Assembly (NCBI GenBank): GCA_016839555.1
Contig: JAEOUA010000009.1
Span: 61,221-125,220 of the forward strand
DNA from: Promethearchaeota archaeon
GTDB taxonomy: Archaea; Asgardarchaeota; Lokiarchaeia; Sigyniarchaeales; SOKP01
Direction: 5' to 3'
Length of the DNA stretch: 64,000 nucleotides
Positions 1 through 64,000 of this stretch are shown here, one piece after another (position 1 is the stretch's first letter; the number at the start of each line of letters is the position of its first letter). The notes below the pieces were generated by a model, which ran no database searches, was not told the DNA's origin, and saw only the letters and a list, made by a program, of their open reading frames with translations. The position numbers and the translations under genes are program-made.

Positions 1-1
1 A

Positions 2-517
2 TTTGATTTATCAGCAGATATCTTAAAGCAAATTAAATTGAAAGGAGAAGCTCAAACACCATTAACTTCGCTTAATGATAAGGCACAAGCAGTTGCTACA
101 AATATATTGAAATATCTTAAAGATCATCCCGAGTTTCATGAAATTTCGAATGTATGTGATACATGCCCTAGAATCATAAGAAGCAATTCTACAATGACAC
201 GCGTCAAGAGAGATTATGAAGGTCTCCCGAATCAAGAAGAATGCTTTATAGAGCAAGGATATATTTGTATGGGGCTTGTTACAAATGCTGGGTGTGGAGG
301 AATGTGTATTAAGGTGAATGCTCCCTGTACTGGCTGTTATGGTCAAACAGAATGGGTTGCAGATCAAGCTTCTCGATTTGCTGAGACTGCAATCAAAGGT
401 TTCAATGTTGAATTATCAAAAGATGAATTATTACGCCAAGTAAAGGATCATATTGGAACTTTCCAGAAATTTACCTTGGCAAAAAATAAAGAATTTACAA
501 AAAAGGTGCATGAATAA
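2..517 (+). CDS. vhuG: F420-non-reducing [NiFe] hydrogenase small subunit, C-terminal part (5' end lies outside the window)
   Basis: Frame open from base 2. Motifs CDTCPR...CFIEQGYICMG...AGCGGMC...PCTGCYG are typical of MvhG/VhuG Fe-S ligands. Lies directly upstream of the large subunit. Confidence 0.9.
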   Translation, partial: FDLSADILKQIKLKGEAQTPLTSLNDKAQAVATNILKYLKDHPEFHEISNVCDTCPRIIRSNSTMTRVKRDYEGLPNQEECFIEQGYICMGLVTNAGCGGMCIKVNAPCTGCYGQTEWVADQASRFAETAIKGFNVELSKDELLRQVKDHIGTFQKFTLAKNKEFTKKVHE

Positions 518-518
518 A

Positions 519-1823
519 ATGGTAAAAGAAATAAAAGTAGAGCCAGTCACTCGATTAGAGGGGCATGGTGATTTACATGTAGTCATTGGCGATGATGGAA
601 AGGTCAAAGATGTTCAATTTAATATAACCTCCACGAGATTCTTTGAGAAATTTGTGGAGGGGAGATATTGCGAACATGTACCGCGAATTACTCCAAGAAT
701 CTGCGGGATTTGTCCGATTCCACATCATCTTACACCAACTAAAGCGGTTGAAGATGCATGGGATGTGGAAATTCCTGAACCCGCATATAAACTAAGGCAA
801 TTATTCATCAATGCAAAGCAATACTCCTCTCATCTATTGCATTTTTATGCATTAGCTGCCCCAGACTTTTTAGTAGGCCCGTTTGCAGATCCCGCATTGA
901 GAAATGTGGTGCATGTGATTAATAAAATGCCTGATGTGGGGAAAATGGCCTTAAAGATGATGGATTTTGGGCAGAAATTATGCCAAGAGATTGGGGGTAA
1001 GTCAGTGCATCCAATCTCCGCAATTGTAGGCGGTATGAAAAAACCGATGGATGAGAGTGCCCGCGATAAATTCTTAAAAAAGGTCGATGAGCAAATCGAA
1101 TTTACTAAAAAGACAGTAGAGATTGGATTAAAAGTTGTGGAAGATTATTGGGACGTCGTGGCAAACGTTGGAGTTGTGCCTACTTATTATTTAGCCTTAA
1201 CGAAGAATGGTGTCCATGATATCTATGATGGTGATATTAGAGTTGTTACCCCAGATGGCAAAAAATTAGATTATGATGTGCATGATTATTTGGAGGTAAT
1301 TGGTGAACATATACCGAAGCATTCATATGCAACTCATACCTACTATAAACCTGCGGGATATCCGGAGGGTATTTATCGAGCAAATTGTCTTGCAATGATC
1401 AATGCTGCTGATAAAATGGCGACTCCCTTAGCTCAAGAAGCACTAGAGACGTTTAGAGCGAAATTAGGTGAAATTTCTCATCATACATTTGCGTATCATT
1501 GGGCGAGATTGATTGAGACGGTAGAAGCTATTGAAAACGTTAAAACTTTGTTAGAAGATCCCGATATTGTGAATCCTGATTGTAAAACTTTAGATGTTGA
1601 GCCGAAGGAAGGAGTGGGAGTAGGAATCACTGAAGCTCCACGTGGGTTGCTTGTTTACAATATATGGTCAGACGCTGAAGGAATCTGTAAGAAATTGAAT
1701 CTCATGGTTGCAACTAATCATAATATCGCCGGCATTGAAAAATCATTGATGCATACTGCAAAACAAGTATTTGAACAAAATGCTTTAGACGGATTAAAAT
1801 TACCAGATCCCTGGATAAAATAA
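519..1823 (+). CDS. vhuA: F420-non-reducing hydrogenase large subunit, split type lacking the C-terminal L2 motif
   Basis: EPVTRLEGHG, L1 motif RICGIC and EAPRG are present. It ends at PDPWIK with no DPCxxCxxH. ATG at 519 follows the vhuG stop. Confidence 0.93.
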   Translation: MVKEIKVEPVTRLEGHGDLHVVIGDDGKVKDVQFNITSTRFFEKFVEGRYCEHVPRITPRICGICPIPHHLTPTKAVEDAWDVEIPEPAYKLRQLFINAKQYSSHLLHFYALAAPDFLVGPFADPALRNVVHVINKMPDVGKMALKMMDFGQKLCQEIGGKSVHPISAIVGGMKKPMDESARDKFLKKVDEQIEFTKKTVEIGLKVVEDYWDVVANVGVVPTYYLALTKNGVHDIYDGDIRVVTPDGKKLDYDVHDYLEVIGEHIPKHSYATHTYYKPAGYPEGIYRANCLAMINAADKMATPLAQEALETFRAKLGEISHHTFAYHWARLIETVEAIENVKTLLEDPDIVNPDCKTLDVEPKEGVGVGITEAPRGLLVYNIWSDAEGICKKLNLMVATNHNIAGIEKSLMHTAKQVFEQNALDGLKLPDPWIK

Positions 1824-1865
1824 ACTTGTAAACAATTATAAAAAATTTAAAAAGTGATAATAAAA

Positions 1866-2018
1866 ATGGGTGAAGAAGTAGACGAAGGGTTAGTAAATCT
1901 CTTGGAAATGATAGTCAGATGTTATGATTGCTGACTATCGTGCGCCGCTCACATCACGGTTGTTGATGAAGAGGGCAAAGAGCTTTACTCTCGAAAATTG
2001 AATGTTGGTTTAGGATGA
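1866..2018 (+). CDS. vhuU: Selenoprotein VhuU, 50 aa, Sec encoded by TGA at 1932-1934
   Basis: Manual translation: MGEEVDEGLVNLLEMIVRCYDC-U-LSCAAHITVVDEEGKELYSRKLNVGLG*. The TGA sits at the first Ni-ligand position of the L2 motif missing from VhuA. Absent from the ORF track. Confidence 0.93.
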
Positions 2019-2057
2019 AATATTCAATAAAAATTATAGATTGAATATGACTGCCCA
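2005..2057 (+). promoter_or_regulatory. Candidate eukaryote-like SECIS element for vhuU
   Basis: ATGA at 2015-2018, perfect 9-bp stem ATATTCAAT (2020-2028)/ATTGAATAT (2040-2048), apical loop starting AAAAA, and GA at 2049-2050. Confidence 0.75.
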
Positions 2058-2132
2058 TGCCCGGGTTAAAACCAATAATAATGATGGAAAAATAAATCAA
2101 AGAAAATAAACAATTAAATAAAGTGATAAAAT

Positions 2133-2645
2133 ATGGTTATGGATTTTGAATTTAGAAAACAAGTTATGGATTATCATCAAGGGTCTGATGTAATCAAATA
2201 TTGTTATCAATGTAGTAGATGTACCGATAATTGTCCTGTATCATTTGTTACTGATGAATTATATCAATATGGATATAATCCCAGACGAAATATTTTAAAT
2301 GCGTTGCTTGGATATAAGGATAATATCTTTTCAGCGGATCTTATTGCTATTTGGGGTTGTACTGTTTGCGATACCTGCGATGAAGTCTGTCCGCAAAATA
2401 TCGAGCTAACCGAGATATTCACACTACTTAAAAATCAGAGCATTGAAAAGGGAGAGGGCCCTGATTTTATCTTCCAACAAGCACAAGCTATTTACGAATC
2501 TGGAAAAGCAATTCCCTCTCAAGCAGCATTAGAACGGAGAAGAGAGAGTATGGGATTACCTGCGATTATAGCTCCAAATGTGGATGAATTTCAAATGCTA
2601 ATGAATAATATGGAAATTAATAAAAAACTCAAAAAAGGTGATTAA
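2133..2645 (+). CDS. hdrC: Heterodisulfide reductase subunit C-like protein
   Basis: Two CxxCxxCxxxCP ferredoxin motifs (CYQCSRCTDNCP, CTVCDTCDEVCP). Upstream of hdrB. Confidence 0.88.
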   Translation: MVMDFEFRKQVMDYHQGSDVIKYCYQCSRCTDNCPVSFVTDELYQYGYNPRRNILNALLGYKDNIFSADLIAIWGCTVCDTCDEVCPQNIELTEIFTLLKNQSIEKGEGPDFIFQQAQAIYESGKAIPSQAALERRRESMGLPAIIAPNVDEFQMLMNNMEINKKLKKGD

Positions 2646-2649
2646 TCAA

Positions 2650-3528
2650 ATGACCGAATTTAAAATGTTTGAAGGATGTACGATTGGAAATCGAATTCCG
2701 TTTATAGAAGCTTCCACACGTAAAGTGTTCGAAAAACTTGGTATAGAAACCTCAGAAGCGCCCTTTACATGCTGCCCTGATCCTACAGGATTTAAAAGTT
2801 TTGATGATGATGGATGGCTCGCAATTGGTGCAAATAATCTCTGTTTAGCAGAGCAAGAAAATAAAGATATAATTTCTTTATGTAATGGATGTACCAACAC
2901 TCTTCGAGGAGTTCAGCATCAATTAAAACATAATAGTATCAAAAAAGAACAAATTAATAAACAATTAGCTAAGATCGGAAAAGAATATAAGGGTACGATT
3001 AATGTGAGACATTTTGTCGATGTTTTACGAAAAGATATCGGATTAGAAAAAATTAAAAGTGCACTCATAAAATCTTTAAATGGATTAAAGGTTGCATGTC
3101 ATCCTGGATGCCATTATATGAGACCTAATGAATGGATGGAAACAGATGACGATCCCATGAGACCAAAAACCTTAAAGGAATTAGTAGCTGTAACTGGAGC
3201 GACTGTAGTAGATTATGAAGAAGAGGCTCTTTGTTGCGGTTCTGCGGTCTCCAACGCATACGAAGAAGTTGGCATGCAGAATTTAAAAAGAAAAATGGAT
3301 AGTATTAAGAAAGCGGGAGCCGATATAATTGTCGTAAATTGTCCAGCATGCTTTCAACAATTTGATACTCAACAGAGAAATCTTTCGAAAGCATTTCATG
3401 AAGAATACGATATTCCAGTTCTATATTTAACGGAATTATATGCATTAGCGATGGGAGAAAATCCTGATGATCTTGGAATGCGCTATCATCGCACTAGAAT
3501 CAAAGACATCGCACCCCTTGGTGTATAA
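2650..3528 (+). CDS. hdrB: Heterodisulfide reductase subunit B-like protein
   Basis: CCG-domain motifs CCP, CNGC, HPGCH, CCG and CPAC. Confidence 0.9.
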   Translation: MTEFKMFEGCTIGNRIPFIEASTRKVFEKLGIETSEAPFTCCPDPTGFKSFDDDGWLAIGANNLCLAEQENKDIISLCNGCTNTLRGVQHQLKHNSIKKEQINKQLAKIGKEYKGTINVRHFVDVLRKDIGLEKIKSALIKSLNGLKVACHPGCHYMRPNEWMETDDDPMRPKTLKELVAVTGATVVDYEEEALCCGSAVSNAYEEVGMQNLKRKMDSIKKAGADIIVVNCPACFQQFDTQQRNLSKAFHEEYDIPVLYLTELYALAMGENPDDLGMRYHRTRIKDIAPLGV

Positions 3529-3715
3529 GAAAACAAAATTTTTAAAAAATTTATTATTTTTTTTTTTTCGCTTATTTTTTTAAATATCTATTATAATTCT
3601 TATAGACTAGAAAAATTAGAATTTTTGAAAATATATCTCATAATAATTAATTTTATTATATTCTTTAAATTACAACATACGAGTTAGTACTATTAATCAT
3701 TTAAGTTAATTTAAA

Positions 3716-3964
3716 ATGTGTTTAGCAATACCTGGAAAGATTATAGAAATATCTTCTGATGGGAATACAGCCACAGTTGATTTTGACGGGATTAAGCAAA
3801 ATATAATCATCGCATTAGCCAAGGATGCTCAAATTGGTAAATATGCAGTAGTACATGCAGGATATGCGATTGAAATCATGGATGAGAAAGAAGCTTTAAC
3901 AGCTATTGAACAGTGGAAAGAAATAGCTGAAGATCAAGATTTAGAACTTTCTGATATGCTATAA
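3716..3964 (+). CDS. hypC: Hydrogenase maturation chaperone HypC
   Basis: N-terminal MCLAIP and VHAGYAI motifs. Confidence 0.95.
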   Translation: MCLAIPGKIIEISSDGNTATVDFDGIKQNIIIALAKDAQIGKYAVVHAGYAIEIMDEKEALTAIEQWKEIAEDQDLELSDML

Positions 3965-4762
3965 ATCAAAAATCTCTTCTTTTAATTGCTTTAATTTTAA
4001 ATATAATCGTCTTATACTTATTAAAGCTTTAGAATTAGGATTATATTCTATAGGAGCTTCTCCTTTTAAATCAGCTTTTCCAATTTCGGAATCGAAAGGA
4101 ATTGAATGATAAAGCGGAACATTCCAATTTTCGATACGGCTATTAATTATTTCTAATTGGTTATCATCAATAATTTTATTAGCAACTAAATAAATGTTGA
4201 TGATTCCTAATTTTTTAGATAATTCTATAATTTTTCTGCTCAAATCTAAGCTTTTTTGTGATGGTTCAGATATTACTAACATCACGTCAATATCTTTAGC
4301 CGTTCCCCTCCCTAAGTGCTCTAAACCTGCTTCAAAATCTACAATAATTACTTCATCTCGCTCTACGAATAAATTATGAAGCAAAGTTCTTATTAGTGCA
4401 TTTTCTGGACATAAACATCCCGTGGCAGGTTCTTCAATTCCTCCTAAAACTAGTAGTTGTAATCCGTCTGGTCCGGAGACTTTATATTTATCAGGAATAT
4501 CAGATACCTTTGGATTAATATTATAAACTCCAGGGCCAGCCCCCCTCACTTCTGTTCGCTCTTTGACTAAGTTTTTCATTTCTGAGATGGGTACAATACT
4601 TTCTTTGATCTCTGGAGCAATTCCAAGTGTATAACTTAAATTCATAGCAGAATCATTATCAATTGCTAAAACATTATAATTATCTTTAGCAAATAATCTA
4701 GCTAAAGTTCCAGCTACAAGCGTCTTCCCAACCCCCCCTTTTCCGCTTACAGCAATCTTAAT
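3959..4762 (-). CDS. cooC: CooC/MinD-like nickel-insertion ATPase, apparent ATT start
   Basis: The frame extends 39 codons upstream of the tracked ATG to give IKIAVSGKGGVGKT (deviant Walker A). GCLC and DFEAGLEHLGRG motifs are present. Confidence 0.85.
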   Translation of the reverse strand: MKIAVSGKGGVGKTLVAGTLARLFAKDNYNVLAIDNDSAMNLSYTLGIAPEIKESIVPISEMKNLVKERTEVRGAGPGVYNINPKVSDIPDKYKVSGPDGLQLLVLGGIEEPATGCLCPENALIRTLLHNLFVERDEVIIVDFEAGLEHLGRGTAKDIDVMLVISEPSQKSLDLSRKIIELSKKLGIINIYLVANKIIDDNQLEIINSRIENWNVPLYHSIPFDSEIGKADLKGEAPIEYNPNSKALISIRRLYLKLKQLKEEIFDL

Positions 4763-5166
4763 CTAAGTCCACCTTCTTTTGAGAATCCAAATACATATTT
4801 AAGATATGATTTTAAATAAATTAAATCTTTAGATTATAGCTTAAAATCTAATCTCTAATTTTTACTTTATTTATTATCTAAGAAAGAGAAATAAAATTAT
4901 CTAAAATAATATCCTAATTTCTTATTTCTATTTTTTTCTAAAAAGTGTTCCAAATATGAGTTAAAATTCTTAGTTTCGCGTTCTTTTAGCTTTATTCTTA
5001 ATTCTATTAATGAGTTTTTATTTTTAGCCTCATTTTTATTGCTTTTAATCATAACTAAAAAGGAACTTAAATTAAATTATTTATATGATATAACAAAAAC
5101 TTATTATAATAAGAGAAATAGATTTTGAAAAAATAAAGAAATATCTAGATAATATAATTGATTTTC

Positions 5167-5904
5167 ATGATCATTGAATTATTAAATGATAATTATACTC
5201 AGGAAGAAGCTAAATATCTACAACTTAAATATCGAAAAAAAATCGAAAAAGAAACGATTAAAAAACTTGAATTAAAAGATATCAATGAAATTAAATATAT
5301 CGTCGGAGTAGACATCTCTTATTTTACTAAAAATGGAAAAGAATTAGGAATCGCTTGTGCTATATTGTGGGATATAAAAAGAAATGAAATAGTTGAATCC
5401 TCTTATTCAAAAGACCAGATAAGATACCCATATATTCCAGGATTCCTTGGTTTTAGAGAATGTAAGTTATTAGTAAACGCAATTCTAAAGCTTCCTAAAA
5501 AATATGAAATTGTTATAACTGATGGTCACGGAATCATTCATCCAAGGAGATTTGGAGAAGCAGTTCATTTAGGTGTTGCATTAGAGATTCCCTCTATAGG
5601 CATAGCTAAAAATCCATTTATAGGATATTCTAAATGGAAATCCTTACAAAGAAAAAAAGGAAATAAAACCCCCGTATGGAATGATAATCCTAACTTATTA
5701 AACTCTTCAGAGAAAGAATTATTAGGGTATGCAATTTGTTTAAGAGATCGTTCCAAGCCTGTATTTGTGAGTGAAGGATATAAAGTAGATATTGCTCTGG
5801 CTATAAGTTTAGTTTTAAAGTTAACAAAAGAACATAGATTACCAGAACCATTATTTTTAGCTGATAAATTCTCCCGTAGAAAAATAAATTCTCAAAAGAG
5901 TTAA
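5167..5904 (+). CDS. nfi: Endonuclease V
   Basis: GVDISY, PYIPGFLGFRE, DGHGIIHPRRFG, IGIAK and RLPEPL..AD motifs. Confidence 0.93.
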   Translation: MIIELLNDNYTQEEAKYLQLKYRKKIEKETIKKLELKDINEIKYIVGVDISYFTKNGKELGIACAILWDIKRNEIVESSYSKDQIRYPYIPGFLGFRECKLLVNAILKLPKKYEIVITDGHGIIHPRRFGEAVHLGVALEIPSIGIAKNPFIGYSKWKSLQRKKGNKTPVWNDNPNLLNSSEKELLGYAICLRDRSKPVFVSEGYKVDIALAISLVLKLTKEHRLPEPLFLADKFSRRKINSQKS

Positions 5905-6078
5905 ATTGTTATTTATTCGTATTTTAAATAAATTCATACAAGAAAAAGAAAGTATTTAATGATTTAGTGAGTTATATCGAATAGAATTATATTGAGTTTA
6001 AGTATAGAATTTATATTAAATATTTAAATTTAAAAAATATATAAAGAATTAAAAAAAACATAGATTACATTCATAAAA

Positions 6079-6585
6079 TTGGAAAATTATAAAAGATCAA
6101 AAGAATGGTTAAAACTTTCTTTTAATAATCTGGAAAAAGTTATAGCTTTTTATAAGATTAAAGAATATGATGCTTGCGTATTTAGAATTCAATTATCTAT
6201 TGAGCAATTTCAAAAATCCTTGTTATTTTTATTGGGATTTCAAATCAGGAAAACTCATGAACCGTCAAAGATTTTAGATTCCTTAATTTATAATGATCAA
6301 ATTCAAGTTAAAAAACAAATACTAGATAAATTCAAAAAACTAACGAAGTTAGCAAAAGTAATCGAAAAAGAAGAAACTTCAACTAGATATGGAATAATAC
6401 GGAATAATAAATTAATCTCCCCAAAAAAATTATATGACAAAACTAAAGCAATAGAGTTTCTTAATATTTTAGTTAAATTTTTAATAGTTATCAAAGAAAT
6501 TTTAATAAATATCTCTGAATTTTCTAACCAAATTAAAATTTTAGATAAATCTATCAGTAAAATTAGACTTTTAATAGAGGAATAA
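6079..6585 (+). CDS. HEPN domain protein (putative toxin)
   Basis: QLSIEQFQKSLL, KTH and TRY motifs of HEPN proteins. Adjacent to an MNT gene. Confidence 0.8.
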   Translation: MENYKRSKEWLKLSFNNLEKVIAFYKIKEYDACVFRIQLSIEQFQKSLLFLLGFQIRKTHEPSKILDSLIYNDQIQVKKQILDKFKKLTKLAKVIEKEETSTRYGIIRNNKLISPKKLYDKTKAIEFLNILVKFLIVIKEILINISEFSNQIKILDKSISKIRLLIEE

Positions 6586-6590
6586 AGAAA

Positions 6591-7085
6591 ATGAAAAAAG
6601 ATATCCCATTTGATTTAGCATTTATTCAAATCGAATATTATAAAAACAAATTACATAATTATCTTGAACATATTTTTAACCAAAATTTAGATATAATTGG
6701 CATATTACTTTTTGGCTCAGTTGCTAAAAATACAGCTAGGAATGATGAATTTTATACAAGTGACATTGATATTATTATTATTTGTGAAAACCTTCCATCA
6801 GGAATATGGAAACGGAAAAAATTTATTCTCAAAAAAACTAAAGAAGTCTGCTCTGGCATTCAAGATTTTTGGTGGACGTTAAAGGAATTTTGGTCTCTAT
6901 TAGAATCAAAATTTTTTCTTCTCTTAGATGCATTTGATGAGGGAATAATTCTTTATGATCCAAAAGATATTTTAAAAAACTTAAAAGAAAAATTATTTAA
7001 AGATTTAAAGGTAAAAGGAGTAATAAAAACAGATCTCTATTGGCAATGGCCAATTAAAAATTTTGGAGATAAAATAGATTTTTAA
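6591..7085 (+). CDS. Minimal nucleotidyltransferase (MNT, putative antitoxin)
   Basis: LFGSVA...SDIDIII polymerase-beta-type motif and EGIILYD. Confidence 0.85.
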   Translation: MKKDIPFDLAFIQIEYYKNKLHNYLEHIFNQNLDIIGILLFGSVAKNTARNDEFYTSDIDIIIICENLPSGIWKRKKFILKKTKEVCSGIQDFWWTLKEFWSLLESKFFLLLDAFDEGIILYDPKDILKNLKEKLFKDLKVKGVIKTDLYWQWPIKNFGDKIDF

Positions 7086-7141
7086 ATATTCAATTCTTGA
7101 GGTTGGAAAGTTAAAAATAATATTAATTTATAATACAAATC

Positions 7142-8509
7142 TTATTCATTTTCCAAAATTCGTTTTGCTGCTTTTCTCACATCAACATCAGAATCGTTAA
7201 GGAATGCTTTCATAACATCATTAATTCCCTCGAAATCCCTAAAATTTCCCAAGGCTTTTACTAAATAGAAGCGAACTAACCAATCTTTATCATAAAGTAA
7301 ATCGATAAGCGTGTTAAATACTTTAATAGTTTTAACTTTACTTAAGACCTTAATCGTAAATCTTCTAATTTCAGGGATATCATGATATAAATCTTGGATT
7401 AGGAGATCTATAAGTCTCTCTTTATTAAACTCATTCATAATACTAAACATTCGCTCTATGAGTAGTCTTTGATATATCTCAGGTAAATTTTCTGCGCAGA
7501 TTCCTTTTGATTGTAAATTCTGAAGATTTTGAATATTATTTTCTGGAAATGTTTTTAAAATTTTTATCTTCTCCTCATCAACTTCACTAGGTTCTGAGAT
7601 ATTTTCAAAATGTTGAACTCCCAAAGATTTTTGCATATCTTGATTAATATTAGTTAATTTCTGAATGTTTTGTTTTAATTCAATAATTTGATTCTCCTTA
7701 TATTGAACAGAATTTTCTAAACCAGAAATTAATTGCTCATAATGTTGTATTTTATCATTTAAAATTTGCTTTTCTTTTTCAAACTGGTCTTTAAATTCTT
7801 CAACTAATTCAATATGATCAACTTTTTTATGGAGCTTTTCATTAACTTTATCTAATTCCTCTTCTAAATATACTACTTGGACTTTTAAATCTTCATTTTC
7901 TTGCTTTAAATTTTCAATACGATTATAAGCTTCAGAAAATTCATCAGCAATTTGAACCTGTGAACCATCAGATTGTTTACTTTTCTCTAATTCCTCTTGG
8001 AAATAAGATACTTGAGAATTCAATTTTTTTTTTTCTTGTTCTAATTCTTCGATTTTCTCATTCGCTATATTTAATTTGACTAGAAGATGTTCTTGCTGAT
8101 CATTTTCTTTTAAGTATTCGAGTTCAGATTTTATTGATTCTATTTCAGCTATGGTATTTTGCTTTTCTTCAAGTTTTTGAATATTTACTTTTTGTGATAA
8201 CATACTATCTCTTTCTTGCAATTGATCGGTTAATTCCATAACACTTTGTCTCAATATGACAATTTGCTCTTCTTTTTCGTTTAATTCCTCTCTTTGAGAT
8301 ATCACTAATTCTTTTAAGATTTGAACATCCTCTGGAGTTTCCTCAAATTTAGGTATCTTATTACTTAATTCCTCTATTATTTTCTTTTGTTCATTTATGG
8401 TAAATCGTAATCTTTTCCTCTCTTCCGTTAGAAAATCAATTCTTTCTTCAAGTTGAGCTCTAGTTTTGTTTCGTTCCTCAACCCTATCAATTAAATCCTT
8501 TAAGTCCAT
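7142..8509 (-). CDS. Long coiled-coil protein with C-terminal HEAT repeats
   Basis: About 300 aa of heptad-rich E/K/Q/L sequence, then HEAT-like units (DIPEIRR, DKDWLVRFYLVKALG, DSDVDVRKAA). Confidence 0.75.
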   Translation of the reverse strand: MDLKDLIDRVEERNKTRAQLEERIDFLTEERKRLRFTINEQKKIIEELSNKIPKFEETPEDVQILKELVISQREELNEKEEQIVILRQSVMELTDQLQERDSMLSQKVNIQKLEEKQNTIAEIESIKSELEYLKENDQQEHLLVKLNIANEKIEELEQEKKKLNSQVSYFQEELEKSKQSDGSQVQIADEFSEAYNRIENLKQENEDLKVQVVYLEEELDKVNEKLHKKVDHIELVEEFKDQFEKEKQILNDKIQHYEQLISGLENSVQYKENQIIELKQNIQKLTNINQDMQKSLGVQHFENISEPSEVDEEKIKILKTFPENNIQNLQNLQSKGICAENLPEIYQRLLIERMFSIMNEFNKERLIDLLIQDLYHDIPEIRRFTIKVLSKVKTIKVFNTLIDLLYDKDWLVRFYLVKALGNFRDFEGINDVMKAFLNDSDVDVRKAAKRILENE

Positions 8510-8624
8510 AAAAAGTTTCCTAAAAAATCTTTAGAAGTAATTTAGTTGGTAATTAATTTATATAGAGTGCTTTTCATATTTATTTTTAGCGATTAAATCA
8601 AATTGCTAAATAAATAAAAAAAAA

Positions 8625-9101
8625 TTATAATAATTTAATTTCTAGAATTTTATCCCCTTGTTCAATAGAATCAACGACTGCTTGATCTCTCTCACTAATC
8701 ACTTCTCCGAAAATTGTGTGTTTATTATTTAAGTGAGGTGTAGGTACATGCGTAATAAAAAATTGGGAGCCATTAGTGTTGGATCCTGCGTTTGCCATTG
8801 CTAAGATGCCCGGCTTATTGAATTTTTTTCCACTTTGGAATTCATCTTCAAAGGGATATGAAATTTGTGTTCCTTGAAATGGAAAAAAAGTTATTCCTTT
8901 TTGTTTGGGACCTCCTCTACCCGTTCCTGTGGGATCTCCACCTTGAATCATAAAATCATTAATAACTCGATGAAAGGTAACTCCATTATAGAATCCCACC
9001 TTAGCAAGATATAAAAAGCTGGCAACGGTTTTAGGAGCATCATTATCAAATAACTTTAAATTAATATCTCCTTTTTCTGTTTTTATAGTTATATTTGACA
9101 T
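8625..9101 (-). CDS. Cyclophilin-type peptidyl-prolyl isomerase
   Basis: [30 protein letters not shown] and HTIFG motifs. Confidence 0.95.
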
Positions 9102-9370
9102 AGTGTCTCAACTTTAATTTTTAAAAATCTTTTGGAATTAAAAATATTTTTAATTTTATTATAGCAGATTATTTTTAAATTAAGATTCTTAATGAATTCC
9201 ATTTTGCTTTGTAATTCAAAATTGAAATGTTCTTTCTTCTTAATTATTTCTGTTTTATTAATATTTTTTTAGCCTTCCTTTTTAATAAAGTAATAACTAA
9301 TAAAAATTACTTTTAAAAGCAATAAAAATTACTTTTAAATTAAATAATTATTTTAGATAGCAGATTCATC

Positions 9371-11533
9371 ATGCTAAATCGCGATATATCGTATTTTTTT
9401 GACCCAAAAAGTATTGCAGTAATCGGAGCAAGCAACAAAGAAGGAAAAGTTGGTCATACGGTATTCAAGAATATAATTAATTCTAAATTTAAATATAAAA
9501 AGCAAATATATCCCATAAACCCAAATTATGAGGAAATCTTAGGATATAAAGCATATGAAAGCGTTTTAGATGTACCTAATGAAATCGACATTGCGATTTT
9601 TGTTATTCCTGGTAAATATGTTGTGCCTATAGCTGAAGAATGCGGAAAAAAAGGGATTAAAGGATTAATTGTAATTTCTGCGGGATTTAAGGAAATCGGT
9701 AGCGAAGGGGCAGAAAGAGAGGAGGAGCTGAAGGAAGTAGCTAATAAATATAGTATGCGCGTTTTGGGACCGAATTGTTTAGGAATAATTGGGTTGAATT
9801 ATAATGGCTCTTTTACTATTGATACCCCAAAAAAGGGGAATATAGCAATGATATCTCAATCTGGGGCAATGCTAGTGGGATTAATAGATATTTCAATGAA
9901 CGAAAGTTATGGCTTTTGTTGTAATATTAGCTTAGGTAATAAGGCAGATTTAAGTGCTGTAGATTTTATTGAATATTTAGCCGATGATGAGGATGCTAAG
10001 GTGATCTTATGTTATTTAGAAAGTATTAAAGATGGTAAACGATTTTTAGAGGTTGTACCTAAAACAGCAAGAAAAAAACCCATTGTTATTTTAAAGGCGG
10101 GTGTAAGTCAAGCTGGTGCAAGAGCCGCATCAAGCCATACTGGAGCATTAGCAGGTTCAGATAAAGCTTACGACTTAGCTTTTGAGAAATGTGGGGTTAT
10201 TAGAGCGCATACTATTGAAGATTTATTTGATTATGGAGAAATTTTTCTTTTTCAACCAATACCTCAAAAAAATTCTTTTGCAATTATCACTAATGCTGGT
10301 GGACCAGGAATTGTAGCTACTGATGCGTTTTCGAACGAAGATTTAAAATTTGCAGAATTTTCCGAGAGAATTTTACATGATTTGCGAGAACATTTACCTC
10401 AAGAGGCCGCAATATTTAATCCCATTGATATTGTTGGTGACGCTCCTCCAGAAAGATATGAATTTACACTAAAGACTGTTTTTGGAATTAATAGTAAGGT
10501 CGAAAAAAATCTGGGAAATCAAATTAATACTTATGGAGCTTTAGTAATTTTGACTCCACAAGCTCAAACAAAGCCAACACAAGTAGCAAAAATCATTAAA
10601 AATATTTCCCATACGTATTTGAAAGATAAGCCTCTTATTTGTTCTTTTATAGGCGATAAGTCAATTGCGGAGGGAAGAAAATACTTAAAAGACAATAAAA
10701 TACCTTGTTATCAATTTCCTGATAGAGGCGCTCGCTCGTTAAAAACATTACTTAAAAGGAGAGCATTTTTGGAAGAACTGCCTCTGGAAGAGCGCACATT
10801 TCCAGACTTCGAAGTAAACAAAACAAGAGTACTTGAAATAATTGAAGAAGCGAGAAATGATGGGCGAAAGGTTTTATTAGGAATAGAAACTGCGGAAATT
10901 TTTAAATGTTACGGAATTCAATCTCCAAAATCGAAATTAGTATATACTCCGAAAGAAGCCATGGATACTCAACCACAAATAGGGAAAACTATTATGAAAA
11001 TTGTGAGTCCTCAGATTATTCACAAAACTGATATTGGAGGAATTGTAATGAACATAGAAACTCCCGAACAAGCATTTGAAGCCTATATCCAAATAGTAGA
11101 CAATGTCAAAAAATTCGGTCCTCAAAATGCTAAAATCTATGGAGTAGAACTTCAAGAAATGATCAACTTTGATGAAAAAGAAAAAGTAAATGAATTAATT
11201 TTGGGAATGTCTCAAGATCCCCAATTTGGACCTATGTTAATGTTTGGTGCTGGAGGGATCTATGCAAATTATCTGAAAGATGTTTCCTTTATGCTCTCTT
11301 ATAAATTTACCGAAGATGATGCAAGAAAAATGCTTCAAGAAACGAAAATATACAGAATTCTCCAAGGAGTGAGAGGTGAGCCATCGTCGGATATTGAGGC
11401 CGTAATAGAAGTCTTACAGCGGCTTTCTAAATTAGTCAATGATATTCCAGATATTGTTGAATTAGATATCAATCCTTTAGTGGTTTTCGTTAAAGGTTAT
11501 TCTGCTTTGGATATAAAAATTACAATAAAATGA
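9371..11533 (+). CDS. ADP-forming acetate/acyl-CoA ligase, fused alpha-beta
   Basis: SIAVIGAS, GPNCLG, SQSG, SHTGALAG (phospho-His), NPIDI, then the ATP-grasp HKTDIGG and LDINP motifs. Confidence 0.92.
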   Translation: MLNRDISYFFDPKSIAVIGASNKEGKVGHTVFKNIINSKFKYKKQIYPINPNYEEILGYKAYESVLDVPNEIDIAIFVIPGKYVVPIAEECGKKGIKGLIVISAGFKEIGSEGAEREEELKEVANKYSMRVLGPNCLGIIGLNYNGSFTIDTPKKGNIAMISQSGAMLVGLIDISMNESYGFCCNISLGNKADLSAVDFIEYLADDEDAKVILCYLESIKDGKRFLEVVPKTARKKPIVILKAGVSQAGARAASSHTGALAGSDKAYDLAFEKCGVIRAHTIEDLFDYGEIFLFQPIPQKNSFAIITNAGGPGIVATDAFSNEDLKFAEFSERILHDLREHLPQEAAIFNPIDIVGDAPPERYEFTLKTVFGINSKVEKNLGNQINTYGALVILTPQAQTKPTQVAKIIKNISHTYLKDKPLICSFIGDKSIAEGRKYLKDNKIPCYQFPDRGARSLKTLLKRRAFLEELPLEERTFPDFEVNKTRVLEIIEEARNDGRKVLLGIETAEIFKCYGIQSPKSKLVYTPKEAMDTQPQIGKTIMKIVSPQIIHKTDIGGIVMNIETPEQAFEAYIQIVDNVKKFGPQNAKIYGVELQEMINFDEKEKVNELILGMSQDPQFGPMLMFGAGGIYANYLKDVSFMLSYKFTEDDARKMLQETKIYRILQGVRGEPSSDIEAVIEVLQRLSKLVNDIPDIVELDINPLVVFVKGYSALDIKITIK

Positions 11534-11619
11534 AGATTAACATAAAATAGAAAAATAAAATAATAAAAAATTCAAAAAAATATTATAAATTATAGTATTA
11601 CATTATAAAGAGGATCAAA

Positions 11620-12684
11620 ATGGTAAAAGGAATCTATTTATGTTCATTAGAAGAACGTGTCGGAAAGACTTTATTATCAATTGGGATTATCAAAAAATTA
11701 CAAAACGAAGGAAAAAAAGTGGGATATTATAAACCCATTGGAACTCCAAAAGCACCTTTTTCAAATAAGGCAGATCCAGACGTGGGGTTTCTGCAAAGTT
11801 GTGTGGAAATTGCAGAAATTCCGTATGATATTTTGTCGCCAGTATCCATTCCCGATTGTTATTATGTAGATTTAATCACTGCCGATAAAAAGGAAATATT
11901 TCGAAAGAATATTAAAAAAGCATATCAAAAGGTCTCTCAAGAATATGACTATATCATAATTGAAGGATCTCAGAGCATAAAGAAATATATTCGAGTAGGA
12001 GTAGATGATGTGAGTATTGCTCAAGTACTTGGTATTAATGAATTGGTCTATATTGAGACAGAATCTTCAGATAAGTGTATAGATAATATCTTTTTTACTA
12101 AAAAATATTTTGATTATAGGAATATAAATATTAAGGGGATTATTTTCAATAAAATTGATTTTGATTATTTTCCGAGGATAAATGAGTTAAAAGAACAACA
12201 TATCATCAGATATAATATTCCTATTATTGGAATTATCGAGAAAACTCTTGAATTATTATCTCCTAGAGTCGCTGAAATTAAAGAAGTAATAGGAGGGAAT
12301 TTATTAAATGAAGCTACTTCTGATGCTCTTAGTAACTTAGTGGAAACATACTTAATTGGGGCGATGGGGCCTCAAGCTGCCTTAAAATACCTTAGACAGG
12401 TTAAAAATGCCGCTTTTATCACAGGGGGAGATCGAACGGATTTAGCAATGGCTGCCCTCAACGAAAATGTGTCTGTATTGATTTTAACGGGGTTTATAAG
12501 ACCGGATACCTCTGTTATAACAAAAGCAAATCAAAAAAATATCCCAATTCTATTATCACCGTCAGATACTTATACCACTTTAATGAATATGGAAAAAGTT
12601 AAACCCGGTATTCAAGAAGAGGAAATAAGCTTAGTTTTAAAGTTAGTAGAGGAAAACCTTGATTGGGATGTGCTTTTAAAATAA
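11620..12684 (+). CDS. Phosphotransacetylase N-terminal-like protein (BioD-like P-loop plus DRTGG domain)
   Basis: GKT, GYYKPIG, IIEG, ITGGDRTD and LILTG motifs. No Pta catalytic domain. Confidence 0.88.
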   Translation: MVKGIYLCSLEERVGKTLLSIGIIKKLQNEGKKVGYYKPIGTPKAPFSNKADPDVGFLQSCVEIAEIPYDILSPVSIPDCYYVDLITADKKEIFRKNIKKAYQKVSQEYDYIIIEGSQSIKKYIRVGVDDVSIAQVLGINELVYIETESSDKCIDNIFFTKKYFDYRNINIKGIIFNKIDFDYFPRINELKEQHIIRYNIPIIGIIEKTLELLSPRVAEIKEVIGGNLLNEATSDALSNLVETYLIGAMGPQAALKYLRQVKNAAFITGGDRTDLAMAALNENVSVLILTGFIRPDTSVITKANQKNIPILLSPSDTYTTLMNMEKVKPGIQEEEISLVLKLVEENLDWDVLLK

Positions 12685-12772
12685 TTAAAATAAATGATTT
12701 CTCTTTTAGCCTATTTCTATTTGAAAATCTAAGATAAAATTTTGTTAATTTTAATAAATGGATTAAGAGGAT

Positions 12773-14230
12773 TTAAATCAAGTTTAATATTCTCATTTTG
12801 TTTTCTGCAATTTTATTCATTTCAATTGATTTCTCTAGGTTGATTGTGGATTCGCCAGAAATTCTTAAGGAGGGAGAGGTTCCAGATCTTCTTATCAATA
12901 ACCAACCTTTATTATATTCGAATCTACAGCCATCTGTTTGATTGATTCTTAATATTTTATAATCTAAATCTTCAAAAGTTGTTTTCATAATTTCAATAAT
13001 TTTTTGGTTTATAGTCTCAGTAAATGGGATATCTTTTTTCAATTTAAAATTTTGAGAATACCAAGGATATTTTGGGATATCTTCTAATAATTCTCGTAGA
13101 TTTTTTCCAGTATCAATCATCAACTTAATTACACGAGCTATAGTCGCTATAGAATCCGGTCCATAATGCCCTAAATCAGGCCATATATACGTACCTGAAG
13201 TTTCTCCTCCTAAAAATCCATTATGTTCTTTTAATGCGTTAGCAACCTTTATATCTCCCACTTTTGTCCTAATCACTTTACAGCCTAAAGGATTAAGCAC
13301 ATCATCTAACAAGTGTGATGCATTTACAGCAGTTACTACTATTTTATTCTTATTTTTTAATTTATCTTCTTGGTAATTTAAATAATATTTTGCCAATAAT
13401 GCAAGAAGCCTTATTGGGTCAATTATTTCGCCCTCCTCATCAAGGAAAATCACTCTGTCAGCATCTCCATCGAGTGCCATTCCAATATCTTCTTGTCTAG
13501 AAGATTTTAAAAATTCAGATAATTGTTTTAAGTTCTCTTCACTAGGTTCACTATATCTTCCTGGAAAATGCCCATCCATATTAGCATTTAGAGTAGTGAC
13601 ATTAATTTTATATCTACTTAACAATTTTGGAACTATCTCGCAACTTGAACCATTTCCAGTATCGACAATAATATGTAAATTACTTCCATCAAATTTAATC
13701 CTATCCACTACATAATTAATATGGGTATCGTTTATATCATTGATATGAGTGATTTTTCCAATATCTTTCCATTCAGTCTTTATAAAATCTTTATTTTCAT
13801 ATATTTGAGAAATTTCTATTTCTTGGTCAATGGTAAACCCCATCCCTGAAGGATTCCACATTTTCAACCCAATATATTCTGGGGTATTATGGCTTGCGGT
13901 AATCATGCAACCAGCATCTGCTTTTAATATTTGTAAAGACATCGCTAAAGTCGGAGTTGTAACAATTCCGAGAGTTTTTACATTACATCCCGCACTGATT
14001 AAACCTGAAATTAGGGCATATTCAATAGGCAAAGCAGAAGTTCTAATATCTCTGCCAATTACAATGGTTTTATTAATCAAGGATTTTGGAGAGGGCTTTT
14101 TATTTAAATAAGTTCCTAATGCTAAGCCAACATCTAAAGCCATGTGTGGAGTGAACATTAAATCAGATTCAGAATAATTCATGAAAACTCTTCGTATTCC
14201 ACATGTTCCGAAAATATTTGATTCTAACAT
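12773..14230 (-). CDS. Phosphohexomutase (phosphoglucosamine/phosphomannomutase family)
   Basis: TASHN, DGDADR, GGETSG and RRSGT motifs. Confidence 0.93.
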   Translation of the reverse strand: MLESNIFGTCGIRRVFMNYSESDLMFTPHMALDVGLALGTYLNKKPSPKSLINKTIVIGRDIRTSALPIEYALISGLISAGCNVKTLGIVTTPTLAMSLQILKADAGCMITASHNTPEYIGLKMWNPSGMGFTIDQEIEISQIYENKDFIKTEWKDIGKITHINDINDTHINYVVDRIKFDGSNLHIIVDTGNGSSCEIVPKLLSRYKINVTTLNANMDGHFPGRYSEPSEENLKQLSEFLKSSRQEDIGMALDGDADRVIFLDEEGEIIDPIRLLALLAKYYLNYQEDKLKNKNKIVVTAVNASHLLDDVLNPLGCKVIRTKVGDIKVANALKEHNGFLGGETSGTYIWPDLGHYGPDSIATIARVIKLMIDTGKNLRELLEDIPKYPWYSQNFKLKKDIPFTETINQKIIEIMKTTFEDLDYKILRINQTDGCRFEYNKGWLLIRRSGTSPSLRISGESTINLEKSIEMNKIAENKMRILNLI

Positions 14231-14458
14231 TCTTTAATAAGATAAAATTGAGTTCTTTAAAGGAGATGGGATAATTAGTTTGAAAAAAGATCTATTTAAT
14301 TAATTATTTATTTAATTAAAATAGTTTATGTTCGAATATAATTTTTCATATTTTTAAAAATTAAAAATTTAGAAAGAAAAGAATGAAAATACTTCAATCT
14401 CCTTTATAGACTAAAAATGAGTACTATGGTAATTAAAGAAAATATTATAAAATCTGAT

Positions 14459-15394
14459 CTAAGGATTGTATATATTTTCTGCTTCTAGATTTGCAAAGTC
14501 CCTTATTATCGTCTCATTACTTTCTAATATCATTTGAAATGCAATATCATAAATTATTTTGGTTTCTTCATCTTCAACAAGAATCTTTTTAATGATGTTT
14601 GCAAATCTGTTATTTATTTTCCACCCTTTAAGATTAAAATCAATATAATCTTCTTTCTTAGGGAAGATTTCTTTAAATATTCGATATCTTTCTTTAATTG
14701 CATTTTGTAAATCAGTTCCTTTAGCATAGGAGGCTATTTTAGAAATAATTTCTTTTCTAATCCTAAATATATTAGAGCCTTCTTCTAAAAGATTCTTTAT
14801 ATCCTTTTCAATTGTCTTTCTAATTTTTTTAGGAATCTGATTTAAAGCATTCAGATATTGTTTTTTTGAACTATAATGAGAAGAAGAAAATTTAATAGAT
14901 TCTTCCTTTAATTTAAATGTTTCTATGAATCGATTTTTCAGTTTATTAAATTCTTCCTTTAATAGTTCTGATAATTCTTTATTTAGATTTTTACCTTCGA
15001 AAAAAATATCCTTAAACTTGTCTATTATTGTTTTTTGAAATAAATTTAAAAATTTTAGATATTCTTTTTTATAAGTAGGATTATTTAGCATTTTATAGTA
15101 GTTCTCGGCAGTTTTCCAAATGAGGGCATCGCATACTCTCTTTTTTAATTGTGTACCTTTAGATAGATCTTTCTTGGTTAATTGAGGAGATTGAAAAGAT
15201 ACTGGTTGATCTGTGGTTAGAGTCTCATTAAGAGAAACAAAATAATTTTTAATATCATTATTTTTTTCAATATAACTACTTTCTCCTGCCATAATTCCTT
15301 TTAAGCGATTTAATTCTTCATATAGTTTTTCTTTTAAATCGTTAATAGTATTTTTATGAGAGAGGTAATCGTTTCTTGTATTTTCTTCTTTCAT
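14459..15394 (-). CDS. Hypothetical helical protein
   Basis: 311-codon ORF with no recognised motif. Confidence 0.6.
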   Translation of the reverse strand: MKEENTRNDYLSHKNTINDLKEKLYEELNRLKGIMAGESSYIEKNNDIKNYFVSLNETLTTDQPVSFQSPQLTKKDLSKGTQLKKRVCDALIWKTAENYYKMLNNPTYKKEYLKFLNLFQKTIIDKFKDIFFEGKNLNKELSELLKEEFNKLKNRFIETFKLKEESIKFSSSHYSSKKQYLNALNQIPKKIRKTIEKDIKNLLEEGSNIFRIRKEIISKIASYAKGTDLQNAIKERYRIFKEIFPKKEDYIDFNLKGWKINNRFANIIKKILVEDEETKIIYDIAFQMILESNETIIRDFANLEAENIYNP

Positions 15395-15507
15395 GGTTTT
15401 TATACCTAATTTAGCTTTTAAAAGATATACACTAAATTAATATTAAAAAAATAAGAAAAAACTATCTGTGGTATAATTTTAGAAGATCGAGATAAATAAA
15501 TAAAAAT

Positions 15508-15805
15508 TGTAGCCTAAAGCACTAACGCTTTTTTTTCATTTTTTGGATTTATCCATAAAATCTAAAAAGTTCTCTCGTGTTAGGCATTTTGGGGTAAACA
15601 TAATCATATATCCTGCCTGGGTTGCTGACTCAAAGCTCATCGCATCGGTATCCACCTTTGCTCAATTAAGAGCCCATTTATACAGGATTTTTCATGTTAT
15701 TGATTATTTGATTCAGAATGTATGCAGTTGGTTTGCACTTCATACTCATCTTTTAATCGTATGAGCCCTCGAAACGCAAGTATTCCTTCATCATCAATAC
15801 CCCAA
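15508..15805 (-). ncRNA. Multi-hairpin H/ACA pseudouridylation guide RNA with K-turns and C/D boxes
   Basis: Three stem-pocket-stem-K-turn hairpins, each followed by ACA or AUA at 15, 14 and 16 nt from the pocket top. Pockets are complementary to conserved 23S rRNA sequence. TATA-like box about 25 nt upstream and a T-rich tract directly after the last ACA. Confidence 0.8.
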
Positions 15806-15964
15806 TTAAATTAAGTTAATACAAAGTTAAAAATATTTGTCTCATAATGTAAAATTAACAAGATTATTGATCTTTTTCAACATGAATTAGAAGAAGCACC
15901 TAATTTTACAAAGAGGAATCAATAAATCATATTACAATAATAAATATTACTTTCATAGTTTAAT

Positions 15965-16312
15965 CTACTTCGGCATATAAAATTTACATACAGTACATTG
16001 GTAAGCTCTTAATCTCCTATCGGTTCCTAATATTATTAGTTTCTCCTTAAGAGATGAGCCACATTTCGGACATGTCTTAGTGAAGTTTTCCCTTATTGAA
16101 TTAAGGACTTTTTGGATACCATCCTCTACTCTTAAGATTTCTTTGGCATTATCGATGATTTTATTAGCAGATATAATCCCAATACCCTTGATCCAAGCTA
16201 ATTCCTCAGGTTTTGAATTTGCGATCTCCTCAATAGTCTTAATACCCGCTTTATGAAATCGTTCTGCTGATTTTGGACCTATACCCTTTACGCGAGAAAT
16301 TTCCTTGGACAT
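15965..16312 (-). CDS. Helix-hairpin-helix protein with C-terminal zinc ribbon
   Basis: VKGIGPKSA and IKGIGIISA HhH motifs, then CPKC...CTVC. Confidence 0.8.
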   Translation of the reverse strand: MSKEISRVKGIGPKSAERFHKAGIKTIEEIANSKPEELAWIKGIGIISANKIIDNAKEILRVEDGIQKVLNSIRENFTKTCPKCGSSLKEKLIILGTDRRLRAYQCTVCKFYMPK

Positions 16313-16472
16313 ATCAATGCAATATGATATCTTTTAAATTCTATTTAAGTAAGAAATGCTAAATGAAATAATCTTTTTTTATAAATTATTAAATTATATT
16401 AAAAACTTATTTTTTTCCTTATTCAATAAAAAAAATAAAAAAAATAGGGTTTTTAACTAATTTATTCCTATT

Positions 16473-17186
16473 TCAATCTAATTGACGTCCAACACCATAA
16501 TAAATAAAAATGGCGCCACAAATAGAAAAAACTAATCCAAATAAAGATAAAATAGTACTCAAAATTGTTCCAGGAAAAAAGGTATTTCGAATAAAGATAG
16601 AATATAAAAGGAGATAGAGAAATATTACCCCTCCAAAGAAGAACCTCCATCTTCCCCGCACAGTTTCGTCTTTAAATGAATTAAAGATTTTCCAGATATA
16701 ATATAATGTGGGAATTGTTGAGAATATAGTCGTGATACTCGAAACATATAAAAAGAAAAGCCAACCCCAGTAAGGTGTAAATTGATTTGCTTCAGTCATT
16801 TCAACTCCTAATTCGGGAATAATAGCAATGAAAAGCATACAAAAATATATAATACCCGTAGTCAAAATTAATATGATTTGCTTCTTAGGTTCAAATGCTT
16901 TTTCTGTTTTATATAGGAGAATTATAAAAAGTAGAAGAAATATCACTGCATAAAAGCTGAAAAAATTAGTCAGAAAATTCAAACCCTTAACTATAACTTC
17001 ATTTTCTAAAGGTGCGTAGATAAAATTAATTATTAATCCAATTGCTTCGCTGATATAAAACGCCGAAAAAATATAGTTTAATTTTTTCTTTTGTCGAGTA
17101 ATAATTTTAACTGCAAGAAACAAGAAAAAAACACAGAGGATCCCTTGTACGACATAGATTTGAATAATACGGATTAAACTTAACAT
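16473..17186 (-). CDS. Hypothetical membrane protein with about 7 TM helices
   Basis: About seven hydrophobic segments in 237 aa. Confidence 0.75.
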   Translation of the reverse strand: MLSLIRIIQIYVVQGILCVFFLFLAVKIITRQKKKLNYIFSAFYISEAIGLIINFIYAPLENEVIVKGLNFLTNFFSFYAVIFLLLFIILLYKTEKAFEPKKQIILILTTGIIYFCMLFIAIIPELGVEMTEANQFTPYWGWLFFLYVSSITTIFSTIPTLYYIWKIFNSFKDETVRGRWRFFFGGVIFLYLLLYSIFIRNTFFPGTILSTILSLFGLVFSICGAIFIYYGVGRQLD

Positions 17187-17434
17187 TTTGGAGTCCCAAT
17201 TTTAGTATTTTTATTAGTCTTACATAAAAATTTCTATATAATTATAATCATATTGTTCATTTATAAAGCTATTTTTTCAACTATTTTGTTTTATTAAATT
17301 CTAAAAGATTAAAAGAAAAGATTGAATTTACTATTCTGAATTCATCTTTTCAATCTTATTTTTATTGAGATTACCTTCAATATGATAATTATCTCAAACG
17401 ATTTATTTAAATAGGATAATATATTGTAAGTTAT

Positions 17435-18415
17435 GTGCTAGGGATCTTTTTAGTTTTTTTAATTCTAATTGGTGCTATCGCATTACTTGTATTTACTAGT
17501 AGAATTGCGGTAGTACATTCTGCCTCTTTAGCAGCGAGTCTCGGAGTATCTAGTCTTATCATAGGTATCACATTAGTTTCTATAGGGACAGATGTTTCTG
17601 AAATTTTTAATTCAATCATTTCTTGTGCGCTTGGCCATGGAGACATTGATGTAGGAGATTCAGTTGGGTCAGATCTCACGCAATTAACTTTAATTTTTGG
17701 ACTTTTACCATTAATATGCGGAAAATTTAATATCAATAGAAGAATTTTTCTTATTATTGGTTCTTGCGAAATACTTTCCTTAATATTGATATTTACAGTA
17801 GTAGAAAAGGGTTATTTTACTCGTGCTGATGCTCTTTTTATGATATTAAGTCTAATATTTTATTCATTAGTAACATACAATGTAACTAAAAGCGATATGC
17901 TCACCCGTGTGGATTTAATGTTGGAAGAGAAAGCAGAAAAACCAATCAAGAAAAATTTGCATTATCTCTTTTTTGCGATTGTAGGATTTTTGGGAGTGGC
18001 TTTATGTTCATATATAATTATTCAATCGATTATCTATTTATCTTCTCGTTTTAATATTAATGAATATATTATAAGTTTTTTTATGGTAAGTATTGGTACT
18101 TCATTACCAGAATTTAGTGTGGATGTATCTGCTTTAAGGAAAAAACATTATAATTTAGCTATTGGTGATATTATTGGAAGCTGTATTGTAGATTCTACAT
18201 TATCAATTGGGATAGGGCAATTTTTATTTCCTCAAGAAGTTTCTGCTAATTTAGCAATTCCTACTATTCTTTATACATTATTTGCTTCTCTTGTTGTAAT
18301 TTTGGTGGTAGCAAAAAGAGAGATGATGGATTGGAAAGCAGGTATCTTGTTTATAATAATTTACATATTTTCATATCCATTCCTATTATTTATAGAATAT
18401 AGTTTATACCTTTAA
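17435..18415 (+). CDS. Na+/Ca2+ antiporter (CaCA family)
   Basis: Alpha-repeat motifs SIGTDVSE/GDSVGSD and SIGTSLPE/GDIIGSC. Confidence 0.9.
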   Translation: MLGIFLVFLILIGAIALLVFTSRIAVVHSASLAASLGVSSLIIGITLVSIGTDVSEIFNSIISCALGHGDIDVGDSVGSDLTQLTLIFGLLPLICGKFNINRRIFLIIGSCEILSLILIFTVVEKGYFTRADALFMILSLIFYSLVTYNVTKSDMLTRVDLMLEEKAEKPIKKNLHYLFFAIVGFLGVALCSYIIIQSIIYLSSRFNINEYIISFFMVSIGTSLPEFSVDVSALRKKHYNLAIGDIIGSCIVDSTLSIGIGQFLFPQEVSANLAIPTILYTLFASLVVILVVAKREMMDWKAGILFIIIYIFSYPFLLFIEYSLYL

Positions 18416-18588
18416 AGAATGATTTTTTTAATGATAATTTATAATCTTAAAAAAGTTGATTAAGAATTTTTTTATACAAATAAAACTATTACATCTTTTT
18501 TAAGAATTGTAGACATCTTTGAAAATAAGAGTATATAAAAATATCAAAAGATTTATTTAAATAGAATTTATGAACAATATTTAGTATT

Positions 18589-19833
18589 ATGACGGAAGCA
18601 GCAAAAAGTAAAATTAAAAATGATAAAGAAAAGCGAGTGGATACTATTCTTAACAAAGTTAAGAATTCGGTAAATTATTGCTATAATTGTAATCGATGCG
18701 TGAACGTTTGTCCTCTAAGTCATTTGGGAGTTTTTTCACCTCGTAATCTTATTAATGATTTAGCTTTCCTCCCTTTGGAAGAAGCTTTAGAAAATAATAA
18801 TATTTGGCTTTGTTTAACATGTGGGCAATGTAATACCTATTGTCCAATGACAAATCAAAAGGAAGGGGTTCATATACCAGAATTAATACTTGAATTAAGA
18901 GATATAACTTCAGAAAATAGTCTTGAGTATGAGAAAATGCTTCAGTGTGAAACTCATGATGGAATATTTCCTCTATTAACGAAAATTCAAGCAGAAAATC
19001 CTTTACCACCGGATAAATTGGATTTTCTTAATGATACAACCTTTAAAACTTCTAAATCTGGACCATTAGCATATTTTGTAGGATGTCTACCCATTATGGA
19101 ACAGACTTTATATAGACTTGGGATAACTTATACTAATAGCGCTAAGTCGATAATTGGGTTATTAAATGAAGGAGGTATTACTCCAGTGGTATTAAATGAA
19201 AAATGCTGCGGGCATGATATTTTATGGGGGAAAGGGGATGTTGAAATATTTAAAAAATTAGCGCGCTATAATGTAGATCTATATAGAAATGCAGGAGTAA
19301 AAACAATAATTTTTGGATGCGCAGAGGGATATAGAACTTGGAAATATGATTATCCCAAATATATAGAAAATTTTGATTTTGAAATTCTTCATTATTCTGA
19401 ATTTATACTTAAAAAAGATATTCTTAGTGACATACGGTTTCCGCAAAATTTAGATATAAAAGTTACCTATCACGATCCTTGCCGATTAGGGAGAATGGGA
19501 GGTCATGTGTATGATGCTCCGCGAGAGCTCATAAAACAAATTCCTGGCGTTGAATTAATTGAGATGAAAAATATTAAAGAGGATGCCCTTTGCTGTGGTG
19601 TTTCTGCTTTTTCGAATTGTAATGAATATACAAGAATATTGCGTCAGAATCGTATTCAAGAGGCCTTAGACACTGGAGCAGAATATCTATTAGTTTCTTG
19701 TCCCAAATGTCTTTCTCATTTTAATTGTTATTTACAAGAGCCTACCCTCAATGAAACTCAAAAAGATTTAAAAAATAAAATTAAAATTATGGACTTATCT
19801 ACATTTATTGGTATGATATTATTATATTTTTAA
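18589..19833 (+). CDS. HdrD/GlpC-like Fe-S oxidoreductase
   Basis: Two ferredoxin motifs plus two CCG domains (CCG, CAEG, YHDPC, CCG, CPKC). Confidence 0.88.
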   Translation: MTEAAKSKIKNDKEKRVDTILNKVKNSVNYCYNCNRCVNVCPLSHLGVFSPRNLINDLAFLPLEEALENNNIWLCLTCGQCNTYCPMTNQKEGVHIPELILELRDITSENSLEYEKMLQCETHDGIFPLLTKIQAENPLPPDKLDFLNDTTFKTSKSGPLAYFVGCLPIMEQTLYRLGITYTNSAKSIIGLLNEGGITPVVLNEKCCGHDILWGKGDVEIFKKLARYNVDLYRNAGVKTIIFGCAEGYRTWKYDYPKYIENFDFEILHYSEFILKKDILSDIRFPQNLDIKVTYHDPCRLGRMGGHVYDAPRELIKQIPGVELIEMKNIKEDALCCGVSAFSNCNEYTRILRQNRIQEALDTGAEYLLVSCPKCLSHFNCYLQEPTLNETQKDLKNKIKIMDLSTFIGMILLYF

Positions 19834-19850
19834 TAAGGGATAAATATTAT

Positions 19851-20066
19851 TTACTTTTCTCTCCATTCCGTCCCGCATCTACCGCATTTGTATTTTTTCC
19901 CATACACTCTTGGATAATCCATAATAATATTATTCTTGTCAGTACTCTCATGGATCATATGAGGATTTTCTTCTCCACAATTGGGACATACCCGACGTCC
20001 TTCCGTTTTTGCTACCGTTAAGATCTCATCTTCTGGAGCTTCTGCCATTTTTTTATTCATCTCCAA
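19851..20066 (-). CDS. Small zinc-ribbon protein (start may be the ATG at 20060 or later)
   Basis: CPNCG...CGRCG motifs. Confidence 0.75.
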   Translation of the reverse strand: MEMNKKMAEAPEDEILTVAKTEGRRVCPNCGEENPHMIHESTDKNNIIMDYPRVYGKKYKCGRCGTEWREK

Positions 20067-20522
20067 TTTATTTGATATATATTTATTTTATAGTGTTTTT
20101 TCTTAAAAATATTTTAACTGTTTTATATTTTTTTCTTATTTAAGATATAATATCTCTAGTATATACATAAAATTAGTATTCATAAAATTATGCTAGAATT
20201 TTATAATATAATTTTCATATAGGCTTTATTATTTATATTATCGATGGAGAGAATATTTCCATTCTTAATTACTTATACCTCTCAAATGTATTACTTTATT
20301 CTATAATTCTCTTTTTTACATTTACATTTAAAACTTGATATATAAATTTGAACTATATTTATTATAAAATTTTATGTTTTTTTTGATAATAAGTTATAAC
20401 ATTATACCTAATTGCTTCTTATAACCTAAAATAGTTATTTATTAAATTTCATAAAAACAACATTAATAAGAAATTATGATTTTAAATACATAACTTTCAT
20501 TTATATCATGTAGGGGATACAA

Positions 20523-20702
20523 GTGAGTAATAAGTATAGAACCATAAGAATTCTTGCGGATTTAGTTGAGTCCATCTTAAAAATTATTGAAAAAAATAAT
20601 GAATTAGGTTATAGAAGTCATTCAGAAAGTATAATATATTGCGCAAGAAGGAGAGTTGAAGACTTTTTTGATTTAGAGAAACCTAAAAACAAAATATCAT
20701 AA
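20523..20702 (+). CDS. Ribbon-helix-helix (CopG/Arc/MetJ-like) protein, copy 1
   Basis: Manual translation from GTG: MSNKYRTIRILADLVESILKIIEKNNELGYRSHSESIIYCARRRVEDFFDLEKPKNKIS. Confidence 0.72.
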   Translation: MSNKYRTIRILADLVESILKIIEKNNELGYRSHSESIIYCARRRVEDFFDLEKPKNKIS

Positions 20703-20947
20703 TTATATTAAATTTAATCTTTAATTTTGAGAATCCTTTTTATTTCTTCAAAGAAAAATCTTTTTTTCAATAAATAGTATTATTATTTTTAAATAAAATA
20801 ATATTAGAATAGAAGTTTTTAAAATTTTTTTATTAATCATTAGAATAATAAAATTAATAAATTTAACAAGTCAAATACGTATTTCTAGCAAATATAATTA
20901 AATTATAACTCATTAACTATTAAAATAAAAGAAATATTACTATTCTT

Positions 20948-21121
20948 ATGGTGAAGAAATATAGAACGGTTAGGATCCCCGATGACCTTGTAAAATCAAT
21001 CTTAAGAATTATTAATGAGTATAACGATTTGGGATATAGATCACACTCAGAATTTATCATTGATTCTGTGAGAAGAAGAGTTGAACAATTATTACATTAT
21101 ACTAAAGGTAATTCTAACTAA
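20948..21121 (+). CDS. Ribbon-helix-helix protein, copy 2
   Basis: MVKKYRTVRIPDDLVKSILRIINEYNDLGYRSHSEFIIDSVRRRVEQLLHYTKGNSN. Confidence 0.82.
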   Translation: MVKKYRTVRIPDDLVKSILRIINEYNDLGYRSHSEFIIDSVRRRVEQLLHYTKGNSN

Positions 21122-21314
21122 TAATAGAAAGGATTTTTCTTTTTTTTTATCATTTTATTGAAATAGAAAAGTGTTTCATGAAGCTTTTTACACTTTTTAA
21201 GATTAATAAAATAAAATAATGTATTTTTTATTAGAGAATTCTCTTTGTATATTAAAAATATTAACTTTTTCTTAAATTATAAAATTGTATATTAAGAATT
21301 ATAGGTGATTAATA

Positions 21315-21479
21315 GTGGTAGAATATCGTACAATAAGAGTTCCAAACGACCTAGTAGAATCAATTTTAAAAATTATTAAAGAGCATAAAGATTTAGGATA
21401 CCGAAGTCATTCAGAATTCATTATTGATTGTGTAAGAAGAAGAGTTGAAAATTTTAGAAACCTGTCAAAAAAAAAGTAA
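21315..21479 (+). CDS. Ribbon-helix-helix protein, copy 3
   Basis: GTG start after an AGGTGA ribosome-binding site: MVEYRTIRVPNDLVESILKIIKEHKDLGYRSHSEFIIDCVRRRVENFRNLSKKK. Confidence 0.82.
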   Translation: MVEYRTIRVPNDLVESILKIIKEHKDLGYRSHSEFIIDCVRRRVENFRNLSKKK

Positions 21480-21698
21480 TAAATTAAGCGAAAAGACTTA
21501 TTGGTTCTTTTTCCCGAATCTTTTCTAAAATAGAATTATTCTTGAAAAAAATATTTTTATATCAATTTTTATTTGTTTTTTTAACAATTAATGACTGATT
21601 TAGGTATTTTTAGATTAATCAAATCCTGAGACTGTCGAATTTATTAATGATCATTCCTTTTTTTATCATAAAATAATATATTTTGAATATGATTAGTC

Positions 21699-21977
21699 AT
21701 GAAAACGGAAAATTATTCACAAAAAACGATCATGAAATCCGCTGAATTATTTAAAAATTTAAAAAATTCCCTAATAGGTTTATCGGAGATCCTAAAAATT
21801 AATTTTAATGTGGATTATTTTCTATATCAAGCTGGAATAGAGAACATTATCGCTTTAGGAAAAAATATTCCTGAACTAATAAACAATTCTTATAGTTCAC
21901 CAAAATTCATAAATGAGTTAATAAAAACTAATTATTATAATAGAAATAAAACCAATAAAACAAAAATCTCTACTTAA
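21699..21977 (+). CDS. Hypothetical protein
   Basis: 92-codon ORF in very AT-rich DNA with no recognised motif. Confidence 0.5.
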   Translation: MKTENYSQKTIMKSAELFKNLKNSLIGLSEILKINFNVDYFLYQAGIENIIALGKNIPELINNSYSSPKFINELIKTNYYNRNKTNKTKIST

Positions 21978-22053
21978 ATTCTATTTTATTTTAGATTTGA
22001 TATTGGAATAAAAACTTTGATCTAAAAATTCTCCTTTCTCTATAAAAAAAAAA

Positions 22054-23586
22054 CAGTAACAAAGTAAGTAGATCTTATTAATTCCAATAAATTGGGATTG
22101 TTGCTATCTAAACCTTCTTTTTATTAATCAATTGTGAATATTACTTTTATTTATTTCCATATTTCAGAGTAAAACCATAAAATTAATAAGAAAGAAGTGA
22201 TAATATTTATGTATGCTCGTACAAAAAATATTTCCTACTTCTTTTCAGAATTTAGGAATCAAATCACTTCTTTCTAATGATAGTATCACCGCATTTTTTA
22301 AAAAGTTTTGTACTGCAGTTATTTCTCGCATGTGGAAGTTCAAAAGGGGAAAAAATTCTCGATATGAAGAGCAAGATTTTCTCAAGGTATTTTTTCTCTC
22401 TGAATTATTAGGTAGATCTATTCATGAGACCAGCGAGCTACTGAATGCTTATTTATTAAGTAAGCGGCGGGGAAGACCGAAAATATTCATGGATGGAAGA
22501 AGAAAGCGTCAAATTCCGCATCAAACAGAAGTAAACAAATACCTCCGCAAGATTGGACTAAAAAAAGCTCAGAATATTTTGCGTGAATGTTTGGATGAGC
22601 AGCTTTTAGAGGCTTTAGACCGGGGGCTCATCTCAAAAAAAGTGAATGTGCTTATTGACTTTACAGAGCATCCCTATTTTGGAAAAAGGGATGATGCTAT
22701 GATTAAGGGAACAAATCGGCAAAAAGGAACGAAGAAAATGCGCCATTATCTCGGCTTCTCGATTTTATCTCGAGGGACTCATCTGTATGTAGGATTAAAG
22801 CAAGTGGCAACAGGACAATCTAAAATACCAATTATATTGAAAACACTTACACATTTGCTTGATCTGGGATTTAAATTAGGAAAAGTGATGATGGATAGAG
22901 AATTCTATAGAGCAGAGTTATTAGACCGAATAAAGGGAATGGGGGGCGAGGTAATTGTTCCTGCAAAGAAGTATAAAAAAATTAAACAATATCTTGTAGA
23001 TTATTTTAAGGGAACGCATGGTAGAGTGCGTAAATACACCTTTTCTAGCAAATTGGGTGCGGAATGCCGATATTCGCAACATGTTTATGTGATAATAAAA
23101 GCAAAAAACCAGTTTACTCTTCAAGGTGTCAAAAGAGCGTATAGAGCGGGAAAAATATCCTTAGACGATGCTCGGAAGCGTTTATTCCTTATCATGACTA
23201 CTGAGAAACCAAGGGGTAAGACCAGCTCATGGACATCCCGCACAGCATTATTTTATCGTCGGCGGTGGTTAATAGAGACGGGGTTTTCCGACTTAAATCG
23301 AATTAATCGTCGTTGGAGATCGAACTGTGATAACGTACGGTATTTGGATATGCTGGTAAGGCTTCTGCTTTATAATTCGTGGAAGATGAATAAGAAAATG
23401 CTTCAAAAAACGAACAGAAAAGAAGGAAGGAAGATAGCATGGACACTAAATCGAAATCAAGATGTTCTACTAAATTATTTGCTCCCTCATTAAAAAAAAT
23501 CATGAGGCATTCTGGCTCAATATATTTTTATGTCGGAGCTAGTCAATATAGAAAAAGAATAAAAAAAAATAAATACTTAGATACTC
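22054..23586 (+). mobile_element. Insertion sequence, ISH3/IS4-like
   Basis: Imperfect terminal inverted repeats: CAGTAACAAAGTA at the left and the reverse complement of the right end GAGTATCTAAGTA (10/13 match). A-tracts on both flanks. Encloses a DDE transposase. Confidence 0.7.
22213..23493 (+). CDS. DDE transposase (ISH3/IS4-like)
   Basis: VLIDFT, MMDREF and YRRRWLIETGF (Y-R-E signature). Very basic protein and higher GC than the flanks. Confidence 0.9.
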   Translation: MLVQKIFPTSFQNLGIKSLLSNDSITAFFKKFCTAVISRMWKFKRGKNSRYEEQDFLKVFFLSELLGRSIHETSELLNAYLLSKRRGRPKIFMDGRRKRQIPHQTEVNKYLRKIGLKKAQNILRECLDEQLLEALDRGLISKKVNVLIDFTEHPYFGKRDDAMIKGTNRQKGTKKMRHYLGFSILSRGTHLYVGLKQVATGQSKIPIILKTLTHLLDLGFKLGKVMMDREFYRAELLDRIKGMGGEVIVPAKKYKKIKQYLVDYFKGTHGRVRKYTFSSKLGAECRYSQHVYVIIKAKNQFTLQGVKRAYRAGKISLDDARKRLFLIMTTEKPRGKTSSWTSRTALFYRRRWLIETGFSDLNRINRRWRSNCDNVRYLDMLVRLLLYNSWKMNKKMLQKTNRKEGRKIAWTLNRNQDVLLNYLLPH

Positions 23587-23616
23587 AAAAAAAAAAAAAA
23601 AATTTTCTAAAAAGTT

Positions 23617-24114
23617 TTATTTGTCTGGAGTTCTTCTGCCTAACCAGTTTTCGTAAAACGTATCAATATCCGGTAAGAAGTTAAAAATTACAGGATACCC
23701 CGGAGGAACCGTTTCCACATCTAATAGAGTAAAACATCCTGGACAATAAAATTCTCGTAATTCCTCCCATTCGGGGGAGCACCCCATATTTTCGGGGTAT
23801 AGTTCACGTATGGATTCTGCATTGTCTCTTACTCTAATTCTGCATTTTGTTTTCCAGTTTTCTTGATAGGTTCCAAATTCATAGCCACAATCACACTTAA
23901 CGATTCGTTTATTATTTTTCGACACGATATAGAGGTGTTCGTGAAGAGGAAGCAATATTTTTTCCTCCCATGGAACTTTTTCTTGCAATATTTCCATAAC
24001 CAGATCAAATCTCTGAGGGTCCTTTTTTCCGGCAATTATTGGCTTTAATTCTTCCCATTTGAGGGTTCCTTCTAATAATCTTTCAATTGTTTTTTTATCA
24101 TATTTTTCTGACAT
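23617..24114 (-). CDS. acxC: Acetone carboxylase gamma subunit
   Basis: ILLPLHEHLYIV, CDCG, NWK, REFYCPGC, E..PPGYP and FLPDIDTFY..WLG motifs. Confidence 0.88.
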   Translation of the reverse strand: MSEKYDKKTIERLLEGTLKWEELKPIIAGKKDPQRFDLVMEILQEKVPWEEKILLPLHEHLYIVSKNNKRIVKCDCGYEFGTYQENWKTKCRIRVRDNAESIRELYPENMGCSPEWEELREFYCPGCFTLLDVETVPPGYPVIFNFLPDIDTFYENWLGRRTPDK

Positions 24115-24116
24115 AT

Positions 24117-26333
24117 TTAATCCACCTCCATGTGGAAATCTTCTGGTAATTTCCAGAAGTCAATAAATAATTTTCTCCACTTTTGAGATAATGTGATACT
24201 TTCTGAAAACATTAATTTTACCTGATCACTTAGCTTACCCTCAGTTATTTTACTTTTCTCATAATTCCAAAACTCCTCAAATGACATCGATTTCTCTTTT
24301 CTTTCATTTCTAATCTCTTCCCTTCTCCTCTGAGTTGCCTCTGTATCAATAATCCATTCTTCTTGTTCTTCGCTATAATTGGCATTTACACCATAAGCAT
24401 TATATATAATATCTTTGGTATAAATTCCTTTATCCAAATCTTCTTTTACGCTCTTTAAATCTCTTTCCAAGGGGTCTCCATATCCCGGACCACCACTCTC
24501 AGGGAAATACACTAAATCATAATTTTCCAGCATAACCGGATAGATAGAAGACCAAGGCTTTCTGATAATATCAGCCTCCAACAATCTTTCAAAATCTCCA
24601 TTACTAGGGTCATCGTCTCCAATGGGATATTCCTTTTGATTATCTATTATTTCCTTCATATTGGTATTTTTTGCGATTAAGCGATAACCAGTAGCATGTG
24701 GAAATCCGCCATGCATCCCACCAGCGCCATGAAATGCCAGTCCATCTCTCGCGCCGAAAAAATCAACATCTTCAGAATTGGCGACCATAGCAACTCCCGC
24801 ATAATTAGCACCGCCACGATATTTCCCATGTCCCGCAGTATTTGGTTTAACTTTTCGTGCTAGATAGGGAACCCCTCCTTGAAATAATTCCCATGTTTCT
24901 ACATCTCCTAAATCTGATTCTGGATTCCACATCGCATATCCCCAATCTAGACCATCTTTTACGGCACTCGCACCCAATCCTTGTCCACTAATCTCAAACG
25001 TAGATAAAGCCCATCGCTCTCCTTTTAAGGGACCGCTTGAATAGATACCTCCACCTTGTATGGCGTCACCAGTAAAGCCATATCCAGGAACCACTTCCTC
25101 GCGGTATCCACGAGAAAATAATCCATATGAGATACATTTCATCATACCCGTATAAGCAGGAATCAAGTTACCCCAAGGACTCTGATATGATAAATAAGGA
25201 TCTCCAGGATTGCACCATGAACCTAATGGATAATTTTTTTTAACACCAAAATATGCTCCGTCATTCACCTTATCTCCATAAATCAAGACTTGAGTTAATA
25301 GAACCCATTGACCACCTTCCATTGCCCCTTTTCCACAATTCATTGGATTAGGTCCTGGACCACTGCATCCCTCGAAATCCAAATCTAGAGTTCCATCTTC
25401 CTCAACAATGATTTCTAAAGGTTCATTCGTTATTTTATTCACTTTTGCTCTAGGTTGCCAAGCCTCTTCTTTGAGTGGAAGATCGAAGAACGCGGCAGCT
25501 CTATATCTCCCAGGTATTAATCTTTCTTTGACTCTTTTCTGAAGAATTCTCCTTCCTTCCTCGATAGCTTCTCTAATGAATTTTTTATAATATGTTATTC
25601 CTTCCTCTTTAATAAACTCTAATAACGCATCTCTAATCATTAGATCTCCAGCCAAACGACACTTTTCATCAAGCTCCCAATATAAGGGGGTTCGTACTGA
25701 TCTGCGGGCATTAATCATATGATCCTTCCAAATTTTATCGTTAGAACCGATTTTTCGACAAGTATAATAGACTCCATCATCAAAACGCTGTATTGCTGCG
25801 ACCAAATCATGTCCTGGAGTAATGCCACCCGTATCAATTTGATGGGTTACCCCACCAGCCCAGCCAATTAGTTCATCATCATAAAAAATGGGAATAATGG
25901 TTTGTACATCAGTAGTATGAACATTACCACATTCAGGATCATTGTTTAAGAAGATCTCTCCTGAATTAATGCCAGGATCTTCTTCGTAATTTTCTTTAAT
26001 CATAAATTTAATTGCTTCGCTCATAGTATGCACGTGAACTAGAATTCCGGTAGAGACTACCAAGGAGTCTCCTTCAGGTGTATAAAGAGCAAAACAGAGT
26101 TCACCAATTTCTTTTACTATAGGGGATGCAGCAATATGCAATGCAGTTTCTCGTGCAGATACCAGCGCACCTCTAAGGCTTGCATATGCACGCTCATATC
26201 TAAATGGGTTTTCTTCTTTTAAGGAAAGCAATTCTGTTCCATAATATTTCCCTGTATCTTCAATAAGTCGTTCACTTTCTATTAGCATATCTTTTAGAGA
26301 TTTGCCATCCCAACCAATTGGTTTATTTGCCAT
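24117..26333 (-). CDS. acxB: Acetone carboxylase alpha subunit (hydantoinase B family)
   Basis: ARETALHIAASPIVKEIGELCF, HVHTM, HTTD, VTH, WNPESDLGD and GPGYGDP motifs. Confidence 0.88.
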   Translation of the reverse strand: MANKPIGWDGKSLKDMLIESERLIEDTGKYYGTELLSLKEENPFRYERAYASLRGALVSARETALHIAASPIVKEIGELCFALYTPEGDSLVVSTGILVHVHTMSEAIKFMIKENYEEDPGINSGEIFLNNDPECGNVHTTDVQTIIPIFYDDELIGWAGGVTHQIDTGGITPGHDLVAAIQRFDDGVYYTCRKIGSNDKIWKDHMINARRSVRTPLYWELDEKCRLAGDLMIRDALLEFIKEEGITYYKKFIREAIEEGRRILQKRVKERLIPGRYRAAAFFDLPLKEEAWQPRAKVNKITNEPLEIIVEEDGTLDLDFEGCSGPGPNPMNCGKGAMEGGQWVLLTQVLIYGDKVNDGAYFGVKKNYPLGSWCNPGDPYLSYQSPWGNLIPAYTGMMKCISYGLFSRGYREEVVPGYGFTGDAIQGGGIYSSGPLKGERWALSTFEISGQGLGASAVKDGLDWGYAMWNPESDLGDVETWELFQGGVPYLARKVKPNTAGHGKYRGGANYAGVAMVANSEDVDFFGARDGLAFHGAGGMHGGFPHATGYRLIAKNTNMKEIIDNQKEYPIGDDDPSNGDFERLLEADIIRKPWSSIYPVMLENYDLVYFPESGGPGYGDPLERDLKSVKEDLDKGIYTKDIIYNAYGVNANYSEEQEEWIIDTEATQRRREEIRNERKEKSMSFEEFWNYEKSKITEGKLSDQVKLMFSESITLSQKWRKLFIDFWKLPEDFHMEVD

Positions 26334-26336
26334 ATT

Positions 26337-28478
26337 TTACACCTCCATATGGAAAATTCTATGTGTATCTAATTTTACCCGGTGACCAGGAGGGACCAGG
26401 AGTGTAGTTGCTGGAGCTTCAATTATCGAGGGACCTTCAATTATATTTCCACAATTTAATAATTCCATTTCCCATAGGGAAGCTTCATGCCACCCACCTT
26501 CCCAATAAATATCTCTATATCCTTTGGATGCTGTTTCGGGAGGTTTTTCGCCTATAAATTCTTTTTGTGGGAGTTTAGGTTTGGGAACGGGAACAATACC
26601 AGTAGCAATTGCTTTTGTAATATGATACCCTAATTCGGGACTTTTTGTCCCACGTCTGAATATCTCTTCAAATAAGTCATTATATCGTTTTGTAAGTTCA
26701 CTTAAATCTTCTGGTTTAACCATTTCAAAAGGAGAATTTACTTCCAAATCATCTAACATTCCTAAATATTGTATTTTCAAGGATGGTTTGAAAGTCATTT
26801 CATTAGGATCTCGTCCTTCTTTTTTAAATTCATCACTTATATCTTTTTTCAACTGGCCCCAGGTTGCATTTAACATCATTGCGACAGCATCATTCATACT
26901 TCCATCTGGAGTAATTATTAAATCTACTGTTTTTTCATGCCGATAGGAATGATCAGCACAAGCACATCCAAATGCAGAAAAAGCTGGAGCCCATTCTGGG
27001 ATAAGTATATCTTCGAACCTTAAATTTTTTGAATATCCCGCTACATGTAGAGGTCCTCCACCGCCAAAAGAAACTAATGTATAATTTTCAGGTCTAAAAC
27101 CTAATCCTTGTATCATAGCTTGAAGATGATTTTTCATATTTATGTCAATCAAATCAAGCGCCCCTCTTGCCGTACTATAAGGATCCGAATTCATCGGTTC
27201 CGCAATTTGCGCCTCAATGTAATCAAAAGCTCTTTTTTTGTTAAGAGGTACTTTACCTCCAAGAAAATATTCTGGATTAAGATATCCCAATATTATACTA
27301 CAATCAGTCATGGTTACAGTTTCCACACCAGCAGCTTCATTACAGACGCCAATAAGATGTCCTGCACTTTCCGGTCCAAATTCTAATCTTCCTGAGATGT
27401 CATTATATCTCACATACATACCGGTTCCCGCTCCAATAGAATCCAAAGCAATCATAGGTATATTTAAAATAAATTTACCTAAGCTAGATTCCCATTTTGT
27501 TGGAATATATCTTTTACTTAAAATACCTACATCGAAACTAGTTCCACCTACATCAGATGAAACTAAATTAGTTAAATTATATTCTTCTGATAAGAATTTC
27601 GTTCCAATCATCCCCCCTATTGGTCCTGAAACCATTGTGGAAATCAGACTTTTATGATGAGGTGATATGGTGCCCCCATATGATGTTAAAATTCTAAGTG
27701 GTGCTTGGACCCCTTTTGCTTTTAAAGTTTCTGCTATATTAATCATTTGTGCTCGAGATGGTTCAGCTGCATATTGTTCGATTACGAGGGCATTAAGTCG
27801 TGGAGTTTCGCCTCTAATGGGATTATGATCGCTTGAAAGAATAACAGGAATATTAACACCTTTTTTTTTCATTATTCGATTAGCTAATCGGGCTACTTGC
27901 TTTTCATGTCTTGGGTTCATGTAGGAACATAAGAGACAGACACATATGCTATCAACTCCTCTTTCAATTAGATCATTTACCGCATCTTCTACTTCATCTT
28001 TATATAAAGGAATGAGTTCCTCTCCCCAAAAATTAATTCTTCCGCGAACTCCTTTAATATTTTTTTGGCTTATTAAAGGTTCTGGGTGTTGATGTTCTCT
28101 TGCATGTAAACGACCGCCATAATCAAGCCAAATCCATGCTTGCAGTGCACGACCCAATCTTAGAAGATCCTCAAAGCCCTTATTAACAATAACTCCAATA
28201 TTGCTATTTCCTTCCCGCTCTAATAATCTGTTTAACATTGCTGTTCCTGAATAAACTAATGCGTCAACACTTTCCCCAACCTCATCGATTGAAATGTTCC
28301 ATAGATTAAGACAATCATTAATGGAATTCATTATTCCCACAGACTCTTTTTCAGGAGTCGTGACTGCTTTTCCCACAGAAAAACGGCCTTTATCGTCAAT
28401 AATAAAGGTATCTGACATAGTCCCACCTGTATCTAAGGCTATCGCTCGTGGCCGTATAGAATTTTCAGTATTCGACAT
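26337..28478 (-). CDS. acxA: Acetone carboxylase beta subunit (hydantoinase A family)
   Basis: DTGGTMSD, YSGTAMLNRLL, SGPIGG, DVGGTSFD, SIGAGTG and FGGGGPLH motifs. Confidence 0.88.
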   Translation of the reverse strand: MSNTENSIRPRAIALDTGGTMSDTFIIDDKGRFSVGKAVTTPEKESVGIMNSINDCLNLWNISIDEVGESVDALVYSGTAMLNRLLEREGNSNIGVIVNKGFEDLLRLGRALQAWIWLDYGGRLHAREHQHPEPLISQKNIKGVRGRINFWGEELIPLYKDEVEDAVNDLIERGVDSICVCLLCSYMNPRHEKQVARLANRIMKKKGVNIPVILSSDHNPIRGETPRLNALVIEQYAAEPSRAQMINIAETLKAKGVQAPLRILTSYGGTISPHHKSLISTMVSGPIGGMIGTKFLSEEYNLTNLVSSDVGGTSFDVGILSKRYIPTKWESSLGKFILNIPMIALDSIGAGTGMYVRYNDISGRLEFGPESAGHLIGVCNEAAGVETVTMTDCSIILGYLNPEYFLGGKVPLNKKRAFDYIEAQIAEPMNSDPYSTARGALDLIDINMKNHLQAMIQGLGFRPENYTLVSFGGGGPLHVAGYSKNLRFEDILIPEWAPAFSAFGCACADHSYRHEKTVDLIITPDGSMNDAVAMMLNATWGQLKKDISDEFKKEGRDPNEMTFKPSLKIQYLGMLDDLEVNSPFEMVKPEDLSELTKRYNDLFEEIFRRGTKSPELGYHITKAIATGIVPVPKPKLPQKEFIGEKPPETASKGYRDIYWEGGWHEASLWEMELLNCGNIIEGPSIIEAPATTLLVPPGHRVKLDTHRIFHMEV

Positions 28479-28666
28479 TTTTTATCATCCAATTTTGATT
28501 TAATTAAGAATTTTCTATATGTTTTTGATTTAAATTTTTAAAAAAATATATTTTTTTAACAATTCATTTATTCTTTTTCTTAATTTATAAATTTTTATCT
28601 TTTTAAAAGGGGTAGAAAAAGAAAAAAGACAAAAAAAATGAATAAAATTTAAAAAAAATTAAGAAA

Positions 28667-29698
28667 TTAGACTTTATATTTCTGGAGCTTTATAATTTCA
28701 TAGACATTTTCCGCTATCGATGCAATCAGAATAACTGTTAAGACTATCATTGTAATTGAAAATGAACTTATAATGAGTTCTGGAATATCAGAGGCAATGA
28801 AATTTGTTCCTTCCCAATAACCAACGGGGAATAAATATGGATTTAATATTAGAATAACACATAATGGAACTGCCAGTATTTTTAGGACAATCGTGATTCC
28901 TTGGATATTTTGATGTATCAAAACCCGGGTATTCCCTAAGAGTCCACGAATAATAGTAGTTATAGAATCAAGGAGTATCAAAACACCAAATAAGAGCAAA
29001 ATAATGCGAAATTCATATTCCATTGCTGAGAAAAATCCAGGAATCAATTGAGTGATAAGGATCATTGCAATTACCATACTTATAGCTCCTCCAATAAATT
29101 TCTCAATTGGTTTTACAAATGGTTTAAGTTGTTCACCGGTTTTGGGAGAGATGGGTAATCCTATTTGTTTACCTTTTTGACGCAATTTTTCCTCTGTTTG
29201 GTGCTCTTTTCTTGACTTGAAATCTTCTGGAAAATATCCCTCCATTGAAAGGACTACAAATATAGCGGTAATGATTAAAAATGCGCTAGCAAATGACGTG
29301 TAATACTGGATGTAATTCGCCGCCTCCTCAAAATTCCCAGTAAAAAGGTTAAAAAGAATCGAAAAGGTTGTGATTGCCGCTAATATCGGAAATACTATGT
29401 ATAAAACTTTCTTATATACTGGCCAAAGTTCTTTAGTTATATAAATATATGGGGTTCCTCTTTTTTTATATTCTTTCGCAATGCTGCTAGGACTCCCCAA
29501 ATGAGCAATTGCTAAGCGAGCAGATTGGGGAGTAGGGGTTCCGATATCTGATAATTCTTCAGCCTTATTTCTCAAATGATCCTCAAGCTCCCCTAAAACT
29601 CCTTCTAATTCTTCCTTGTCATCCGTTAACCAATCTGGCAACTTCTCTTTTATGTTATTAAGATAATTTTCAAAAATATTTTCTACTTCATCTTCCAT
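28667..29698 (-). CDS. PadR-associated membrane protein with N-terminal helical (HAAS-like) domain
   Basis: YL..I...EL.DHL...AIAHLGSP..IAKEY followed by about 6 TM helices. Coupled to the PadR gene. Confidence 0.8.
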   Translation of the reverse strand: MEDEVENIFENYLNNIKEKLPDWLTDDKEELEGVLGELEDHLRNKAEELSDIGTPTPQSARLAIAHLGSPSSIAKEYKKRGTPYIYITKELWPVYKKVLYIVFPILAAITTFSILFNLFTGNFEEAANYIQYYTSFASAFLIITAIFVVLSMEGYFPEDFKSRKEHQTEEKLRQKGKQIGLPISPKTGEQLKPFVKPIEKFIGGAISMVIAMILITQLIPGFFSAMEYEFRIILLLFGVLILLDSITTIIRGLLGNTRVLIHQNIQGITIVLKILAVPLCVILILNPYLFPVGYWEGTNFIASDIPELIISSFSITMIVLTVILIASIAENVYEIIKLQKYKV

Positions 29699-29699
29699 T

Positions 29700-30233
29700 T
29701 TATTCTTTCCTCCTTTCTTTTAATTCTTGCTCAAGATTATAACCACAAACCGAACAAAATCGTATATCTTCAGTTGCAAGGTCTATTTTATTAGCACACA
29801 TCGGGCAATAGAGATAATTGTTTTTCAGTTCCACCTCAATATCAACTAATTTTGATATTGCTTTTGTAAGTTTAGAATAATAGCCCGTGAGATAATTTAA
29901 AATTTTTTTTCCGTCCTCAGTTAAAAAATAATATTTTCTACGCCTTCCCGTAGTCTGTTTTCTTGAGTTTATCACACCATCCCTTTCGAGGTTCTTTAAT
30001 AGTGGATACAAAGTTCCCTCTTCTATTATGAGCATTTCGTTAGTTTCTTCTTGAAGTACTTTAAGGATTTTATATCCATAGATACCTTTTTGTGCATAGC
30101 AACTAATAATTGATAAAACACATAAAGTACTAATACCTCGATTAATCTCTGACTCAAATTTTTCAAAGAATTCCCTGAATTTTGGAGAGGCTATATCTGC
30201 ATCAGGTCGTAATTCTTTAACTCTTTTTATCAT
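29700..30233 (-). CDS. PadR-family regulator with C-terminal zinc ribbon
   Basis: YGYKI, EGTLYPLLK.LE and RRRKYY.LT..G motifs, then CPMC...CSVC. Confidence 0.9.
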   Translation of the reverse strand: MIKRVKELRPDADIASPKFREFFEKFESEINRGISTLCVLSIISCYAQKGIYGYKILKVLQEETNEMLIIEEGTLYPLLKNLERDGVINSRKQTTGRRRKYYFLTEDGKKILNYLTGYYSKLTKAISKLVDIEVELKNNYLYCPMCANKIDLATEDIRFCSVCGYNLEQELKERRKE

Positions 30234-30283
30234 GGTTATTTCATCTCATTTTTTAGTTTTTATATTATCAATTGTATTGGTCC

Positions 30284-30348
30284 CATACTATTCATGATAA
30301 TGTATGCTCACCAATACTATGATACTCAAGGCATTGATCATATTTAAA
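30284..30348 (-). promoter_or_regulatory. TATA box with two tandem 23-bp operator-like palindromes upstream of padR
   Basis: CATAC-N13-GTATG (30284-30306) and AATAC-N13-GCATT (30313-30335). TTTAAATA on the minus strand at 30341-30348, preceded by an A-run. Confidence 0.55.
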
Positions 30349-30565
30349 TTTTTTGATCTAAAAAAATGAAAAATGAATCTTTATGCTGTTTATTTCTTTT
30401 TAAATGATATTATGACCATTTAAGATTATAAAATTCAATCGATTAAAACAAAAAATAGCAAAGCATTAATTTTTAGGCAAAACCCAACACAAATATTTTA
30501 ATAGAAGCCTCTATTTAAATCAAATATATATAAATTTATATTTAATTATTTAAAAGGTAATAAGA

Positions 30566-31222
30566 ATGGTAATTGAACTTGAAAACGACAAAATCCCTTT
30601 CTCAAAACAATATGTAGCTTTAGCAATCCTTCTATTAAATATAATTGTATATATATTGCAGTATTTAGATCCTGCTGGAAATATGTTATTAGACGGATTC
30701 GCTTTTACTCCTTCAGAATTTTTTGCGGGAAAAGAATGGTGGACTTTGATTACTTCGATGTTTATGCATGCCAACCCAGTTCACATCATTATGAATATGT
30801 GGTTCTATTATGTTGTCGCAGATAATTGTGAATTTGAGATGGGACATGCTTGGTTTTTTGTTACATATATTGTTTCTGGAATAGTTGGAACATTATTGCA
30901 TGGATTAACTTCATTCATTATACCTGCATTTTATAACATTCCTACTCTGGGTGCATCTGGAGCCATATATGGATTAATTGCAGTCTATGCAATTCTATTT
31001 CCTAATATAAAATTGCAGATAATTACCAGTAGAGTTCCTCGCAAAATAAATGCTCGCACTTTTGGTATAATATATTTTATAACAGAATTGTCATTAGGAT
31101 TAGCAACATTTACGCTTATTTCAGACAGTACTGCCCATTTCGCTCATATAGGTGGGTTTATTGCAGGAGCTGTATTTGCAGGAGCTTATAAAATTGTAAA
31201 GAAGATAAAAAAAAAGGACTAA
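30566..31222 (+). CDS. Rhomboid intramembrane serine protease
   Basis: SMFMHA..HIIMNM, GASGA and AHIGG motifs. Confidence 0.93.
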   Translation: MVIELENDKIPFSKQYVALAILLLNIIVYILQYLDPAGNMLLDGFAFTPSEFFAGKEWWTLITSMFMHANPVHIIMNMWFYYVVADNCEFEMGHAWFFVTYIVSGIVGTLLHGLTSFIIPAFYNIPTLGASGAIYGLIAVYAILFPNIKLQIITSRVPRKINARTFGIIYFITELSLGLATFTLISDSTAHFAHIGGFIAGAVFAGAYKIVKKIKKKD

Positions 31223-31441
31223 ATAATAATATAACTTAATTTCTCTCTTTTTTTTGTTTAAAATTTTATATGAATTCTGCAGTATTATCCAATTAGCTTT
31301 AAATCTATTTTTGTAAAGCATTAATATTAGTTAGAACATCTTAATTATAATTTTAGAGATGTTTTTAAATATAGTCCATAACATAATATTAACATTTTCT
31401 TGCCATATTGATTAAAAATTTCAATGAAATGAGAAAAATTC

Positions 31442-32674
31442 ATGTCTATTTCAACATATTCTAATGAAATTAAATATATTCAGCAAGATGATGAATTTGA
31501 CTATTTGAAAAGCTTAATAGAATCTCTTGACAAGGGAAAAAGTATTGGGATATTATTATACGGTGCACCTGGTACTGGGAAAACATTATTATCTATTACA
31601 CTTGCTAAGAGCTTGAATGCTTCTTATTATTTCATAGATGGATCACCAGATTTAGATAGAAGAGATCTAGAAGGAAACTGGGAACTTAGGAAGGGATATA
31701 CCAAATTTAATTATGGACCTTTGACCAGAGCAATTAAAGATGCAAATGAAAAGGGACTTTCATTTATTATAATAAATGAAATAAATGCAATAAGAGAAAG
31801 TGAGCAAATTTCATTAAATTCGCTTCTATCTGAGAACCATATTAATCTCATCTCAAAAGGTTTTGAACGCCATGAATTAAGTCCAAATGCTAAATTAGTT
31901 ATAATTGGTACTATGAATAAGGGAGTTGTGGGCATCAATAAACTGCAAGAGGCATTTGGAGATAGATTTCTCATATGTCCTGAAATTACTTATCCCAATA
32001 AAAAAAAAGAAATTGAAATTGCAACAAAAATTACTAACTGTAAAAAAGAGATTGCTGAATTAGTGGTTGACGCAGCCCAACAAATACGGAAGCAAGCAAC
32101 GGAAGATTTCTCCATATCTAAACTTTTCTCTACTCGCTTGGTGGTCAATTTTTGTCTATTAATCTCAAAAATGCCAGCAAAATTTTTAGCACATAACATC
32201 CAAAATTGTATTATTAATAAATTAGGAGAAACAGTGGAAGAGAGAAAAAGCATTGCGATGATTCTTGATGGAAAGATGTTTAAAGAAAAGCTTGGGAAAG
32301 TATTAGGTTATTCAGAGAGAAAAATGAAGCACCAGGAAGAAACAATACCAGTGGAAGAAGTGGGTAAAATTACTGAGAAGATGAGAAAAGCAATTAATGA
32401 ATACATTGAAAATTGCGGACCAAATCAAATATTTAAAAGGAATGGAGAAATTATGTGGAAATTCTTCCAATGGCTTTGGAATAATAATCGGTTTATTCTC
32501 AGAAATTATTTTAGATTGACAGAAAAAAATAATTATCATATGCAATATAAAAAAGCAATGGGAAAAAGTCATGATTATCGAGGAAAAATTACACTAAGGT
32601 ACATTAAATGGGTTTATAGAAACAAAAATTATGATTTAGTGATCTTTATGAAACGATTTTATCCCGTTTTTTAA
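31442..32674 (+). CDS. MoxR/CbbQ-like AAA+ ATPase with C-terminal extension
   Basis: GAPGTGKT, Walker B variant IIINEIN, TMN, DRF and STR motifs. Confidence 0.88.
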   Translation: MSISTYSNEIKYIQQDDEFDYLKSLIESLDKGKSIGILLYGAPGTGKTLLSITLAKSLNASYYFIDGSPDLDRRDLEGNWELRKGYTKFNYGPLTRAIKDANEKGLSFIIINEINAIRESEQISLNSLLSENHINLISKGFERHELSPNAKLVIIGTMNKGVVGINKLQEAFGDRFLICPEITYPNKKKEIEIATKITNCKKEIAELVVDAAQQIRKQATEDFSISKLFSTRLVVNFCLLISKMPAKFLAHNIQNCIINKLGETVEERKSIAMILDGKMFKEKLGKVLGYSERKMKHQEETIPVEEVGKITEKMRKAINEYIENCGPNQIFKRNGEIMWKFFQWLWNNNRFILRNYFRLTEKNNYHMQYKKAMGKSHDYRGKITLRYIKWVYRNKNYDLVIFMKRFYPVF

Positions 32675-32702
32675 ATTTTTTTTTTATTTATTAGAGCAAG
32701 AG

Positions 32703-35270
32703 GTGGGTAAAATACCAAATTTATTTGAATATTATGAGCGAGATATAAATTCTGATGTATTAGCCCTAATCAATACTGGAAAAAGAATTAGTGGGAAAAA
32801 GAATTTAATGATAAAATTTAATAATACTCATAGTCCAGTTTATACCGACGGTTATTGTATTTATTTACCAAAATTTTGTGAGGAAAAAATAAAACCAGCC
32901 CAAGGATTTGTCGCTCATGAGAGCGGGCATATTGGATACGGATCCTTCGAAATTGGATTTTTAAAATTAATGGAATTAATATCAAAAAAATATAAAATTC
33001 CTATTCCAATTGTAAAAGACCTTACTAATGTATTAGAGGATGTCCGAATAAATACTATCAACAAAAAGCAATTTCCTGGATTCTATAAAAATTTAAGGGA
33101 TTATACTTTGGAAGTTTTACCTCAAATTATTTCACGAATGAAAAGGTATGAAGATCTATTTATTTATCTAAATTTATTTATGGAGGATTATTCCAATTTT
33201 CAGAAAAAACCAAACTTTAATTCAATTAATTTAACAGATAAAGATTGGGAAAAAATTTGCGTATTAAAATCATTTCTTTTAAAAGCATTAACACCGAATG
33301 CTACAATTATTGCGTTAGATCAAATCTGCAAATTACTTAAAAAATATATCGTTATTCCTGAGAAGAGAAATCTAAATTTACCGTCAAATACTGTAGTCGT
33401 ATCAGATATACCCAGGAGAGGGATAATCTCACCCTTTAGATCTAATGAAAAATTTTCAAAAGATGTTATAATACTCACTGCTGTAGAAGATTTTATAGAC
33501 GAAAGGATTAACAAAAAGCCAACATCTATTAGTAAAACAAGTGAAGAGATGATGAAAAAAATTAATAATATGGATTTATCTATTGATGATATAAAAGCTT
33601 TAACTAATCAAATCGATAAGATTGAGAAACAAAATAATCCTTCGGATACAAATGATATAGAAACAACAATAGGTAAAAAAATAAATGATTTGACCCCCAA
33701 AGGTCAAAAAAAAGGGAATAAAATTGATGAGATTATAAAAGATTTACAAAGTTTGCAAGATAGCGGCGAAAAATCCTTTGAAAAACAAAATAAAAAAAAC
33801 GAAATTGTTAAAAATTTAAAGGATTATTGTAAAAAAAAACAAAAATTAGAGACAAAAGAAATTAATAAAATAAAAGAAGATATACAACAAGTAAATAATA
33901 TTATTGAAGATTTAGAGGATCTAAAGAATCCTACAGAAATTCATGAAAATAAGGAAAAAAAGAATAAAATTCGTAAAAAAATTACGGAATATTTAAAAAA
34001 AGTAGATAGTGACAAATCAAAAACTAAACAAGAGAAAGAGGACTTAAGAGAGGTATTTGGGGATCTTTTTAAAAGTATTGAAGAAGAGAAAGAATCGGAT
34101 AAAAATCAAAAGAAACGTTCAGAGATAATAGAGAAGTTGAAAAAAACATCTGTAAAAAAAGAAAAAGAACTCCAGCGTAAAAGCAAAGATTTAAATCACG
34201 AAATAAATGAAATAAACGATATAATCAATGATATAGAAAATATAGATTATAGTGCCAAAGATCCTAATAATAAAAAGCAAAAAGAAAACGCATTATCCAA
34301 ATTAAAGACTTTAAATAATAAAATTAAAAAATTTCAAAAAAATGAAAATGGCGATAATCCTTATGATTCTGTGAATAAGGATTTATTAGGGAAATTAGTT
34401 ATAGATATAACCAAGGCGAAAGAAGAATTAAGGAAGCGTATAGCAAAAATCGGACTGGGAATTTGGTCTTTAGACCCTGCATTTGCCGATATAAAAAGAG
34501 ATTTAATTGAAACCAAAATAGAACAAGAAGATATGATTCCTATTAAATTAACCTATAACCAAATCATCGAGAATTATAAAGCGATAATTACAAAAATGAA
34601 ACTGATTTTTAATAATTTAAAACCTACCAGTGAGTTTGATAATTATCAAAAACTTGGAAGACTAAATAAAAATTTCATTAAAACCGTTACTTCTAATTAT
34701 CAGTTTAAGAATTGTTTCACCAGAAAGATACGGCACAAACTTTTGCGCATAATCTTACTCGTAGATATTAGCGGGAGTATGAATGGAAAGAAATTAGAAG
34801 CTGCTAAAATAGCTATGATCATACTTGTTGAATCTCTTAAAGAATTGGCAGCTATTAGAATTGTATTATTTACTGGAAATCGTAATGCAAGAAATATTTT
34901 AGTTAAAGATTTTCATGAGCCTTTAGATCCAAAAAAAGTAGATAAAGTTGGATGTCATGAGAAAGATAAAAGTAATTTAGATGGAGTTTCATTGCAGCAG
35001 GAGGCATCTAAAGTACATAATAAAGAAGTATTTATCATAATTTCAGATGGAAAACCTGCGGGACACTTATATGGCCTAAATCAGGCAATGAATCAAGTAC
35101 AAAAAGTACGCAAAACATTTAAGGTATTTGCCTTTTCAATAGATGCCGAAGGGGATCATTTAAATAAGATGTATGGGAAGAATTGGATTTTGGCAAAATC
35201 TTTTAATAAGATAGATTTAAGCCAAAAAATAATGCAATTTTCACGATTAGTTGTTAAAGAATTCTATTAA
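32703..35270 (+). CDS. vWA domain protein with N-terminal HExxH domain and central coiled coil
   Basis: AHESGH...NVLEDVRI, MIDAS motif DISGSM and ISDG. Confidence 0.85.
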   Translation: MGKIPNLFEYYERDINSDVLALINTGKRISGKKNLMIKFNNTHSPVYTDGYCIYLPKFCEEKIKPAQGFVAHESGHIGYGSFEIGFLKLMELISKKYKIPIPIVKDLTNVLEDVRINTINKKQFPGFYKNLRDYTLEVLPQIISRMKRYEDLFIYLNLFMEDYSNFQKKPNFNSINLTDKDWEKICVLKSFLLKALTPNATIIALDQICKLLKKYIVIPEKRNLNLPSNTVVVSDIPRRGIISPFRSNEKFSKDVIILTAVEDFIDERINKKPTSISKTSEEMMKKINNMDLSIDDIKALTNQIDKIEKQNNPSDTNDIETTIGKKINDLTPKGQKKGNKIDEIIKDLQSLQDSGEKSFEKQNKKNEIVKNLKDYCKKKQKLETKEINKIKEDIQQVNNIIEDLEDLKNPTEIHENKEKKNKIRKKITEYLKKVDSDKSKTKQEKEDLREVFGDLFKSIEEEKESDKNQKKRSEIIEKLKKTSVKKEKELQRKSKDLNHEINEINDIINDIENIDYSAKDPNNKKQKENALSKLKTLNNKIKKFQKNENGDNPYDSVNKDLLGKLVIDITKAKEELRKRIAKIGLGIWSLDPAFADIKRDLIETKIEQEDMIPIKLTYNQIIENYKAIITKMKLIFNNLKPTSEFDNYQKLGRLNKNFIKTVTSNYQFKNCFTRKIRHKLLRIILLVDISGSMNGKKLEAAKIAMIILVESLKELAAIRIVLFTGNRNARNILVKDFHEPLDPKKVDKVGCHEKDKSNLDGVSLQQEASKVHNKEVFIIISDGKPAGHLYGLNQAMNQVQKVRKTFKVFAFSIDAEGDHLNKMYGKNWILAKSFNKIDLSQKIMQFSRLVVKEFY

Positions 35271-35355
35271 TCCACATAAAAAATGTGGAAATATAAATAT
35301 ATTAATTCTGATTTTTATAAAATAAAAAATATTCTAATAAATTTCAAATAATCTC

Positions 35356-36273
35356 TTGATAGAGTCAATTGATAAAAGGTTCATAAGAAAAGGCAAGTAT
35401 CAGAAAAAGTGTAATAAAAAAGTGAGTCAATGCCTTACCTGTGAAAGAAAATGCAAAATTAAGGAAGGTGAAATTGGACATTGTGGGACACGAATAAATT
35501 ATGAAGGTGATATATATACAATTGTGTATGGATGCATCCCCGCCGAATCTTGCAATCCTATAGAAAAGAAACCTCTTTATACTTTTCATCCAGGTACGAC
35601 TGCTTTCACAGTGGGCACCTATGGATGCAATTTTGATTGCTTTTGGTGTCAAAATTGGCATTTATCGCATCCCAACCCTTCCACTATAGAACAAGTGAAA
35701 AAATCGAAGGATTATCTTTCCCCTGAAAATTTAATTAGGAAGGCAATACGAAATAATTGTGAGGGAACTTCAATCTCTTTTAATGAACCTACTTTATTAT
35801 TTGAATATTCTCTTGATGTTTTTGATTTAGCTAAAAAAAACGATTTGTACAATACCTATGTATCGAATGGGTATATGACAAAAAAAGTAATTAATGATTT
35901 AATCGAACACGGTCTTGATGCGATAAATATCGATATTAAAGGAGATTCAGAAATGGTACGAAATTATTGCGGTACGGATGTTGAAAAGGTATGGCGAAAC
36001 GCAAAATGTTTTATTGAAAATGATGTGCATGTTGAAATAACAACCCTTTTAATAAAAGATTTGAATACTGATGTGGAGATTATAGCAAATATAGCGAATC
36101 GTATTAAAGAGCAATTGGGCGCTTCCATTCCTTTACATTTAACCAGAGCATTTCCTAGATATAAGTCTAAAAACCATGGCTTTACCGAACCCACTCCTCT
36201 AAAATATCTTTATCGAGCACTTTTGATAGCAAAAAAAGAGGGCTTAGAAACTGTTTATTTAGGAAATATATAA
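35356..36273 (+). CDS. AmmeMemoRadiSam-type radical SAM enzyme
   Basis: C..C...C....G.CGTR.N, PIEKKPLY.F.PG, CNFDCFWCQN, NEP and VYLGN motifs. Confidence 0.88.
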   Translation: MIESIDKRFIRKGKYQKKCNKKVSQCLTCERKCKIKEGEIGHCGTRINYEGDIYTIVYGCIPAESCNPIEKKPLYTFHPGTTAFTVGTYGCNFDCFWCQNWHLSHPNPSTIEQVKKSKDYLSPENLIRKAIRNNCEGTSISFNEPTLLFEYSLDVFDLAKKNDLYNTYVSNGYMTKKVINDLIEHGLDAINIDIKGDSEMVRNYCGTDVEKVWRNAKCFIENDVHVEITTLLIKDLNTDVEIIANIANRIKEQLGASIPLHLTRAFPRYKSKNHGFTEPTPLKYLYRALLIAKKEGLETVYLGNI

Positions 36274-36372
36274 AATTGTTAAAATTAATATATAATATCT
36301 TTTATATTTTAATATCAATATCATATAATAATTGATATATTTCTTAAAAAATTTTGAGAGAGAGGATTACTT

Positions 36373-37206
36373 ATAGAAAAATTTGCGAGTGTAAATGGTA
36401 TAAAGATCTGTTATGAAGACCAAGGAAAAGGAGAGCCAATTATATTAATTCATGGGATAGGCGCTAAAAAAGAAACGTGGATTGCCCAAATAGACAGTTT
36501 AAGTGCTCATTTTCGAGTAATAGCTTTTGATATGAGGGGAGTTGGAAAGTCAGATCGACCTAAAGAACCCTATACAATGAAATTATTGGCAGATGATGTA
36601 AAGGGATTAATGGATTATTTAAATATTAAAAAAGCACATATAATTGGAAGGAGTTTGGGAGGAATGGTCGCCCAGCATTTCGCACTCAATTATCCAGATA
36701 ATCTTCAAAAATTAGTATTATTAACAACAAATCCCCAAATTCCCGATGAAAAGGCAGCGGAATTTATTAAAAATGGAAGAATTGAAGAGATTAAACAACT
36801 AACAGAAGATCCAGAAAAGGCATTTTGGCAAAAATCAAAGCTTTTATTTTATAAAGATTTTAGAAGAAAGATGAAAAGTGATCCTAAAAAGAAATTTTAT
36901 GGCATCTGGTCTGTGGAAGATTTAATAACAGAAAGCAAAAAAGATCCCTCAACTCCTCAAGATATTATAAACCTTTCAAATGCATTAAGATCACACGATA
37001 TTTTAGAGAAACTTCACTTAATAAAAAATGAAACATTATTGATAGCAGGAACACATGACAGACTTACCCCGAAATCTTCTATGATTGAGATTCATAAAAG
37101 AATCCCAAATAGTAAATTACACATAATAGAGAATACAGGGCATTTTCTCCATCTTTCAAGAGCGCCAGAAGTAAATCGATTAATTATCGAGTTTTTGCAA
37201 AATTAA
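36373..37206 (+). CDS. Alpha/beta hydrolase, apparent ATA start
   Basis: The frame extends upstream of the tracked ATG: IEKFASVNGIKICYEDQGKGEPIILIHG. GRSLGG nucleophile elbow, Asp and His present. Confidence 0.85.
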   Translation: MEKFASVNGIKICYEDQGKGEPIILIHGIGAKKETWIAQIDSLSAHFRVIAFDMRGVGKSDRPKEPYTMKLLADDVKGLMDYLNIKKAHIIGRSLGGMVAQHFALNYPDNLQKLVLLTTNPQIPDEKAAEFIKNGRIEEIKQLTEDPEKAFWQKSKLLFYKDFRRKMKSDPKKKFYGIWSVEDLITESKKDPSTPQDIINLSNALRSHDILEKLHLIKNETLLIAGTHDRLTPKSSMIEIHKRIPNSKLHIIENTGHFLHLSRAPEVNRLIIEFLQN

Positions 37207-37247
37207 TTTGTATAACTTTATTATTATTTTTTTCATTGTTTAAAATT

Positions 37248-38087
37248 ATGAGTAAAAAATTTGCTAATGTTAATGGAATAAAAATCTGTTATGAAATCAA
37301 AGGAAAAGGCGAGCCTCTAATATTAGTTCATGGATTCGGAGGTAACAAAGAAGGTTGGATTGCTCAATTTGAACCTTTAGCAGAACATTTTAAGGTAATT
37401 CGATTTGATAATAGAGGGGCGGGGGAATCTGACAGACCAGATATGCCCTATACTATGGAAATATTCGCTGATGATATTGCTGGATTAATGGATTATCTAA
37501 ATATTAAAAAATCACATATAAGTGGATGGAGTCTGGGAGGAATGATTGTCCAGCAATTTGCAATCAAATATCCCGAAAGAATTAATAAAATTGTCCTTAT
37601 TAATACTCTTCCAAAAGGTCCTGGAAATAAAGCAGGAATAAAAATTTACGAACAGAATCAAATTAACGATTATCATAGAAAAATGGAAGATCCTAAAGCT
37701 GCTTTTTTCGAAGGAGCAAGATTGGGTTTTTATCATTCCTTTAGAAAGGAGCTGGAAAAAAATCCTCATAAAAAGCACTATGGCTTATTCTCAGCTGAAG
37801 ATATAATCAAAATTAATGCATTAAACCCTTCAACTCCCCAAGATATTAAGAATCAAGCTCATGCCTTAGAAAACTATGATGTATTTGATAAATTACCTCA
37901 AATTAAGAATGAGACGTTAATTCTCGCTGCTAGCCATGATCGTCTAACTCCTAAAAGTATGAATCAAAAAATTCATGAGCAAATTCCAAATAGTAAACTA
38001 ATTATTATTGAGAAGGCGGGTCATGAATCTCCTCGAGAGAAAACTCCTCAAGTTAATCAATATATTATAGATTTTTTAAAGTCATAA
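37248..38087 (+). CDS. Alpha/beta hydrolase, tandem paralogue of the preceding gene
   Basis: LVHG, DNRGAG, GWSLGG, HDRLTP and AGH motifs. Confidence 0.92.
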   Translation: MSKKFANVNGIKICYEIKGKGEPLILVHGFGGNKEGWIAQFEPLAEHFKVIRFDNRGAGESDRPDMPYTMEIFADDIAGLMDYLNIKKSHISGWSLGGMIVQQFAIKYPERINKIVLINTLPKGPGNKAGIKIYEQNQINDYHRKMEDPKAAFFEGARLGFYHSFRKELEKNPHKKHYGLFSAEDIIKINALNPSTPQDIKNQAHALENYDVFDKLPQIKNETLILAASHDRLTPKSMNQKIHEQIPNSKLIIIEKAGHESPREKTPQVNQYIIDFLKS

Positions 38088-38233
38088 TTACTTTTTATTA
38101 ATTTTCTTTTTTCTAATATCTATAAAATTTGGAACTCTCCTTATTGAATATTAATATCAAATTTTAAAGTGAATTAATATTTCACTTATCACTAAATAAA
38201 AACTTAAAATTTAATAAAATAGTGGATTAGGGA

Positions 38234-39493
38234 TTGACTGAAGTTAAAACATCACGCTGGAAAGATCACAAAGTAGGTAAACTATTTGATTATCCTCGGC
38301 TTTTTCCTCTCTGGATGGCGGTATTTATCGACATTTTAGGATTTTATTTCATCCTACCATTTTTACCAAATTTTATAACTCAATTTAACACAACTCCATT
38401 GGTTGTTGGAATAATTATTGCTGTTAATGCCATCTTTACCTTCTTTTTTGCTCCTGTCTGGGGGAGACTTAGCGATTCTTACGGAAGAAAACCAATGCTC
38501 TTAATCTCTCAATTTGGCACAATGTTTGCGTTTCTTATTTTAGCATTTTCAGATTCTATTATGTTAATTTTTATTTCAAGAATGGTAGATGGGATATTTG
38601 GTGGTAACTTTCCTCTTGCTAAAGCTGTTATTAGCGATGTTGTACCTCCAAAAGATCGTGGTACGCAAATGACTAACATAGGAGTTGCTCATGTACTGTC
38701 ATCTCTGATAGGTCCAGGCATAGGAGGCATATTATATTCATTTGGAGGGATCTTACTTTCTGGTCTCCTTGCTGCTTCATTATCTTTTTTTACAATAGTT
38801 ATAACAGCCATATTATTAGAGGAATCATGGCAGAAGTGGAAACGAGAAAAAGAAAGAATTGAGCCAAAGGAAAAAGTAAAAATATCAAAAAACTCTCTGG
38901 CAATGTATTTTCTTGTGTTATGGGGATTTCATACGATTTCTTTTACAATGTATGTTTCGAATATTTCTCAATATCTTGGGATCATTGTGGGTCTTGTTGC
39001 CCTTGAAATTGGAATAATTTTAACAATTTCAGGAGTATTCAGAGCAGTAACTCGGTTTACATTATTTAAACCTATGTTAAGAAGATTCGGTGAGAAAATT
39101 ATGATTATAATGGGGTTAACTTTATTCATTATAACATTTTTCTTTGTTGGATTCACAATTAATCCGATAATTATCGTTACTTTATCAATCCTCATAAGTT
39201 TTGCCGCAGCATCAGTTAGAGGTAATATGCTAAGCTTAATATCTCAATCTGTTAGTCCTAAAATTCAAGGTCGGATTAATAGTTATACTACATCTCTAGA
39301 TTCTGTTGCACAAATTATTGGGCCGATTATTGGAGGTGTCATTTTCGATTTAAGTGTGGTAAATATTATTGATCCTTATTGGTGGGGCGTATTAATGAGT
39401 ATATTTGGTGGGATTGCTTTAATTTTGTTTTGTAATAAATTTAGAAGCAATAAATCATCTAAATCTCAAGGAATAGATAACTTATTTATATAA
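38234..39493 (+). CDS. MFS transporter (TetA/DHA1-like)
   Basis: GRLSDSYGRKP motif A and about 12 TM helices. Confidence 0.92.
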   Translation: MTEVKTSRWKDHKVGKLFDYPRLFPLWMAVFIDILGFYFILPFLPNFITQFNTTPLVVGIIIAVNAIFTFFFAPVWGRLSDSYGRKPMLLISQFGTMFAFLILAFSDSIMLIFISRMVDGIFGGNFPLAKAVISDVVPPKDRGTQMTNIGVAHVLSSLIGPGIGGILYSFGGILLSGLLAASLSFFTIVITAILLEESWQKWKREKERIEPKEKVKISKNSLAMYFLVLWGFHTISFTMYVSNISQYLGIIVGLVALEIGIILTISGVFRAVTRFTLFKPMLRRFGEKIMIIMGLTLFIITFFFVGFTINPIIIVTLSILISFAAASVRGNMLSLISQSVSPKIQGRINSYTTSLDSVAQIIGPIIGGVIFDLSVVNIIDPYWWGVLMSIFGGIALILFCNKFRSNKSSKSQGIDNLFI

Positions 39494-39552
39494 TATATTA
39501 AATTCTATTCAATTTCTTACATTTTCATAAATAATACGAAATTATTATATAA

Positions 39553-42708
<3,156 letters not shown>

Positions 42709-42741
42709 AAAACTAAAATTTATCCAAACAAATTTTTTCTT

Positions 42742-43410
42742 TTATTTAATTGGTAAAGTAATCCCTCTCTTTTTTAGTGCCTTAGAAACAAAAGGATAGT
42801 CTATTAAACTTTCATATTCTAAATTCGGCATATTTAACTTTTGAATTGCTTGTTCTGTAAATAAATCTGCTAATATAGCGGGTCTATTTTTAATATTATA
42901 TTTATTTAAAAGTTGTAAGGCTTTCAATTGTTTTTCGAAAAAGATTCCTTCTGCGCCCGTTATTTTTTCGAATGATTTCTGATCTACTCCCTTTAAAGAT
43001 ACTCTAATATATAAATTTCCAAGATTACTTAATTGTATTATATAGTCTTCATCTAAAAGGATTCCATTAGTTTCTAAAACAAATAATATATGTTTGGGGA
43101 TTAAATTAATAACTTCGATAAGATGGTTTCTACAAATGGTTGGTTCACCGCCACTTATTCTAACTAAGGGTTGGTGGAATTGTAATAACTTTTCACTTAC
43201 TTCTGTTGGTTTATAAAAATTTCCATATATTTTTGGATTCCAGACCTTTTTCTGAGCCCAACAGTATGCACATCTTAGATTGCATCCTAAGCAGTCTGCA
43301 GTTGCGCACCCCCCATAAAATTTAGTAGCTCTAAATCTATAATATTTTCTTTGAGTATCTTGGCAAATAATTTTTTTAACCTTTTGTGTTAATTCTTCTG
43401 GATTAATCAT
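42742..43410 (-). CDS. Radical SAM protein
   Basis: CNLRCAYC, ISGGEP and ETNG motifs. Confidence 0.9.
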   Translation of the reverse strand: MINPEELTQKVKKIICQDTQRKYYRFRATKFYGGCATADCLGCNLRCAYCWAQKKVWNPKIYGNFYKPTEVSEKLLQFHQPLVRISGGEPTICRNHLIEVINLIPKHILFVLETNGILLDEDYIIQLSNLGNLYIRVSLKGVDQKSFEKITGAEGIFFEKQLKALQLLNKYNIKNRPAILADLFTEQAIQKLNMPNLEYESLIDYPFVSKALKKRGITLPIK

Positions 43411-43467
43411 ATTTCCGAGTGAAATGTTTTAAAAATAAAATTTTAATTAATATATAATCAGAGCTCC

Positions 43468-44418
43468 TTATTGATTATAATTCTCTAAACGAGCTTGGAA
43501 TTTACTTAAATTAAAAACCCCAAATATAATTAAACCTAATGCAATAATAAAAAAATATAAATTTTCGAATCTCTGTTTAAATATAAATAATCCAACAAGA
43601 ATAGGAATAATGATTGAGAGACTATTGATGATTAAATAAACAATTGAGGCTTTGGCTTTCTGAAAACCAATTTGGTAGAATAGAACTCCCAATAGAAAAA
43701 ATACGCCCATTCCCCAGAGAGAGATGCATACCCAGATATGATAAATATCAAACCAAAAAATGCCAAATAATATTTCTGCCCAGCCAAAAGGAGATATAAT
43801 GGATATATTTGCATCATTATACGCTTGAGTGAAAATATTAGTAAAAATCGTCCCAATAGCATTTAAAATAACTCCTGTAATTGTTAAAAAAATGCCCTCC
43901 AATGGAGTATTTGCTTTTAATTTGGCAATTAGATAAAATACTAAGGATAAAATTATACTTGTTATGAAAAAAATTAGGAAGGGAACTACAAAGCCATACA
44001 GATCAATTTTAATTTGAGATATCTTGGAAAAAGCGATTACAATTGGAGCAATTCCTAATAAAATCGCAGAATAAATTTCGATTTTTCTAACTTTTTCATC
44101 TAAGATTCTCACAGAAGAGATTAAAAAAATTATTAAACCTAAACTAGTCATTGGTTGAACTACCAGTATTCCAACTAAGCTAACTGCAATAATAAATGGA
44201 ACCCAACCGATAATACCCAATAAGATCCCTATTATCCAAATTTTATTTTTAAAGAATTCAAGAAATGAATAGAGTAAATTTTTTAGACCATTATTAAAAG
44301 CAAGTTCTGGCAAGCCTTGCATTAATCCTTTCTTTTGAAATACAAAACCCATAGAAAAACAAATTGTTGCTATTAAAGCGAGAACAATTCCAAGAATAAT
44401 AGTAAATATATCAATCAT
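43468..44418 (-). CDS. DMT-superfamily (EamA/NIPA-like) membrane transporter
   Basis: About 9-10 TM helices with G.VFQKKG, VVQP and a duplicated architecture. Confidence 0.75.
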   Translation of the reverse strand: MIDIFTIILGIVLALIATICFSMGFVFQKKGLMQGLPELAFNNGLKNLLYSFLEFFKNKIWIIGILLGIIGWVPFIIAVSLVGILVVQPMTSLGLIIFLISSVRILDEKVRKIEIYSAILLGIAPIVIAFSKISQIKIDLYGFVVPFLIFFITSIILSLVFYLIAKLKANTPLEGIFLTITGVILNAIGTIFTNIFTQAYNDANISIISPFGWAEILFGIFWFDIYHIWVCISLWGMGVFFLLGVLFYQIGFQKAKASIVYLIINSLSIIIPILVGLFIFKQRFENLYFFIIALGLIIFGVFNLSKFQARLENYNQ

Positions 44419-44477
44419 AAAAAGTTATAGAAATTAAAATTAATAATTTTTAATAATTTTTGATCTGTATTATTATT

Positions 44478-45251
44478 ATGGAAACTGAGGAAGCCGAATC
44501 AGATGTTGTGGAACTTCCGATAATAGAATTTATTAGTATTAATTTTATTACCGCCATGATTCCTTTTTATTTCTGTCTTGGTATTTTCTTATTAATTGAA
44601 TTCTTTTTTATTGTAATTATGTCATTATCTTTCCTAATTCAGCTTTTTATCTTACCTTTTGTCTTCTTTTTTTTGTATTATATTTATATCTTAATTTTAA
44701 TAGAAGTATGCGCTATATGGGTGAAAATTTGGAATAAAAAATCTCCCCAAGAACAAGGAGCTTTTAAAAGGATTTTAGATGATATAGAATCTGCAGAAGG
44801 AAAGATGTTGAAATATTATCATAGAAGGGGTTTCATAATTAAATTCCCTGTCTGGTTGTCATCAAAATCTCCTTTTCCCTGGCTTCTTAACAGAGCTCTA
44901 AGAAGAATTGGACATAATGAAATTGGCATTAATGTAATTTATTGCGATGGCTTTCCAGGACTAGAACTCACAAAAATAGGAGATAATTCTTTCATTTATC
45001 CTACATCTGCGATATCAAGCCATGCCATCCAATCTATTTTTGGAAAAATAACTATAAAAGAAGTTAAGTTGGGTAAAAATACTATTTTATATCCAGGGTG
45101 CATAATAGGTCCTGGAGCTCACACTGAAGATGACGTTACGATTTATCCACATTCTGGTTTGCATAAAGGTTGGAGGGGTGAAAAAGATAAGAAATATTAT
45201 TTAGGTATTCCCGCCAAACCTATAGAGAAAGAAGAAATGAATGATGAATAA
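44478..45251 (+). CDS. Membrane-anchored left-handed beta-helix (acyltransferase-like) protein
   Basis: Two N-terminal TM helices, hexapeptide repeats (IGDNSFI, LGKNTIL, IGPGA) and G.PAKP end. Confidence 0.7.
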   Translation: METEEAESDVVELPIIEFISINFITAMIPFYFCLGIFLLIEFFFIVIMSLSFLIQLFILPFVFFFLYYIYILILIEVCAIWVKIWNKKSPQEQGAFKRILDDIESAEGKMLKYYHRRGFIIKFPVWLSSKSPFPWLLNRALRRIGHNEIGINVIYCDGFPGLELTKIGDNSFIYPTSAISSHAIQSIFGKITIKEVKLGKNTILYPGCIIGPGAHTEDDVTIYPHSGLHKGWRGEKDKKYYLGIPAKPIEKEEMNDE

Positions 45252-45318
45252 TAAATTTAGAGGAATAAAAAAAAGTTGCTTAGAATATCTATTAATTTAA
45301 ATGGTGGTTATTCCTTTC

Positions 45319-46818
45319 TTATTTAGGATATTTTCCATGCGCTTGTAGAAATTCTCGATATATATTGAGTTTATCTAAAACCTTACTAACCAAATCGAAA
45401 TTTTCATAGACGGGGACATTTCGATTCAATAATTTCAGTTTAAATCGATATCTACTTTTATACTACTCAAATCCCTCTGAAATCTTTAGCATAACACAGT
45501 ACATTGGTTTCGTGCATATTCTTTTTGCTTTTCCGATATATTTCACAAAAGTTATAGTCAAATCAACCCCTTCCTTAAAACCCATTTTTGAAATCATGGT
45601 TCTTTCTAATCCTTGAAAACGCTCGGGATCTTTTACAAATAATATAGCATCGATATTAGGGTCTTTATCAAGTGTAATAATTGTCCGATAATAGATATGT
45701 GGTAATGCTCCCATAGCACCTAAATCAAGGGGATTTGAAAAACTTGTGTTGACATCCGGAAGAAATCGACCCATTTTTTCCATAGTTTTATTGGTTAATT
45801 TTGGAATCTTTAGATTATATCTTTCCAATGTATCTGCAGCTTCTATACTTGCGCCTCCTCCAATTCCTATTAAGCCAATATTTCGTGAAGCCGGGAGATG
45901 GGTAAGTTTAAACGCAGAAGCTAACGCTGCTAATTCAATAGAATTGTCTACCAAACAACATCCCGTTTGTTTTGTCATAGCTTTCCATATACGATTATTT
46001 CCGGCCAATCCTCCCGTATGCGATTTAATTGCATCTTTTGTAGCTTCTCCGAAACCGGATTTCCATAAGATAACAGGCTTTCTATTTAAACTACATTTTC
46101 TTACAGCATCCATAAATCTGCGCCCTTGCTCTTGGTTTTTTAAGCTTTCAAGATATAAACCGATAATAGCTGTTTTATCATCATGTAAGAAATATTCTAA
46201 AAATTCGGGATATGATAGATCTATAGCATTTCCAATTGAAATCATTTTTGATACATAACAACCATATGAAACTGCTAATTGGGATACATTGACCGCTAAG
46301 CCTCCTGATTGAAATAATCCTCCAAAATTACCGGTTTTTTTAGATTGTCCTCTTCCAAAATATAAATCTGATTCCGGACAATATACTCCAATACAATTTG
46401 GACCTATTATATTAATTCCATATTTCCTGGCTATATTTAACACTTCTTCTTCTAATCCTTCATTTCCAATTTCGCTAAATCCAGAACTAAAAATTGTAAC
46501 AAATGGTACATTTTTTTGACCTGTTTCTTCTAAGACTTTTGGTACTATTTTTGCTGGGACGCCTATAATAACATAATCGATAGGATTTTGATCGGGTATA
46601 TCTAATATAGACCCATACACATCAATCCCATACAGTTTTTCCCCTTTTAATCTCGGATTAAACAAATACATAGGTTCTTTGAATCGATCTTTCATAACTT
46701 GGAGAAAATACCCTCCTCCTGTGGGATTATATGAAGCCCCGATAATTCCTATGGCTCGTGGATAAAATAATCTTTCATAATTGATTTTTTTACGCTTTTG
46801 AGTAGTGGAAGCAAACAT
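45319..46818 (-). pseudogene. ADP-forming acyl-CoA ligase alpha subunit interrupted by an in-frame TAG at 45463-45465
   Basis: IIGAS, GPNCIG, QSGG, SHTGGLAG and NPLD motifs. 47 further in-frame codons after the TAG encode the expected terminal VPVY-helix segment. Confidence 0.65.
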
Positions 46819-47486
46819 AATCTTATTATAGTATTATTTTTTGTTCTTAGCTAATGATTTATTTAATCAAGTTATACTAAAATATTTTATTACCTTATAT
46901 AAAAAAATAGGAGTTTTAATGGTCTATAATCTATTTAAATGAATAAATCTTATTTTTGAAATCAATATTAATTATATGCCATTACTACTTTTTTCCATTT
47001 CCTTTTTTCTCCCATTCTTGAAACGACTATAATACTTCATTAATTTCTTTTATATATTTATTCCTGCTTTAGCATACTCCCCATCTTCAAAAATTAAAAA
47101 TAATGTCCCGAATATAATATAGATCTATTTATAGGCAAAAAAGCCCCCAATAAAAGTTAAAATGGCTAAAAATATAATAATTGAGTTTAAATAATTAAAT
47201 AATTTGAAAGTTTTCATTAATATTCTCAATATTTAATTTGATTATCTTATTTTAATATTTGTTTGTATAGTTTTAATACTAGTTTTCTTCATTTTCAAAT
47301 TAATATATTTAAATTAGTTATTTTTAAAAAGTTTAAATTTTAGAGATTAAGAAGTCGATTTTCGAGATCCTTTAGCTCTACTTCAATCCTTTTAATCATC
47401 ATGTCATAGATCTCTTCAGAAATTTTTTTTGCCAAAAATAATTTATCGAATTCATCTAATTTTTTTATAATTATTTTTTATTTTAT

Positions 47487-48857
47487 TTATTTTGAGACAA
47501 TATACCATTGATCACCGTGTAAAAAGGACTTTGAATGTCTTAATATACCGACATGTGTTAAATCATCTAAAAGCTGAATAACTTTTTCTTTTGTCCATCC
47601 AGTTTTTTCAATAATATCTGCTATAGAGAATTTTTCTAATTGTAAAGCGATTTGTATTAATTGATTTTCATCTTCAGAGATATCATGAGCTTTAAGTTGT
47701 ACCACTTTAAAATAATGGTCTTCATCTTGTTCAATCACTTTAATTCCTGGAATATATCCCTCATCAGCGAGTTCGTTAATTACATATTCTAATTCTTCTA
47801 TTGAAAACCTTAATGCTGGTTTTTGGTCTAAAATTAAATCATGAAGGGCAAATAAAGGTATATTGTTTTTAATTTCATAAGTATGATTATTTAATATGTA
47901 TTGATTTCTATTGACCGCATTAAAAATTTCTAACACTCCTTCTTTAATCGCGTCTGTTTTAGGTATACTTTTATCAAGAGAAGGTTCAATAAGTTTATCT
48001 ACAATAGTCTCATCAAATTCATTTTTTAAGATTATTTTTAATTCATCTTCAGAGAAAATTGGAGAATGTACATTTATTTTCATTCTTTGATTCATAAGAT
48101 ATGTCAAGACTCTTAATTCTTCTCTAAGATCTTTTGCCATTAAGTAAGCATTGGAATAGGCTTCATTTTCAATGTATTGTGATACTTTTTCACTCATCGC
48201 AGAAAAATAATGAATTTGATTCAAAATAACTGAATTAATGAAGAAAATCTCCCCAAGTAATGATTTTACCTCTTTTTTCGTTAATTTTTTTTGATCTTTA
48301 TTAATCTTTTTTAATTTATACTTCTTTATAGGATCCTTTGCCATATTAGCAAAATTTTGCTTAATAGATTTTATTCGTTTAATAATAAAACCCATTAAAT
48401 CCTCAAACATAGGATCATTTAGATTCAAAATTGTACCTAATGTCTTGCTCAATTCAATTTGAATTGATTTTAGGGAGATAGAGATGTTTTCATGGGAAGT
48501 TTTTAGCTTTTCATTTATATCTTCAATATTTTTAGGTATCTCTATATTTTGGATTAATTCAGCTTCTTTACTCATAAATTGAGGTTTTTCTATATCTTTT
48601 CCATTAACTTGTTTTAAGACTTTTATTCCAAATTTAGTTATTCTCCATTTAGGCAAAACTTTATTTTTTTCCACAATTCTTTCAACCTGATTGAACTTTT
48701 CTAATTGAAGTAAGATATTTTTTACAACTCGCATTGAAAGATCTGTATTAGTGCTTATATTTCGTATACTGGATAACTCTTTCATTTTTTGACTTAGATA
48801 ACGTAAAACGGATTCGATGCCCATCAAACTTATTGGCAAATCTCTTGAATTTGACAT
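47487..48857 (-). CDS. Protein with N-terminal wHTH, helical middle and C-terminal EAP30 (Vps22/Vps36-like) tandem winged helix
   Basis: The C-terminus (FSIEELEYVINEL...DISEDENQLIQIA...SIADIIEKTGWTKEKVIQLLDDL...G...GDQWY) follows the ESCRT-II Vps22 winged-helix pattern. Confidence 0.65.
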   Translation of the reverse strand: MSNSRDLPISLMGIESVLRYLSQKMKELSSIRNISTNTDLSMRVVKNILLQLEKFNQVERIVEKNKVLPKWRITKFGIKVLKQVNGKDIEKPQFMSKEAELIQNIEIPKNIEDINEKLKTSHENISISLKSIQIELSKTLGTILNLNDPMFEDLMGFIIKRIKSIKQNFANMAKDPIKKYKLKKINKDQKKLTKKEVKSLLGEIFFINSVILNQIHYFSAMSEKVSQYIENEAYSNAYLMAKDLREELRVLTYLMNQRMKINVHSPIFSEDELKIILKNEFDETIVDKLIEPSLDKSIPKTDAIKEGVLEIFNAVNRNQYILNNHTYEIKNNIPLFALHDLILDQKPALRFSIEELEYVINELADEGYIPGIKVIEQDEDHYFKVVQLKAHDISEDENQLIQIALQLEKFSIADIIEKTGWTKEKVIQLLDDLTHVGILRHSKSFLHGDQWYIVSK

Positions 48858-49238
48858 AGTAATAAATTTTTTTCAATGAATTTTTTATAATATATTAGAT
48901 TCTCTTATATTTAAATCTTTTTCCATATGGAAACAATTTCCAAAAATTAAATTCTTTATTTGGAAATAAGATTATAAGGTATGGCTCTATGATTGCTTGA
49001 TATAAAAGTTTAATGATGTTTTTTATCAAATTCATTAATTATAACGTTTTGTTGTGCCGCCCACCATACCCAGACTTGTCTTATGAAAAAATGAGCAATT
49101 CCAAGTCTTTCATTCCAAGATTGAGTATTTGCCATATGTTCATGGCAGATCATAACATATTTTTTTCCATTTTGTTCCCAGATATTTTTTAAAAAAAGTT
49201 ATTAAAGGGAAGAAGAATTGAAATAAACTAAAAAATTT

Positions 49239-50168
49239 TTATAGTTTATTCTTTATATCTTTTGCTCGTGAACGTAGTGTGACTTCAGTACAGTGTGCTT
49301 GTTCTGCAACTTCTGCTTGTGTTTTTCGTTCATCGGTTTTTTTAGCAGCCATATAGATTACAGAGGCTGCCAATCCTTTCGGATCCTTCCCTGTCCGAAC
49401 AAGTCCGTTTTTAGTCGCTTGGATTAACATGTTAACGGCTCTTCTTTGAGTTTTCATTGATAAATTGAGGTCATTTCCAAAACGATATACGAGTTGCTCG
49501 GCTGTAATAGGTCGATATTTTAGATTTAATTCGGTTAAAATTTCTTTTACAATCATTCCAAGTGATCTTATTACCGTTCTACGAGATGTCATAGAAGAAT
49601 CACTAACTTCTTCCAATAATCTTGGAAATTCATGAACACGTATCGCTGCATATAAAGATGCCGCAATAAACCCATCAATAGATCTTCCCATTGTAAGCTT
49701 TCGCTTAGCAGCCTCGGAATAGATTTTCCACGCTGTTTCTTTAATATATTCTGGAATATTCATTTTTGAGCAAAGCATTTTCAATTTAGGTTTTGCTTCC
49801 CAAAAATTTCTTTCAATACTTGAAATTAATGATTGCTGAATCTTTGATAATCGAGAAAATAAGGTTTTGCCCTTAGCTCCTAATGTCTTTCCTTTCGAAT
49901 CAGTTTTAGTATTCGAAATGGTTGTTCTTGGTCCAAATTCTCGCCATCTGGGCTCAGTGCGCCGTCGCTTTTCAATTTCCTGTATAGTATACGCCCTTCT
50001 TTCATTTCCTACCAGGTCTTTTCCAACAACCATCCCACAATTAATGCATACTGTATTACCATCTCTTGTTTCAAAACAAGGATCATCACAGCATTGAATT
50101 GATGGTGGAGATTCATCAACACCATTATTTCTTTTAGAATGGAGTCTATTCTTATAATCTTGATTCAT
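49239..50168 (-). CDS. tfb: Transcription initiation factor IIB (TFB)
   Basis: Zn ribbon (CC...CINCG), two cyclin repeats (GRSI..IAASLY, GKDPKGLAAS.IY) and TEVTLR. Confidence 0.93.
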   Translation of the reverse strand: MNQDYKNRLHSKRNNGVDESPPSIQCCDDPCFETRDGNTVCINCGMVVGKDLVGNERRAYTIQEIEKRRRTEPRWREFGPRTTISNTKTDSKGKTLGAKGKTLFSRLSKIQQSLISSIERNFWEAKPKLKMLCSKMNIPEYIKETAWKIYSEAAKRKLTMGRSIDGFIAASLYAAIRVHEFPRLLEEVSDSSMTSRRTVIRSLGMIVKEILTELNLKYRPITAEQLVYRFGNDLNLSMKTQRRAVNMLIQATKNGLVRTGKDPKGLAASVIYMAAKKTDERKTQAEVAEQAHCTEVTLRSRAKDIKNKL

Positions 50169-50705
50169 GATTATCTCACATATAAAAATTATTATGTCTT
50201 ATTATTTTTTCTCACGTTCTACGAATTAGGCTAATTTAGGAAAAATTATAAGCATGATATTTTTCCCACGTATTTCCCATTCTTTTTGGGAATTATTTTT
50301 TTGCTTAATATTTAATACTTTTTTTCTACTATTTAAATATAATCCTCATTTTTTGGATTTTTTTCTTATATTCCTCTGATTTTAAAATGAAAAAAAGATT
50401 CTACTCTAATAATTCTATATTTAATATTTAAAACTATTAAATCGCATATAATTTGCAAAGAAGTGCGATTAGACCCATTATCAAAAACATATTTCTAACT
50501 TTGCCTTATAAATGATATTCAAATAATTATTAATCCTCTTCCTTATATTTATTATTTTAATCTATAACAAATTTTTTTAATAATTTCTCTTTTTCTTTTA
50601 TAGAAACTTTAAATTTAAATAAAATATCTGATCAGATTGTTAAGAAACGTTATACAATCATTCTTAACTCTAAATTTTAATTAAAGAATAAACGATTGAT
50701 ACATT

Positions 50706-51311
50706 ATGAGTGATAATGTAGAAAAATATATCGAAAGAAAAACATTCAGGGGTACAAGCGACAGTATCTCTAAGAAATTTGCTGATGCTGGCTTGGAAAA
50801 GATACGTGCATGTATTAACTGTGGTACTTGTACTGGATCTTGTCCTTCTGGGAGACGAACTGCATTTCGAACTCGAGTGGCAATTCGAAAGGCTCTCAGA
50901 GGAGATGAGAGTGTTTTGGAAGACATAGACATCTGGATGTGCAGTACGTGCTATTACTGCTACGAAAGATGCCCCAGAGACATTCCCGTGACAGATATGA
51001 TTATAAAGCTTCGAAATATTGCCGTTGAAGAAGGCTTTATCTTAGATAATCATTTAACCTTAGCCGATGACATATTCTATAAAACTTGCCATGGAGTACC
51101 TGCAAATCAACCAGATCAAAAGAAATGGAGGGATTTACGTGAATCATATGGATTACCAGCCTTACCTCCTACCGTTCATTCTTATCCAGAGGCGGTAAAA
51201 GAATGCCATAAATTGATGGAATTAACTGGCTTTAGAAAATTATTAAATCATGCGCACGAAGTAAAAGAAAAACGAGCGTCCGAGAATAAGGACTCCGAAG
51301 GAGGAAAATAA
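50706..51311 (+). CDS. hdrC: Heterodisulfide reductase subunit C
   Basis: CINCGTCTGSCPSGRRT, CSTCYYCYERCPR and PPTVH motifs. Confidence 0.93.
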   Translation: MSDNVEKYIERKTFRGTSDSISKKFADAGLEKIRACINCGTCTGSCPSGRRTAFRTRVAIRKALRGDESVLEDIDIWMCSTCYYCYERCPRDIPVTDMIIKLRNIAVEEGFILDNHLTLADDIFYKTCHGVPANQPDQKKWRDLRESYGLPALPPTVHSYPEAVKECHKLMELTGFRKLLNHAHEVKEKRASENKDSEGGK

Positions 51312-51312
51312 A

Positions 51313-52263
51313 ATGGATGAAAAACAAAAATGGAAATATGCTTTTTTCTTAGGTTGTGTGATCCCAAACAGATATCCCATGATAGAAAGAAGCATAAGGG
51401 ATGTATTTGAGGAATTAGGGGCTGAACTCGTCGAGATGCCGGGAGCATCTTGCTGTCCCGCTCCAGGAGTCTTTCGGGGGTTTCATATTCCCACATGGTT
51501 AGTGCTTGCTGCGCGTAATATCTCTATAGCCGAAGAGCAAGGAGTCTCCTCTATAACGGGTTGTAATGGTTGTTATGGAACATTAAGAGATGCGTGGTAT
51601 GATCTTGAGCATGAACCTGAAAAAAAGAAAAAAGTAAATGAATATCTTGCCAAGGTTGGAAGAAAATATACAGGAAAATATGAACCGAAGCATGTTGCTC
51701 AAGCATTATATTTAGATATGGGACTTGATTATGTTAAGGATTTTGTTAAACATAAATTTACAGATCTTAAGGTGGGAGTACATTATGGATGCCATATTGT
51801 CAAACCAAGTGAGAAACGCCCTTGGGGTGGAGAATATGAATACCCCACCTTTCTTGACGAACTTGTCGAAATAACTGGGGCGAAAAGTATTCCTTATAAG
51901 GATAAATTTATGTGCTGTGGTGCGGGTGGTGCGGTGAGAACTGCAGTTAAAGAAGTAGCTGCGGATTTTACAAGAGAAAAATTGGTCAATATGAGAGATG
52001 CTGGAGTTGATATAATTATAAATTGTTGTCCCTTTTGCCATCTCCAATTAGATCTTGGACAAGTTGAAGTAAATAACTTCTATGGAGATATTATTGGAGA
52101 ACCTTTCAGTATTCCTGTAATTTACATCACACAGCTCTTAGGAGTTGCAATGGGTATGGATCCTAACCGCTTAGGGCTTGTTAAAAATCATGAATTATCA
52201 GGAGTTTCACCATTTATTCCAATAGAACCATTTTTAGATATCGTAAAGGAGCAATTAATTTAG
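51313..52263 (+). CDS. hdrB: Heterodisulfide reductase subunit B
   Basis: FFLGC, SCCPAPG, CNGC, HYGCH, CCGAGG and CPFCH motifs. Confidence 0.95.
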   Translation: MDEKQKWKYAFFLGCVIPNRYPMIERSIRDVFEELGAELVEMPGASCCPAPGVFRGFHIPTWLVLAARNISIAEEQGVSSITGCNGCYGTLRDAWYDLEHEPEKKKKVNEYLAKVGRKYTGKYEPKHVAQALYLDMGLDYVKDFVKHKFTDLKVGVHYGCHIVKPSEKRPWGGEYEYPTFLDELVEITGAKSIPYKDKFMCCGAGGAVRTAVKEVAADFTREKLVNMRDAGVDIIINCCPFCHLQLDLGQVEVNNFYGDIIGEPFSIPVIYITQLLGVAMGMDPNRLGLVKNHELSGVSPFIPIEPFLDIVKEQLI

Positions 52264-52279
52264 GAGGAATGAATAATAA

Positions 52280-54304
52280 ATGACAGAAAGTAAAGTAGTA
52301 AAAGAAATAAAGGTCACTGGTAAAGAAAAACCTAGAATAGGGGTATATGTATGCCATTGTGGGATAAATATAGCCGGGGTTATTGATGTGGAAAAATTAC
52401 GAGATTATGCAGCAACTTTACCCGATGTAGTACTTTCTAAAGATTATAGTTTTATGTGTTCAGATATTGGTCAAAATATGATTAAAGAGGATCTCGAGGC
52501 AGGTGAAATTAATAGAGTAGTTGTTGCTGCTTGCTCCCCAAGAATGCATGAACCCACATTTAGAACCGTATGTAAAGAAGCGGGCTTAAATCAATTCCTT
52601 TTTGAACAAGCAAATATCAGGGAGCATGCCTCGTGGGTGAACATGAAAGACCCAGAGGGCGCTTATGAAATCGCTAAAGATCACGTAAGAATGGCAATAG
52701 CAAAAGTACGAGAATTAAAGCCCTTAGATGTACAAATGGTAAAAGTAGAACCTGCTTGCTTAGTTATAGGTGCTGGAATAGCAGGAATGAACGCGGCTTT
52801 AGATTTAGGAGATGAAGGATATAAAGTGTATCTTGTGGAAAAAGATCCAACAATAGGGGGCCATATGGCACAACTTGATAAAACTTTTCCAACAATGGAT
52901 TGTTCAAGTTGTATACTTACACCAAGAATGGTAGATGTTGCCAGAAATGAGAATATTGAACTTATGACATATTCTGAAGTTGTTGAAGTTAATGGGTATG
53001 TTGGGAATTTTGATGTGCGTATTAAAAAGAAACCTCATTATATAGATCAAGAAGCATGTACTGGCTGTGGTGCTTGCGCAGAGGTATGCCCTATAACATG
53101 TGCAAATGAATTTGAATTAGGGATGGGTACCAGAAAAGCGGCATATATCCCATTTCCACAAGCAGTACCCGGAGAATATACAATCGATATGGATAAATGT
53201 ATTAAATGCGGAATATGTGCGAGTCCAGATGTTTGCGAGCCCGATGCAATAAGGTATGATGATGAACCTGAATATGTTGATGTGAAAGTAGGAACTATTA
53301 TAGTCGCAACAGGATGGGATTTATATGATCCAACGGAGCTAGAACAATATGGCTATGGAAGATTTCCAAATGTGATAACAGGGCTTCAAATGGAGAGGTT
53401 ATTAAGCTCTTTTGGACCAGTAACTGGCAAACCTGTGAGACCTTCTGATTTAAAAGAAGCCCATGATATAGCATATCTTCAATGTGTTGGAAGTAGAAAT
53501 TATCGAGAGGGAGGGCACACCTATTGCTCGAGAGTATGTTGTATGTATGCTACTAAGCAGGCAAGGCAATATAAAGAAAAACATCCAGATGCGAATATAT
53601 ATATCTTTTATATGGATATTAGAGCGTTTGGAAAGGGATATGAAGAATTTTACGAGTCAGCACAGAGAGAATACGGTATAAACTATACAAGAGGAAGAAT
53701 TGCAGAAGTAACTGAAGATGAAGACCATAATATTATTATAAGAGCAGAAGATACCATAATACAACAAATAATTGAATTAAAAGTCGACCTATTTGTACTC
53801 TCTTGCGGTTTAGAGGCAAGATCAGACTCAGATGAAATTGCCTCATTATTGAGTATACAAAAATCTGCTGATGGTTTCTTTATGGAAGCTCATCCAAAAT
53901 TGCGTCCCGTTGATACATTAACCAATGGTATTTTTATTGCGGGTGTAGCTCAGGGACCAAAAGATATTCCAGATGCTGTAGCCCAAGCAAAAGGAGCTGC
54001 CTCTGGAGCTTCTGCCCTAATGGCGAAAGGAGAATTTCCGATTGAACCATATTATGCAGTAGTTAATGAAGCTCTCTGTTCTGGGTGTAGAAGTTGCCAA
54101 TCTCTCTGCCCATTTGGTGCAATTGATTTTAATGAGTTCAAAAATGTAGCAGAAGTCAATCCTGCTCTTTGTAAGGGCTGTGGTACGTGTGTAGCTGCGT
54201 GTCCGTCTGATGCGCTAATTCAAAATCATTTTGCCGATTATCAGTTATATTCAATCATAAATGTTGCTATAGAAAATCCAACGTCAACAGAAAGCAAAGA
54301 TTAA
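52280..54304 (+). CDS. hdrA: Heterodisulfide reductase subunit A (Cys form)
   Basis: VCHCG.NI, ACSPR.HE, GAGIAG, KTFPTMDCSSC, CVGSR, CSRVCC, HPKLRP and ferredoxin motifs. Confidence 0.96.
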   Translation: MTESKVVKEIKVTGKEKPRIGVYVCHCGINIAGVIDVEKLRDYAATLPDVVLSKDYSFMCSDIGQNMIKEDLEAGEINRVVVAACSPRMHEPTFRTVCKEAGLNQFLFEQANIREHASWVNMKDPEGAYEIAKDHVRMAIAKVRELKPLDVQMVKVEPACLVIGAGIAGMNAALDLGDEGYKVYLVEKDPTIGGHMAQLDKTFPTMDCSSCILTPRMVDVARNENIELMTYSEVVEVNGYVGNFDVRIKKKPHYIDQEACTGCGACAEVCPITCANEFELGMGTRKAAYIPFPQAVPGEYTIDMDKCIKCGICASPDVCEPDAIRYDDEPEYVDVKVGTIIVATGWDLYDPTELEQYGYGRFPNVITGLQMERLLSSFGPVTGKPVRPSDLKEAHDIAYLQCVGSRNYREGGHTYCSRVCCMYATKQARQYKEKHPDANIYIFYMDIRAFGKGYEEFYESAQREYGINYTRGRIAEVTEDEDHNIIIRAEDTIIQQIIELKVDLFVLSCGLEARSDSDEIASLLSIQKSADGFFMEAHPKLRPVDTLTNGIFIAGVAQGPKDIPDAVAQAKGAASGASALMAKGEFPIEPYYAVVNEALCSGCRSCQSLCPFGAIDFNEFKNVAEVNPALCKGCGTCVAACPSDALIQNHFADYQLYSIINVAIENPTSTESKD

Positions 54305-54582
54305 TAAAAAATCTTCTTTAAAAATTTATTATTTTATTTTCTCTTTTTATTTTAAACTGATTATTCACTTATTCTATAAAGGAAAATTTTTATTAAAAAT
54401 TATTAATAGATTTCTTTATTTGTCAATAAATTAAGATTTTGAAATTCAATTTAAATGAATTATTAGAAATGGATAAAAACACATAATGCAAAGGTTTTAC
54501 TTTTAAATATTCCTCGCTAAATAATTATAATAACTATAATAATTATAATTATAATGAATAATGAAAATAATAATGATGATAA

Positions 54583-55092
54583 ATGAGTAGAAAAATTACT
54601 ATTAATAATGATAACTTATTATATAGTGAATGGATTCCTATTGCAAAATTCGTAAAAATCACAATATCTTTATTATTTCTATTTATTATTGTTATAACTA
54701 TTATTATTTCTGCATTATCCCTTCAGGTAATGATCTTCTTACTCATTATTTTAGGAAGCGTATGTATTTTTATTTCAATTATGTATTTGAATTATAGAGG
54801 TTTACAAATAATTTTAACTAATAATCAAATTGAAGTAAAGTATGGAATATTTAATTATAAAATCATTTCTCTAAAAAAGATAATGAGATGTGACCCAACA
54901 AAAGCAACCTTCAGGAAATATGGCGGAGTAGGAGTTCGATATGGCTTAGATGGTTCATGGGCTTACAACACTGATTTCGGGAAAGCTGTAAAACTTACTT
55001 ATCAAAATGGTAAACCATTCGTTTTTTCTACAAAAAATCCTCAAAAAATATGCAATTTAATAAACAAACTTACTAAAAATCTAAAAGAATAA
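54583..55092 (+). CDS. Membrane protein with two TM helices and a PH-like domain
   Basis: Two TM helices, YGG.G.RY and FSTKNP motifs. Confidence 0.7.
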   Translation: MSRKITINNDNLLYSEWIPIAKFVKITISLLFLFIIVITIIISALSLQVMIFLLIILGSVCIFISIMYLNYRGLQIILTNNQIEVKYGIFNYKIISLKKIMRCDPTKATFRKYGGVGVRYGLDGSWAYNTDFGKAVKLTYQNGKPFVFSTKNPQKICNLINKLTKNLKE

Positions 55093-55315
55093 ATATCTGT
55101 GTAATGAATGCCATAGAGAAACGGGGTTTAAATTTTTTATTCTTTACTTATAGCACTTAAAAATCCAGATGAAAGAAGTTTCTTAATCCAGAGATCAAAG
55201 GAACGCTATTGGGGAAAAAAATAAAATTAAAAGAACTTAAGTTTTTAATAGATTAATAATTAGGAAAATAGATAATAAAACCTCAAAAAAGAAAGTAAAT
55301 AAGTTATTGATAAAT

Positions 55316-56677
55316 ATGTATAAACATAGTGTGTCGATTTTAGGGACCGGATTTATAGGTCTCTGCAGTGCTGCTTGCTTCGCCAAACAAGATATTAAGG
55401 TTATCGCCTCAACTCATAATGAAAAGAAGGCTGAAATAATTAAAAATTTCCAATCTCCTTTTTTTGAAGAAGGATTAGAAGAAATGCTCCAAGAAATAAG
55501 AAATAAAAATCCCGAATTATTAACTTGTATCACCGATCCAGTAAAAGCTGTTTTAGAAACAGATATTTCTATGATAACCCAAGGAACTCCTATGAGAGAG
55601 GATAAAAGTATTAAATTAGACTATATTGAAAGTACCGCTGAAGAAATTGGAGAAGCATTAAAGAAAAAGGATGATTTTCATTTAATAGTCGTGCGTTCGA
55701 CTGTGGTGCCGGGAACGACCAGAAATCTTGTAGGAAAAATTATTACTGATATTTCTGGAAAAGAGCCCGGAAAAGATTTTGGCTTATGTATGCAGCCAGA
55801 ATTTCTTGCGGAAGGTAAATCATTGGAAGATACTTTATATCCAGACAGAATTGTAATTGGAGAATATGATATAAAGAGTGGTAATATGTTACAAGATTTT
55901 TATGAATATTTTTATGGAGATCATCTTGAAAACTGTCCAATTTTACGGATGAATCTTGAAAGCGCCGAATTGGTTAAATATGGAAATAATTGTCTTCTTT
56001 CCACAAAGATAAGTTATGCCAATGAATTTGCCAACTTCGCTGAATTAGTTCCCAATGTTGATGTTGTAGAGGTGATGAAAGGAGTGGGGTTAGATTACAG
56101 GTTAAATCCGCGATTCTTAGGAGCAGGAGTAGGATTTGGTGGATCTTGCTTCCATAAAGATGTAAATGCTATTAAAGCGTGGTCAAAATCGCGAGGTTAT
56201 AATGCGCGGTTATTAGAAGCCGTGTTGGATATAAATGATGATCAAGCGATTCATATTGTTGATATCGCAGAAGACTTAGTAGGAAGTTTAAAAGATAAAA
56301 GAATCACTTTATTAGGATTAGCATTTAAACCTGGAACAGATGATATGAGGAGTGCCCCTAGTATAAGAGTAGTGAACGAACTAGAAGAGAGAGGTGTTAC
56401 AAATATCATCGGATACGATCCTAAAGCAAAAGAAACAGCAAGAGTGGAATTTGGTGATAGAATCCAATATGCAGATTCAATTCAAGAGGCTTTAAAGAAT
56501 TCTGAATGTGCACTATTGATAACTGATTGGGATGATTTCAAGAAATTAACGCCTAAAGATTTTAAAACTCATATGAAAACACCGAATTTAATTGATGGAA
56601 GGAGAATTTATCCGTATGAAGAATTTAAGGCTGAATTACCATTTAGAGCTATGGGAAGAATAGATTTTAAGGATTAA
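55316..56677 (+). CDS. UDP-glucose/GDP-mannose 6-dehydrogenase family protein
   Basis: GTGFIG, STVVPGT, PEFL.EG, GFGGSCF and GLAFKPGTDD motifs. Confidence 0.95.
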   Translation: MYKHSVSILGTGFIGLCSAACFAKQDIKVIASTHNEKKAEIIKNFQSPFFEEGLEEMLQEIRNKNPELLTCITDPVKAVLETDISMITQGTPMREDKSIKLDYIESTAEEIGEALKKKDDFHLIVVRSTVVPGTTRNLVGKIITDISGKEPGKDFGLCMQPEFLAEGKSLEDTLYPDRIVIGEYDIKSGNMLQDFYEYFYGDHLENCPILRMNLESAELVKYGNNCLLSTKISYANEFANFAELVPNVDVVEVMKGVGLDYRLNPRFLGAGVGFGGSCFHKDVNAIKAWSKSRGYNARLLEAVLDINDDQAIHIVDIAEDLVGSLKDKRITLLGLAFKPGTDDMRSAPSIRVVNELEERGVTNIIGYDPKAKETARVEFGDRIQYADSIQEALKNSECALLITDWDDFKKLTPKDFKTHMKTPNLIDGRRIYPYEEFKAELPFRAMGRIDFKD

Positions 56678-56947
56678 TCTTTTTTTTTATGTTTTTTATT
56701 TTTTTCTAAAGAATTATTAAATAATAGTTAAAATTATTGCGACTAGGTAAAATTATTGAATTTTGGTTATTTAATTATAATACATCATTTTAGACTTAAT
56801 ATTAATATATTACATTCTTTTCCAGAACTTATATGTCTTATTTGATTTTCTATTGATTATAAAAAATATCATTGTTAGGTATAACTAAATTTATAAATGA
56901 TTTTTTCTTAGTATTATATAATATAATAAAAATTTTAATTAAACACT

Positions 56948-57559
56948 ATGATTCCACCAATATTTAATAGAATTTTTATCTCAATAATGGTAGTAATTTA
57001 TATAATGGGCTTTTTAATACCAGTTATCATAATTAAGAAAAAAGGCAAAGATCCTCACGGTACACATGAGGGATCTTCCATTTTAACCAGATTTTCATCA
57101 ATCTCAATAGGTTTATGGTTTTTATATTTAATTTTATTCATAATGTTTGGAGATATGATTAGCGGGTTTTTAAATATACCTATATTTAACTCAGATATTA
57201 TTATTATTATTGGAATGCATTTAATGAGCGTTTCCTTTATTTTTGAGCTTCTCGGCACTCTTTATTTAGGATATAATTTCAGAATAGAACTCCCAAAAGA
57301 AGATATAAAATTAATAACTTCAGGTATTTATCGAATAATGAGAAATCCAATCGTTTTTGGAGTGTATTTACTAATTTTGGGAAGCTTTTTCATGATTCCT
57401 ACAATAATAAATATGCTTTTATTTATTATTAACCTAATCACATTTAACTCAAAAGTAAACGATGAGGAAAAATTCCTCTTAAAAGCATTTGGAGAAGAAT
57501 ATATGCATTATAAAATGAAAGTGGGAAGATATTTTCCATTATTAAAGAAAAGTATTTAA
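56948..57559 (+). CDS. ICMT/PEMT-family membrane methyltransferase
   Basis: LITSGIYRIMRNP and EEKFL...FGEEY..Y...V.RY motifs. Confidence 0.88.
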   Translation: MIPPIFNRIFISIMVVIYIMGFLIPVIIIKKKGKDPHGTHEGSSILTRFSSISIGLWFLYLILFIMFGDMISGFLNIPIFNSDIIIIIGMHLMSVSFIFELLGTLYLGYNFRIELPKEDIKLITSGIYRIMRNPIVFGVYLLILGSFFMIPTIINMLLFIINLITFNSKVNDEEKFLLKAFGEEYMHYKMKVGRYFPLLKKSI

Positions 57560-57570
57560 AGGTTAGAGAA

Positions 57571-58206
57571 ATGGATTTATTTTGGATTATAAGATTAAGT
57601 TTTATTGGAATGCTACTAATTTACGATTTAATATATATCTATTTTTTAAAAAATCGTAAAAAGTATGAAAATTTTTTGGAAAATTTTGGTATTAATCTGG
57701 TATTAGTAATCTTATATAATATTTTTTGCTATATACCTGTAATAATTCCCTCCTCTTCAGAATTTATTCCATCTTCCACTTTTAAGCAAAATTTATTCAT
57801 TTTAATTTGGTTCTATCTTTTAGGTTCAATTTTAATAATTTTGGCGATATTAATTTTTACTTTATCACTTAAAATTAGAAAGGTACTTGGTGCTCAAGAT
57901 ACTTCTGGAAAACTTCTTACCTCAGGAGTTTATGGCTTTTGTCGTCATCCAATATACTTTGCTATATCTATGACAAGTCTCGGGCTCGCTTTAATTTTGA
58001 ATAATATGGATGGGTTAATAATAACTCCTATAATTATATTATTAAACTTTTTTACCGGTAAAATTGAAGAGAAATATGATATGAGAGTGAGATTTGGAAA
58101 AACTTATTCAGAATATAAAAAAAATACAAGAGCATTAGGACCGTGGTGGTATTGGCTTATAATTGTATTGAGTGTTATAATATCACTTATTTATTTAATG
58201 CTTTAA
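57571..58206 (+). CDS. ICMT/PEMT-family membrane methyltransferase
   Basis: LLTSGVYGFCRHPIY and EEK....RFG..Y..Y motifs. Confidence 0.88.
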   Translation: MDLFWIIRLSFIGMLLIYDLIYIYFLKNRKKYENFLENFGINLVLVILYNIFCYIPVIIPSSSEFIPSSTFKQNLFILIWFYLLGSILIILAILIFTLSLKIRKVLGAQDTSGKLLTSGVYGFCRHPIYFAISMTSLGLALILNNMDGLIITPIIILLNFFTGKIEEKYDMRVRFGKTYSEYKKNTRALGPWWYWLIIVLSVIISLIYLML

Positions 58207-58246
58207 ACAGGTAATCAATATTAGCGAGAGAATAGGGTAAGCTTTT

Positions 58247-58825
58247 TTATTCTTTTTTTATTGTTAATTCTTCTCCATATTTATTAAGATAAGAAAATTC
58301 ACTTATAGATTTTCTTGGAGGACGCTGTTTTTCTCCTAGCTTCATATTTTCTGAAAGAAAGGGGTTTATTTCATCAGAATGTATGCCAACATTTAGAAAA
58401 GTTATTAATCTCATTTCCTCAGGAATCCCCAAGATTTTCTTTGCCTCTTTTTCGTTAAATCCTGCAATAGGATGCGCCACTAAGCCCAGTTCAGTCGCTC
58501 TTAGAATAATAAAGGCTGTTGCTAAGCCGGTATCAAATAAATAATATATTCTTTCATTTATTATACAATCTAAATCCGGCTTACTAAATACCGCAATCAT
58601 CATAGATGTGCGTTCAATCCATTTATTAGTTTTGGATAAGGTTGTAAAAAGTTTCTCAAGCTGTTCTTTATCGCGAACGAAAACAAATCTCCAAGGTTGT
58701 TTATTCATGCATGAGGGGGCTATTTGAGCAGATTCTGCAAAATCTTTAATCAACTCATCTGTTATTTCAACGGGATCAAGGGAACGATAGGCTCTTCTTT
58801 TCTCTATAGCCTCTTTTACATTCAT
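58247..58825 (-). CDS. Nitroreductase family protein
   Basis: RRAYR, APS..N.QPWRF and ATELGL motifs. Confidence 0.92.
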   Translation of the reverse strand: MNVKEAIEKRRAYRSLDPVEITDELIKDFAESAQIAPSCMNKQPWRFVFVRDKEQLEKLFTTLSKTNKWIERTSMMIAVFSKPDLDCIINERIYYLFDTGLATAFIILRATELGLVAHPIAGFNEKEAKKILGIPEEMRLITFLNVGIHSDEINPFLSENMKLGEKQRPPRKSISEFSYLNKYGEELTIKKE

Positions 58826-59056
58826 ACTTTTAAATCACATATAGGTTATATTAATAGTTTTTATATAGTTTTAATTAAAAAACAAGTCTAAAGATATATT
58901 AAACTTAGTGCTATTTTTTATTAATAAAACAAAAAAAAAAGGATTTTAAAATTAATAGATTGAAATATTATCTCTGGAATAAATTCTCCGTGAGAGAGAT
59001 GTTTTACTTAGGGATTTTTTAATATTTTAATATATTTCTAAAAAAATATCGCGTAT

Positions 59057-59917
59057 TTAGATAGAATTCAGAATATTATCAATTTTTTTAATACGATCAT
59101 TTCGAGAAAGTCTATCTTTAATAGGATGAAGATCTCCATAAAGTGCCTTGTGAAAAGGTGGTTTTTTATTGTTCTGATAGATGACTCCAAGTGATAGTTT
59201 ATCCTTTCTTTTGGCTAATTCCATTGCTTTCTCAAAATCATCTCCATTATCATCAATTATTTCAGTGATTTTATTATAGAGTGGCCAAGTATTGACATAC
59301 GCAACTGCTGGCTGTAAAACATCCACAAATGAGAATCCTTCATGTTCAATTGCTTTAACAATAGTATTTACCATATGATCCTTTTTTCCTGGAAATACTC
59401 TCGCGATAAATGTAGCATTTGAGCTTAGCATTAAAACTAATGGATTTATTGGATCTTCGGGATTTCCTTCTGGTGAGGATGGACTTATATATCCTTTTTC
59501 AGATGTAGGAGCAAATTGTCCAGTAGTTAGGGCATATACTCCATTATTATGGAGAACTAGTGTCATATCAGAATTTCTTTTTGCTGCAAAAATTGTATGT
59601 GATATTCCCTCCCCTAAAGCATCTCCATCTCCTGAGAAAGCGATTACTTTAAGATCTGGGTTAGCGACTTTCATACCTTGTACGGTTGCTGTTGGTCTTC
59701 CATGTAAGGAATATAATCCATGAAGACTTAGATAATCCCATATTTTTCCATGACATCCTATCCCAGCGGAAATGGCAAAATTTTCTCTTTTATATCCTTT
59801 CTCTTCTAATTTTTTAATGGATTCTTTAATAGATTGTAGAATTCCAAAATTTCCACAGCCCTTACACCAAGTATTTTCTGCATATGTACCTAATCCCTCT
59901 TTGAGTTCCATTTTCAA
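59057..59917 (-). CDS. 2-oxoacid:ferredoxin oxidoreductase beta subunit
   Basis: WCKGCG, GIGC, LHGR, TPP-binding GDGD...NN and TTGQ motifs. Confidence 0.93.
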   Translation of the reverse strand: MKMELKEGLGTYAENTWCKGCGNFGILQSIKESIKKLEEKGYKRENFAISAGIGCHGKIWDYLSLHGLYSLHGRPTATVQGMKVANPDLKVIAFSGDGDALGEGISHTIFAAKRNSDMTLVLHNNGVYALTTGQFAPTSEKGYISPSSPEGNPEDPINPLVLMLSSNATFIARVFPGKKDHMVNTIVKAIEHEGFSFVDVLQPAVAYVNTWPLYNKITEIIDDNGDDFEKAMELAKRKDKLSLGVIYQNNKKPPFHKALYGDLHPIKDRLSRNDRIKKIDNILNSI

Positions 59918-61578
59918 ATAACCTCTTTAATTTTTTTCGCTAAATCGATTGGTTCAAATGGCCTCCCATTATATTGATTAATAACTTTTTTTATTTTGAC
60001 ATGACATTTATCTTGAATTAATTTTGAAAATTGACCCGATCTGTTTAATTCTACAATTATAATAGGTTCATCCCGATATTTTTCAATTTCCCATACAGGA
60101 AACGGGCGTAGATAGATTGGTTGAATTACACGCACTTCAATATCTCCATAATAAACTGCTTCTAGTACACTCATCGTTGTTGAACCCCAAGTAAAAATTA
60201 ATGGTCCCTTGCTCCCATATATATTCACGGTTTTCATTGTTTTCATATACTCTATCATTGTTTCTTCCTTTCTCTGTCTTTTATCATGCATTTTTGAAAT
60301 TATTTCTGGATTTTCTGTGGTGATTCCCAATTCATCATGCTCATAGCTATTCCATTTTATTAATTGTTCAGAGGGTGGAAATTTTAACGGAGAGATGCCG
60401 TCTTCCATATCTAAATATCTTTTATATTCGCCATTTCTCTCAAATAATCTCGGCTCTGCCCAATTAGTATCCTCTAAATTTAAATCCACACTCATATGAC
60501 TTTCTGAAATATATTTTGAAGTTAATAGAGTTGCAGGGGTCTGAAATTTCCAAGCAAGCGCCATTAATTCTGCTATTAGGTAATATGCTTCATTTATAGA
60601 ACCGGGAGATGCAACTATTCTTAAGAAATCACCATGACCCGTATTAAGTGCAAATTGCAAGTCAGCTTGTTCAGTATATGTTGGAACACCACTTGCTGGA
60701 GCTGGACGACTTGATAAGATTATGAGAAGTGGTGTTTCGGTCATTCCTGCTAAAGAATACCCTTCTCCCATCAGAGCATACCCTCCACCGCTAGAAGCAA
60801 TCATTGTTTTTGCACCACTAAACACAGAACCAATTGCCATGTTTATTACTGCAATTTCATTTTCGGGTTGCATTACCGATAAATTGAATTCTTTCTGGTA
60901 TTTAGCAAGAAAATGCAATATTGAAGATGTTGGGGTCATTGGATATGCATAATAGCAATCAAGACCAGCCGCTATAGCCCCCAATGAAATAGATTCATTA
61001 CCCGTTAATATAGGTCTTTTTTTATCTCCATTTTCAAGCTTAAATCTTCCTCCTATCTCTGGATTGACAATATCATAGATCTCATTGGCATAAGAAATAT
61101 TGTCTTCCCAGGTACTTTCCGGAAATTGCTCTTTAATAATTTTTTCCAATTCAGTTTTAGTTTGTCCTATAGTAGAAACCAGAACTGCAAAAGCTCCCAC
61201 ACCATACATCAAATCTCTATATTTATACTCTTTAGCTTTTGAAGAAAAAGGAATACCTAAACCTTGAACACCTTCTTGCTCATCAGAATTATACACGAGA
61301 ATACCATTATCATCTAACTTATCTTTATGATTATTATAACTTCTTTCATCTGAATTGACTATTAGTTCAACATCATTCTCATACTGACTATTCACCAATC
61401 TATTGGCGGTACTAACTACAGAATAATTATGCCCTCCCTGAATTAAACTCATATAGTCATCTCTTTGAAAGATTTGTCGGCCCATCGATGTAAAGAGAGC
61501 GGATGCTATTGATCCCGATTTTTTCACACCTTCGCCAGCTTTTCCTCCGACTATGAATGTAAATACATCTTTTACCAT
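59914..61578 (-). CDS. 2-oxoacid:ferredoxin oxidoreductase alpha subunit (gamma-alpha fusion)
   Basis: GGKAGEG, GNE, YPMTP, ENEI, SSGGG and VELN..GQ motifs. Confidence 0.93.
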   Translation of the reverse strand: MVKDVFTFIVGGKAGEGVKKSGSIASALFTSMGRQIFQRDDYMSLIQGGHNYSVVSTANRLVNSQYENDVELIVNSDERSYNNHKDKLDDNGILVYNSDEQEGVQGLGIPFSSKAKEYKYRDLMYGVGAFAVLVSTIGQTKTELEKIIKEQFPESTWEDNISYANEIYDIVNPEIGGRFKLENGDKKRPILTGNESISLGAIAAGLDCYYAYPMTPTSSILHFLAKYQKEFNLSVMQPENEIAVINMAIGSVFSGAKTMIASSGGGYALMGEGYSLAGMTETPLLIILSSRPAPASGVPTYTEQADLQFALNTGHGDFLRIVASPGSINEAYYLIAELMALAWKFQTPATLLTSKYISESHMSVDLNLEDTNWAEPRLFERNGEYKRYLDMEDGISPLKFPPSEQLIKWNSYEHDELGITTENPEIISKMHDKRQRKEETMIEYMKTMKTVNIYGSKGPLIFTWGSTTMSVLEAVYYGDIEVRVIQPIYLRPFPVWEIEKYRDEPIIIVELNRSGQFSKLIQDKCHVKIKKVINQYNGRPFEPIDLAKKIKEVI

Positions 61579-61807
61579 AGTTATATAAACCTCATTCGAG
61601 ATTGTTTAAAATAATTAATTTTAGATTTCATTGTATATTATCGTGATCTTTAAGCATTATTTAAATCTATTTATTATAGATCTTAAACAAAAGTTAAGAA
61701 TTAGGAAAAAAAGTGAAAATTTGATTAATATTATTAATGAATTTCACCCTAATTGGTTTTTTAAAGTCATTTAATAAGAAGGGGATTAAAAAAAATTGAA
61801 GTTTTTA

Positions 61808-62005
61808 TTATTTCTTAGAAGGGAGAGGAATAATCATTGAATTTTTTCTTTTATATTTTAGATATTGTTCTCCAAATCGTTTTTCAAGGTTTTTTTCTTC
61901 CCACACTTTAACCGTTATATATAAAGAAACCCAAATTATTACTGTAAAAGCTATTATGAAAAAAAATGAATTTAAAACAAATCCTAAGTAAGTCAATAGA
62001 AACAC
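61808..62005 (-). pseudogene. C-terminal fragment of an ICMT-family methyltransferase
   Basis: Only the last TM helix and EEKNLEKRFGEQYLKYK remain. Upstream DNA is AT-rich and non-coding. Confidence 0.6.
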
Positions 62006-62140
62006 ATAAATTTTTTTATTTGATGAATTTAATATACATTTATTTTTTTTTCTTTTCTTAATTGAAGATTTTATTTAATATTTTTAATTTTCAAGAATAA
62101 GCTTTTCAAGAAAAAAGGGATTCTTCAATAATGACTATTT

Positions 62141-64000
62141 TTATAGCGATGAATTATCTTTATAGTATTCTATCTCAAGATTAGGAAAAATTCTTTTTTT
62201 ACTACCATCCCGCTTTCTATATACCAGTCCTAATTCAAGTAATTTATCAATATGATATTGAATCGTCTTTCGATGTATTTTAAGCTTATTAGTAATCTTT
62301 TTATTCCATATTCCAGGATCTTCTTCAATCATTTCTAATACTTTCAGCGTAAGTTCACTTTTTTGAAGTGTTAAATCAATATTGGATAATGGATTTTTGG
62401 AATAATAAGGAATAAATATTAAATAATTTCCTACTCTCTGTTTCTTTATAACTTTATATGTTTCTAGGATATCTAAATGCCATACTAAATTACCTGGCGC
62501 TAATTCTGTTTTACGAAGTAAGTCATTAAAATGAATTCCTGGCTCTTCCAAAATAGCATCGATAATTCTCTTGCGATTTTCATTTTCAAGTACCTCCTCA
62601 ATGGTTAATCGATGAGCCCCAGTATTGATCGAAATGGAACGGTTTTTTATATATTTAATATAAGCTTTTCTTGAGATCACAATAATAATTGAAAGAAAAA
62701 AGATTATAGTAATACCCCCTACTAAAGTTAAAAACCAATTCCTTTTTGGTTGCTCTTTTTGGAATCTAGGTAATTCAGGAAGACTCGGAGGAACAAATAC
62801 AGTAAATGTCGGATCTTGGTTAATTGATGTGCCATTCCATTCTGGGAAGCATGTTAAATAATAAAATTCATTTTTCAAGAATTGTGGTACCACAGCGAGA
62901 GCCACTAATAACCCAGTCAGGTCGTTTTTGGCTGCTCTGGCAACAAAGAGAGCAATATTCCATATAGCCAGCCAATCGATAATTTTCGTGATATTTGTTT
63001 TCACTAAATCATTTGCCAAAACTCTCGTAGGGGCAGGATATTCATTGACTCCATCTAAAGTATAATTAGGTTTCGAAGCAAAATCGATTTTATAGACCAC
63101 TTCTCCATTTTCATTATAATTGGCTTGCGTAATATTATCATTAATATCTCCTAAGATGAGATTTCCATCTTGATCGGTAAAATTTTTAATTCCAGAGTTA
63201 TCAAAGTCGGGGATCTCAATTAAACCAAAAAATATCCTAATCATTTTTACTACAGCAATATTTGCGGTATTAATAACTGCCAGTCCAAAACCTGGATTGG
63301 CTTCATTTCCAGTTAATCTATTTGATATCCCATTAGATGTATTATAATACCCTATATCTATTCCAATATTATCAAAGCTGTCACCTCCAAAAGAATTGGC
63401 AGTGGATTTATTATCGCCAATAACCCATAATTGATTCAATTTCCCTATATCATATTCCGTAGTGGTATTAACTTCTCTATATCCATTAACCATCCTGCTA
63501 GTGATGGTAAAAGTGAAATTTATACTTGATATCATCGAAAAGGCGCTACAATTATTTACAATTGTAGTATTCTCAACATTCTGATTCAATCCTTCTTCAA
63601 TTTTTAAATCTTGCCATAAAATAAAGATATTTTGATAGGACATTCCAAATTCATAGGTACCTGGTGATGTTTCATTCATGGGAATTGGCGTGGCTGTCCC
63701 TTTTGTGGTATTATCAATCCAAAACCACTCAGGAACTCCTGTTGCTTCGAACCAAGAATTAAGTATAAATTTATGAAGTTCAGAAAATTGAGGCCAGCCT
63801 ATGTAGAGTGAGTCATTTTCATCAGGTAAATCTGGAATTCCTGCAGGACCACTATCTTGATATGCTAAAAGCCCCAGAAATTTATTTAAGATAAAGACGT
63901 GAGTATTGGTGGTGGGAACTCGGAAATGCTGTAAGAAATATTGGTAAGGAGCACATCCATATGCTATATCATTGCCTGCATCCCATGTGTAATTTTGCAT
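62141..64000 (-). CDS. Membrane-anchored protein with large extracellular region, TM helix and C-terminal tandem wHTH (5' end outside the window)
   Basis: N/T-rich region with many N-x-S/T sequons, a TM helix (WFLTLVGGITIIFFLSIIIVI), then two wHTH units (NRKRII..I...PGIHF..L; VLEMI...PGIW...I...L). Confidence 0.8.
   Translation of the reverse strand: MQNYTWDAGNDIAYGCAPYQYFLQHFRVPTTNTHVFILNKFLGLLAYQDSGPAGIPDLPDENDSLYIGWPQFSELHKFILNSWFEATGVPEWFWIDNTTKGTATPIPMNETSPGTYEFGMSYQNIFILWQDLKIEEGLNQNVENTTIVNNCSAFSMISSINFTFTITSRMVNGYREVNTTTEYDIGKLNQLWVIGDNKSTANSFGGDSFDNIGIDIGYYNTSNGISNRLTGNEANPGFGLAVINTANIAVVKMIRIFFGLIEIPDFDNSGIKNFTDQDGNLILGDINDNITQANYNENGEVVYKIDFASKPNYTLDGVNEYPAPTRVLANDLVKTNITKIIDWLAIWNIALFVARAAKNDLTGLLVALAVVPQFLKNEFYYLTCFPEWNGTSINQDPTFTVFVPPSLPELPRFQKEQPKRNWFLTLVGGITIIFFLSIIIVISRKAYIKYIKNRSISINTGAHRLTIEEVLENENRKRIIDAILEEPGIHFNDLLRKTELAPGNLVWHLDILETYKVIKKQRVGNYLIFIPYYSKNPLSNIDLTLQKSELTLKVLEMIEEDPGIWNKKITNKLKIHRKTIQYHIDKLLELGLVYRKRDGSKKRIFPNLEIEYYKDNSSL

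What the first reader, a model, noticed from the sequence alone, without database searches (positions are those of the whole stretch)
15508..15805. Unannotated ~300-nt three-hairpin H/ACA guide RNA, a snoRNA-like molecule in a probable Asgard archaeon
Seen on the minus strand: a TATA-like box (15827-15835), then three hairpins, each with lower stem, internal pocket, upper stem and a GA/GA K-turn or K-loop with a 3-nt bulge (GAU, GAU, AAU). They are followed by ACA (15721-15719), AUA (15611-15609) and ACA (15510-15508) at 15, 14 and 16 nt from the pocket top. A T-tract follows. Hairpins 1 and 2 are enclosed by an 8-bp stem UUGGGGUA/UACCCCAA (15805-15798 with 15596-15589). Established: K-turn-capped hairpins with an ANA box 14-16 nt from the target U define archaeal Cbf5/Nop10/Gar1/L7Ae guides. 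Inference: an independently transcribed multi-guide rRNA pseudouridylation RNA. I am not aware of a description in Asgard archaea but cannot check.
Basis: partly seen in the sequence, partly recalled or inferred. Interest (0 to 1): 0.92.

Follow-up and report, generated by a model that had tools for sequence, protein, structure and literature searches.

The report
Asgard three-hairpin pseudouridine guide RNA
This gap between two genes holds a real, conserved RNA gene of about 300 bases that most likely tells the cell's pseudouridine-making enzyme which uridines of the large ribosomal RNA to modify; it is the Asgard version of a guide RNA already known from Pyrococcus, Archaeoglobus and Haloferax, with extra folding elements added.

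Summary
The RNA is real: minus strand, about 15803-15503, single copy, with a conserved TATA box. It occurs in 28 of 29 sampled same-family genomes and 11 other families of the phylum; 39 of 76 pairs show compensatory changes. Distant homologs found with my model match Rfam HgcG/Pab40 (RF00064; best E 1e-11, below cut-off), so this is a diverged Pab40/Pf7/Afu4/sR-h45 ortholog, not a new class. Pockets fit a same-genus 23S (own 23S unassembled) at U2496, U2554 or U2586, and U1915/1917 (E. coli numbers); two guide-rRNA co-changes support 1915/1917 and 2586. Cbf5, Nop10, Gar1 and L7Ae are encoded. Differences from Pab40: each motif sits inside an outer stem, a fourth K-turn closes hairpin 1, and hairpin 2 seems shifted towards the A-loop (yeast Psi2923). 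No modification or transcript was shown for this organism. I found no Asgard description in the papers searched; this scan found the same family on other DNA at least six times.

The parts
15827..15835 (-). TATA box (T-run plus AA at -30 to -24 from the first G), preceded by an A-rich BRE-like stretch
   Evidence: T in 25-28 of 29 homologs at -30, -29, -28 and -26; A in 29 of 29 at -33
15503..15805 (-). Whole H/ACA guide RNA (ends inferred: 5' near 15805-15803, 3' in the U-tract after the last ACA)
   Evidence: Conservation stops at these limits; model R1 hit 15492-15803, 264 bits; one copy in the genome
15798..15805 (-). 5' arm of closing stem P0 (three-way junction holding motifs 1 and 2)
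   Evidence: GGG/CCC core 90% paired (helix 1)
15784..15797 (-). 5' arm of extra (fourth) K-turn below hairpin 1, box-C-like
   Evidence: Arm geometry in 28 of 28 homologs; all 4 C-stem pairs covary (helix 2)
15719..15779 (-). Motif 1: K-loop hairpin, 5' guide 15772-15767, 3' guide 15736-15730, ACA 15721-15719; predicted target 23S U2496 (yeast Psi2865)
   Evidence: GA stem 10, spacing 15; rank 1 of 1074 U; 7 of 300 shuffled guides score as well
15708..15718 (-). 3' arm of the extra K-turn, box-D-like, directly after ACA 1
   Evidence: geometry 28 of 28, exact CUGA 17 of 28
15701..15707 (-). 5' arm of outer stem around motif 2 (pairs with 15606-15600)
   Evidence: 96.5% paired (helix 7); 27 of 28 homologs
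15607..15688 (-). Motif 2: K-turn hairpin, 5' guide 15678-15672, 3' guides 15627-15624 (A-loop) and 15623-15617 (U2586), box AUA 15609-15607
   Evidence: Lower stem covaries in 6 of 7 pairs (helix 8); U2554 rank 1, 2 of 300 shuffles; U2586 rank 1, 11 of 300
15600..15606 (-). 3' arm of outer stem around motif 2
   Evidence: helices 6-7
15589..15596 (-). 3' arm of closing stem P0
15508..15585 (-). Motif 3: K-turn hairpin, 5' guide 15576-15572, 3' guide 15526-15521, ACA 15510-15508; predicted targets 23S U1915 and U1917 in helix 69 (yeast Psi2258/2260)
   Evidence: Rank 1 in both registers but not beyond shuffles (214 and 41 of 300); guide and 23S change together in family f9; homolog of Pf7 stem III
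15500..15507 (-). U-rich tail; can pair with 15590-15586 as a 5-bp A-U remnant of the outer stem that most homologs have around motif 3
   Evidence: Outer stem 3 present in 21 of 28 homologs; both arms lost together in the other 7, including this one

Best explanation
The locus encodes a stand-alone box H/ACA guide RNA of about 300 nt, the Asgard ortholog of HgcG/Pab40/Pf7/Afu4. It is transcribed from its own TATA promoter (inferred). Each hairpin binds L7Ae at its K-loop or K-turn and Cbf5 at its lower stem and ANA box, with Nop10 and Gar1 (established for the family, inferred here). The two sides of each pocket pair with pre-23S rRNA and present a uridine to Cbf5: motif 1 U2496; motif 3 U1915 and probably U1917 in helix 69; motif 2 the A-loop U2554 and/or the ancestral U2586. 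For motif 2 in this organism my odds are roughly 45% both sites, 30% U2554 only, 25% U2585/2586 only. The added outer stems and fourth K-turn most likely are a scaffold: they bind one more L7Ae and pair the RNA's ends to protect them. Shown: sequence, conservation, covarying structure, homology, complementarity, protein genes. Inferred: transcription in this organism, protein binding, pseudouridine formation, role of the scaffold.
For: Covariation. Phylum-wide single-copy conservation, 57 of 151 genomes, 28 of 29 in the family. Homologs match RF00064 over the full model, E 1e-11 to 1e-3 for six of 20 loci. Same motif order and targets as Pab40/Pf7/Afu4 (PMC2377435) and Haloferax hairpins for Psi1915/1917 and Psi2586 (PMC2584109; shown experimentally in PMC7075261). 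All pockets rank first among 1074 uridines. Two guide-rRNA co-changes, the helix 69 one predicted before I fetched the rRNA. Cbf5, Nop10, Gar1 and L7Ae-family genes above cut-off. Fixed TATA position. Weak: metatranscriptome contigs of relatives of a sister-family ortholog cover only the RNA, and two studies end at the same base.
Against: Own 23S is not assembled; pairings use a same-genus 23S and same-family 16S. The window's RNA itself gives no Rfam hit, and all homolog scores (17-52 bits) are under the gathering score of 77. Guide limits were chosen by hand after seeing the sites, so the shuffle counts are optimistic; motif 3 alone is not beyond chance. For U2554 the spacing to the box is 18 nt, outside the usual 14-16 (17-19 can work when the ACA box is present, PMC7075261). 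No transcript or pseudouridine data for this organism.
Confidence: 0.92

Rival explanations
1. Composite C/D plus H/ACA RNA (scaRNA-like): the fourth K-turn is a working C/D motif that recruits Nop5 and fibrillarin and guides a 2'-O-methylation, besides the H/ACA function.
For: In the window the arms read as box C and box D; box-C-like in 20 of 28 and exact CUGA in 17 of 28 homologs. Pab21 is a known C/D-H/ACA chimera (PMC2377435).
Against: The bases 5' of the D-like box are the ACA box and the variable, paired lower stem of hairpin 1, so no guide is free; no complement of 8 nt or more to 16S/23S lies there. What is kept in 28 of 28 is K-turn geometry, not the box sequences. I saw no C'/D' pair.
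Confidence: 0.07
2. U3-like or snR30-like chaperone: the RNA pairs with pre-rRNA to guide folding or processing instead of modifying it.
For: 15617-15610 is complementary to own 16S nt 13-20, part of the central pseudoknot. Motif 2 can pair with both strands of helix 92, as a chaperone might.
Against: That 8-mer is the 3' strand of the covarying lower stem of hairpin 2 and is kept in only 2 of 28 homologs. The conserved pairings flank single uridines at known pseudouridine sites with Cbf5 geometry.
Confidence: 0.04
3. Not an RNA gene: a small protein gene on the plus strand (73 codons, 15543-15764) or a leader of the downstream gene.
For: An ORF exists; the RNA ends about 110 nt before a same-strand gene.
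Against: Homologs have indels of any length and compensatory stem changes. Neither flanking gene was found beside any of 35 homologous loci checked, so the element travels with its promoter, not with a gene.
Confidence: 0.01

Closest known systems
HgcG / Pab40 / Pf7 / Pho40 / Afu4 three-motif H/ACA sRNA (Rfam RF00064; PMC2377435)
   Same: Three motifs in the same order; K-loop in motif 1 and K-turn in motif 3 (PMC4652768 supplement); near-identical guide words in the Rfam consensus. Motif 1 target P. abyssi 2588 = E. coli 2496 (my mapping by spacing of yeast sites). Motif 3 target 2016 in helix 69. Motif 2 proposed for 2647 (A-loop) or 2678 (E. coli 2586).
   Different: 35% GC and too diverged to hit RF00064 directly. 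Each motif sits in an outer stem, with a fourth K-turn and a closing three-way junction; the Rfam consensus has the motifs directly abutting. Motif 2's 5' guide fits the A-loop perfectly and U2586 only partly.
Haloferax volcanii sR-h45 (PMC7075261; PMC2584109)
   Same: Its two hairpins are homologs of Pf7 stems II and III and were shown to make Psi at E. coli 2586 and 1915 plus 1917, the sites predicted for motifs 2 and 3.
   Different: Lacks motif 1; a 56-nt spacer between hairpins; no A-loop target reported.
Yeast snR46, snR10, snR191 (PMC5699541)
   Same: They modify the equivalent sites Psi2865, Psi2923 and Psi2258/2260.
   Different: Separate two-hairpin snoRNAs with an H box and Nhp2, no K-turns. 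No sequence homology was tested; shared sites do not show shared descent.

Membership tests
Archaeal box H/ACA guide sRNA | Lower stem, internal pocket, upper stem | tested here: met
   All three hairpins, with covariation
Archaeal box H/ACA guide sRNA | K-turn or K-loop about 10 bp above the pocket | tested here: met
   GA stem of 10 in motifs 1 and 3, about 10-11 in motif 2; UGA invariant
Archaeal box H/ACA guide sRNA | ANA box after each lower stem | tested here: met
   Both A's invariant or nearly so for each box in 20 homologs
Archaeal box H/ACA guide sRNA | 14-16 nt from target U to ANA box | tested here: met
   15 (U2496), 16/14 (U1915/U1917), 14 (U2586); the U2554 register is 18, atypical
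Archaeal box H/ACA guide sRNA | Bipartite pairing to the organism's rRNA around an unpaired U | tested here: met
   Met on same-genus 23S and by guide-rRNA co-change; own 23S not assembled
Archaeal box H/ACA guide sRNA | Cbf5, Nop10, Gar1, L7Ae encoded | tested here: met
Archaeal box H/ACA guide sRNA | Expressed as a discrete RNA | tested here: inconclusive
   Only RNA contigs of relatives of a sister-family ortholog; contigs cannot show strand or ends
Archaeal box H/ACA guide sRNA | Directs pseudouridine formation in an RNP | not testable with these tools
   Needs Psi mapping or reconstitution
HgcG/Pab40 (RF00064) | Rfam score above gathering (77 bits) | tested here: not met
   No hit for the window; best homolog 51.9 bits. 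Not a formal Rfam member; filed as a diverged ortholog
HgcG/Pab40 (RF00064) | Significant full-length homology | tested here: met
   Transitive: model R1 finds distant homologs (E 1e-6 to 1e-24), which hit RF00064 positions 1-276 at E down to 1e-11
HgcG/Pab40 (RF00064) | Three motifs in order, aimed at 2496, 2586/A-loop, helix 69 | tested here: met
Box C/D methylation guide | Free 10-12 nt guide 5' of box D complementary to rRNA | tested here: not met
   Position is taken by ACA box and paired stem; no complement
U3-like RNA | Conserved complementarity to the 5' end of SSU rRNA | tested here: not met
   2 of 28 homologs

The most novel reading that the evidence does not exclude
The Asgard form is a mechanistically distinct H/ACA RNA: its ACA boxes work from inside internal loops of a scaffold closed by a fourth L7Ae-binding (possibly Nop5-binding) K-turn, and in this order motif 2 has become a dual or retargeted guide making Psi2554 in the A-loop. 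One archaeal RNA would then place up to four pseudouridines that yeast makes with snR46, snR10 and snR191, and guide retargeting could be followed step by step across living lineages.
Probability: 0.3. Interest if true: 0.6.

Novelty: new variant of a known kind. Interest (0 to 1): 0.4.

Why it matters
It supplies an unannotated RNA partner for the Cbf5 machinery of Asgard archaea and makes testable predictions of pseudouridines at the peptidyl-transferase centre, A-loop and helix 69; orthologs exist in two single-contig genomes of the same order (G038, G179), which by size I recall as the cultured Promethearchaeum and Lokiarchaeum strains (from memory, unverified). It extends the Pab40 family to a phylum where Rfam misses it. 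The enclosed ACA boxes, extra K-turn and graded retargeting of motif 2 are of real but specialist interest. That Asgard archaea have H/ACA guides is expected, not surprising.

Tried and rejected
Rfam scans of the window and of one close homolog: no meaningful hit. RF00064 search of 25 genomes: nothing over cut-off, but no control genome passed the cut-off either, so that negative is weak. No own 23S; one large 23S search failed. R1 genome searches score only part of the candidates and missed orthologs later found by BLAST (G038, G032, G025), so the 94 genomes without a hit do not show absence. Sigma-70 promoter/terminator scan is not suited to archaea and gave nothing. First descriptor too strict; the only other cluster (C11:224965-225165) lies inside a gene's 3' end. 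The outer-stem-3 count was faulty and is replaced. Culture transcriptome X1 gives one long contig over the whole region, which may be DNA, so it is uninformative. RNase P and SRP identity were considered and dropped (no Rfam match). The original Afu4/Pf7 paper could not be retrieved, so I could not check whether the A-loop pseudouridine proposed for Afu4 was ever mapped. Literature searches found no Asgard H/ACA RNA; most subscription journals are not covered.

Full report
Setting. The window is G000:C9 of a 3.7-Mb genome whose closest named relatives are Promethearchaeota MAGs. The feature lies on the minus strand between a helix-hairpin-helix protein gene (16312-15965) and an unassigned 311-aa gene (15394-14459). 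Neither neighbour was found beside the homologous loci checked.

Observation. BLAST finds one copy in 19 of 24 same-family genomes at 67-79% identity over most of its length, with conservation limited to the RNA. On 20 homologs, 89.8% of cells of a 76-pair structure pair, against 32-45% when slid; 39 pairs change on both sides; 0 of 500 shuffles reach this. RNAalifold, given no structure, recovers the three hairpins and the closing stem. A TATA box sits at -30 to -24 in the homologs. A loose descriptor finds a single three-motif cluster in the genome, this one.

Anatomy. Motif 1 is a K-loop hairpin with a GA stem of 10 and ACA at 15 nt. Motifs 2 and 3 are K-turn hairpins. A fourth K-turn closes below hairpin 1, just after its ACA (geometry in 28 of 28 homologs). 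A 7-bp stem encloses motif 2 (27 of 28). A GGG/CCC stem joins both into a three-way junction. A GC-containing stem encloses motif 3 in 21 of 28; in the other 7, including this genome, both arms are lost together.

Targets. The own 23S is not assembled, so I used the 23S of same-genus G004 and the 16S of same-family G013. Scoring every uridine (1074), each pocket's best site was: motif 1, U2496; motif 2, U2554 with the upper 3' guide or U2586 with the lower one; motif 3, U1915 or U1917 in two registers. Shuffled guides matched these scores in 7, 2, 11, 214 and 41 of 300 trials; guide limits were hand-chosen, and motif 3 is not significant alone. Independent support came from co-change. Family f9 has a motif 3 guide GAGAC instead of GAGAG; I predicted GUCUC in its helix 69 and found it in all three genomes with a 23S. 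The same family pairs AACGG with CCGUU after U2586, where G042 pairs GACGG with CCGUC. Each is one evolutionary event. E. coli and yeast numbering follows PMC2584109, PMC11077068 and PMC5699541: 2496, 2554 and 1915/1917 are yeast Psi2865, Psi2923 and Psi2258/2260.

Motif 2. Distant Asgard homologs fit U2586, as do Haloferax SL1 and the site predicted for Afu4/Pf7. In this order the 3' side has gained CAG, which pairs 5' of U2554. In this family 22 of 28 also carry AAUGGGC, a perfect 7-bp match 3' of it, and 16 of those have lost the AACCC register; all 5 with the older UACGGGC keep AACCC. G030 has lost the 2586 guide and reads as a canonical U2554 guide with GA stem 10 and spacing 15. The window's RNA keeps both registers. 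A shift or dual use is therefore likely but inferred; an A-loop target was also once proposed for Afu4, so it may not be Asgard-specific.

Homology. Model R1 found hits in 57 of 151 genomes of the phylum and 12 families, nearly all single and full-length. Eight of 20 distant homologs match Rfam RF00064 HgcG/Pab40 over positions 1-276, six at E of 1e-3 or better (best 1e-11), all below the gathering score. Pab40, Pf7 and Afu4 have three motifs aimed at P. abyssi 2588, 2647 or 2678, and 2016; by the spacing of the yeast-conserved sites these map to 2496, the A-loop or 2586, and helix 69 (my inference). The homologs closest to RF00064 (family f7) lack the outer stems, like the Rfam consensus.

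Machinery and expression. Cbf5 (424 bits), Nop10, Gar1 and two L7Ae-family genes are present. For the ortholog in G038, metatranscriptome contigs from three studies cover only the RNA; one 321-nt contig spans it end to end, and two end at the last base of outer stem 3. The runs were chosen for holding the stretch and contigs show no strand, so this is a weak hint and concerns another family.

Rivals. C/D guide, U3-like chaperone and protein gene were tested and fail their defining features.

Verdict. A real H/ACA guide and a diverged Pab40/HgcG ortholog with an added scaffold: a new variant of a known kind. No Asgard description was found in the searchable literature. Earlier notes of this scan reach the same family assignment on other genomes; I had reached it before reading them and do not count them as evidence.

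Noticed in passing
L097:344-646 (G030, family f2): Motif 2 has lost the U2586 guide and is a canonical guide for A-loop U2554 (GA stem 10, spacing 15).
   Followed up: partly
L110, L113-L117 (family f2): In these orthologs the third ACA box is degenerate (first A missing) while the outer stem around motif 3 is strong; the stem may stand in for the box or motif 3 may work without it.
   Followed up: no
L106-L108 (family f7): Homologs lack the outer stems, score best to RF00064, have a different motif 3 pocket, and lie next to a tRNA gene; their helix 69 did not match my pattern.
   Followed up: no
L016 and L017 (G010, G021): A 10-nt insertion in the 3' strand of the motif 3 lower stem, presumably looped out to keep the spacing to ACA.
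   Followed up: no
L063 (G138:C17:42365-42476): A second, partial match to model R1 about 500 nt from the full copy, possibly a duplicated hairpin.
   Followed up: no
window 15965-16312 (-): 115-aa protein with tandem helix-hairpin-helix motifs and a C-terminal CxxC...CxxC zinc ribbon, just upstream of the RNA's promoter; not linked to the RNA in relatives.
   Followed up: partly
window 9371-12684 (+): ADP-forming acyl-CoA synthetase with fused subunits (Pfam), followed by a 354-aa gene that reads like a phosphotransacetylase N-terminal (DRTGG-type) protein (by eye, not tested).
   Followed up: no
window 22213-23493 (+): 426-aa ORF with higher GC that reads like a DDE transposase (by eye, not tested).
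   Followed up: no

What the first reader, a model, noticed from the sequence alone, without database searches (positions are those of the whole stretch)
15609..15688. Guide hairpin 2 is complementary to both strands of the 23S A-loop helix (H92)
Seen in sequence: lower stem CCUG/CAGG, pocket strands AAUGGGC (15678-15672) and GCAACCCA (15625-15618), and a K-turn closed by GCA/UGC with an apical GGU/ACC stem. Predicted target 5'-UGGGUUG[C/U]-U-C-GCCCAUU-3'. Established: H92 is a 5-bp stem with a UGUUC-type loop (2552-2556), and yeast Psi2923 (snR10) is at 2554. Inference: Psi at 2555, or 2554 with a one-base register shift.
Basis: partly seen in the sequence, partly recalled or inferred. Interest (0 to 1): 0.75.

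Follow-up and report, generated by a model that had tools for sequence, protein, structure and literature searches.

The report
Dual-target A-loop guide hairpin, Asgard
This hairpin is the middle unit of a conserved three-hairpin guide RNA of Asgard archaea that most likely directs pseudouridine formation at 23S rRNA U2554 in the ribosome's A-loop (a site yeast also modifies) and, by a second way of pairing, at U2586; it does not act on position 2555, which is an A in this organism.

Summary
The hairpin is real: it is motif 2 of a ~300-nt three-hairpin box H/ACA guide RNA (minus strand, ~15803-15508), found in 114/126 genomes of the family and in several other Asgard families. It is a probable diverged orthologue of Pab40/Pf7/Afu4 (HgcG).

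The A-loop idea holds, but the details were wrong. The host 23S stem is GGGGC/GCCCA with loop UGUAC, so 2555 is A and cannot be modified. The 3' guide is CAGC (15627-15624), not the strand quoted. U2554 (= yeast Psi2923, snR10) ranks first among the U sites of the genome's own 23S in 24/27 Asgard genomes, and the guide follows H92 changes at several positions.

The same pocket also fits U2586. AACCCAG lies 14 nt from the ANA box, exactly as in Thermococcus motif 2. Its ACCCAG core is intact in 29/31 genomes with U2586 and in 0/8 with C2586.

Neither modification nor expression is shown.

The parts
15508..15803 (-). Three-hairpin box H/ACA guide RNA gene (ends inferred from conserved 5' GGG and last ACA)
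   Evidence: about 290 nt conserved at 67-79% in family relatives; a relative aligns full length to HgcG
15828..15833 (-). TATA-like box about 30 nt upstream of the 5' GGG
   Evidence: at -29/-30 in 22/30 homologues
15607..15688 (-). Hairpin (motif) 2 with ANA box: the finding
15683..15688 (-). Lower stem 5' strand (pairs with 15615-15610)
   Evidence: all 6 pairs show changes on both sides
15672..15678 (-). 5' guide AAUGGGC: 7 WC pairs with G2557-U2563 (A-loop target); 5 pairs plus one G.A mismatch with G2588-U2593 (second target)
15629..15671 (-). Upper stem (8 nt to the K-turn GA; base C15670-G15629, U15669-A15630, U15668-G15631), K-turn and apical stem
   Evidence: 29/29, 28/29 and 27/29 paired
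15624..15627 (-). 3' guide for U2554: CAGC pairs G2553-G2550; starts 18 nt before the ANA box; extended by CCCA (15621-15618) on G2549-U2546 after a 2-nt bulge
15617..15623 (-). 3' guide for U2586: AACCCAG pairs U2585-C2579; starts 14 nt before the ANA box
15607..15609 (-). ANA box (AUA here, ACA in most relatives)
15600..15707 (-). Helix enclosing hairpin 2 and its box (15707-15701 with 15606-15600)
   Evidence: 96% of cells paired
15719..15778 (-). Hairpin 1 (K-loop) with ACA at 15721-15719; predicted target U2496
   Evidence: best site, -14.0 against next -5.8 kcal/mol
15713..15794 (-). C/D-type K-turn enclosing hairpin 1 (C-like 15794-15788, D-like 15716-15713); structural, no conserved methylation guide seen
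   Evidence: alignment, read by eye; automated tally parsed only about half the sequences
15508..15585 (-). Hairpin 3 (K-turn) with ACA at 15510-15508; predicted target in H69, most likely U1915 (possibly also U1917 or U1921)

Best explanation
Hairpin 2 binds L7Ae at its K-turn and Cbf5-Nop10-Gar1 at its lower stem and ANA box (inferred from the class; the four genes are shown present). Its one pocket pairs with 23S rRNA in two alternative ways. [quoted passage not shown] Mode B: AACCCAG pairs with 2579-2585 at the canonical 14 nt from the box and the 5' guide pairs weakly with 2588-2593, so U2586 becomes pseudouridine. In most other Asgard lineages the two modes differ by a one-base slide (15 against 14 nt). 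In this lineage a short insertion after CA restored pairing to C2551 and pushed mode A to 17-19 nt. Shown: sequence, structure, conservation, complementarity, covariation. Inferred: expression, RNP assembly, both modifications.
For: U2554: top site among 1026 U positions for the host and U2586 second; no shuffle of 300 gave two such sites. Rank 1 in 24/27 Asgard genomes and rank 2 in the other 3. The guide follows H92 changes where 2588-2593 is unchanged: U2560 with guide A (family f8); U2551 with guide A against C2551 with inserted G; A2547 with guide U (f9). Two lineages (genus g9 and a g11 subclade) lost ACCCAG but kept the A-loop elements, moving CAG to 13-16 nt from the box. The upper-stem register puts CAG first in the pocket. 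U2586: ACCC stays fixed at -13 from the box while CAG floats from -15 to -19. Identical AACCCAG+7 nt+ACA occurs in Thermococcus HgcG motif 2. ACCCAG is intact in 29/31 genomes with U2586 and 0/8 with C2586, in four genera, while A-loop pairing persists in all 39. Haloferax sR-h45 SL1 makes the equivalent Psi in vivo with two As pairing the two preceding Us (PMC7075261). cbf5, nop10, gar1 and l7ae are present. Three-base gaps and 17-19 nt spacings can be active (PMC2377435; PMC7075261).
Against: No Psi map for any of these organisms was found. Mode A in the host is 18 nt from the box (16 after the bulge); in P. abyssi 14-15 nt was active and 13 or 17 were seen among inactive pairings, and three extra bases lowered activity in Haloferax. 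Mode B has a weak 5' duplex (-3.8 kcal/mol, invariant G.A mismatch) and leaves 5-6 extra guide bases above the pocket, whereas P. abyssi upper stems never had more than one bulged base. The free hairpin prefers a closed form in which GGC pairs internally (-14.7 against -9.7 kcal/mol), which can also explain some invariant bases. Guide C at 15676 mismatches A2561 in 13/88 copies. Exceptions: G024 and G132 have U2586 but a decayed guide. Genomes are related, and rRNA in MAGs can be misbinned.
Confidence: 0.62

Rival explanations
1. In this lineage the hairpin guides only U2554; ACCC is kept merely to extend the H92 duplex.
For: CCCA also pairs G2549-U2546; two lineages lost ACCCAG; the mode B 5' duplex is weak.
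Against: G at -8 and A at -13 pair only in mode B; the fixed -13 register; decay of ACCCAG tracks U2586C (0/8 against 29/31).
Confidence: 0.15
2. It guides only U2586, like Pf7/Pho40 motif 2 as reassigned by Muller et al.; A-loop complementarity is a relic or a by-product of internal pairing.
For: Canonical 14-nt spacing; orthology; internal GGC/GYC pairing explains several invariant bases; mode A spacing is long in the host.
Against: A-loop pairing is kept in all 8 genomes where 2586 is C and in lineages that lost ACCCAG; the guide covaries with H92 at 2560, 2551 and 2547; 15-nt canonical spacing for U2554 in other Asgard families.
Confidence: 0.13
3. The A-loop pairing is real but non-catalytic: a chaperone-like contact that holds H92 open during large-subunit assembly, while catalysis is at U2586.
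For: 15 of 18 bases of 2546-2563 can pair; spacing to the box is free to vary from 13 to 20 nt.
Against: [quoted passage not shown]
Confidence: 0.06
4. Target is 2555, or the region is a U3-like/C-D RNA, or an antisense protein gene.
For: GGCAGGAU is complementary to the 16S 5' end in the host; a 73-codon ORF lies on the plus strand; C- and D-like boxes exist.
Against: 2555 is A; GGCAGGAU is in 3/88 copies and is a covarying stem strand; the ORF frame is open for 70 codons in only 2/30 homologues and has no Pfam match.
Confidence: 0.02

Closest known systems
Pab40 / Pf7 / Pho40 / Afu4 three-motif H/ACA sRNA (HgcG, Rfam RF00064; PMC2377435)
   Same: Three motifs in the same order; K-loop motif 1 for U2496 (P. 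abyssi 2588); motif 2 with AACCCAG 14 nt from the box for U2586 (2678); motif 3 with GUUA for H69 (2016); a relative aligns over the whole model (E 2.5e-5). Afu4 motif 2 was first proposed to target A. fulgidus 2601 = P. abyssi 2647, which by spacing is E. coli 2555, and was then reassigned to 2586 on rules, not by experiment.
   Different: Far below the Rfam cut-off (25.5 against 77 bits; the host has no hit). The 5' guide is GGGC rather than the Thermococcus GGUC, and there is a CAG element, giving strong A-loop pairing that Thermococcus lacks (rank 5). Extra enclosing helices and a C/D-type K-turn around motif 1. P. abyssi motif 2 acts at 1932 instead.
Haloferax volcanii sR-h45 (PMC7075261)
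   Same: SL1 guides the U2586 equivalent and SL2 guides 1915/1917 with long spacing: same targets and order as hairpins 2 and 3; shown in vivo.
   Different: Two hairpins only; no A-loop target reported; sequence homology not tested here.
Yeast snR10 (Psi2923)
   Same: Same predicted nucleotide (2923 = E. coli 2554, since 2921/2922 = 2552/2553).
   Different: Eukaryotic two-hairpin snoRNA without K-turns, with an added role in pre-rRNA processing; no sequence homology tested, so a shared site does not show a shared ancestor RNA.
Multi-target archaeal pockets (Pab35 and Pab105 motifs, PMC2377435; sR435, PMC11077068)
   Same: One pocket serving several sites by alternative pairing; Pab35.2 shifts its pocket by one pair between targets (PMC4652768 supplement).
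   Different: Different sites; here the two registers are 4 nt apart in the host.

Membership tests
Archaeal box H/ACA guide RNA | Hairpin with lower stem, internal pocket and upper stem | tested here: met
   covarying lower and upper stems
Archaeal box H/ACA guide RNA | K-turn or K-loop at a fixed distance above the pocket | tested here: met
   8 nt from pocket to GA in all 30; C-stem covaries; first G of the sheared pair is often A or U in relatives
Archaeal box H/ACA guide RNA | ANA box directly 3' of the lower stem | tested here: met
   A-N-A in 30/30
Archaeal box H/ACA guide RNA | Bipartite complementarity flanking a target U, 14-15 nt from the box | tested here: met
   met for U2586 (14 nt) in the host and for U2554 (15 nt) in other Asgard families; for U2554 in the host the distance is 18 nt, which is atypical
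Archaeal box H/ACA guide RNA | Cbf5, Nop10, Gar1 and L7Ae in the genome | tested here: met
   all over cut-off
Archaeal box H/ACA guide RNA | Expression, protein binding, guided Psi formation | not testable with these tools
   no RNA run listed; needs bench work
HgcG/Pab40 (RF00064) | Rfam score at or above 77 bits | tested here: not met
   host: no hit; best relative 25.5 bits. Filed as probable diverged orthologue, not as an Rfam member
HgcG/Pab40 (RF00064) | Three motifs aimed at 2496, 2586 and H69 in that order | tested here: met
   (predicted pairings only)
HgcG/Pab40 (RF00064) | Motif 3 pocket canonical for U1915 | tested here: inconclusive
   3' guide GUUA shared; the host 5' guide leaves 4-5 unpaired bases; family f10 covaries for 1915
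Eukaryotic snR10-type snoRNA | Two-hairpin H-box/ACA layout without K-turn | tested here: not met
   three hairpins, each with a K-turn or K-loop; AUAUGA fits ANANNA but its UGA belongs to the enclosing helix
U3-like / box C/D guide | Conserved antisense element to 16S rRNA or next to box D | tested here: not met
   the element is a variable, covarying stem strand present in 3/88 copies

The most novel reading that the evidence does not exclude
Asgard archaea make Psi2554 in the A-loop, a modification I found documented only for eukaryotes, using motif 2 of the ancient Pab40/Afu4-type RNA, whose single pocket serves both U2554 and U2586. The three hairpins would then cover sites (2496, 2554, 2586, 1915) that eukaryotes distribute over separate snoRNAs, making this RNA a candidate model for the guide set of the archaeal ancestor of eukaryotes, and suggesting that the old A-loop assignment for Afu4 motif 2 was nearly right.
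Probability: 0.5. Interest if true: 0.68.

Novelty: new variant of a known kind. Interest (0 to 1): 0.5.

Why it matters
It gives a precise, testable prediction for two pseudouridines in the peptidyl-transferase centre of Asgard ribosomes. One is at the A-loop base that contacts C74 of A-site tRNA (PMC9976906) and is modified through snR10 in yeast. The loss of the second guide element where the target U became C is unusual natural evidence for a dual-specificity pocket. It bears on an unsettled assignment in the literature (Afu4 motif 2: A-loop or 2586). The class and the RNA family are known, so this is a refinement, not a new system.

Tried and rejected
Rfam scans: nothing at gathering level in the window; only chance hits at E up to 10 in the region; the RF00064 search of 61 genomes missed the loci. 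Single-strand folding is not significant. Psi2555 rejected (A in the host). U2552 as target needs a 5-nt gap and ranks lower. U3-like reading and antisense ORF rejected. A 23S 3'-end target for hairpin 3 was not among the top sites. C at guide 15676 as covariation with G2561 is not clean: it matches in f9 but occurs with A2561 in f10 and several f1 genomes, and it always pairs G2592. One search used a malformed (duplicated) rRNA set and wrong hairpin 3 coordinates; it was replaced. Early regex parses picked an ANA two bases too early in some rows; corrected. No RNA holder was listed, which is no evidence either way. The Afu4 sequence and the Tang 2002, Rozhdestvensky 2003 and Hansen 2002 papers could not be obtained. 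Paper searches found no report of Asgard H/ACA RNAs; the library is incomplete. The sigma-70 promoter scan does not apply to archaea.

Full report
Setting. The window is G000:C9:61221-125220, a 3.7-Mb, 30% G+C genome with archaeal rRNAs. The finding lies on the minus strand between a 115-aa helix-hairpin-helix protein gene and a 311-aa ORF without Pfam match.

The structure is real. The lower stem is 6 bp and is followed at once by AUA. Folding of the single sequence is unremarkable (z -0.8), but about 290 nt around it are conserved in most genomes of the family. A model of hairpin 2 finds one copy in 114/126 family genomes and weaker hits in several further Asgard families, which on inspection are the same three-hairpin RNA. 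Stems covary (17 pairs changed on both sides; 88% paired against 26-39% in slid controls). A TATA-like box sits at -29/-30 in 22/30 homologues, and the antisense ORF is not conserved. The genome encodes Cbf5, Nop10, Gar1 and L7Ae.

The 3' part of the host 23S is on contig C12. H92 has stem GGGGC/GCCCA and loop UGUAC. Position 2555 is therefore A, as in most relatives, and cannot become pseudouridine. The 5' guide AAUGGGC pairs perfectly with 2557-2563. The quoted 3' strand fits the real rRNA only with a mismatch and is present in 8/88 copies.

The true A-loop pairing. The best-supported base of the upper stem is C15670-G15629, U15669-A15630, U15668-G15631 (29, 28 and 27 of 29). So the 3' pocket strand begins at CAG, which with the next pyrimidine pairs G2553-G2550 in 30, 30, 29 and 28 of 30 homologues. 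U2554-A2555-C2556 stay unpaired. Against a composite 16S+23S set (host parts completed with relatives) U2554 is the best of 1026 U sites, and 5/300 shuffles do as well. Outside this class the spacing is the canonical 15 nt. The guide tracks H92: U2560 with guide A in f8, U2551 with guide A in f8, f10, f21 and f32, C2551 with an inserted G in the host's class, A2547 with guide U in f9. Mismatches remain in f2, f9, f14 and f32. Where 2555 is U, the rule that the most 5' unpaired U is converted (PMC7075261) also favours 2554.

A second target. AACCCAG (15623-15617) is the exact complement of 2579-2585 and starts 14 nt before the box. ACCC stays at -13 in 28/30 while CAG floats. Thermococcus HgcG motif 2 has the same seven bases at the same distance. 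Muller et al. assign Pf7 and Afu4 motif 2 to P. abyssi 2678, and note that Afu4 motif 2 had first been assigned 31 nt upstream (PMC2377435). Haloferax SL1 makes the equivalent Psi in vivo. The strongest evidence is natural: position 2586 is C in 8 genomes of four genera, and none keeps ACCCAG intact, against 29/31 with U2586 (Fisher p 7e-7, overstated because kin are not independent). All 39 keep the A-loop pairing. Conversely, genus g9 and a g11 subclade deleted ACCCAG and brought CAG to 13-16 nt from the box.

Mechanism. Shown: structure, conservation, two complementarities, covariation for each, presence of the protein genes. Inferred: one pocket, two registers, one pinned to the K-turn (U2554) and one to the ANA box (U2586). 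Each has a weakness in the host. U2554 is 18 nt from the box (16 after a 2-base bulge), outside the 14-15 nt of P. abyssi though within the 17-19 that works in Haloferax. U2586 has a weak 5' duplex and 5-6 spare guide bases above the pocket. I put Psi2554 at about 0.8, Psi2586 at about 0.75 and both at about 0.62.

The neighbours. Hairpin 1 fits U2496 canonically. Hairpin 3 fits H69; family f10 covaries for U1915 and the host leaves 4-5 bases unpaired, like Haloferax SL2. The order 2496, 2586, H69 is that of Pab40, and one relative aligns over the whole HgcG model (E 2.5e-5, 25.5 bits against a cut-off of 77). I file the RNA as an archaeal H/ACA guide and a probable diverged Pab40/Afu4 orthologue, not as an Rfam member.

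Novelty. No paper in the searchable library describes Asgard H/ACA RNAs or an archaeal Psi2554, but key older papers were unavailable. Earlier reports of this scan describe the same RNA in other Asgard genomes, and one names U2554; these are unchecked notes, read after my own analysis, and are not support. What I did not see there is the dual target and the guide decay that follows loss of U2586.

Verdict. Observation partly confirmed, interpretation partly supported; new variant of a known kind; interest 0.5.

Noticed in passing
L031:667 (host 23S, E. coli 2555): A at 2555 in the host and most of its class, also in f9 and f32; U in genus g8 and several other families. PMC9976906 calls UU almost universal outside Thermoproteota and reports that U2555A raises frameshifting and readthrough in E. 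coli.
   Followed up: partly
L044, L050, L054 and five more genomes: Position 2586, next to U2585 of the catalytic centre, is C in 8 family genomes from four genera.
   Followed up: partly
window 15794-15713 and 15707-15600; relatives L002-L030: Each hairpin with its ACA box is nested in an extra helix: a C/D-type K-turn around hairpin 1, a 7-bp helix around hairpin 2, a covarying helix around hairpin 3 (deleted in the host), and 5' GGG can pair with CCC at about 15594. Family f10 lacks these.
   Followed up: partly
L044, L049, L051 (after about 2599), L216 (after about 2566), L043, L051, L067 (H89 region): 23S sequences of several relatives break off or carry inserts at these points (about 28 nt in L216), suggesting rRNA introns in the peptidyl-transferase region.
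   Followed up: no
L031:900-1184: The host 23S 3' domain runs longer than usual after helix 94, consistent with an enlarged expansion segment (known for Loki rRNA, from memory).
   Followed up: no
L002:2987-3086 (+): Weak match to the pyrrolysine insertion element PYLIS_3 (32.2 bits, cut-off 38).
   Followed up: no
window 15676 and 15624 in relatives: All five of the first 30 copies with C at the 15676 position also have C after CAG (three genera), perhaps balancing duplex strength.
   Followed up: partly
L134 (G145), L128, L130: Hairpin 2 copies whose 5' guide mismatches both targets; possibly decaying or retargeted.
   Followed up: no
window 14459-15394 (-): 311-aa lysine-rich ORF just downstream of the RNA, no Pfam match.
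   Followed up: no
window 20523-21479: Three short paralogous ORFs of 54-59 aa in an AT-rich stretch.
   Followed up: no

Follow-up and report, generated by a model that had tools for sequence, protein, structure and literature searches.

A conserved K-turn predicted at the base of an Asgard H/ACA guide hairpin, probably an additional docking site for L7Ae

The minus-strand region 15797-15708 of the DNA analysed here (a stretch of 64,000 nucleotides, hereafter the window) belongs to an Asgard (Loki-type) archaeon and constitutes the opening module of a three-hairpin box H/ACA guide RNA about 300 nt long. The C-box-like and D-box-like words that bracket hairpin 1 of this RNA are most likely, judging from covariation among homologues, the two strands of a K-turn and not a second, methylation-guiding C/D half. 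We propose, with a probability of roughly 0.7, that the basal K-turn is an extra L7Ae docking site that clamps the base of hairpin 1, and that it is not a guide for 2'-O-methylation. Among archaeal H/ACA sRNAs, the basal K-turn makes this RNA a structural variant of a new kind: in the guides usually described, the only L7Ae site is apical and the ACA tail is free, whereas here a basal K-turn directly abuts the ACA. The K-turn has been maintained by compensatory evolution across many families of Asgard archaea, the closest known prokaryotic relatives of eukaryotes.

Results

Organisation of the locus

The elements of the RNA and of its putative promoter are given below in coordinates of the window, in the 5' to 3' order of the transcribed strand. 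The pairings are predicted.

15827-15833, minus strand: TATA-like promoter element UUUUUAA (putative), centred about 27 nt upstream of G15803
15800-15803, minus strand: 5' strand GGGG of the terminal clamp, pairing with CCCC at 15594-15591 and enclosing hairpins 1 and 2
15793-15797, minus strand: 5' strand UUGAU of the K-turn C-stem, pairing with AUCAA at 15712-15708
15790-15792, minus strand: three-nucleotide bulge GAU of the K-turn (L1-L3)
15784-15789, minus strand: 5' strand of the non-canonical stem of the K-turn, with G15789 and A15788 in sheared pairs, A15787 at position 3b, and GGA at 15786-15784
15722-15783, minus strand: H/ACA hairpin 1, whose lower stem (15778-15773 with 15729-15723) shows covariation
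15719-15721, minus strand: ACA box of hairpin 1, in an internal loop of about 4x4 nt opposite AAUA (15783-15780)
15708-15718, minus strand: non-bulged 3' strand of the K-turn, with UUC at 15718-15716, U15715 at position 3n, G15714 and A15713 in sheared pairs, and AUCAA at 15712-15708
15701-15707, minus strand: 5' strand AUAAUCA of helix C, pairing with UGAUUAU at 15606-15600 and enclosing hairpin 2
15607-15688, minus strand: H/ACA hairpin 2, with an internal K-turn and AUA (an ANA box) at 15609-15607
15600-15606, minus strand: 3' strand UGAUUAU of helix C, read as AUGAUUA in the initial annotation
15591-15594, minus strand: 3' strand CCCC of the terminal clamp, from family alignments
15508-15585, minus strand: H/ACA hairpin 3, with lower stem GCCUAA/UUAGGC, then U-ACA and a U-rich tract, outside the clamp

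We assigned the RNA to the minus strand because its helices contain G.U pairs and a TATA-like box lies at about −27. Read 5' to 3', this strand runs through GGGG (15803-15800), UA, UUGAU, GAU, GA, A, GGA and the H/ACA hairpin, and continues after hairpin 1 with ACA (15721-15719), UUC, U, GA (15714-15713), AUCAA (15712-15708) and AUAAUCA (15707-15701). A spacing of about 27 nt between TATA box and start is compatible with an archaeal promoter, and an A/T-rich block of the type TTTWWAA stands at an equal distance in the aligned homologues. The GGGG/CCCC clamp, the C-stem of the K-turn and helix C are predicted to meet in a three-way junction, outside which lie hairpin 3 and the U-tract. In the family alignments GGG...CCC is kept at both ends of the two-hairpin unit. 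The clamp is absent in the more distant Asgard classes examined; in other Asgard classes the RNA seems to start at or just before the C-stem, with an A/T-rich, promoter-like stretch upstream. Hairpin 3 has a fold energy of −17.6 kcal/mol (z = −2.35), and its 5' part is kept in the alignment of homologues. By covariance-model search, the guide RNA is present as a single copy per genome. The host genome has a G+C content of 29.6%. It encodes full-length actins (447 bits) and an ESCRT-II protein, as befits an Asgard archaeon.

Hairpin 1 as a predicted pseudouridine guide

Hairpin 1 is predicted to be an ordinary H/ACA pseudouridine guide directed toward 23S rRNA. Its pocket strands, UCGAGG (15772-15767) and GCAAACC (15736-15730), are complementary to 5'-GGCUUGC-UU-CCUCGA-3' in the 23S rRNA of the same genome (contig C12), with an unpaired UU between the two arms. 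In our own alignment the target U corresponds to position 2496 of E. coli, in the peptidyl-transferase region. The distance between the top of the pocket (G15736) and the ACA is 15 nt, in agreement with the 14-16 nt of the ANA rule, and the ANA box itself is kept, as ACA in nearly all homologues and as AUA or AAA in a few. Both stems of the hairpin covary. The lower one is short: most relatives have 6 bp, and in the window it comprises about 6 bp and a bulge. Above the pocket, a 'GA stem' of ten pairs (15766-15757 with 15747-15737, from G15766.U15737 to A15757.G15747) ends in a K-loop made of GA (15758-15757) and UGA (15748-15746). For every full RNP structure, too, PMC4652768 gives a length of ten pairs.

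The genome has one L7Ae gene (TIGR03677, 138 bits, above the cut-off), along with genes for Nop10, Nop5 and fibrillarin. A second L7Ae paralogue dedicated to the basal site was considered and discarded, as the other PF01248 match is an ordinary L30e.

A covarying K-turn at the base of hairpin 1

The conserved base of hairpin 1 is predicted from the aligned homologues to have standard K-turn anatomy, namely a C-stem of 4-5 bp, a 3-nt bulge NNU, tandem G.A/A.G pairs, a free N.N pair and a GGA/UCC stem. In the window, GGA (15786-15784) is predicted to pair with UUC (15718-15716), and the sheared pairs in the register shared with the homologues are predicted to be G15789.A15713 and A15788.G15714. 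All the features by which a K-turn is recognised in sequence are present: the C-stem, the 3-nt bulge on one strand, and the tandem G.A/A.G pairs with the non-canonical stem.

Pairing was counted in a MAFFT alignment of 16 homologues that was not fitted to any structure model. All four pairs of the C-stem (4/4) were changed on both sides, with 96.9% of the positions paired, and 4/4 covaried again in 27 diverse homologues. The GGA/UCC stem was 97.9% paired in the same 16 homologues and 94-98% paired across tests, with compensation to AGA/UCU. Slid controls gave 26-41% pairing for the whole structure.

We then parsed 60 homologues by anchoring on the motif, of which 57 were parsable. The 5' GA was found in 57/57 and the 3' GA in 54/57, the remaining three having AA. 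The bulge was exactly 3 nt long in 57/57, with U at L3 in 56/57; its sequence was GAU in 28, AAU in 23 and something else in 6. The 3b.3n pair was unconstrained, occurring in 12 combinations with U.U in 20/57. The C-stem was formed by 20 different complementary sequence pairs among these 57 homologues, including AAAC/GUUU, AAAU/AUUU, AAGU/GCUU, AGAC/GUCU, CAAC/GUUG and UUUG/CAGA, and outside the class by UUAGC/GCUGA, UUGGC/GCUGG, UUUGC/GCAAG and AACGC/GCGGU. The register relative to the ACA is fixed, as ACA-UCC-N-GA in almost all homologues, and the conserved core of the K-turn amounts to UGA-N-G / C-N-GA only.

Thermodynamic folding of the single sequence was unremarkable (MFE, z about −1.3), which is expected because sheared G.A pairs are absent from the folding model. 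RNAalifold recovered the H/ACA stems and missed the K-turn and the outer helices, which were specified by hand and then tested by pair counts.

Register and frequency of the C-box and D-box words

The initial annotation had reported a C box AUGAUGA at 15794-15788 of the minus strand, a D box CUGA at 15716-15713 following the ACA at 15721-15719, and complementarity between UUGAU (15797-15793) and AUCAA (15712-15708). All of these are there, and the closing stem covaries. The register in which they had been combined does not hold, however: the words are correct, but 2 nt of UUGAU belong to the proposed C box as well, which is inconsistent. When the UUGAU/AUCAA stem forms, GAU (15792-15790) becomes the bulge, so that the second GA of AUGAUGA takes part in the sheared pairs and the first lies within the bulge. 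We also tried the canonical C/D register, in which the first GA is opposed to the GA of the D box with U.U and G-C pairs, and rejected it: it leaves a single closing base pair in the window, and the homologues, in which the extra 3 nt are missing, do not share it.

Conservation of canonical boxes, which would be expected of a C/D RNA, was not borne out by a check of the homologues, where RUGAUGA occurs in 13/60, CUGA in 23/57 and the U.U pair in 20/57. The perfect C box in the window results from a lineage-specific expansion of 3 nt (UGAUGAUGA). Within the window RUGAUGA is found 25 times, with 22.9 +/- 5.5 expected from shuffles. A genome-wide regular expression for a loose nested K-turn pattern gave 564 matches compared with about 340 in shuffles; 12 nested candidates remain after H/ACA filters, and the only convincing one is at this locus. 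The motif words alone are no more than chance, and it is the comparison among homologues that supports the feature. For annotation this is a warning not to infer a dual-function guide from C/D-like words on either side of an H/ACA hairpin.

Absence of a methylation-guiding element around hairpin 1

The annotation had further read the nested arrangement as a composite, scaRNA-like RNA capable of dual modification. This reading fails, since a free antisense element is lacking on the 5' side of the D-like GA. There, the 10-12 nt are taken up by UCC, which is paired to GGA, by the ACA and by the 3' strand of the lower stem, and they vary between species. These positions covary within the molecule, as exemplified by column 40/101, which switches between G-C, A-U and U-A. 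There is therefore no room for a methylation guide, because the bases 5' of the D-like GA are engaged in intramolecular pairs that covary.

The spacing of the K-motifs leads in the same direction. Archaeal C/D RNPs are said to need spacers of about 12 nt, as Tran et al. reportedly observed in 2003 and 2005. From the basal K-turn to the apical K-loop there are about 28-29 nt on each side, and these are base-paired; no internal C'/D' with single-stranded spacers of about 12 nt is present between them, the sole internal K-motif being the K-loop of the H/ACA hairpin. A K-turn and a closing stem exist, but the D-like strand is internal and not at the 3' end. No H box follows hairpin 1, where the sequence is ACAUUC or ACAUCC. 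Of the extra L7Ae or Nop5-fibrillarin sites that had been suggested for stabilisation, processing or dual modification, what stands is a maintained K-turn of the L7Ae type, for which stabilisation is plausible, and what falls is dual modification. Nothing in the sequence appears to require the recruitment of Nop5-fibrillarin.

A plain helix encloses hairpin 2

Hairpin 2 had likewise been described as bracketed by strands of another K-turn, AUGA and AUGAUUA. We found that the 5' AUGA (about 15695-15692) lies in a spacer whose length and sequence both vary and that AUGAUUA is a strand of helix C, so that the K-turn around hairpin 2 was dropped in favour of this helix. Helix C is 90-97% paired within the family. 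In other Asgard families it is wholly replaced, by GGGUUGA/UCAACCC, GCGUUGAAG/CUUCAGCGC, AAGCCG/CGGCUU and CCGUUGG/CCAGCGG. Because wholly different complementary pairs occupy the same place, we take helix C as a plain Watson-Crick helix right after the ANA of hairpin 2. The lower stem of hairpin 2 covaries as well (CCUG/CAGG versus CUGCAA/UUGCAG), and its other stems are also supported.

Distribution of the RNA and of its K-turn among Asgard archaea

A BLAST search against 40 relatives returned 15 full-length homologues with 68-78% identity. Two covariance models were used for wider searches, R1 for the two-hairpin unit and R2 for hairpin 1 with its flanks. R1 matched exactly once in 119 of the 131 sampled genomes of the host family (f1) and more weakly in four other families of the class. 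R2 matched 73/151 genomes sampled across the Asgard phylum, among them 4/4 in f8, 18/19 in f17, 5/5 in f21, 6/7 in f27 and 2/3 in f26. Families f2 and f7 retain the K-turn, and f5 retains its core. Outside the class, the core was found with new C-stems in 17/23 retrieved homologues, from f8, f17, f18, f21, f26, f27 and f31; in f18 and f21 the C-stem is reduced to 2-3 bp. The predicted K-turn is thus an old and widespread feature.

It is also dispensable in some lineages. Retrieved hairpin-1 homologues of f10, f12, f19 and f6 are without it, and in f12 a plain GCUCAG/CUGAGC helix takes its place. Where the K-turn is missing (f12, f6), the lower stem tends to be longer and richer in G+C, or the hairpin is closed by a plain helix, in a small sample uncorrected for kinship. 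This trend fits a compensating, stabilising role of the K-turn.

An Rfam search of the window at gathering scores gave no match, and at E <= 10 no H/ACA family, HgcG (RF00064) included, was hit in 15300-16000; RF00065 (snoR9/Pab21) had no match in the genome. R1 and R2 are usable covariance models for an RNA family missed by Rfam 15.

Discussion

Proposed role of the basal K-turn

In the clamp that we favour, a fourth copy of L7Ae would bind the basal K-turn, in addition to those at the three apical K-turn/K-loop sites. Its binding would lock the 5' end of the RNA onto the inter-hairpin linker that follows the ACA, and the clamp would thereby extend and stabilise the short (about 6 bp), A/U-rich lower stem gripped by Cbf5. 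The K-turn, helix C and the GGGG/CCCC clamp together would make a compact junction that sets the angle between hairpins 1 and 2, and the K-turn may in addition protect the 5' end against exonucleases. A molecule of L7Ae sitting 3-4 bp below the ACA could clash with the PUA domain of Cbf5. If L7Ae does bind the basal site, the stoichiometry and the architecture of the particle change. The arrangement raises the question of how the PUA domain of Cbf5 reads an ACA that has helices on both flanks, whether it makes up for lower stems that are short and A/U-rich in the RNAs of mesophilic Asgard archaea, and whether the organisation of multi-hairpin H/ACA RNPs is older than eukaryotes.

A bolder and quite improbable version holds that the K-turn represents an ancestral coupling in Asgard archaea, in which a C/D-type K-turn would recruit L7Ae and Nop5, with or without fibrillarin, or would make L7Ae touch the PUA domain of Cbf5, and so fix two H/ACA units in a bipartite geometry. 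If true, the eukaryotic two-hairpin H/ACA snoRNP and composite scaRNAs would have a prokaryotic forerunner in this particle.

Alternative explanations

Evidence can be cited for a true composite C/D-H/ACA RNP, in which the basal K-turn would recruit L7Ae together with Nop5-fibrillarin, with the apical K-loop as C'/D', to form either a structural core or a non-standard methylation guide. The K-turn is of the C/D type (UGA-N-G / C-N-GA) and, as a box C would, occupies the 5' end of the transcript; between the basal and the apical K-motif lie spacers of nearly equal length, about 28 and 29 nt; Nop5 and fibrillarin genes are present; and tandem H/ACA and C/D transcripts are described for Pyrococcus and Sulfolobales (PMC2377435, PMC2651775). 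We nevertheless judge such a particle unlikely, given that the canonical boxes are unconserved (RUGAUGA 13/60, CUGA 23/57, U.U 20/57), that the bases 5' of the D-like element are tied up by intramolecular pairing and by the ACA, and that the spacers are base-paired and more than twice the length of about 12 nt, with an internal D-like strand. It is rather unlikely, too, that the K-turn acts mainly as a signal in biogenesis or turnover, by marking or protecting the 5' end, directing the processing of the three-hairpin transcript, or coupling its abundance to free L7Ae. L7Ae-bound K-turns define and protect the ends of C/D sRNAs, and the transcript seems to begin at or just before the C-stem in other Asgard classes. 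Regulation of mRNAs by L7Ae likewise works through C/D-like K-turns (PMC5539422), and composite sRNAs of Pyrococcus and Sulfolobus occur in a long and a short form (PMC2377435, PMC2651775). The fixed register relative to the ACA and the predicted three-way junction with helix C point instead to a role in the folded particle.

The K-turn could also be a protein-free tertiary motif or simply an imperfect helix, in which GA/AG mismatches are tolerated in a closing stem without L7Ae. The plain helix of f12, the lack of a K-turn in f10, f19 and f6, and the unconstrained 3b.3n position are what one would see in this case. An imperfect helix, however, would drift to Watson-Crick pairs or lose its bulge, whereas the tandem GA/AG and an exact 3-nt bulge ending in U are kept while the stems change, and we consider this explanation very improbable. 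Chance co-occurrence of C/D-like words in an A/T-rich genome is close to untenable: RUGAUGA does occur at chance rate in the window, the loose nested pattern is common genome-wide, and the perfect 7-nt C box is peculiar to the lineage of this genome, yet a K-turn with compensatory changes is seen in more than 70 genomes of many Asgard families. Chance survives solely for the extra AU by which the C box becomes canonical; for the predicted K-turn core it is already refuted by the covariation. The clamp formed by L7Ae on a basal K-turn is the reading that we retain.

Relation to known RNAs

ScaRNAs of the U85 type resemble the Asgard RNA in nesting alone: in both, an H/ACA element is flanked by a C-like element on the 5' side and a D-like one on the 3' side. 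U85, which Jady and Kiss are said to have described in 2001, reportedly has complete C, D, C' and D' boxes and an antisense element that works in methylation, and its H/ACA domain has two hairpins along with H, ACA and CAB boxes. The Asgard RNA, in contrast, has the K-turn core only, lacks an antisense element and encloses just one hairpin, of the archaeal type. A limited literature search for Asgard guide RNAs found no publication.

By function and layout, the family that comes closest is that of the archaeal H/ACA sRNAs with three motifs, Pab40/Pf7/Afu4 (Muller et al. 2008, PMC2377435); Pab40/Pf7/Pho40/Afu4, or HgcG (RF00064), are presented there as multi-hairpin archaeal H/ACA sRNAs. Both RNAs carry three H/ACA motifs per transcript, each with a lower stem, a pocket, an upper stem with K-turn or K-loop and an ANA about 14-16 nt from the target U, and both have targets in domain V of 23S rRNA. 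To this plan the Asgard RNA adds the basal K-turn, the helix enclosing hairpin 2 and, in its family, the GGG/CCC clamp, none of which is mentioned in the consulted parts of PMC2377435 and PMC4652768.

Tandem transcripts offer another comparison. Pab21/Pf1 of Thermococcales (snoR9, RF00065) join H/ACA and C/D parts (PMC2377435), and Sso1/Sto1/Sac1 of Sulfolobales carry a complete C/D sRNA (Sso-159/sR4/sR39), equipped with guides of its own, at their 3' extremity (PMC2651775); long and short forms coexist. They share with the RNA described here the presence of H/ACA and C/D-type K-turn motifs on one archaeal RNA, L7Ae being common to both parts. They differ from it, Pab21 being compared by its published description only, in that here the two strands of the K-turn flank the H/ACA hairpin and a C/D guide module is absent.

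Binding of L7Ae to K-turns other than those of C/D sRNAs has precedents in RNase P RNA (PMC4245976) and in Sulfolobus mRNAs, where the K-turns resemble C/D boxes (PMC5539422). As predicted for the Asgard RNA, a C/D-like K-turn there provides a site for L7Ae without guiding methylation. The host of the present K-turn, unlike those RNAs, is an H/ACA guide with existing L7Ae sites, and the K-turn directly abuts its ACA.

Basal K-turn in the window copy and in other lineages

We compared the source genome's copy of the H/ACA guide RNA with its relatives at the basal K-turn, the kink-turn below the ACA of hairpin 1. Two departures were found there: a 3-nt expansion (UGAUGAUGA) at 15790-15797 relative to all relatives, and a C-stem of UUGAU/AUCAA, completely different from the AAAY/RUUU of the relatives. 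The textbook C box, which the initial annotation had read as part of a composite C/D-H/ACA topology, is an accidental product of these changes.

The basal K-turn is absent from orthologous hairpin-1 guides in four Asgard families, f12 (loci L107 and L115), f10 (L108, L109 and L117), f19 (L116) and f6 (L068), all of which carry the same UCGAGG...GCAA pocket. The f12 guides have a plain closing helix, GCUCAG/CUGAGC, and a G+C-rich lower stem of 10 bp, and the lower stem of the f6 guide is 9-11 bp. The f12 closing helix and the longer lower stems of f12 and f6 may compensate for the missing clamp.

Helix around hairpin 2 and module order

The sequences flanking hairpin 2 pair with each other:

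15600-15606 with 15701-15707, minus strand: helix enclosing hairpin 2

This helix starts immediately 3' of the hairpin 2 ANA box; an ACA box between two helices is uncommon among H/ACA RNAs. In other Asgard families (L103, L098, L102 and L096), its sequence is wholly changed while complementarity is kept. Guide-RNA modules are reshuffled in the lineage of L105 (genome G254, family f31), where the K-turn hairpin is followed not by a hairpin-2-type guide but by a hairpin-3-type pocket (CACGAGAGAGC) within a long enclosing helix.

Copy number, assembly and neighbouring ORFs

One relative, genome G054, gave two matches, on small contigs C465 and C124. One match sits at a contig end, and the pair probably reflects an assembly duplicate, not a second gene. 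Contig C12 of the source genome (region about 570-650) begins within the 23S rRNA gene, which leaves only part of the rRNA operon in the assembly and makes target searches in this genome incomplete.

Two ORFs lie beside or across the RNA gene:

15965-16312, minus strand: 115-aa ORF, directly upstream of the H/ACA RNA gene
15543-15764, plus strand: 73-aa ORF with a TTG start, antisense to hairpins 1-3

The antisense ORF is almost certainly spurious, because RNA substitutions there are compensatory, not codon-like. The upstream ORF ends in a zinc-ribbon-like CPxC...CxxC motif.
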